A stretch of 63,201 nucleotides of DNA, counting the filler, from Collodictyon triciliatum (lineage: Eukaryota), in the NCBI GenBank assembly GCA_043381765.1. It is 4 parts of 4 records of this genome, joined end to end, with 100 filler letters (N's around TTAATTAATTAA, not from the genome) between each part and the next. Parts side by side here need not be neighbours in the genome. Positions count along the whole stretch, not along the records: positions 61,529 to 63,201 come from JBHJMP010001341.1; 3 more parts are not named here. One strand, given 5' to 3'. Both the position numbers and the translations under genes were made by a program. Position 1 is the stretch's first letter; the number at the start of each line of letters is the position of its first letter. Below, one piece after another: positions 1 through 63,201 of this stretch. Under the pieces are notes generated by a model. It was not told the origin of the DNA. It saw only the letters and a program-made list of their open reading frames with translations, and made no database searches.

Positions 1-160
1 ACAAAGAAACAAAGAAACAAAGAAACAAAGAAACAAAGAAACAAAGAAACAAAGAAACAAAGAAACAAAGAAACAAAGAAACAAAGAAACAAAGAAACAA
101 AGAAACAAAGAAACAAAGAAACAAAGAAACAAAGAAACAAAGAAACAAAGAAACAAAGAA
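1..160. repeat. (ACAAAGAA)n tandem repeat, about 20 copies
   Basis: Perfect 8-mer array read directly from the window start. Confidence 0.95.
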
Positions 161-283
161 AAAAACAAGATACGAGGAAAGACATCTCAATCAAACTTGG
201 AAGGTATATGTCTCTCGTCCCTAGGCATACTTTGTACATTTTTTTTTAACAAACAATCTAATATTGCCATGAACAAATAATTA

Positions 284-2420
<2,137 letters not shown>

Positions 2421-3428
2421 CTTGCCATTTTAACCGATAACAAAGAATAATAAGAATAATAATAAATAGCAAAAGAATAAAATATAATATGAAAGATTGA
2501 TCAAATAGGTTGTATATATTTTTAAACAAGTATCAAACTCGATTGTTAGAGGCAGTTGGCCGTATGTGATTACGAGTTTTTTATTTTTATTTTTTTGTAT
2601 GTGATTACGAGTTATTAATATTGTAGCATCGCATATAAATGAAAGGCAAGCCAAGAAATATAATAATTATAAGAGTCGACAAATCTTGTGATTATACTGG
2701 GTGATTGGTCCTAGAACTCATATCATTCAGTATGACCTTAAGCTTTCCTTTCTCTTTTCCTTTTCTTTCTTATTACAACATGCAATAAAGAAGGTAGGGA
2801 AGCCGAATACACCATGAAGGACACATGGACGCAAGAACACAACTCATGGCTGTCACTTACAGTTACCTTCCTCGTCGAAAAACAGGAAGCAAACAAAGAA
2901 AGCCTCATAAGCTGAGCACAATGCAGCAAGGAAGACATCCCGAAAGACTCTTTTCCTGCTCAGTAGCACAGCGCGACCTCTCTTCGCTTTTCCCCAGGTT
3001 CAATAAAAACAAACAAACAAACGGTTAGTCTTATATCCCAACGAACACAATAGACAAACATAAGCCCATCGCCAACACCACCCCCAACCAGCTCTTAAGC
3101 CTTTCGTATGAATCACAAAGACAAAGTCATGTACCCCTTTAAATCCAACCGCACAATAGAAAAGAATAATATGTATATTTGTATTAAAGATAAAAAAAAA
3201 AGAAAGAAAGAAGAGGAACAAAACAAACGTACATAAAGACCCTACTAGCAGATCAAAACAAAATCATTCAACCCGTGCCAAAGGAACGCGCACCCGTTGA
3301 AGTGTCCACCAAAGAGACAGAGCATCGCAAGGAAGGCCCACAAAACAAGCAGAGGAAAACTCACGCACAAAAGAGAAGGGGGGAAAAAAAAAAGGCGACC
3401 AAAGAGAGCGTAAAAGATATTCGCTTGA

Positions 3429-5051
3429 TTGCTGATGGAACCGCGCTTTCACAAAAACAAGGCCTACGCACACTCCAGACGGCAGCCCGAAATCGAAAGC
3501 ATAGAAGGTGGCTTTGGCCGGTTGGCCGAAGTTGGGCAGCTTCTAAGTCAGGTGGCGCGTGGTGAGGATCGATCGATATTATCGAGGCCTCATCGTGACT
3601 CCCCACAGGAGGCCGCCAAGCCGCCGTCGCAATATGCTTCACAAGGACTAAGCAAAGGATCTTCAGATACCCTTAATCGGCTCCATCATATGGCCGGATT
3701 ACTAGACTCTTTGCTGATGCACTCAGAGTCCAACCAGAATCTTGGATTCACGCAAACTAAAAAGTTGGAAGATGAACGAGAGCCTTGCAGATACGACCGA
3801 CGGCAGAGCGTACCCGCATATCGCCCTTTCTTTGAGACAGATTACGTTCGAAATCACAGGCTGTATTATTATCCAATCACGCTTTCTTCATCCTCCTTGG
3901 CGTTTGTCCCATCAACAAGAGACCTGGCTCCTTCTCTCCACGATTCGTCCCCGCATATGTATCCACCCAGTCATTCCGAGGGCCTGGAGCCACGACTTGT
4001 GATGCTTCCACATGCCCCTTTCCATTCAGACTCTGCTCCATCTTCTGCCCGACAAAACTTTCGTGATACGAATACGCAGGACCATCAGCAAAAATCCTTG
4101 GAAAATCACTCTCTCAGGGTTGATGCGCAGACACAAACAAATATTCCTGGGCGCTCTGAAAAAAACATCTTGCACAATGCCCGGCCCAGATCAGCTCCTC
4201 CTAAATCCATCTTAAAGCTAGATAATCCAAGTGCGCGTCAACTATCTCCGACTTATTCTCAAAAACAAACTCGATTTGAAATACCAAACACACCGACATC
4301 TCCTTCATCTCCTTTATATGCTCATGTGAAAGCAAAAGTAGTAACTCGCAACAAAGATTCAAAAGCGAATTCAAACCAACTCACAAATGATGGCGATGAA
4401 CTAGTGGAAATCCCTCTTTACCTAAATCCCGAAGCTGAGCTTGAAATGGACATTTCTCGAAAGCCAATACCCCAGAAGCATGCATCATCCTCGTTTATTC
4501 CAAACAGGCAAGAAAACAACCAACCAAAATCTCCAAATCCTCGTCTTTTGGAGTCCAAGGCAACACTAAAAACGAAAGAACTACAACAGCTGGAACCACG
4601 GGAAATAAGAAAAACACAAATTCAATTAGAATCCCCATCCGCCAAAGGATACTCTGGCGAGGCAAAAGGTTCTATCAAGAAGACGCCGTCTCCACTGCTC
4701 ATACCAGCCACGCGCAGTAAGACCACCCCCAAATCCCCACAAATTCAGATTTTTGAATCTAAAAGAAAAACAACCCTGAATGAGCCCCAGACACCAAAGA
4801 CACCCCAAACACCTGGTAAAGTTCCAACTCCTAAAGGAAAGCTCTCCGCAACTCAGGATGGGAGCCGTGACAGGAAAAAGCCTCCTCCTATTTCATCGTT
4901 CATAAAGAGCTCTAAGGCCCCACCAAAGTCCCCACAGATTCAAATATTTGAACCAAAATCTGGTCATCCAGCCAAACAGGTTCATGACAAACCTAATGAT
5001 TGTGATTTTAAACCCACGTCAAAAATGGAGTCTTTAAAGAAATCGTCATCG

Positions 5052-5089
<38 letters not shown>

Positions 5090-5195
5090 GTCGTCGTCGT
5101 CGTCGTCATCCTCATCCTCAAGAGACTCGTCGCCTCCAAAGTCACACCATGATGAAGAAATTTACATCAAAGAGGACATATCCATGCGCAATTGA
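3429..5195 (+). CDS. Uncharacterised Pro/Ser/Lys-rich, probably disordered protein (588 aa ORF; true start uncertain)
   Basis: 1.77-kb uninterrupted ORF in AT-rich DNA with repeated KSPQIQIFE, TPKTP motifs and a poly-Ser tract; no recognisable globular domain. Confidence 0.7.
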
Positions 5196-5408
5196 ACGAC
5201 AGAATTTCTCTCTACTGCTACTCTTCCTTGCTTTCTACATTCTTAAAAATACATAAACTAGGGCGGTTTTATCGACCTTTTGATGCGTTTGTTTTTCTTC
5301 TTATTTCTCAGTCCAGATTTCTTTTCGAGATAGAGCGTGTATGGGGAGTACCATAGTTTATTTACGATAGAGTTCCTTTTATTTTAGTTATTTCTTAATG
5401 AAAGAATA

Positions 5409-5807
5409 TTCTGGGCAGTGACGCGAGGTCATTTGCTATGGACTATGTGGATAGCGCGCATACACTCACGCAAAGCAAGATTCAACAACCAACCACCCAT
5501 TCCTGATAATAGATTGGATGGCATCATATAATTCTCCTTCCTCTACGGCTTCATTTGCCACCTGCACGTTCTCTACTACTCAGACCTTGTGAGGAGAGAC
5601 GTGTGGAAGGGAGCCAAGAAGAGAGTAAACCTCGCCTTGCCTCTCATGTAAGCACAGGATGAGGGCTACAGACCAAACCACATGATGCAATTACTGATAA
5701 ACGGGTTCACCATTACTCGACCACCAAGTAGTTTCCTTGCGAATGGTGGCTAGCGAACCAAATCCATGACATTTGCCGCCTTGGAAATTGAAAAGGAAGA
5801 AGAAAAA
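5409..5807 (+). mobile_element. 5'-truncated L1/Tx1-clade LINE: ORF2 C-terminus, 3'UTR and A-rich tail (family B)
   Basis: Frame from 5409 reads FWAVTRGHLLWTMWIARIHSRKARFNNQ...GII*FSFLYGF...LALPLM*, similar to the WxxWxxR(N)xxxF motif at the end of L1 ORF2, with one in-frame stop. The end ...GGCTAGCGAACCAAA...AAATTGAAAAGGAAGAAGAAAAA is shared with shorter copies elsewhere. Confidence 0.7.
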
Positions 5808-6104
5808 CCTAATTTATTGTTGAGGGTGGTATATCCCCACTTTTTTTTTTAAAAAAAAACCTCACAATTATCCTTGTGGGTAACTTCGAAGCTTTATTTA
5901 TGTTTCATTTATTTTAGATAACGATAACTTCAAAATAGAAAGGTCATGAAAGTGTGAGTGATTGTGTGTGAGACAAGAAAAGAAAGCCTCCATAAACAAC
6001 AAAAAATAACGAAAGAAAGCGATATAGATAAGAAGCACCTATTGGAGATAGCATATGGGTTTTTTTTTGACATTATGATATAAAAGCGCAAAAAGATTGA
6101 GTTC

Positions 6105-7754
6105 TCATAGGAACAATTTTAGTGTTTTCATCGTATTATTTTTTAACCGTTCTTGAAACCGCAAGATCCAGTTTTGGCTACTTTCTAGTGGTTTGGAGAA
6201 ATCCATACCAACTTTCCATTCATTTTCAAGTTCTATCAAAGTTCGCGTCATCGCGCGAGCAGCTCTTGGACCTTTTCGTCTAGACAGAAATTCTTCATAA
6301 GTTCTATATCTATAGTGGTAATTCCTGATCAATCCGGTGGTAATCCCCTCACTAACGACATTTTTACCAATATCCTTCTTCAATCGGACATAATGGGGCC
6401 CATAATTTTGAATCCCTGCAGCCTTTTCAGCCTTGATGATTGATTTTTTGAAGCTGGAGGAAGAAACAGTGAGATTACGACATAAATCAACAATTAAATC
6501 ATCATGCTTACGAGCAGCATACCCACACGGACCAAAAGTAATCCAATCGATTTGAATGTAATCGTGTTTTGAATACATGTTCTCGAGCACAGATAAAATA
6601 TCTCCGTATGCAGGGTCAGGAACAATAAATTCATCCACATCAAACAGAGCAATCCATTTTGTAGCTTTTCCATATCGATTAATGCAATCTGTGTATGCCT
6701 CTGTTTGAGAATGTGTATTCTTCCAATTCCGCCGAGCAATCAACCCAGGAAACAAGGTTATCAATTTTTCTAGAACCATATCCTTTTTATAAGATGGGTT
6801 GTTATCATACAGGATAAATCTCTTGAACCCCATAATTTTGTGGAATTCCACCCATTCGATAAGATTAAGGCCCTCGCCTCTTATCATGGTACACATGGTG
6901 AGGTCGACGTGCGGTAGATTTTTGGGAAAAGAACCTATTCGAAGTCTTGAGGGAATAGTCATGATGTCAGGGCTATAGCTTAATTGGACAATAGTAGAAT
7001 TTTTGGGATCAAACGACGGTATGGGACAATATACAAAAGTGTTATCCCCGATAATGGGAATCCTGGCTTCAAAAAAATTGTGCTCCATGTCAGAGTAAAT
7101 GCAGTACAGCTGATTGCATTTATCTCTGTAAAGAACATTTGGCAGATAATATGATATCATGATGATGTAATTTGGTATATGGGATGGTAAAATAGACTGG
7201 ACCCGAAATGACTTTGGATTCCGCATTACCAACTCCATAACCTCTTGTGTTCTCTCCTCCATTAGTAACTTAAGGGTGACTTTCTTATTTGTAAATGAAA
7301 AGCCGCTGCATTCGTGGCGAGCCTTTCGCGGACACGAGATTGAGTGGTTTGTAAAGCACTCCCCGATGTATTCTGTTCGCACAGCTTTGTAATTACTGGA
7401 ATGGCCTTCCATGTAAGAGTACGAGCACGAGTAGAATGGCAAACACACAAACAAACCAGGGATGTTAAATACCACGGGCTCGGACAGTTTGTTGGCTTTG
7501 CACACCTCTACGCACGATGTCAGCTGATTCCTGTCCCAAAAAGCTTGGAAATGACGCCGGGACCATTCTGAAATGTTTCCAAACCGCGCAGATTCTTGCA
7601 AAAGAATGCTCGTGGGATCGACTGTCCAGTCTTCTTCATCTTCGCCGTACTCGTCGGGCTGCAGCTTGAACGTCAACAACGATATAACCAGGATAACAAG
7701 GAAAATGACCGCCACAGTGAGTTTTCGTATCATCGTCCTAAGGCAAAAGCCCAA
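6105..7754 (-). CDS. Type II membrane glycosyltransferase, GT92/DUF23-like GT-A fold; intronless
   Basis: N-terminal TM anchor (LTVAVIFLVILVISLL), then LTMCTMIRGEGLNLIEWVEFH..GFKRFILYDN, QTEAYTDC and WIALFDVDEFIVP (DxD motif), plus a C-terminal HY motif. Confidence 0.85.
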   Translation of the reverse strand: MGFCLRTMIRKLTVAVIFLVILVISLLTFKLQPDEYGEDEEDWTVDPTSILLQESARFGNISEWSRRHFQAFWDRNQLTSCVEVCKANKLSEPVVFNIPGLFVCLPFYSCSYSYMEGHSSNYKAVRTEYIGECFTNHSISCPRKARHECSGFSFTNKKVTLKLLMEERTQEVMELVMRNPKSFRVQSILPSHIPNYIIMISYYLPNVLYRDKCNQLYCIYSDMEHNFFEARIPIIGDNTFVYCPIPSFDPKNSTIVQLSYSPDIMTIPSRLRIGSFPKNLPHVDLTMCTMIRGEGLNLIEWVEFHKIMGFKRFILYDNNPSYKKDMVLEKLITLFPGLIARRNWKNTHSQTEAYTDCINRYGKATKWIALFDVDEFIVPDPAYGDILSVLENMYSKHDYIQIDWITFGPCGYAARKHDDLIVDLCRNLTVSSSSFKKSIIKAEKAAGIQNYGPHYVRLKKDIGKNVVSEGITTGLIRNYHYRYRTYEEFLSRRKGPRAARAMTRTLIELENEWKVGMDFSKPLESSQNWILRFQERLKNNTMKTLKLFL

Positions 7755-8812
7755 AATGAGAACAAGAAAACTAACCCGTTTTAAAAAGAAAGTTGGAGAG
7801 CCTCATTTTTTATTTTTTTTTTTGTGGTAGTGGGCAATGTGGGCAATGGTGGTTTTTTGAAAGAGAGAAAAAAAAGGTATATGAAAAAAAAAGAGGAGGA
7901 GAGTATAAAGGAATGGAAGGAATAGAGCCTTTCTAAAGCGAAGTGAACTAACAACAGTGATGATGGTGATAATAATACTTAAAAAAAAAATTAGGTACAA
8001 TAGCAAGAAATATAATAAACCCAAATCCAAAAAAAAAAAAAAATAAAGAAAAGAAAGCGAGCCCCATCCAAGAAGCGAGCCCGAATCCTGATCGATTAGA
8101 CCGCTGCTATTAAAGAGAGAGAAAAAGACATACGATAGAAACAAAAAAAGAAATATGATCATGTGATCTATTCTCTCTCTCTAAAGACACCCAACCCGGG
8201 CCAAGCAAAGCTCGATCGTTCGCCGCTCCGTCTCGTTCGTCCGCCTCTCCGGCCAACACAAACACAAGAGGGCTGTGACACAAGCAGCGAGTACAATACT
8301 TGGAATTTCTTCGTGTTCGCTCTACACTCATTCATACCAAATATGGTCTTATCGAGGAAAACGCATTCGGTTATCATCCGAGCGCAGCCACACGATGACG
8401 CACACCACACAAAATAGACAGTCACCGAGGGCGGGAGAAATGAATGCGGTCGGGCGGTTATGGAGGTACGGGCTTGTAAGGATGTTCTTTGAGGTTGATG
8501 CAAAGGCAGTGGGTTTAGGTGATACAAGCGAGGCATTGTGTCTATAGAAGCCTTGTGTGAGTAGCCATGTGCTCAAGGAAGTTTACATTTTATTTTATTA
8601 TCCCCCTTTTTTTTTGTACAGCAAAGCTGCACAAAATAAAAACCTGCGCCCGAGGCAATCACGATGGTCAGTGGAAAATCGTAATGTTATATTCGTGCTT
8701 CATGCGTCTGCACAGAGTGCATAATTCTCAAATGATGCAAACATCAGAAAGTCGAACCAAGCCTCAAAGTCATTCAATCATCACCCTTTTGATATATTCC
8801 TGATAAAACACT

Positions 8813-8880
8813 CGATGGCTAACGAACCAAAGCCAGAATCCTCACCATCTTGTACAAAGTTGAAAGAAAGAGTAAAAAAC
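8813..8880 (+). mobile_element. LINE 3'-end fragment (family B) with target-site duplication
   Basis: GATGGCTAACGAACCAAA...CCATCTTGTACAAAGTTGAAAGAAAGAGTAAAAAA flanked by CCTGATAAAACACT (8799-8812) and CCTGATAAAAGACT (8881-8894). Confidence 0.75.
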
Positions 8881-8912
8881 CCTGATAAAAGACTACTTGT
8901 CTCCCACACAGA

Positions 8913-8990
8913 CCAGAAGTAGCACCCATCCAAAATGGCTAGCAAACCAAATTCACATCCCCCCCCCCCATCATCTTGCAAAAACTGAAA
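8913..8990 (+). mobile_element. LINE 3'-end fragment (family B), degenerate
   Basis: AAGTAGCACCCATCCAAAATGGCTAGCAAACCAAA...CATCTTGCAAAAACTGAAA aligns by eye with 5725-5792 and 9698-9770. Confidence 0.6.
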
Positions 8991-9394
8991 ATGAGAATGA
9001 AATATCATTCTTTCAACATGAAACGGCAAGGGGAGAGCCACGCAAAAGAGGAGCCAGATTTACATCACACAGAAAAGATACAAGACAAAGTGACAGTGGG
9101 GGTTTGTACGCTCGATTGAATTAAGTAATTGACGATTTTTTTAGGCAAACAATTAGACTGTTTAAAAATATGTTTGAGATGTGTAGCAAATACAAAGAGA
9201 GAATATTTTACATATTATTATTTTTAAAAAATTCTTTCTTGCACCTTATACAAGTTGAGAGTTTAAGAAATGTAGAAATGATAGACGAAACTCTCCATCT
9301 TGAATCATTAAAAATAGGAAAATAATATTGTTAATCCTTTTCTTTTCTTCACGCAAGATTTTTTGTGAGTGTTCGTTTATATTCCACCCAGTCC

Positions 9395-9467
9395 TTCATG
9401 CGCTCCCATCCCGCCTCTTTGTATGGCATAACCTCGCTGCACTTTGAATCGAATAAAGGAAAAAAAA
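9395..9467 (+). mobile_element. Non-LTR retroelement 3'-end fragment (family A) with A-tail and TSD
   Basis: ...CTTTGTATGGCATAACCTCGCTGCACTTTGAATCGAATAAAGG(A)8 flanked by TCCACCCAGTCC (9383-9394) and TCCACTTAGTCC (9468-9479). Confidence 0.75.
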
Positions 9468-9553
9468 TCCACTTAGTCCAGATGAATTGGTTTATCATAT
9501 ACTTGCATAGCAGATGAGGTGGGTTTAGACATAATTAATATTGTCACAGTGAA

Positions 9554-9621
9554 TTCGCACCTACCTCGCCCCTTTGTATGGCATAACCTCGCTGCACTTT
9601 GAATCGAATAAAGGGGAAATA
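9554..9621 (+). mobile_element. Non-LTR retroelement 3'-end fragment (family A) with TSD
   Basis: Same core of about 43 bp as 9395-9467, flanked by AATATTGTCACAGTGAA (9537-9553) and AATATTATCACAGTGAA (9622-9638). Confidence 0.8.
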
Positions 9622-9697
9622 AATATTATCACAGTGAAAATATTAAAGGACACGGGTGATATTTTCCCATGGCAATATCACCAAGCATTTTCATATC

Positions 9698-9770
9698 TTT
9701 CAATTTATGCAAGATGGCGGGCTTTTGACTTTGGTTCGCCAGCCATCGTTGGGATGAATGCTACTTGGGT
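9698..9770 (-). mobile_element. LINE 3'-end fragment (family B)
   Basis: Reverse complement reads CCAAGTAGCATTCATCCCAACGATGGCTGGCGAACCAAAGTC...GCCATCTTGCATAAATTGAAA. Confidence 0.65.
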
Positions 9771-10427
9771 GGTGTAGCCGCCAAGTACTATTATATGTTG
9801 GTGACTTAGGAAAATTCAATATGTGTATATTAACACTTAATAACACTTAAGTGTAGGCATTTAAAACACAATACATCTGAAGGTGTGAGTTTGGAGAGAC
9901 TAATATCTGATTTCATCACATCATGCCAACAAAACCTAAAGCTGAAGTTTTCACATTCCTTATTCACATTCATTTCTCTCTTTTCCCTTTTCTCTTTCCT
10001 CTTTATCCTATATCCCTTCTCTCTTTTCACTTTCCGCTTTTTCCGCTTTTTCGCTTTTTGTACTTTTATTTTTGTTACTAGATTAACTCTTACTCACCAG
10101 AATATCTCCCACCAATGAGCTTTAGCCAATCATATATCGATTATATATTTTGTTTATAGAATTATATCAGCAAGGACTAATTCACACATATAACAACCTG
10201 GAAGAAAAAAAAGAGGAATCAAACATCACCCACCCAATTCGCGCGGCTCAACGGAAACAATAGTGAATCCAACCAATCTGCCCAATATGCGACAAAATAT
10301 GCCAGTCAATATTATGGTCTCATCAAATTTGAATATGAAATGTATTGTGCTGTGAAATTTACTATTATTTTGGTTATTAATACTTTGAAAGAAATCAATT
10401 ACGCAAGTAAGCATATTTTCCAGATAT

Positions 10428-10468
10428 TTTTTTTCCTTTATTCGATTCAAAGTGTAGCGAGGTTATGC
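10428..10468 (-). mobile_element. Non-LTR retroelement 3'-end fragment (family A) with perfect 16-bp TSD
   Basis: Minus strand GCATAACCTCGCTACACTTTGAATCGAATAAAGG(A)n lies between two copies of CATATTTTCCAGATAT (10412-10427 and 10469-10484). Confidence 0.85.
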
Positions 10469-12832
10469 CATATTTTCCAGATATAATAATAAAGTTAACT
10501 TGCCTTAAATAGCAGATGTTGCCGAACCACGTCACAAAATAGTCGGCAATTTCCACTTTTATATTACTTTATTGAATATTCGCCACCGGCCAAGACTTGA
10601 TGAATCACGTTTCCGCCAGCAACAATCCACCCTTGCGAAGAGCCAGGCCAGCAACAACCTAAAGACTGTAGCTCTCACGAATGCCGGCGCCGTTTTCTAG
10701 CACGAGAAACTCAATACTTTCCGAGTCAACCGCAGTAGAAGCCAGAATTATTGAACATGAGCAAGGAAAGCGACTGGTCACGAACCTTTCCAAACCAGGA
10801 TTTAGTCACATCCTTAAACAACCTCCAAGCAAAGCTCAACGCCAAGCAAAACCGTCAAACAACCATTCTCACAACATATCTGAATAATACAGTTATCTCG
10901 TCCATCTCTGCCTTTGTCACAAAAAAAAAACGATATATAAAATCTCGAGATCCACTCGTCTTTTTCAAAAGATGGAACGCAAGTCCTAAGCAAAACAATA
11001 AACGCAAACTCTCCTCCCCAGAGAAATCTCCTCCAGACTTTTGATCAAGCGTCCCCGAGAAAAACATCTCCGATGGCAACCTTTGTCAAGAACTTCACTG
11101 CTGCCCTTCAAGCTGTTCTCCCCGAAACCAAACTGACCTCCAAACTGACCGCACCGTTCCTCTTTGGCAGCCAGGCACAGGCTTGTTTTCTTTTATTTTC
11201 CTTTGGTCCCCATTCCACCTTTGTATTGCCTGCCACTCATTCGAGTATGACTGCGATTGCCACAAGATATTCCTTGGACGTTTCACTCCCAGGCACAATT
11301 CTAGCTAGCTCAAGGTTCTTTTCTCCTCCCTTCTTTGACTTTTGCCGTTTCAAAACACAGCCCACTTCTGCCGCACCAGCGTTCCAGCGCATGGTTTCTG
11401 CTGCACCCCGCATTGCTGGAAAGCGCAATCCCTTCTCTGCGTGCAGCCCGCTCACGTCTACCTCCCTGACACCCAAGCATTTCTAAGAGCAAAAACAACA
11501 ATCACGCTCTTCAAAGCATAAAGCAAGTGTAAGAATAATAAATGCCAACAAAGCAATCAAGAAATATACTCACATCATCAACAAGATAAGTCACGATAAA
11601 AAGGGATATGTTTTTTTTTTTAACGAAGCTCATAACGCATGAGGCATTGTTGCTTACAATTTTATACGTCCTCATTCATTTCGCAACATTAGGCTATGGA
11701 TCATTCAACGAATCATTATCTGGTTGGCACACACACTGTCCTGCCGATAGAAAATGATTAGCTTGTTCCTGTTCCTTAGCTATCACATGGTGACGAACAC
11801 AGGCTTTTTCGTGATTCTACCCTCGACCCTGCCTTCTAAACCATCTCCCTTCCTTTGCTTTTATATTTGGAGTAGACACAACCCATCACATTTCCTTTCC
11901 TCTCACTCTCCCTTTTCCATCTCTATCGTCCGATATTTCTGCCCCGCACGTTTGGCTCTCATGTGGACTGGCTGCGTTCATGTTTGCCAGAGAAACTCGA
12001 GTATGCCTCTTAATCTCAATATGCAAAGATGTTTTCTTTCCAGCTCTCCTGCTCCTTTGTCACCGCACAGAAAACAACAGCCCCATGACGCCAAATAAAC
12101 AATTTCACCCACCACGACATATGTTCCGCTGGTGGAATCGTGGCAGCACTAGAGAGATACGGAGGGACGCATTCCACCCTGTTCCAGAATTGGCTCTGTA
12201 TTTTTTCGATCAACTCAATGCCACTTTGCGCCTTCGTTGCGCTCTTCTGTCAATCGTGTTCCGCTTTGGTATTTTCAGTTTGATCTTTGGGTTGTCTGAA
12301 GCAGAGGGGAAGCAGACGAGATGGGACTCTGTCAAGTGGGGTTCAAGCAACACGAAGAGGCTGACCGAGAGATAAGCAAACGCAGGAACAATGCCCCTTT
12401 CCCATATTTTCTACCTTCTTTCTCTCCTTTTTCTTTTCAGCTTTATATATATTTAGTTTTGAAACGTCTTGTGTATTTCTGTGGACGTTATCGAAGAAAA
12501 AAAAAAGAGATGAATATGAAAGGTCTTTCCCTCAGTTTTTTTTTTTTTGGAAGGGGGCCTTGGTGATGATTCCTGAGTATTAAACTTAGTCGATCAGCTG
12601 CTCTATTTTCAAATCGTCTGCTGGTAGCAGAGAAAAGACATCTGAAATAGGGGACACCTACCGAGCAACAACTGAACGGAATAGAAATGTATAAAGGGGA
12701 AAACAGAATTATTTCCAACTGTGCGACTTGATAACCATGAAGAAAGCAAACCATTCCTCACCGATGATGCTTTATATCAATTAAAACTTTCTTTTTTATC
12801 CATAGCCAAAACGAACCACATTAGAGATTACC

Positions 12833-12897
12833 ATGTTTAAAATCTTGTAAGTTTAAAATATTCGTACACATATACACACATACACATACATATACAC

Positions 12898-12947
<50 letters not shown>

Positions 12948-14532
12948 TCATGCACATTAGAAACATAATTTAAGTCCAGCTATACTCTTTAATTTTTCTG
13001 CCGGCAAGTTATTGATTTGCATAAGGGCAGCAATAATTAACGCGATAAACACTGCACATTAAATTGTGATTCATGCTTAAGTGCCAAACAACTTACTCTA
13101 TTCCCATCCTTTCAAAGCGAGAAGCAGCAAACGTTCCGCCCAAAGAAGCTGACTCGTGCTCCACAATTGGAAAAGCACATCTTCCAAACAGTCGGCTCGG
13201 GAGACATTCGCGGGGCTGTTCGACTCCCTGCGGGCGAGAATCTGGATGAATGGCTCGCTGTGAATAGTGAGTTTCAATGCATCGTACTTTGTCATCCATA
13301 TTGATTAATTAGATGCCCACACTGTCACTTAACTGATAGGACAGTGGCAGAATAATTGACCGACTTACAAATGTATTTTGAATTCGCCAGTGCTTACCAA
13401 AATCCCTTATTCGATTCATTTTACATGTCCATTATATGAAGCCATCGATTTCTACAACCAAATCAATCTGTTGAGCTGCGGTATGAAAGACATGTGCACT
13501 GCCCAGAGTTGCCCTGTCATGAATGCTGGGTCAAAGTAGGGGCTATACATTTCTCTTCCATCTCGTTTCATTTCATTTGATTGATTATATTTATACTTCC
13601 ATCAGTGGGAATCTATGTAAAAATAACAATGTTACATCCAATGAGGCCCAATTCTTGTCTGCTATGAAATAAACAGTATGTTATGGTGATATGAATACGA
13701 CTTTTCTGAAAATCTACAAATCATACCGAATCGGATTGCAACAGATATGAATACTATTGGTCCGACGGAGTCACAGTTAAGACTCCGGTGAAAGTATCTG
13801 CTCCAGAATATTTCGAGCATTTGCTTAATTGGGTTCAATCTTACCTGGACAACCCCGCCATCTTTCCAACGCAGCCTGGTACAATTGCGCAACTGTTTAG
13901 ATTCCTTCATTTACATTTACGTTTGCATGTGCATTTTTGTTCATTCATTTATGCTTTCCTTTCTCTTTGGTATTCCCAGTCTCCCTCCTTATATTACACA
14001 TTTAATACGCCATAAATATTTATCCATATGGGGGTATTTTTTTTTTAAACTTGCAAATTTTATTGCGAGTTTAGGTGTTCCTTACCCAGCTGGCTTTGAT
14101 CAGATTATCAAGACAATCTTCCGTCGAATGTTCCGTGTTTTTGCTCATATTTATTGTAACCATTTCGAAAAGTTCGTCGAGCAAAAAGAGGAGGCTCATT
14201 TGAATTCATGCTTCAAGGTATTTTGATTCATTTTTCATCTGAACTATTGCCGGTGAAGCACTTTTTACCTGCTCACTTTTTTCTTTTTTAAACTTCGTGT
14301 CTTCCCTAAATTCGTTCTAGAGGCTGGATGCCTTTTGATACTCTTTGTAAATTTTATTTTCCTTGCTTCGTTTCACATATCCTCAATGCCTTCAATGGTT
14401 TTTTGGATGTCATAGCATTTCTACTATTTTGTGGAAGAGTTCAATCTGATGGACAGGAAGGAGTATGCTCCCATCCAGACGGTCATCGATAGCCTTCTCG
14501 AACACGAGGCCACCAAAGCGAGGAAGTCCTAA
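12833..14532 (+). CDS. MOB1: MOB kinase activator, MOB1 family; 6 exons
   Basis: Exons at about 12833-12846, 13118-13267, 13442-13535, 13745-13878, 14075-14217 and 14416-14532 give TFRPKK..GSGDIRGAVRLPAGENLDEWLAVN.IDFYNQINLL..CTAQSCPVMNAG.KYEYYWSDG..VSAPEYFEHLLNWV..IFP..IKTIFRRMFRVFAHIYCNHF..EAHLNSCFKHFYYFVEEFNL. Confidence 0.95.
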
Positions 14533-14816
14533 ACTGTGCACTAAAGACAGAGATATAAATGAAATGGCTCCAAATTGATTTTCAAAAAAAGAAAAAAAAA
14601 GAAATAAAACTAACCTAACCCACATCCTTTCTTAACATGAATGTGAGTAAGTTTCAAGTATCTTTTTCTAAAAACAACAAATGAAGAAGATGGAGTAATA
14701 ATCTCTTTTAAAGAAAAAACAACAACACTGGAATGGTATCGTTGACGGTGCTGCATCAAAGCGCGATACTGAAGCAGTCGAGACTTGGAGACGGCCAAAA
14801 AGGTTTCTACAATGGC

Positions 14817-14821
14817 AAAAA
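14817..14821 (-). terminator. Pol III T5 terminator of tRNA-Pro
   Basis: TTTTT on the minus strand about 10 nt downstream of the tRNA 3' end. Confidence 0.6.
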
Positions 14822-14831
14822 GTTATGAGCC

Positions 14832-14903
14832 GGGCTCAATCGGGAATCGAACCCGAGACCTCTCCGACCCGAACGGAGAATCATACCACTAGACCATTAA
14901 GCC
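14832..14903 (-). tRNA. tRNA-Pro (anticodon CGG)
   Basis: GGCTTAATGGTCTAGTGGTATGATTCTCCGTTCGGGTCGGAGAGGTCTCGGGTTCGATTCCCGATTGAGCCC (72 nt): acceptor stem GGCTTAA/TTGAGCC, anticodon arm CTCCG-TTCGGGT-CGGAG, T-loop GGTTCGATT, typical Pro D-arm. Confidence 0.95.
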
Positions 14904-14926
14904 GCTTCTTATCTGTGTGGGAAATA

Positions 14927-15645
14927 TTATAGTATTAGAATCAAAAGATATTAGTATAGGAATCTAAAGGTTATAGTATACCAATCAAAAGATTATAGTA
15001 TTAGAATCAAAAGATTATAGTATTAGAATCAAAAGATTATAGTATTAGAATCAAAAGATAATAGTATAGGAATCTAAAAGTTATAGTATACCAATCAAAA
15101 GATTATAGTATAGGAATCTAAAAGTTATAGTATACCAATCAAAAGATTATAGTATTAGAATCAAAAGATAATAGTATAGGAATCTAAAAGTTATAGTATA
15201 CCAATCAAAAGATTATAGTATTAGAATCAAAAGATAATAGTATACCAATCTAAAGGTTATAGTATACCAATCAAAAGATTATAGTATACCAATCAAAAGA
15301 TAACAGTGCACAAATCAAAAGATTATAGTATACAAATCAAAAGATTATAGTATACCAATCAAAAGATAATAGTATAGGAATTTTATAGTATTACAATCAA
15401 AAGATAATAGTATACCAATCAAAAGATAATAGCATAGGAATTTTATAGTATAGAAATCTAAAGATTATAGTGTACCAATCAAAAGATAACAGTGCACAAA
15501 TCAAATTATAGTATACCAATCAAAAGATTATAGTACGCAAATCAAAATTTTATAGTGCACAAATCAAAAGATTATAGTATACCAATCAAAAGATTATAGT
15601 ATACAAATCGAAAGATAATAGCGCACAAATTGATATATTATAGTA
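14927..15645. repeat. 22-bp minisatellite, consensus close to TTATAGTATACCAATCAAAAGA, about 33 units
   Basis: Tandem units with recurring variants (TTAGAATCAAAAGA, TAGGAATCTAAAAG, TACCAATCAAAAGA, GCACAAATC); divergence increases away from the tRNA. Confidence 0.92.
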
Positions 15646-16075
15646 CAGATATTAAAAAGTATGCGTTCATATTTTGTTTTCCGTTACTCTGCCATGTTGT
15701 GCCCTTCTGGTTGCATATATTGGTGCACTAACAAGACTTTTTTTTTTTACAAAGAAACAAAAATAAAACAAAAATATGTTGTGCTTCGTATCCTGGTTGA
15801 TGTAATTTCTCATGATTTACTTATGTCTCGATGCCAAAATAGCATACTCCTTCCCGCAAGACATTCACACATTCAAAGCATTAGCGGTGATATTTTCGAG
15901 TGTTTGGATTGAGAATTCTTTTTTCTTCTTGGTTCTTATGCATGAGAAGTGGTGTCGATTTCAAAAATTTATAAACACGTCTGAAGAGCCTGTGATATCA
16001 TGCCTTTCATATAAAGGCATGTCTTCCAATTTTCCATTTTTCTTTTTGGGCTCCACATATTCCTTTCTTCATTGA

Positions 16076-18200
16076 TTACTTGAGTCTATCGATGCCCTTC
16101 TCCTCAATCAGTCCGATGTTTTTTGCCGCAGACTTTGTTTGTGGGTGCTCGTCCCCAAACTTAGACTTAAAAATCTGATAAGCCATTTTATAGTAGCTTG
16201 TTGCTTGGTCGAACCTGCGTGTAAGAAAGGGGTTGTAAAGGAGTACGCGTAGAAAAACTAGGGTTCATAATTCCACTCGAGAGGGAATTAATTATTTTTT
16301 TTAGGGAATACCAGGGAAAAGAAAAAAGAAGAGGGAATTATGCCCACCTCCCCAGCTGATAGCAGACACTCCCAAGATTGTTATATGAAATAGCGACATT
16401 AGGATGGTCGTCTCCTAACTTCTTTTTGTCTATGACCAGGGCTTTTGTGAAATACTCCAGGGTTTGGTCGATTCTAATACATTTTCACAAAGGAACACCA
16501 CACAAATCGACGTATCAATAAAGAGTGTCCTGATTATTCTTCTTTTAAACTAATATCATGAAAATTATAGGGCTGGCCCCGTCCATTACTTCCCCAAAGA
16601 TCTGTACAGAACACCGATATTGTTGAAGGAGGAGGCAATTTCAGGATGATCTTCTCCGTATATTTTCCGGCATATTTCTAAATCTCGGAAGTAATATTCT
16701 AGAGCCTGTTCGTATCTGATGAGGTGAAATCATAAAAATTTAAATGATTTACATTTTGAATTGATAAAAAAAAAAAAGAAAGTAGTTATGATATTTCAAA
16801 AGCTAATTTTTCTTTCTCTTTCGATATATTTTCAAATGGAACCTTTCCATTTTCTTAAATACAACGCCCAGATTGTTAAAGCACGCGGCAACATCTTCAT
16901 GTTCCTCTCCGTATGCGTGACGTCTGATTGCCAGTGATTTTTCGTAATATTCCAATGCTTGTTCGTATCTAAAGAGACATATTCTCATGTGACTTTCACG
17001 CTTGAATGATAGGGAGAAAAAAAAACAATACTATGAACCAATTAATTAATTAATAAATAAATAAACAAAAAAAATAAACAAAAGTGAAAAATGCGCAGCT
17101 ATTCAGGTCTGACCGCATGACGAAACCATTTAAATATAATAGGATGTATATTGTGACGACAACCGAATTTCCCAACCTTCCGATGGCTTCATATATCCCT
17201 CCTAGATTATTGAATGAACCAGCGACACTTGGATGGTTCTCGCCGAATTTCCTCTGGTAAATCTCCAGGGCTTTTTGATGGCATTTAAGAGCTTCGTCAT
17301 GTCTAATTATAAGAACCATTCACAAACTTCACTTTGTGTAAAATATACCAATACCATTCGAAGAAGATTTTCTCATGACAGATTAACAGAGAGTTATCTT
17401 AGTCATACTTTCCAATCGATAGGTATATTGCACCGAGATTATTGTAAGATGAGCCAACAACGCTACTGTTGTTTCCTAGTACACTTTTACGAATGGAAAG
17501 GGCCTCGTTGTGATTTTCAAGGGCCTCTTCAAACCTAGATTCCGATTTCAAGTCACACGTGAGACCAAAAAAAAAAAATAGAAGGAAAAAAATATATAGA
17601 ATGAAATAAATAAATAAATAAATAAATAGATAGATAGAATGAAATAAAATATAAATACACTCATGGAATCACATGTGACGTGGACAGGATTCAACATAGG
17701 ATGCTGAGTTACGAAAATCTGGCAACATGTTCAAATAAGAATACACGATAAAATTGATATAGAGACCAACTTTCCAACAGTGTAGCAAACGTTTCCGATA
17801 TTATTATATGTGTCTGCAACGTCGACATGTTGGTTTCCCAGTAGAGTTATGCGAAGTGCCAGCGATTTTAGAAAACATTCCAGGGCTTCAGGGAATCTAT
17901 TTCAATTCAGCCTTAATCCACTTGTTTTACACAAACTAATATCAGGCGTTGCTGAATATAATGGGGTATATTCTAAAAGGCAAATAATTTAAATTAGAAT
18001 AACTAAATTTCGCATTTGCGTGTATTTACCTGCCCATCTTTGTATACACACTGCCAATATTGTTATATGAAGAAGCCACTTTTTCGTGGTGTTCTCCATG
18101 ATTGGTAATCCAAATACCCAAGGCCTTTGTATGAGATTGAAGTGCCAACTCGAATCTGTTATTTTTTTTTTAAAAAAAAAGCCATTGATAAAAAGAGCAA

Positions 18201-18296
<96 letters not shown>

Positions 18297-21200
18297 TCAA
18301 CCATTTAATGATTTTTGAATATATAAATAAATGTCATCTGTGGTATTATTATTTTGAAAAAAAACAAGTAAGAACGAGAAAAAAAGACAGAAAATATGAA
18401 TGAGCAAAATGGATACTTTCTCAGGTTGTTTTGTGACAAGCCAATATTGTTGTATATACAGGCAACATCATCATGACCAGGATTCAGTTTTGCTTTCTTC
18501 ACTTCCAAAGCTTTCTCGTAGTATTCCAGGGACTCCTTATACCTATATTAAAGTACCAGAGCTTCATTCTTGGGATTATATCATGTTTTGAAATAGCTTA
18601 AAATACATTTAACATGAGTATCAGGACAAAGAAAGAAAGGAAGAAAAGGAAAGAATGAATGAAGTTATTACAAAACTATTACAAGGCCAAATTAATCTTA
18701 CTTTTTCATTTTGTAATAAGTAGATCCAATACTGTAATAAGCCTCTGCGATTTCAAGTCGATCTATATTATGCTTCTTCTTCGCGGCAAGGGCTTTTTTC
18801 TGGTATTTTAAGGACTCTTCGTACCTATATTATATATTATGACTTATTCAATATTAAATCATTTTAATGCAATAAATCTTACAAAAGAAAAAAATATTCA
18901 AATAGAAAATCGTTTCGACAAAATACTTACTTGGCAATTTTCAAGTATAAATTTCCTATATCCGAATACGAGTTTGCTGTGTCTATGGAATCCTCCATGA
19001 CTGCACACCGAATCAAAAGTGCTTTCTTGTAGAATTTCAATGCATCTTCATACCTAAAAAGTGAATAAAAGGCTGAAAACTTCTGATTCGAACGACCTAT
19101 TAGGGAATAAAGCACTACCTTCCAACCTCATGAAATATGCTTCCTATATTGCGATATGTGAGGGCCGTCTCGATTTTTTCACCAATAAATTTTCTTTGCA
19201 AGTCAAGAACTTTTTTAAGGTTTCGTAAGGCAGGGTCAAATCTGTTATATTTCAATCATGTAAAATATATTGGTAAATTTAAAAAAAACCATAGAGACGA
19301 TTTTATTGCTACTTTCAAGTGTATATTTAGTTGAGTGATAAATCAGCGCAAACAAATGAACACATTACTGTTTCATTTTGTAATACATCATCCCAGTTTT
19401 TTCGTAAAGTGATATAATTTCTGATGTATTGTCCATGTATAATTGTCTTATTCGTAAAGCTTTTTCATAGTATTCAGCTGCGTGTTCAAATCTGTTTTAA
19501 CAAAAGAAAAATGACAATTAATTGTTCTCAGCAATTTGCAGAAACTATACAAAAAGAGAAAAGTATAGAGAAGATGAAATACAAACTTTCGTGAATTGGC
19601 TTACTTTTCAAAACATTCTAGAATATTGGCAGCATCTTCGCAGGAAGATGCAACATTTGGTGATTTCACGCCATATCTCTCCCATATCTCTATTTCCTTG
19701 GCGTAGAATTGCAGTGCTTCTGAATACCTATTATTCATTTAACAAAGAATGAAAGATTTTGAAGAAAAAAATAGCTCGACGAGATTATCTCAAGTTTATT
19801 CGCTCACTTCTCCATGTCATAATAGACACATGCGGCATTATTGTAAGACGGAGCCGCGTCTTCCTTTTCACCGTATAAGCGAAGACGAATATCCAACTCT
19901 TTGATGATGTATGAGATAGCAGCATCCAATCTTTTGCAATTTATTTTAAAAAGGATTGTCTTGGACAACATGTCAACATCGATAAAACTGATATATTAGA
20001 TCGCAAAAAAGTTAAATGAAAGAATTCCTAAGAATTTCCCTTAAACTCTGGTAAGTAACAATAACTTGACCTATTGAAATACTCACTTTCCTAGAGTGTG
20101 AAAGACGCTTCCGAGGCTATTGTATACAGTCATCAATCCAACAGAATTTTCTGGTGTGTTTTCTAGAATTCGGGCCTCTTTTTCATAGTGACTGAGCGCT
20201 TCATGAACTCTGCAACGATGGAAAATGCGATGATGTATAATATACCATTTTACAGATGTCATATTCTTTTATGTAATAAATCTTCCTACTTTGAATCAGA
20301 TAAAGGAAAAAAAGTATTAAATCTTACTTTCCGTAGCTGTAATACAAATTCCCAAGACACCCATGCGAACTTGCAATATCTTCAAAATTTGCACCAAATT
20401 TTTCTTTTATTTCAAGGCCTCGTTTATAATAATATATTGCCTCGTCATTCCTTCCAATTTTTTTGGATTAAAAAACTTTAACTTAAATTAGAGTAAGTAT
20501 CTGAATTGCTTAATTGTACTGGCAAATTTTACAGCGAAATTAGAAAGAAATATATAAGTTTTTTTAAAATATATATATATATGATTACGATGATTTTTGC
20601 AGCAAAATGTTCCCAATGTGGTCGTAGGAAATAGCCAATTCTATTTGGTCGAACTTTAATCTCTCGTGAATCGCTACTTGGTTTCGATAATAATCCAGAG
20701 ATTCCTGATATCTCCCCTTATCATACAGCACAGTTGCTAGATTTCCATATGAATTTGCAATATCAATCCCATCTTGACCCAATTTAGTTTTATACCCCAA
20801 CTCAGCTTCATAACATTCGAGAGCTTCGTCGATACTATAATTAAAGGCAATTCAATTAAATGTCAGGTGTTTAAGAACATATGCTGGAAAAAAAGATAAG
20901 AAAAGAAAAGACCACACTGGCATTTTTTTTTTAAAAAATTATGAAAAAAGCCCGTACTATCCCTGATTGTAATATATGTTTCCAATCATTCCATAGCATT
21001 CCATCATCTTAATATCATCTGAGTCGTATTTTTTCCTGTTTTCCAATTCACATTTGGCATACTCTAGACTCTCTTGTGCTCTATCAAAATATATATACAT
21101 AAATACATAAATACATGAATAAATAATGAATTATACATAAATTGAGAAAATTTGCCTAAAATTGTCAATAATCCAATATACATATGAGAATAAACTTCAC

Positions 21201-21556
21201 TCTTTGGGGAAAAAAATGTAGACATACTTATTCATGCCGAAGCATATGATAGATATGGCGTGGTAAGTATCTGCAAGTTCTGGTGGCTCCTCTCCACCCA
21301 TTCGGCGTCTGAATTCGATTTCTTTTACCAAGAAAATGCGCGCGTTTTCATTTCTATTAATCATAACATGATGAGTGAGAAGTACGTCATAAAATGCGTG
21401 TTAATATTTTTATTCCACACAATATCTTACTGTCCCAAACGATATAGAATAAATCCTATATTTCGTGTGACTTTGGCCATTTCTGCTTTATCCATAATCG
21501 TCTTCTTTTCTCTTATTTCGAGTTCTCTGGCAAAATATGGTAAAGCCTCACTGTAC
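16076..21556 (-). CDS. Tetratricopeptide-repeat protein (kinesin-light-chain/NPHP3-type 42-aa TPRs), about 22 repeats in about 21 exons; 5' part cut off by the contig end
   Basis: Repeats such as YEQALEYYEKSLAIRRHAYGEEHEDVAACFNNLGVVF and HDEALKCHQKALEIYQRKFGENHPSVAGSFNNLGGIY. Exons 16348-16473, 16590-16715 and 16843-16968 are 126 nt; 18931-19053 is 123 nt; stop TAA at 16076-16078. Confidence 0.93.
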
Positions 21557-21668
21557 CTATTTTTTTTATTATTAGAAAAACGAATTCATCAAAAAGAATT
21601 TCCCTGAAAGAAAAAGAGATTGACAGAAGAAAAACGGAATATTTACGGGTTTATGATTTGTGCAAGAT

Positions 21669-21773
<105 letters not shown>

Positions 21774-21873
21774 NNNNNNNNNNNNNNNNNNNNNNNNNNN
21801 NNNNNNNNNNNNNNNNNTTAATTAATTAANNNNNNNNNNNNNNNNNNNNNNNNNNNNNNNNNNNNNNNNNNNN
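21774..21873. other. Artificial contig spacer (N-TTAATTAATTAA-N)
   Basis: Six-frame stop linker between N runs, repeated at 43632-43731 and 61429-61528. Confidence 0.97.
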
Positions 21874-22036
21874 TTTATACCCTTTTTTTTTTTTCTACTT
21901 TTCGGCTTCTCTTTCTCTTTCTTTTTTTTTTTTTTTTTTAACTCTCGTGTATACACCAAACACCGCCATTCCAGCGTCCTCATTCCCATCCACAGACAAG
22001 GCCGAACCGCCACAAAAGAAAAACCTTTTTGTAGAA

Positions 22037-23712
22037 ATGCTGGCCGACTTACGACGGGCTCTGTCTCTTCGGGTTTGTCCGTTTCCCTCTGCCAAAACAT
22101 GCTTTCCTGCTTCTTTTCCGCTCCAACCCCTTTCAAACCTTCACACAAATCGGCTGACACGTACACGTAGGGAAACCATACAGCACACTTTGGGTATCTC
22201 CTCTTCGGCCTTGTCTTTGTTCTGTATCTAATCCAATTCCGCCTGATACAACAAGGCAGCTACCAAGTGCAATCGATAAGAACACAGGAATGTTTGGAGA
22301 AGCTCAACAAGGAAGCTCCTCGCCTACCAGCGCAGCAGACTTCAAAATCTCATGAGCCTTTTGTCCCTCCATCCGAGCGAGAGCCATCGGACGTACTGCA
22401 GCAGAGTCTGCTGCCCGGCTGGGCCTTACCAGACCTGCCAGCGAACTTCACCTGGTCTATATCGACAGTTGCTGACTCGCACATGCTGGATGAACCGTGG
22501 GACATATCTGCTTTTTCAGAAGGGATGAAAGACTACGACGACGGTGTTGCACAAGACAAACCATCTGTTGCCAACCCTGCCGGGCATCAGAGGAAGTCCA
22601 AAGACGCAAAGAGCAAGGTTGTTCGAGAAAGAGAGAACGCAGCTATCGAGCAAAGGGACTCCCGCCTAATTCAGGGCGAAACCCCATTGATTTTCATCCA
22701 CATCCCAAAGACCGCCGGAACCACAGTGTCCAAGTACTTGGAGGATAACTGGGAAAGGCACAAAGGGTGCAGAGGTATTCTGCATCGCCACCGTAATCTC
22801 GCCGGCTCTGTTGTCGAGTCCATGCGGGACGAGTCTGCTGGGAAGTGTCTTTTTACAATCGTGTGGCATCGCTCGGTTCCGGTTACTCGACTGCGCCATT
22901 GGGTCCTTAAGGAAGGAATCGACTTTCTCTATGAGCACGGTCATCACCCTATTGGTCTGTGTATGTATTTTGCTCGGGGATGCCATTACACTACAGTCTT
23001 GCGAGAACCTATCGAGCGTTCGGTCTCGCATTATTACTATCTCCGCACCCTTCCCGAAAACTTTGCGCCTTTTGTGCTGCAACTCAACAAGGAACTCGAC
23101 ACCATGGACAAGTTTCTCGATGCTGTGGAGACGAACAAGTTTTTCCACTACGGTCTCTTCAACATGCACACGCTGATGCTTTCTGGGGACAACGCTTGGA
23201 ACTTTGCGGCGGATTATAATCTGTGTAACATGCATCTGCACGGATGTGATGTCCATCCAGAGGCCCTTTCATGGGCGCACGTTCAGTTTGCCAAGAGAAA
23301 CCTCTTGACTCAGTTTCCTATCATCGGCCTGACCGACCGCCTTTTGGAATACGGGGTTCTTATGAAGCTGCGCTACGGCTATCCTTACACAGGGTACTTG
23401 TGTGGAAAGGAGAATGCAAACACGCAGCAACATCGTAATGACACTCTCACAGAAAGCCAGTTGGTTCGCATCCGCAAGATTAACAAGTATGATATTGCTC
23501 TGTACGACTTTGCGGTTCGCCTGCATGAGGCACAGATAAGAGATGCAGGAGACAGGTTTGTTGAGGAGATGAAGGTAGCGGAGAAATATTGCCAGGATGT
23601 TCGTGAGAAAAAGATTCATCTGGGCGGTGACTCAAAAAATAACCCCAAAAAGAAAAATGGAAAAGCCAAAGGAAAGAAATCAAAACCTGTTATTCAGCAA
23701 CGGAAAAAGTAG
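22037..23712 (+). CDS. Type II Golgi-type sulfotransferase (Sulfotransfer_2 / Gal-3-O-sulfotransferase-like); 2 exons
   Basis: Exon 1 22037-22072, intron GTTTG..CTGAC..TAG, exon 2 from 22171 supplying a TM anchor (FGYLLFGLVFVLYLIQF) in frame with the 481-aa ORF. 5'-PSB IFIHIPKTAGTT, 3'-PB TVLREPIERSVSHYYY, and C-terminal INKYDIALYDFA. Confidence 0.9.
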
Positions 23713-23986
23713 CCTCACTTCCCTCTAATCATAACATGCCAAACCATCTCCAAACAAAAAAACAAAAAACAAAAAAGGATCATAAAAATCATAAATGCAT
23801 ATGAATCGGTACAATGAATATCAATCCGAGATAATTCCTCGAGACTATGCATAGTAATAATGACTGAGGTTTACGTATTGAAATGCATTCATGAGGTTTT
23901 CATTTCAAATAAGTATGAAGGGATAGTATTGGGTTTGCTAAACGAGTAGATGAGAAAATGAATCGAACAAAATAAATCAGTAGAGA

Positions 23987-27585
<3,599 letters not shown>

Positions 27586-28074
27586 ATCGTTTTGCGCTAT
27601 GACCGAATCGGAACGATCTTGTTGGCTTTTCCTGCGATCTTCCTTTTTTTTTTTTCTTTTTTTTTAATTATATTATCAACTTGATGTTTTGTTGAGGATA
27701 CTCGATCCAAACCACGACTCATCCACGAGTAGCTACGCTGGACTTTGTCACACAAACTATTCGCTTGCTTGCTTATTGGCTTGTGATTGTCTAGGAGACA
27801 AAAACAAATACAAACAAAAAAACAAAAAACAAAAAAAAAACAACAAAAGCAACGCCTGGGGTAGTATCAAGTTACTAGCCTGAGAGGCAAAAAGAAGAAT
27901 CTGAGAAAGAACACAGACGAAGGAGATGAAGTCGGGGCGAGGCAGAGAGAAGACAGAACGGAATAGTGTGGTGGCTTTGTCGTAAAAGAAAAAGAGGGGA
28001 TATTGACTCTGCTTTCTTTCTTTCTTTCTTGTCATCATTACTTATTCTTCATCTCCTTCGTTTTCGGTACGTCT

Positions 28075-28540
28075 TTATTTGTCGGCATCAAACTCGGCGA
28101 GAATCTCTTCGAACTTTGTGATGTGGCGCAGGAAATAGTCTGCCTGCCGCTTGGTTGTTCTTGTGTCTCCGATGTGGATCATATCATTCTATGATGAATA
28201 TTGATGAGTACGAAAAGCTACTTTGACGCTTCTCTGCATCATCGCTTCCTGATGCCGGACTCTTACCCCGTCGATGTAGAAATCAACGTCAGAGGCCGCC
28301 GTCCACTTCGAGCCTCCCTCTGCGGTTTGGCTGAGTGTCCTTGATTTGTGTTTGTAACAGAGAAGCAGAGTCCTGTAAATAAACAACAACGTTTAGTGGT
28401 GTTCATATTAGACACTGCGCGTCGGGTGGGTAAGATAGATTCGTAGATTCTGAAGAGATCTGCGAACCAAAAATATGGAGGAATGGGAGTATTCAGTTAC
28501 ATGAGTAAATAGGTGGATGGATACATAGATAGATGGATAC

Positions 28541-28637
<97 letters not shown>

Positions 28638-31600
28638 ACGAAAGCCCAAAAAAATGGTGCATTTGGAATAGCAAAAGGCCCCAATATCATTCGTAAGAAA
28701 AGTTTAATATATCAACGGGCAACACAACAAGGACAAGAAGAGGAAAAGATACTGAAAATGCAAATAGATGTATGTGTCTCCTATAACAGGGTAAATATGC
28801 ATTAAAAAAAAAATCAAATCACTGACCGCAGCTTCTCTGGTTCGGTCTCCATGAATCCAGCAAGTTTCTCAAGCCCGATAGATGTGTACAACTTCAGGTA
28901 GCTGTTATTGAGATATCATTCATGGGATAAGTGGATTATGTCTCCAATCAAAAGTATTGATATAGCAATTCTCACTACTTTCAATACAAATAAGAGAGAG
29001 GAATGAGAGAAAAGAATGGAAATGATAGCATAGCATTAGCAAAACTATGATTCACCCCCTTTATTTGGGGAGGAATGAAGAATGAAGAAAAATACGAAAG
29101 GGAAAGAGAGGAAAACCTGCGGATGGCATAAAGGGAGCTCTGTTGCTTGACTTCAGCGAGGAAAATATTAAGCTGAAGAAGAAGAGACTCTTGCCCAGCT
29201 GATGTCGGCTCTTCTTCCTCATAAGTTGGGATACACGGGGAAATGAATTTCGGGCAGGCGAAGATGAAAAGCTCAGAGTACACTTTTTCCTCTCTACAGG
29301 TGGCCGAGTTTTCACAGTAATCATTTAAAACAGTGCACCCAACCCCGTAGAAAAAGAATTACAATACTTTTAAGATTTCAAGTATGATAGAAACAATAAT
29401 ATTGAGATTATCAAAACTTTTTTTCAGAGTCACCTGTGGGCAAAAATAGACCAATAGAAATTATATCCCTCTTTTTTTTCATTTTTTGAGAACAATAATG
29501 GTTTTCTTATAAAAAAATGACGCCGTAACAATACCCTTTCTGAAGACGGACGAGCTTATCAGCAAGTCGCTCACGAAGTCCCAGCATCACTGTCTCGTCG
29601 ACACGCTGGGGCCACAGAGAAATGGCCATGCCAAGAAGGGCGTACATTTGGTCGTTCTTTTTGAGGATTTGGTCGAACTGATAGGACCGTGGGTGGTGTG
29701 CTTTGGTGCGTGCGATGTAGAGAAGAATATTGTTGAAGCATTTCACGGCTTCGACGTATTTGCGGAGCATAAGATTAGCAAACCCGTAGTAGTAATATGT
29801 GGTGATGTGGCATGCAGTAACACGCGAAAAGAGTCCCTAAATTCAAGGCAGACATTGTAAGGCTCTCAAACTGCCTATTTGATTACATTTTGAACAGTCG
29901 CATTCATGATGAGCGGTCTTTAGATCAAATAAAGGGAAGAAAATGCTCATGGTGATCGATATTTAAGTGAGGAGAGACATAGAGAATTAAATATGAAAAA
30001 AAATGGGTGCGATTAAAAGTGGATGGCATTTTCTTTGAAATATGCGCTTTAATATTCCAGATATATGTGTGGTTTCTGATCTCAATCAACCTTCTTGTTC
30101 AGATCAATGGATTCCATGGTTTTCAATGCCAGATGATAATCTCCAAATAATGTGTGAACACGAACCTGGTAGTGGCGTTCAAAGCGAACAAGTGTAAGGA
30201 GCATAAATTACCATCTCATGATTAAAAAAAATAATCATTTATCCTGGGAAAGCAATGATGATTGCTATAACTTGAATGACTCTTACCAAACCAATTATGC
30301 TAAAGTAGCTGAGCAACTTTGTGACCGAGTTCTTTCCTAATGCCTCTTGACTAAGAGATTGTTAAAGGATTCGTAGTTGATTAGCGGTAAATGAGTGGTA
30401 GCTGTGTAAATAAATGGATAATTGCTCTAGAATTAGACGCGATATAACTAGATATCATATGAATAGGGTGGCGTACGCTGACGAAGGTGCCTGTTTTTGT
30501 TTTTCTGCCTCCTCAGATGAAGTGCCCTTTTTCATGAGAGACTCCAAGTAGAAAATAACCGTGGCGGGATTCCAAACAGCCTCAGCTCTTCGCAACTTTT
30601 CGATCTCCTCGGGGAGTTTGCCTTTGAGGTTGGAACGATACTGACAGAAGGTCTGGAACTGGTAGATGAATTCGTCAATCATGTCCCAGATCCATTGCCC
30701 TGGTAGGGTGATTTGGTCATCGCCCTCCATGTCTAAGAAAAGAAGAAAACTTTAAGATCTGTTGGTTCCGTAAATTTTGATAGTGTGAAAAAGATAACGC
30801 GGAAGCAATGTTTCTGTTCCTGATGTCAAGGTAATATATACAGAGGTAGCACAGTCTATTAATTTTATATCGCAAAGAACGACCTTTTATAGTCAGTCTC
30901 TTCAAATATTTGGAATTTACTCAGAAAGGAAGAAATAATGTGATATGAAACCTAGGAAGTAATTGAAGAGCTCGAGATAATTTTCCCATGACGCTTCACG
31001 CTGCTCGAAGGTGGGCTTCATCTTGGCATATATGTGGCGATAGAATAGCTCCTTGTACAAAGTGATGAAAACGGCATCTAGATAATGTGAGTTGATTGGT
31101 TCATGGTAAGAAATTAACTTTGAAAGAAATTGATATTCTACAGATGAAAACTGACAAATAATAGCAAAAGCGACCGATGAAATGACATGGTTTGTTTATC
31201 GCGAGCGAAGGGAGATAAGAACGATGATATACCAGCAGCATTTTTCATATGATTAAGCGAAAAAAATATGTTCGTGTATTTTATTTGTGGAGGACAAACC
31301 TTCATCGACAGCGCTGGATATGAGTTCAGCGGCAGGCCACGACGAGGACATGAAGTTTCTATTTTTACAATAATTTTATGAGCCGACTGTATTGCCTGTA
31401 AGACACAAGATATTATCTTACATAAGCGCATAAAGGGAGATAAAAAAAAACGATATATATAGTCAGAATAATCATGAAAAAAAAGGTAAAATAGATCCTT
31501 TGATGAAAGAAAACAAATAAATTAGCTATGAAAACAATTTTTGTCAAATCAAGCGTCCTTCGTCAAATTAAAACATGCAATAATAGGTATAGAAAGGATG

Positions 31601-31943
31601 CATTCAAGTGAAGCAACAAATACCTTTCCGTGATACTCGAGAAGTCGGCCTCATAGAAAGAGTTTACTTCAGCAGCACTCTTTCCATAGAGAGCCTGTTT
31701 GAAATAGTAGCAGAAGGAGCGGACCTCCTCCAAAGCCTCTGCACTGGCTTCACCGTTCGCGCCGCCAAAGGAGAGTCCGGCAGAGTCGGTCGCATTCGGC
31801 TTTGCAGGATTTCTCCCGGGGTGGCCGAAGGGGCGCTGGCCTTTGCGGAAGTTCTTGTTGAGGTGGCGCTGGAATTGTCGCTGCGCATCGCCGCTTTGCT
31901 CGCTGCTTCCACGGCTTTTGCGGTCTGCAAAGTCACTGTTCAT
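28075..31943 (-). CDS. EIF3L: Eukaryotic translation initiation factor 3 subunit L; multi-exon, start uncertain
   Basis: LYKELFYRHIYA, ITLPGQWIWDMIDEFIYQFQTFCQYR, LSYFSIIGL.RVHTYLGDY, CHITTYYYYGFANLMLRKYVEA, ELFIFACPKFISP, YLKLYTSI, DVDFYID.DMIHI; stop at 28075-28077. Confidence 0.95.
28540..28636. repeat. (GATA)n intronic microsatellite
   Basis: Read directly. Confidence 0.95.
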
Positions 31944-47109: not shown

Positions 47110-47374
47110 ACCAAATAAATAGAAATGGCAAACCCTTGGAAAAAAAATAATAGTAGATAGGCCTTGTCTTTTTTCTGTTATTTTGAATTTATATCTGAAT
47201 TCTTCATTTGCATTTTCCTGTATCATGAAGGATGCTCTACAGAAAAGTCATAAATAACACTGTGACCTCTTTATAAAAAGGTATACACTCAAATATCACA
47301 ACTTTTTTTTTTTTTTTTGGTTTGCTGTGTACCTTGGCCTTTATTGGCTGCACGAGATTGCACATCGGACACTT

Positions 47375-47414
47375 TTTTTATTATTATTATTCTTCCTTTC
47401 AATTTTGTGCAGGC
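47375..47414 (-). mobile_element. LINE 3'-terminal fragment (family B) with 15-bp TSD
   Basis: Minus strand GCCTGCACAAAATTGAAAGGAAG(AAT)4AAAAA lies between two copies of GCACATCGGACACTT (47360-47374 and 47415-47429). Confidence 0.75.
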
Positions 47415-47433
47415 GCACATCGGACACTTATAT

Positions 47434-53967
<6,534 letters not shown>

Positions 53968-54280
53968 CCGCGCTACGATGCAAGCCTTTTTAAACAGCTG
54001 ATTCTGCGGCCATGAATCGTAGAGTAATTCGATCGGAACCATGGATCATAACACTTGGGTGATGAATCGGTTGGGTTTGCAGATTGCTTATCTTTTGTTT
54101 CATATTGGCAGAAGCGTTTGCGTCAGATCTTCTGGTTTGGACGCGGAAACTGAGTGTAATATTATAATTTCCAGAATAGAATATACCATATGTATTTTTA
54201 AGTCATATTTCATTGAATAAAATATTACTTTTTTCTTTCATTGAAAGTTCCATCTCTGGATTCGATCAAACCTGATTTGA

Positions 54281-54329
54281 TCACAAATCACAAATCACAA
54301 ATCACAAATCACAAGTCACAAATCACAAA
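54281..54329. repeat. (TCACAAA)7 in the divergent intergenic region
   Basis: 7-mer array about 115 bp upstream of the RRM gene ATG. Confidence 0.85.
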
Positions 54330-54444
54330 GTTAACCCACCCGACTTTTTCGGCCTGAAGAAAAAGCACACTCTCACAAGAGATAAGCATAGCGCAAGCAC
54401 AGGACGGAAGAAAACAGAAGAAGGACCAATCTAAGCTGAGAGGA

Positions 54445-57400
54445 ATGGACGAGCAAGAAAACATTGATCAGAAACACGCCACTGCACCGGACTCCAACAC
54501 GGAAAGCGTGCCCAAGGAAACACGGACAAGTGCGTCGCAAAGTGACTCGTTTCGTGAGGACTCTGCACCTGCCCAAGAAATCGTAAACACCGTTCTTGAT
54601 CAGGACAGTCAAGAGAACGAGCCAAGCGCAGACGAAATCGTGGACTCTGAGCACGATGAACAGCACGCAAGTGAGTATGAGTCTGCCCAAGAAGGAGCGA
54701 ACCAGCAGGCCCAAGAGTTTGGCGGACAAGAAGATCACAACAGAAACGGCTTCGGCGAGGACCACGATAACCATGATGAGCAGCATCAAAATGACTATGG
54801 CGGATATGGCGATGACGCCCATGATGAGCCAGACTATGAGAATGAGCAACAGCAGCAGTATTATGACGAGGCCTGTAGCGATGGGAACGAAGTACTGAAT
54901 GATGACAACGCTGATGCCCAGGGCGAGGAAAGCTGCGAGGAGCAGAACGATCAAGGCGACGAACAGCCGGCAAAGGAGACTCAAGGAGACGGGGACGATG
55001 CAGAGGCTACAAATGAAGGGACCACTGAGCCGGCAGCCGCCAGTTCTGCAAATGATAAGAAGCCAGAAAAAAGTAAGAAATGGCGACTCAATTGCTGCGT
55101 TCTTCATATATATAAGCGCTACCATTTATTTATTTAAAAAAACAGCAAAAAAAAATCTATGGAGCAGTTTTTCTCAAGAAATAATATTTTATGGATTCCG
55201 TATTGTTTTGTGAATTAATGGTTTATTGAAAGCATTTTTTTGGATCGTTAGAGGGATTCGTGAAGTATTGGGGATAATATGAGACCAAGTTTTTATTATT
55301 GTTTACACTGAACTCACGGGCTCATTTCTAGACAAAGTAGGAAAAGCAGCATTGAAGAAAAGAAGCATGGTTTACGTTGGTGGCCTTGGGGGTGTTGTGA
55401 ATGAGCAGGTGACTCCGTACTTTTTTTTTTATAACTTCTCTTCTCTCGATACTCTTGTTTTTAATTGTTTGGTGATATATATATTCAGTCTGTTCATCAA
55501 TATCTGTTTCGATTTTCGGTTTCAGGATTTGAGAACAGCTTTCAGTCCATTCGGAAATCTTGGAATGATCAGCTTCGAAGACACAGCAAGATGTAATAAG
55601 AGCAAAAATATGGAGAATACTCTTACGTCATACACACCACTATCTCAGACTTTTTTTTATGACGGTGTTGATTGTTCACTCATGTTCAATTGACCAGAAG
55701 ACCACTAACACCCGATGGATTTTTGTATCCAAATGCGAGAACATGTGTTCGTAAAAAAAAAAAAGTAATCTAAACGAGACTTTTATCATTGATTTTTCTG
55801 TTGCATAGCGCTTGCATATGTTCGTTTTACTTCGGTCGAAGAAGCTGCCAAAGCCGCAGAGGCAATGAACGGAGCTACGATTGGCTCCGCAAAGGTTAAA
55901 GTCGAACATCCTGATGTTTATTCGATGGTCTTTGCCAGCAATTTGCCTCTTGACATGAACCTCCAAAGTGTTCGAAGGTGGTTTGAGGCATTCGGGACAG
56001 TGGAAAACGTACAGGTATATCCCAACTTGAGTTTTCCAGTCTTATTTAATACTTGACATTTCACTCAAAAGGCTTTTACACAAGAATCTGGATTTAAGGC
56101 ACACACATATGAGTGTTCAACATTCAGTAGCAACATAACTATGGTTTTGATGGTTTTTTTTTAAATATTAAATTCTTGACTATTGGGTAATATGCGATTC
56201 AGGTAATGTGCAAGGCTGACGGTTCCAGCAAAGGACATTGCTATGTCGAGTATAAAACCATCGGTGAGGCACATAACGCTCGAATTCATGCACCCACGAA
56301 GCCGATAGGTGATCGAAATGTCCACGTAGATATATTTGATTGCAGGTGAGCTGTCTTTCATCGATTTTTTTTAATTTTTTTTTTTTACCTTTCTCTTTTT
56401 TTTTTCTTTTCTGAATTCAGGGCGTTATTAAAAAATTTTAACAAAATTTTAACATTCAATACTTTCGAATAGTGATGATGCACAATTTGATTCAAAATGC
56501 CTGTGTGTTGAGAATCTACCTTCATCTGTCAAAGTATAGTTGACCAAGCCTGTTTTTTTTTCCTTCACTTCATTTCATTTGTTTCTTTTCAGTAACGGTT
56601 CAGAGATTTTTGTGCGCACTTGAAATTATCTTTTTTTTAAAAAACACCGAAATCTCGTCATCATAAATGGTATGTTTGAGCCTCATTACGCCGAAAATCA
56701 TGTAGGATGAGGCCGAGTTTCGCATGCTATTTGAAGGGGTTGAGGGTGTCAAAGATGTTTTCTTTTCTGCGGATAATCGCACCCAGTCTGGTAACATGGG
56801 CTTTGTTGAATTCAACAGTGCTGAAAACGCAGATTCAGGTTTGCATAGTTCTGATAAAGTGAATATTCAATTATTGCGTCCTTCTGGCATCGATTCAAAA
56901 AAGAATAAAGAAATACACTGCTTACTCATTTTCGCCCCCTTGTAAATATAATTTTTGAATCTTTTGATCAAAAGCCTGGAGCAAGATGAACGACTTTGAC
57001 GTCAAGGGCTCTAAACTCAGGATCAGCTATAACATTCCGTCCAAAACAATATCAGTTTGTACAATTATGACACGTCCTTTTTGATGTCGCCTTACTACAC
57101 CGCTTCCTCTCTTTCTTTTTTTTCTTCCTTATCCTGGACAAGTAGAGCCCAATCTATACGTGATATTCGAATAGATCGATTTTGTAACTTTAGTTATACC
57201 TCTTAGATGATGCGACCTCAAAGCAAAAGTTCAGGTATTTTATGAGAATCATTTCCAATCATACAAATTCATTCAATTTAATTTCACACGATTACTCGAT
57301 TAGCAACAGTCAAGAGCAGCAGCCAGAGAATAAATGCGGCAATCAGACCTAATGTAACTAACTCAGCACTCAAATCAAATCTGAGATATCCTTAACTTCC

Positions 57401-60283
57401 CATTGCAAATGCGACTGATTCCCTCAATTATTCTATGATGGCAGACTGGAAAAGTTGTTCAATCGTCATCCCGGCCTGTTAACAGAGACAAACCCCTTGT
57501 TAGAAACCCGGCTCAAGGAATTTTCAGAGGTGACAATTGTTTGTTACATTTTGTAGACCCCTTCCACGACCTTAGACTTGCAGAACCAATTAGTGATTTG
57601 ATTTTTTTCCCGCCTTTTAGGTCCAGGAAACCGCTCAATCGTAAATTCTCTCGATTACACATTACACATCACACATTACACATTACACATTACACTCATA
57701 ACTCTCATATGCATACTCTACTTAATTTTCGACGTTGACAAATAAGCACCACCAGAAAACAACTTGAATCAAAAAATGCTGACATTAAAATTCACCATGA
57801 AATACTTTGATGAAGAAAGCATCCCCACCAATGCAACCCCCTTTGTCATGCTGTAATAGCCACGTGCCAACGCCCAACCAGTCGGACGCATGCAAATCCA
57901 AGGCGACCGCAAAGGGATTCCTCATCCGCAGCGAATGCCGCTCCATCCAAATATGGGGCCGCGTCAAGTAGGCTACGACATGCTTCGCAACGAGCCCGGC
58001 ATACTGGATTCTGTCCGGACTTTTGCCCACAATCAACATCGACCAGACATCCTTGCACACGATGACAGGAGCGCACATGGCAGACAAAACAGACCACTTG
58101 AAAGACACCCGAGAAATCAGACTGGCGGAACACATCAGCCCGGTCGCCCATTGCAAACAGACCCCCGCTATTCATACCAGAGTGGAGGTGGTGTTTTGGG
58201 CCAGCCGCACGCACCAATATTCCAGCCTCAAAGGGAACGGATGCCCACGCATGGCGCAGACCACCTGCCTTTCGGCTACGAGCAGAGCCCACCCATGCCA
58301 GGTTATGCGAGACGGCCCAGTCTCCTCGAGCACGAGAGAGATAGAGATATAATCAGAGAAGGAGATAGGATTGGTAACCCTGCACGCAATACCTATCGGC
58401 TTGGCCATCACGGCGACCGAATTCCTCCCAACGAAGCCGACTACCGATTCGAAGCGCCGTACGCGCCGCAGCCGCACCAGCAAAGAGCTCCAAACAGCCC
58501 TGCCAGCAGACCTCAAATGCAGCCGATGGGCCGCCGGGATGTGCATCAGGCGCAATATTATGAGGACAGCCGATTCCACCACAGAGTAGAGGCGGTAATC
58601 ACACCCGAGCGAGGAATAGAGAGAGAACGGGGCCAATACGCATATCCCCACGAGCAGCAACACCAGCGCCCGATTCTGGGCCATGAGCCATACTCTGGTG
58701 TGGATTCTCAGCGGCGAGGCAGCAACCAGAGCCTCCGACAGCAAAACATGGGGCCTGTGCATCACAGAGACTCGTCAGCCGACACGGCCAATCATTACCG
58801 CGATAACGCATCCCATTACTCGCAGAGGCCAAACGATTATCCTGGAGCCCTTCTGTCCGACCAGTCCCATTCGTACCAGGCCCAGCATCAAACTCAGCAC
58901 CAAAGCAACCCGTATTCGTATCAGAGCCGACCAGAGAATCGCACAGGCCCAAGCTCTGTCCTCGGGGTACTGCCAGCATCAAACCAGAGACAGCAACCGC
59001 AGCACAGCCCAGTGAGTGCAGTGAAAGCACCGACATCAGCAGCGCTCAGCGCTCAAGGAGGATTCACCAACCAGCAGTCCATCTTGGGCCAGACAAGCAG
59101 TGCGGCTCACTCGCGTGCGTCTGTTGAACACGGGATGGCATCAAACAAGCGCCAGAACCCGACGCAGCCAGCGCCCTATCCAAGCGGTTCGCAGACGCAA
59201 GGAGCCAATCAGAGTCAGTACACAGCGGCAAATGCATCAGCTCAGTTCGCCCACAATACCACAGCTTCTCACAGTGGACAGAAGAGGCCTTTGGAGCAGC
59301 CAGCCAAGGTACAATCACAAAATTTTTTGTTTTGTTTTAATTTGTTTGTTTGTTTGTTTGTTTGTTTGTTTGTTTGTTTGTTTGTTTGTTTGTTTGTTTG
59401 TTTGTTTGTTTGTTTGTTTGTTTGTTTGTTTGTTTGTTTGTTTGTTTGTTTGTTTGTTTGTTTGTTAGTTAGTTAGTTATATGTCAGTTCATATCTCCTT
59501 TCTTTTGGCACTCATTTCTAAACCTATACGCAAACTCAATGCCAAATAGACTATTGAATTTTGTGTACATAAATCCATGTAGTGAGAAATTAACATACTC
59601 GCAGATTGCCCATTCTCATGCTATTGTATTCATCACACCTGATTTCTATCCAGGCCACTGCAGTCATCCCAATCGCAAATGGCGGTCCGATTGTTGTGCC
59701 GATTGCGAGTCAGTCGGCCATCGGAGCCTCAACATCGGCATCATTTGCGCAACGTGCGATGCAATCCACACAGCCTGTTTTGCCGCACAGCCAGTACCAC
59801 CAAAATTCATCCGCTCCAGTTCTCAGTGCATCTTACAGCACACAGCAGCCGATTCTGACCAACGACTTATCTGCTTCATATGGAAGCTACACAAACACAG
59901 CAGCCCAGCCTATAACATCAACCTATGGATATGCACAAGCTTATGTATGTCCACTTCTATCATTGTCTTTGTGTAATTGCCTCTTGTTCAAATTATATGT
60001 GTATATTCATTCTCTGCACTTTCGATGAGGTTTCTTTTTCTTTTTCTTTTACAGGCTGACTACAATACCAACGAATTATTGATTACTTGAATTCTGATGG
60101 GTGCATACATTGGTTTATTTGTCGTAGAATGCTGCGTATAATCAGGCTCCGCAAGCTGCGGCCTCGTATTCATACCATCAAACATCGAGTCAGGGCCATT
60201 ACGGTTCTGGTCTTGCAGCTGCACCAAACGGCTCTGCGAACATGTATTACGGTGGCTCAGAATACAAAAAATCGCGTCGCTAA
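54445..60283 (+). CDS. Multi-RRM RNA-binding protein with acidic N-terminus and long Q/P/H/Y-rich low-complexity C-terminus
   Basis: RNP2/RNP1 pairs VYVGGL..LAYVRF, VFASNLP..KGHCYVEY and LCVENLP..GNMGFVEF. Large exons 57858-59308 and 59653-59944; the probable last exon from about 60128 ends YYGGSEYKKSRR-TAA. Confidence 0.85.
59340..59465. repeat. (TTTG)n intronic microsatellite
   Basis: Read directly. Confidence 0.95.
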
Positions 60284-61329
60284 GCACTGCATCGATGTAA
60301 GTCTAATTTAATGTGATGGCTACGTTATTTATATATTAATGATAATGACACGAACGATTTCAATTAATTTATCTTTTTTTAATCTTGTGAAATATTTTGC
60401 CATTAAAAAAAACATGCCTAATGGAAATAGCACACTCACACAATTTGTATGGAATGGGAACATATGAATACATAGTTTGGTGCTGTTTGAAGTATTCTTA
60501 CATGAGCTCCTGATGAAAACTTGACATTCCTTCAATTATGTCACGGTTGAATTGAATCATTTCATCTATATCTAAGTGATATGACACCTTTCCTCTCCTA
60601 TCTGTTCTTTTTCGAAAGAAAAAAAAAAGCAAAACAACAACATTACATCCGCACCACAACCCTTCCAGTTTCACACATTTTTATTACATTCTATTCCTCA
60701 GACAATCATCTCATCAAAAAAATATGTTATTTTCTTATTCTGACTGCTAAAGGCCTAAAAAAAAAAAAAGGATGAATTTTTGCAGACTCGATGTATTCAT
60801 TTGAACTTTGCATTTGACCATATTTTCGTTGGGGAAGAGAGAGATTTTTGAGAAACGAAGTTCATGAGGCATATCGACAGAATGAGTATGAGCATGACAA
60901 TCACGATGACAAAAACAAATTGAAATGTGAATCACCGATTCCACAAACCCGTCGTGCTGAGCTTCTCTGTTATCCATCTGCATCACACTTTGAAAGAAAC
61001 ACACGAAACTGAGTTGCAATCGCCACTCACGCCCCACCCACCAAGCAATCTATCTTCTTCCAGTACCCGCCCACCAACATTTCTTTCCTCTCTTTTAGTT
61101 TTCTTTCTTTTTTCTTTCATCTTACATCCCATCTATTCCTTTAGCAATCCAATTACAGGCAGTTTTTTTTTATTTTGAAATCACCTTTCTTCATCCTTTA
61201 TTTTTAATCCAGGAACATTTTAAACAACCACCAAATCACCTCCTGTTCTCTTTTTTCTCACTCTTCACATTATATCGGCTTGGCCACCCCAAACAACATT
61301 TTTTTGACAAACACGCAACTTCACAAAGA

Positions 61330-61363
<34 letters not shown>

Positions 61364-61371
61364 AAACCCCA

Positions 61372-61416
<45 letters not shown>

Positions 61417-61428
61417 AAAAAAAAAAAA

Positions 61429-61528
61429 NNNNNNNNNNNNNNNNNNNNNNNNNNNNNNNNNNNNNNNNNNNNTTAATTAATTAANNNNNNNNNNNNNNNN
61501 NNNNNNNNNNNNNNNNNNNNNNNNNNNN
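61429..61528. other. Artificial contig spacer
   Basis: N-TTAATTAATTAA-N. Confidence 0.97.
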
Positions 61529-61530
61529 AA

Positions 61531-61986
61531 AACCAACAGTTTTTAAAGAATGCTATTAATGATAAAGATCACGTATTGACATTCTGTAGATATTTGTTTA
61601 CAAAGTATGATAATACTTGGAACAGCGAAAGTTATGTTATTGGTAAACAAAAGGAAAAAGAACTTTGGAAACAACAGATACATTTACAAATTACACAAAC
61701 AGACCAGTTCTTACTAATGACGTATGAAGATTATGTGCTTGTTGGCCCAGATGATAGATTTGCTGCCTTATATGTTAAGGATCACACACCCACACAAGTT
61801 TACGATCTGTTCAAAGATGTAATGACAAGAGCAGGACGTAAAGATATATTGACAATTCAATATTTTGGACAAGAGTTGAGAAGGACGGGAATTAAAAAAA
61901 ATCAAAGCAGAAAGTACGTGTTTGACGACAAACAGGTCAAAGAACATTTAAAGAAGAGACATCTTCTTGATGATCAACAAGAATAA
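61531..61986 (+). CDS. C-terminal part of a putative D5/SF3 primase-helicase (winged-helix-like tail); 5' truncated
   Basis: Frame is open from the contig edge. ..TFCRYLF..TQVYDLFK..TIQYFGQEL..GIKK..KYVFD pattern recalls viral D5-helicase C-termini, but no Walker motifs are present in the window. Confidence 0.45.
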   Translation, partial: NQQFLKNAINDKDHVLTFCRYLFTKYDNTWNSESYVIGKQKEKELWKQQIHLQITQTDQFLLMTYEDYVLVGPDDRFAALYVKDHTPTQVYDLFKDVMTRAGRKDILTIQYFGQELRRTGIKKNQSRKYVFDDKQVKEHLKKRHLLDDQQE

Positions 61987-62005
61987 ATGGCTTAGTCCAC
62001 ACATT

Positions 62006-62443
62006 TTATTGATACTCGTCAGGTGTAGGTGTTGATTTGAGAGAGTAAGAAATTATAGGGGGAGAGTCAGGAGGGGTCAGGGCTTTGCGGACGCGTTCGG
62101 CAGCAGCAATCAGAGAATTAGGGCTGCCAGATTCGAGTGAAGAGTTCATAGAACTTGAAGAAGTCCCTGTGTAATCAACGAGGGGCATCATCATAGCGGG
62201 CGCTTCGACGATTTGAAATTCATGCGAGCCATTGGTTTGCTTTCTTCGTGATTTTCTATTCACGTAGGACTTGTGGTTGGATCTGCGGAGTCTCCTGGCG
62301 ATCTCTACCATTTGTCTCACACCGTCCAGGTTCTCTCCCCATTCGATAAAACACAGGTAGTTAAGTCTTGCCAGCTCTTCTCCAGTCAGCGTGCGGGTGG
62401 TCATGTCGCTCATCTGTTCTTCTCTGTTGACGGTGCGGGCCAT
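62006..62443 (-). CDS. Orphan ORF of about 145 aa (basic middle, Ser/Pro-rich tail)
   Basis: MARTVNREEQ...PTPDEYQ; fills the gap between the converging helicase-like ORF and the diverging integrase. Confidence 0.6.
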   Translation of the reverse strand: MARTVNREEQMSDMTTRTLTGEELARLNYLCFIEWGENLDGVRQMVEIARRLRRSNHKSYVNRKSRRKQTNGSHEFQIVEAPAMMMPLVDYTGTSSSSMNSSLESGSPNSLIAAAERVRKALTPPDSPPIISYSLKSTPTPDEYQ

Positions 62444-62533
62444 TGTTTGCTTAAAGTACTTATCAATTATACAGTAAGGTAAAATTGTTTTTAAGCTGCG
62501 TTTTTTACACAAAAAAAAATTATTCTTTATGTA

Positions 62534-63201
62534 ATGAGCAACGCAAGCACTAGTGATCAATACAATGAGAAGTTACAGAAAAGGTACAACGAGCCAGGGC
62601 AAGTAAACAGCGTCGAAGCGATGTATCGCCACTTCAACAAAGAAATACCTCGCAGTTACATTGAGGCTTGGATGAAAAAGAATCCCTATCAACAAATTAG
62701 TAAACCTGCGTACAAAAGCAAGGACGTGACTTCCTTTAATGTCACAGACCCAAGTTACGCCCAGATAGATTTGATATATACCAAGGGACTTTATCCAGAA
62801 GACCATATTGGATTGAAATACAATTATCTAATGACATGTGTGGTGCTTTTAACACGCAAGGTATTTATATATCCGCTGATTGATAAGACTCTGGCCGAAA
62901 GCAAAAAGGCTGTGCTTGAATTCAAGAAAGATTACCCTGCGTTGAAAGTTATTCAAAGCGACAATGGCACAGAGTTCAAGTACGAGAAAGCATGGCTACA
63001 AGAACACGGCCTCAAGCAAGTCAAGTCGAGTCCGTACAACCCTACGAGTCAGGCCTATGTGGAGCGCATGAATAGTGTGGTAAAGAATAGTCTCTACAAG
63101 TACCATCAAAAGACAGGGGAAACCTTAACGAAAGAGGTGCTAGAAAAAACTGCAGACAGCATAAACGATCAGCCGAACCGTGACACCGGGGTGATTCCTA
63201 A
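62534..63201 (+). CDS. Retroviral-type (rve) DDE integrase of Polinton/virophage type; runs off the window
   Basis: Absent from the ORF track because it has no stop. Reads MSNAST..RYNEPGQVNSVEAMYRHF..IPRSYIEAWMKKNPYQQISKP..YAQIDL..YLMTCV..TRKVFIYPL..KVIQSDNGTEF..SPYNPTSQAYVERMN..SINDQPNRDTGVIP, with an intact D-D-E triad. Confidence 0.92.
   Translation, partial: MSNASTSDQYNEKLQKRYNEPGQVNSVEAMYRHFNKEIPRSYIEAWMKKNPYQQISKPAYKSKDVTSFNVTDPSYAQIDLIYTKGLYPEDHIGLKYNYLMTCVVLLTRKVFIYPLIDKTLAESKKAVLEFKKDYPALKVIQSDNGTEFKYEKAWLQEHGLKQVKSSPYNPTSQAYVERMNSVVKNSLYKYHQKTGETLTKEVLEKTADSINDQPNRDTGVIP

Follow-up and report, generated by a model that had tools for sequence, protein, structure and literature searches.

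A probable replication-integration module of a Polinton-like virus or virophage on a short contig of the Collodictyon triciliatum assembly

Introduction

Does a short, gene-dense piece of DNA assigned to the eukaryote Collodictyon triciliatum come from a virophage or Polinton-like virus (PLV) resident in its chromosomes? In the original prediction, positions 61529-63201 of the window (i.e., the whole stretch of 63,201 nucleotides that was analysed) had been taken as a candidate endogenous element of this type, recent, possibly active and capsid-encoding. Two questions can be differentiated: (i) to which class of elements the DNA belongs; and (ii) in whose genome it resides. Regarding the first question, sequence homology indicates that 61529-63201 probably comes from the interior of a small dsDNA viral genome of the PLV/virophage class and corresponds to its replication-integration module. 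Regarding the second one, we lean slightly towards considering that the fragment is not demonstrated as part of the host genome: its physical location may be the chromosomes of C. triciliatum, but also those of a protist sampled along with it, or free virus particles.

Results

Structure of the contig

The window is composed of four contigs joined by artificial linkers. Since the 100-base construct at 61429-61528 recurs unchanged at 21774-21873 and 43632-43731, positions 61529-63201 constitute a separate contig set after an unrelated one, namely a eukaryotic contig with long poly(A) runs at its end. The 1,673-bp contig is present in its entirety, without host flank, and both its ends fall inside genes. 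As contigs unrelated to one another have been strung together in the window, sharp changes at the linkers are an artefact of the assembly format, not biology. The abrupt switch in sequence character, formerly read as a property of the chromosome, is one of them, and in practice any change of character at the three linkers should be taken with this warning in mind. The description of the DNA as gene-dense and repeat-free was correct: three ORFs occupy 1,563 of its 1,673 bases (about 93% coding) and, within 61529-63201, no direct repeat family was found, only one imperfect 14-nt inverted pair. The following features can be distinguished:

61429..61528, no strand: contig-joining linker (44 N + TTAATTAATTAA + 44 N), artificial
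61531..61986, plus strand: 3' end of a D5-type primase/SF3 helicase (151 codons and stop), its 5' side cut by the contig start
62006..62443, minus strand: conserved small ORF of 145 aa, family unassigned, divergent from the integrase, with relatives identified by sequence
62025, no strand: variation breakpoint, from which several lake contigs match rightwards only
62444..62533, no strand: AT-rich spacer of 90 bases separating the integrase from the divergently transcribed small ORF
62534..63199, plus strand: 5' part (222 codons) of a stand-alone DDE/rve integrase (rve E 1.4e-6), cut by the contig end

Elsewhere in the window, intron-containing GT92, Sulfotransfer_2 and Peptidase_C26 genes are found on the other three contigs, and an Rfam search of the whole window returned a single tRNA (14832-14903) and nothing else.

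The integrase

The integrase ORF begins with an ATG at 62534 and is open to the contig end. That this ATG is its own start agrees with six full-length relatives (453-497 aa), all of which start within a few residues of the window Met. Relatives P0001-P0006 are 95-55% identical to the window ORF. The part present spans a helical domain at the N-terminus and all three catalytic residues, D79 (QIDL), D143 (SDNGTEF) and E177 (VERMN), which were rightly predicted as intact: all 12 integrases in the alignment have them, even those with an identity of only 21-22%. The term "intact" is applicable to the part present, which amounts to only about 46% of the expected ~484 codons. The Pfam rve model (PF00665; cut-off 32.6) gives 28.9 bits for the window fragment, 29.2 for P0001 and 36.5 for P0006. 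In a phmmer comparison, the integrase matches that of prototype foamy virus (PFV) with E 4e-4, and the SD..G (second Asp) and VER.N (Glu) motifs of the window line up with their counterparts in the PFV protein. A dN/dS of 0.066 relative to the lake metagenome contig L003 (222 codons) indicates strong purifying selection. As had been claimed, neither RT nor RNase H was found upstream of the integrase by Pfam search. When a full-length integrase was compared by tblastn with 50,697 phage records, no match was obtained.

Retroviral and Maverick/Polinton integrases typically possess an HHCC zinc-binding N-terminal domain. Residues 1-75 of the window integrase contain no Cys and one His, that is, the HHCC motif is absent and, in consequence, the Polinton-style N-terminus proposed earlier is doubtful. 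An AlphaFold model of the 484-aa L003 orthologue (93% identical; pLDDT 75.7) shows instead a small N-terminal domain of four short helices. The same model predicts a C-terminal SH3-like beta-barrel (strands 259-334), in which the VR pair of a GxxVRV-like motif is invariant among the aligned integrases, followed by a helical/basic tail of ~150 residues; the window copy ends at residue 222.

A separate set of GTDB matches to A1 was rejected as relatives of the element: out of 169 pattern matches, 6 were confirmed (33-39% identity across 64-86 residues), and they correspond to repeated IS-type genes of one bacterium.

The helicase tail and the small ORF

The presence of a helicase tail, also part of the original prediction, is upheld by its 77% identity to the C-terminal residues 622-770 of P0007, a protein of 770 aa with a DUF5906 NTPase domain (E 5.6e-13) and a weak PriCT_2 match. 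The tail itself matches Pox_D5 just below the cut-off (E 7.9e-4; 20.3 bits versus 21.4). A replication gene and an integration gene are hence found on one contig in 61529-63201. This combination is not exclusive to the window: P0007 and the integrase P0004 lie together on one 4,214-nt contig, and a helicase and integrase pair also occurs in the metagenome contig L002 and in the IMG/VR locus L008.

The small ORF had been regarded as an orphan, but it is actually a conserved gene, with relatives at 96% (P0008), 77% (P0009) and 61% (P0010) identity and a 95% identical copy in L003 (tblastn). Its conserved core corresponds to the N-terminal ~70 residues, and the window copy lacks a C-terminal tail of ~27 residues present in three relatives. 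In L004, a distant member of 74 aa adjoins the integrase (hhalign probability 95%, E 4e-8). The dN/dS versus L003 (0.096; 138 codons) again indicates strong purifying selection. No relative was found in Pfam, PHROGs or PDB, the best PDB hit (E 0.011) being an unrelated channel fusion. The spacer between this gene and the integrase is presumably a two-way promoter region.

Relatives in freshwater and the link to the host genome

The closest relatives of the contig come from lakes. At the DNA level, L003 matches it with 93% identity and L005, likewise a JGI lake metagenome contig, with 92%, and pieces at 85-99% identity were found in 4 of 4 lake/freshwater runs examined (X1, X2, X4 and X6, from four studies). 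Nine runs from nine studies, these four among them, each contain 5-13% of the sampled words of the contig, with no RNA runs listed among the nine. Because no run exceeded 13% of those words, the exact strain is not seen outside this assembly.

On the left, the L003 alignment to the window begins at 62022, and X2 record 12, X4 record 14 and X6 diverge from the window to the left of 62025 or 62021, where they have loose ends; the junction form of the window is spanned by X1 record 2 (61985-62135) and X2 record 11 (61798-62054). Run X2 thus holds both forms of the 62025 junction, and this coexistence points to a diverse environmental population. On the right, L002, L003, L005 and an 8,403-nt contig from X4 all end 1.0-1.2 kb beyond the integrase stop, L003 and L005 doing so in the same 41-nt tandem repeat. 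That four independent contigs end there, two of them in the same repeat, is what a small linear genome with its terminus at this place would give. On record, family contigs reach at most 8.4-15.9 kb (P0003 lies on the 15.9-kb contig and P0008 on the 8.4-kb one); P0010 lies on a contig of 5.3 kb.

These observations bear directly on the origin of the fragment. It is readily conceivable, without our going so far as to call it probable, that the contig derives from a co-sampled source unrelated to the host genome, either free virus particles or a small freshwater protist or alga that carries a virus or provirus of its own. A 1.67-kb contig with both ends inside genes is what low depth predicts; no other piece of the element appears in the window; and both the 92-93% identical lake contigs and the pieces recovered from every lake/freshwater run examined, including the two junction forms in X2, are in line with such a source. 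However, the metagenome signal would look no different if endogenous copies were carried by an organism abundant in lakes, and the words of the contig never went beyond the above-mentioned fraction in any run, the exact strain being seen in this assembly alone.

A second account, possible albeit somewhat doubtful, is that a virophage or PLV has recently been integrated, possibly in multiple copies, in the chromosomes of the organism behind the other three contigs. The contig would then be short because endogenous copies are repetitive and broke the assembly. According to PMC10120064, endogenous PLVs and virophages are located in regions that are difficult to assemble from the short reads of protists, and they are often mistaken for contamination, which favours this account. 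Furthermore, the genes are intact as far as present and under purifying selection, an integrase is present, and the GC content of the contig (40.6%) is inside the range of the three host contigs (36.5-40.8%). Nevertheless, purifying selection is equally expected for a free virus and, since the GC content of the lake contigs L003 and L005 is similar (43.6-43.8%), composition is uninformative on the host. Neither a virus-host junction nor a target-site duplication was found on the 1,673-bp contig, which ends inside viral genes; the sole link to its neighbour is the artificial linker; and tblastn detected no further pieces of the element in the other three contigs, whose intron-bearing genes do not pinpoint a protist host.

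Gene context in more distant relatives

The nearest relative with gene context is L002, a 10.4-kb metagenome contig that has three genes in common with the window lineage: (i) the integrase, 55% identical; (ii) the helicase, with 28% identity to P0007 (E 3e-53); and (iii) an ORF of ~195 aa located 3' of the integrase, with 32% identity (E 1e-20) to L003 and L005. In addition, L002 encodes a Pox_A32 packaging ATPase (E 6.2e-8; 32.8 bits versus a cut-off of 22.8), a 480-aa fibre-like protein and a 256-aa ORF that resembles viral DUF5901 clusters (ESM feature score 0.98; TM 0.75-0.83 to Atlas models). The Atlas neighbours of the latter belong mostly to Nucleocytoviricota. This 256-aa ORF is a possible candidate penton, to be taken as a lead only: its single-sequence AlphaFold model has a pLDDT of 41.9, no Pfam match to DUF5901 or V18-19 was obtained at E up to 1, and our search found no literature on DUF5901 (PF19254).

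The 480-aa ORF was considered, and rejected, as a major capsid protein (MCP): it has no PDB sequence match, and in the Atlas it lies next to fibre-like clusters of phages, although its recognition score does not reach the threshold. It has 244 relatives at E up to 1e-3; the 150 listed range from 66 to 2,913 aa and show repeated short matches, as expected for a fibre-like protein. No double jelly-roll (DJR) MCP was recognised in the 10.4 kb of L002, no Pfam match to Sputnik MCP or V18-19 penton was found in 8 L002 ORFs, and neither pPolB nor an adenain-like protease was detected in the window or in L002, which is incomplete. Compared with the window lineage, L002 has the helicase on the opposite strand and lacks the small ORF. 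Owing to these differences and to the 55% and 28% identities, its morphogenetic genes may not carry over to the window lineage.

At a greater distance, tblastn against IMG/VR identified 7 loci with related integrases (24-29% identity), 4 of which were annotated. Among them, L006 has Sputnik MCP (5.3e-57) and penton (1.4e-17) domains; L008 has a Sputnik penton (4.1e-30) together with a PriCT_2/D5_N/DUF5906 helicase; and L009 and L010 have D5-type helicases. Integrase relatives of 21-29% identity sit in virophage contigs with Sputnik-type capsid genes. No close relatives were found in IMG/VR with the window integrase, P0007, the 256-aa ORF or the ATPase of L002, or the helicase alignment A4; a weak match of 32 residues to the window integrase (L001) was disregarded.

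Discussion

Class of the element

The assignment to the PLV/virophage class put forward in the original prediction holds through homology and the gene neighbourhoods of the relatives, but "capsid-encoding" is not supported for the element itself. No capsid, penton, ATPase or protease gene is present in the window, the A32/FtsK-type ATPase being absent because the contig is too short; such an ATPase is encoded by the relative L002. To place the fragment, four types of systems can be compared with it.

With PLVs, among which bioRxiv 10.64898/2026.06.19.733378 describes groups whose morphogenetic genes are NCLDV-like, the lineage has in common a stand-alone RVE integrase and a primase-SF3 helicase, an A32-type ATPase, here in L002, its freshwater occurrence, and modular swaps between close relatives, such as the 62025 breakpoint and an extra ORF in L005. 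In contrast, no MCP was seen in the window lineage and no close relative of it was found in IMG/VR; its integrase is long (about 484 aa, including the helical/basic tail) and devoid of HHCC; and it carries the conserved small ORF divergent from the integrase.

Mavirus-type virophages (Lavidaviridae/Maveriviricetes) likewise combine an SF3 helicase with an rve integrase within a small genome and, in mavirus, both genes adjoin each other. The mavirus integrase is a structural neighbour of the L003 orthologue model (rank 7 in a BFVD search, E 3e-11), and the distant integrase relatives mentioned above lie in contigs with Sputnik-type MCP or penton. On the other hand, the L002 ORFs do not match Sputnik MCP or V18-19, while true virophage loci do so at 1e-17 to 5e-57; Pox_A32 is found in L002 but not in the annotated L006 and L008 ORFs at E up to 1e-3; and neither pPolB nor a protease was seen in the window lineage.

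Mavericks/Polintons and MELD viruses/adintoviruses also have an integrase of retroviral type whose gene stands apart and is translated from a start codon of its own, and a MELD virus integrase is the best BFVD match of the orthologue model (E 5.7e-14), a likeness by structure. Unlike Mavericks/Polintons, the element has no pPolB found, its replication gene being a primase-helicase, L002 has no adenain-like protease, and the integrase lacks the N-terminal HHCC.

Finally, retroviral and Ty3 integrases (PFV, HIV-1, RSV and Ty3) show the same order of a DDE core and a beta-barrel domain, and match the orthologue model in Foldseek with E 3e-12 to 1e-9 (3e-12 for intasome chains). The phmmer match to PFV is a further likeness, but identity in the structural alignments is only 12-17%; moreover, the window integrase is outside a Pol polyprotein and differs in its N-terminal domain.

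Two other origins must be weighed against the PLV/virophage class. That the contig derives from a giant virus (Nucleocytoviricota), or from an element residing in the genome of one, seems very improbable. The A32 ATPase, D5-type helicase and DUF5901-like proteins are also giant-virus hallmarks, and the Atlas neighbours of the 256-aa ORF point in the same direction; but the contigs of four relatives stop shortly after the integrase, two of these within one shared tandem repeat, and the longest family contigs on record do not exceed 15.9 kb. Besides, the same matches are explained by PLV groups of small size that have RVE integrases along with morphogenetic genes of NCLDV type, as described in bioRxiv 10.64898/2026.06.19.733378, where PLV groups that combine RVE integrases with primase-SF3 helicase fusions are reported as common in freshwater. 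It is very improbable that the contig comes from a mobile element without capsid, such as a DDE transposon of the Ginger/TDD type or a plasmid similar to transpovirons, that has only an integrase and a helicase in common with viruses: the absence of virion genes from the window, of HHCC from the integrase and of a recognised DJR MCP from L002 would suit it, but L002, with three syntenic genes in common, has an above-cut-off A32 ATPase and a fibre-like protein, distant integrase relatives occur in virophages with capsid genes, and a primase-helicase of 770-837 aa is a replication gene of viruses and plasmids. Ginger-type transposons are not known to carry a primase-helicase.

Proposed biology and implications

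Returning to a small dsDNA virus of the PLV/virophage class, the relatives suggest how the complete element might work. The helicase-primase would replicate its genome, and the integrase, by means of its DDE centre, would insert it into a eukaryotic host chromosome. The integrase gene would lie about 1-1.2 kb from a repeat-bearing genome end; on the opposite side, beyond the helicase, a packaging ATPase and penton-like and fibre-like proteins would be encoded. The lineage circulates in freshwater lakes.

A more specific proposal, which we regard as rather unlikely, is an undescribed freshwater PLV lineage that is truly integrated in this eukaryote. As proposed, this lineage would combine (i) giant-virus-like morphogenetic genes (a Pox_A32-type ATPase and a DUF5901-like penton) with a primase-SF3 helicase; and (ii) a long HHCC-less integrase, ~1 kb from a repeat-bearing end, with a divergent small partner ORF that might act as a regulator or directionality factor. 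Such a lineage would be missing from IMG/VR and, apart from this host, known from lake metagenomes alone.

The small ORF and the unusual N- and C-terminal parts of the integrase are modest leads for PLV classification. Should the contig truly belong to the host genome, a freshwater PLV lineage known only from metagenomes would gain a named host, and this eukaryote would provide another case of integrating small DNA viruses, possibly protective against giant viruses.

Structure of the record

A scan of the whole window revealed identical 100-base constructs at 21774-21873, 43632-43731 and 61429-61528. The last of them (read within 60000-63201) lies directly before 61529 and consists of the twelve letters TTAATTAATTAA, which put a stop codon in each of the six frames, with 44 N on either side. 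The three identical linkers therefore divide the window into four concatenated contigs.

Separate contigs, based on the linker positions
1-21773, first contig
21874-43631, second contig
43732-61428, third contig
61529-63201, fourth contig (1,673 bases, the entire region of interest)

Features spanning or abutting the three linkers are artefacts of the record format. The abrupt switch to intronless, gene-dense DNA described in the original prediction is one of these: the change falls at a linker between unrelated contigs, with no chromosome boundary. A fourth copy of TTAATTAATTAA (17042-17053), without flanking N and within AT-rich sequence, is probably a chance match and no linker. The third contig ends, just before the linker, in two poly(A) runs 32 and 42 bases long (61331-61414), a likely reason why assembly stopped there.

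The other three contigs carry intron-bearing eukaryotic GT92, Sulfotransfer_2 and Peptidase_C26 genes. Rfam matched the window just once, at a tRNA gene (14832-14903, minus strand), and a 528-aa Gln/His/Pro-rich ORF on the third contig (57890-59476) ends in a short tandem repeat (about 59370-59476) that translates as (FVCL)n.

Gene content of the last contig

The last contig is gene-dense, as had been stated: three ORFs occupy 1,563 of its 1,673 bases, and no direct repeats were found in it.

Features of the contig 61529-63201
61531-61986, plus strand, helicase tail (last 151 codons of a larger gene)
62006-62443, minus strand, small ORF of 145 aa, conserved, without known family match
62534-63199, plus strand, 5' part of an integrase gene (first 222 codons)

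The helicase tail is a real gene end: it shares 77% identity with residues 622-770 of P0007, a primase-helicase of 770 aa in which a DUF5906 NTPase domain (E 5.6e-13) and, weakly, PriCT_2 were recognised. The tail itself matches the Pox_D5 C-terminal domain at E 7.9e-4, slightly below the Pfam cut-off. Taken together, these DUF5906, PriCT_2 and Pox_D5 matches correspond to a D5-type primase/SF3 helicase architecture.

The small ORF had been called an orphan, which holds insofar as it has no relative in Pfam, PHROGs or PDB; it is nevertheless conserved, with relatives 96, 77 and 61% identical and a 95% identical copy (tblastn) on the metagenome contig L003. Furthermore, a distant 74-aa member adjoins the integrase at the same position on another integrase-bearing contig, L004 (hhalign probability 95%, E 4e-8).

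Three environmental contigs, from the freshwater metagenome runs X2, X4 and X6, match the window rightward of 62025 or 62021 and differ from it leftward. This breakpoint agrees with the protein alignment, in which the last four residues of the window's small ORF are peculiar to it, whereas its relatives P0008, P0009 and P0010 share a conserved tail of about 27 residues at that point. The window's own junction is present in X1 (record 2, 61985-62135) and X2 (record 11, 61798-62054) and is therefore no assembly chimera; in X2 both junction forms occur side by side. The population is thus diverse, and the window's junction between helicase and small ORF is one of two or more modular variants within it.

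The integrase

Full-length relatives of the integrase have 453-497 aa and are 95-55% identical to it. Its catalytic residues are intact, as predicted: D79, D143 and E177 are invariant in 12/12 aligned integrases, five of them just 21-22% identical, and the corresponding motifs of prototype foamy virus integrase line up with the second Asp and the Glu. Nothing similar to a reverse transcriptase or RNase H lies upstream of it on the contig, again as claimed. Compared with L003, the integrase shows a dN/dS of 0.066 (dS 0.32 over 222 codons) and the small ORF one of 0.096 (dS 0.29 over 138 codons), values which indicate that both are maintained as functional genes.

The AlphaFold model of the L003 orthologue (12-sequence alignment, mean pLDDT 75.7) predicts a small N-terminal domain of four helices, then the RNase H-like core, and after it a long helix, a beta-barrel (259-334) and, last, a helical basic tail. 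Its best structural match in BFVD is an integrase of a MELD virus (E 5.7e-14), with the mavirus rve integrase in seventh place (E 3e-11) and mostly retroviral Pol proteins among the others. The closest PDB structures are intasome chains of PFV, HIV, MVV and RSV; Ty3 comes at rank 22. Retroviral and Maverick integrases have an N-terminal HHCC zinc-binding domain, whereas the N-terminal 75 residues of the window's integrase contain no Cys and one His, so that this domain is absent and the proposed Polinton-style N-terminus is not an apt description.

Relatives and genome context

L003 (2,984 nt) is 93% identical to the contig at the DNA level from 62022 onward, and another metagenome contig, L005 (2,555 nt), 92% from 62663 onward. 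In L003 a full 484-aa integrase is followed by a convergent 193-aa Lys-rich ORF and then, to the contig end, by a 41-nt tandem repeat (2855-2984). L005 ends in the same repeat (2504-2555), about 1 kb past the integrase; from these sequences, the repeat is possibly a genome terminus or terminal repeat. An extra 143-aa ORF between the Lys-rich ORF and the repeat in L005 (1930-2361, minus strand) is missing from L003, so that the two elements, although 96% identical otherwise, differ slightly in cargo. L002, L003, L005 and an 8,403-nt contig of X4 all end 1.0-1.2 kb past the integrase stop; together with the 41-nt repeats, this suggests that the integrase gene is close to a genome end with repeats in these relatives and, by extension, in the window's element.

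The nearest relative with gene context is L002 (10,409 nt), which shares three neighbouring genes and is thus the same kind of element: (i) an integrase 55% identical to the window fragment; (ii) an 837-aa primase-helicase (28% to P0007 over 577 residues, E 3e-53); and (iii) an ORF of about 195 aa after the integrase, 32% identical to its counterpart in the close relatives (E 1e-20). Further genes of L002 include one for a packaging ATPase of the A32 type, which matches Pox_A32 with 32.8 bits (E 6.2e-8; cut-off 22.8) and has a terminase-like PHROGs match. Directly downstream of the ATPase block, a 256-aa ORF without Pfam match resembles viral DUF5901 clusters (language-model features 0.98, Atlas structure TM 0.75-0.83), mostly of Nucleocytoviricota, one of Preplasmiviricota, and is a candidate penton; no paper on DUF5901 was found in the literature. 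No double jelly-roll major capsid protein (MCP) was recognised in the 10,409 nt of L002, whose left end is missing. One further ORF was considered as a capsid gene:

L002 1067-2509, minus strand, 480-aa Ser/Thr/Asn-rich protein with repeated N-terminal motif

It was rejected on account of its relatives (244 at E up to 1e-3), whose lengths vary widely (66-2,913 aa among the 150 listed), its repeated short matches and its Atlas neighbours, which are phage fibre-like clusters; these features suggest a fibre or host-recognition protein.

L002 also has a telomere-like (TTAGGG)5.5 array (3651-3683), situated where 678 bases separate the penton-like ORF from the ATPase. An ORF open at its 5' end (3-1031, plus strand), with a long Pro-rich N-terminal part and no family match, has 38% GC, against 28-30% elsewhere in L002.

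Class of the element

Gene content, relatives' neighbourhoods and structural neighbours support the assignment of the fragment to the polinton-like virus (PLV)/virophage class, as proposed. That the element is recent, active and capsid-encoding, as the prediction also had it, is conjectural. Seven IMG/VR loci have integrases 24-29% identical (tblastn); the studied lineage itself was absent from that database in six scans. Four of the seven were annotated: Sputnik MCP domains (5.3e-57, 1.8e-32) occur in L006 together with a V18/19 penton; the V18/19 penton of L008 (4.1e-30) is accompanied by a PriCT_2/D5_N/DUF5906 helicase; and L009 and L010 have D5-type helicases, without Pfam-recognised capsid gene. 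True virophage loci thus give strong Sputnik MCP/penton matches, whereas L002 gives none; conversely, no annotated ORF of L006 or L008 matched Pox_A32 (E up to 1e-3), while the L002 ATPase does. For these reasons, L002 seems closer to a PLV than to a virophage of the Sputnik or mavirus type.

PLV groups whose morphogenetic genes are NCLDV-like are described in a 2026 preprint: about 60% of their members have RVE integrases, primase-SF3 helicase fusions occur, and replication modules are often exchanged (bioRxiv 10.64898/2026.06.19.733378). The present lineage fits that description; assignment to one of the groups would take an MCP.

Source and significance

The contig has a nearly even chance of being DNA at low depth from a lake virus or protist sampled together with the organism. 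Integration in the genome of this organism, as originally predicted, is possible and somewhat less probable: the contig starts and stops inside viral genes, and a search of the remaining 61 kb of sequence gave no further piece of the element. Nevertheless, endogenous PLVs fragment in short-read assemblies and get mistaken for contamination, according to PMC10120064, so that a short orphan contig is compatible with integration, and equally so with a co-sampled source. GC content does not discriminate between the two.

At most 13% of the sampled contig words were found in any public run. Matching words came from nine runs of nine studies, every one of them labelled as a lake-water or freshwater metagenome, with no RNA run among those listed, and pieces at least 85% identical occur in 4/4 of those compared (X1, X2, X4 and X6), where contigs of 1,968 and 8,403 nt cover 62025-63201. 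This kind of element is already well known and abundant in fresh water; the present one is of modest interest for the absence of its lineage from IMG/VR in the six scans, the conserved small ORF beside its integrase and the integrase's unusual terminal domains.
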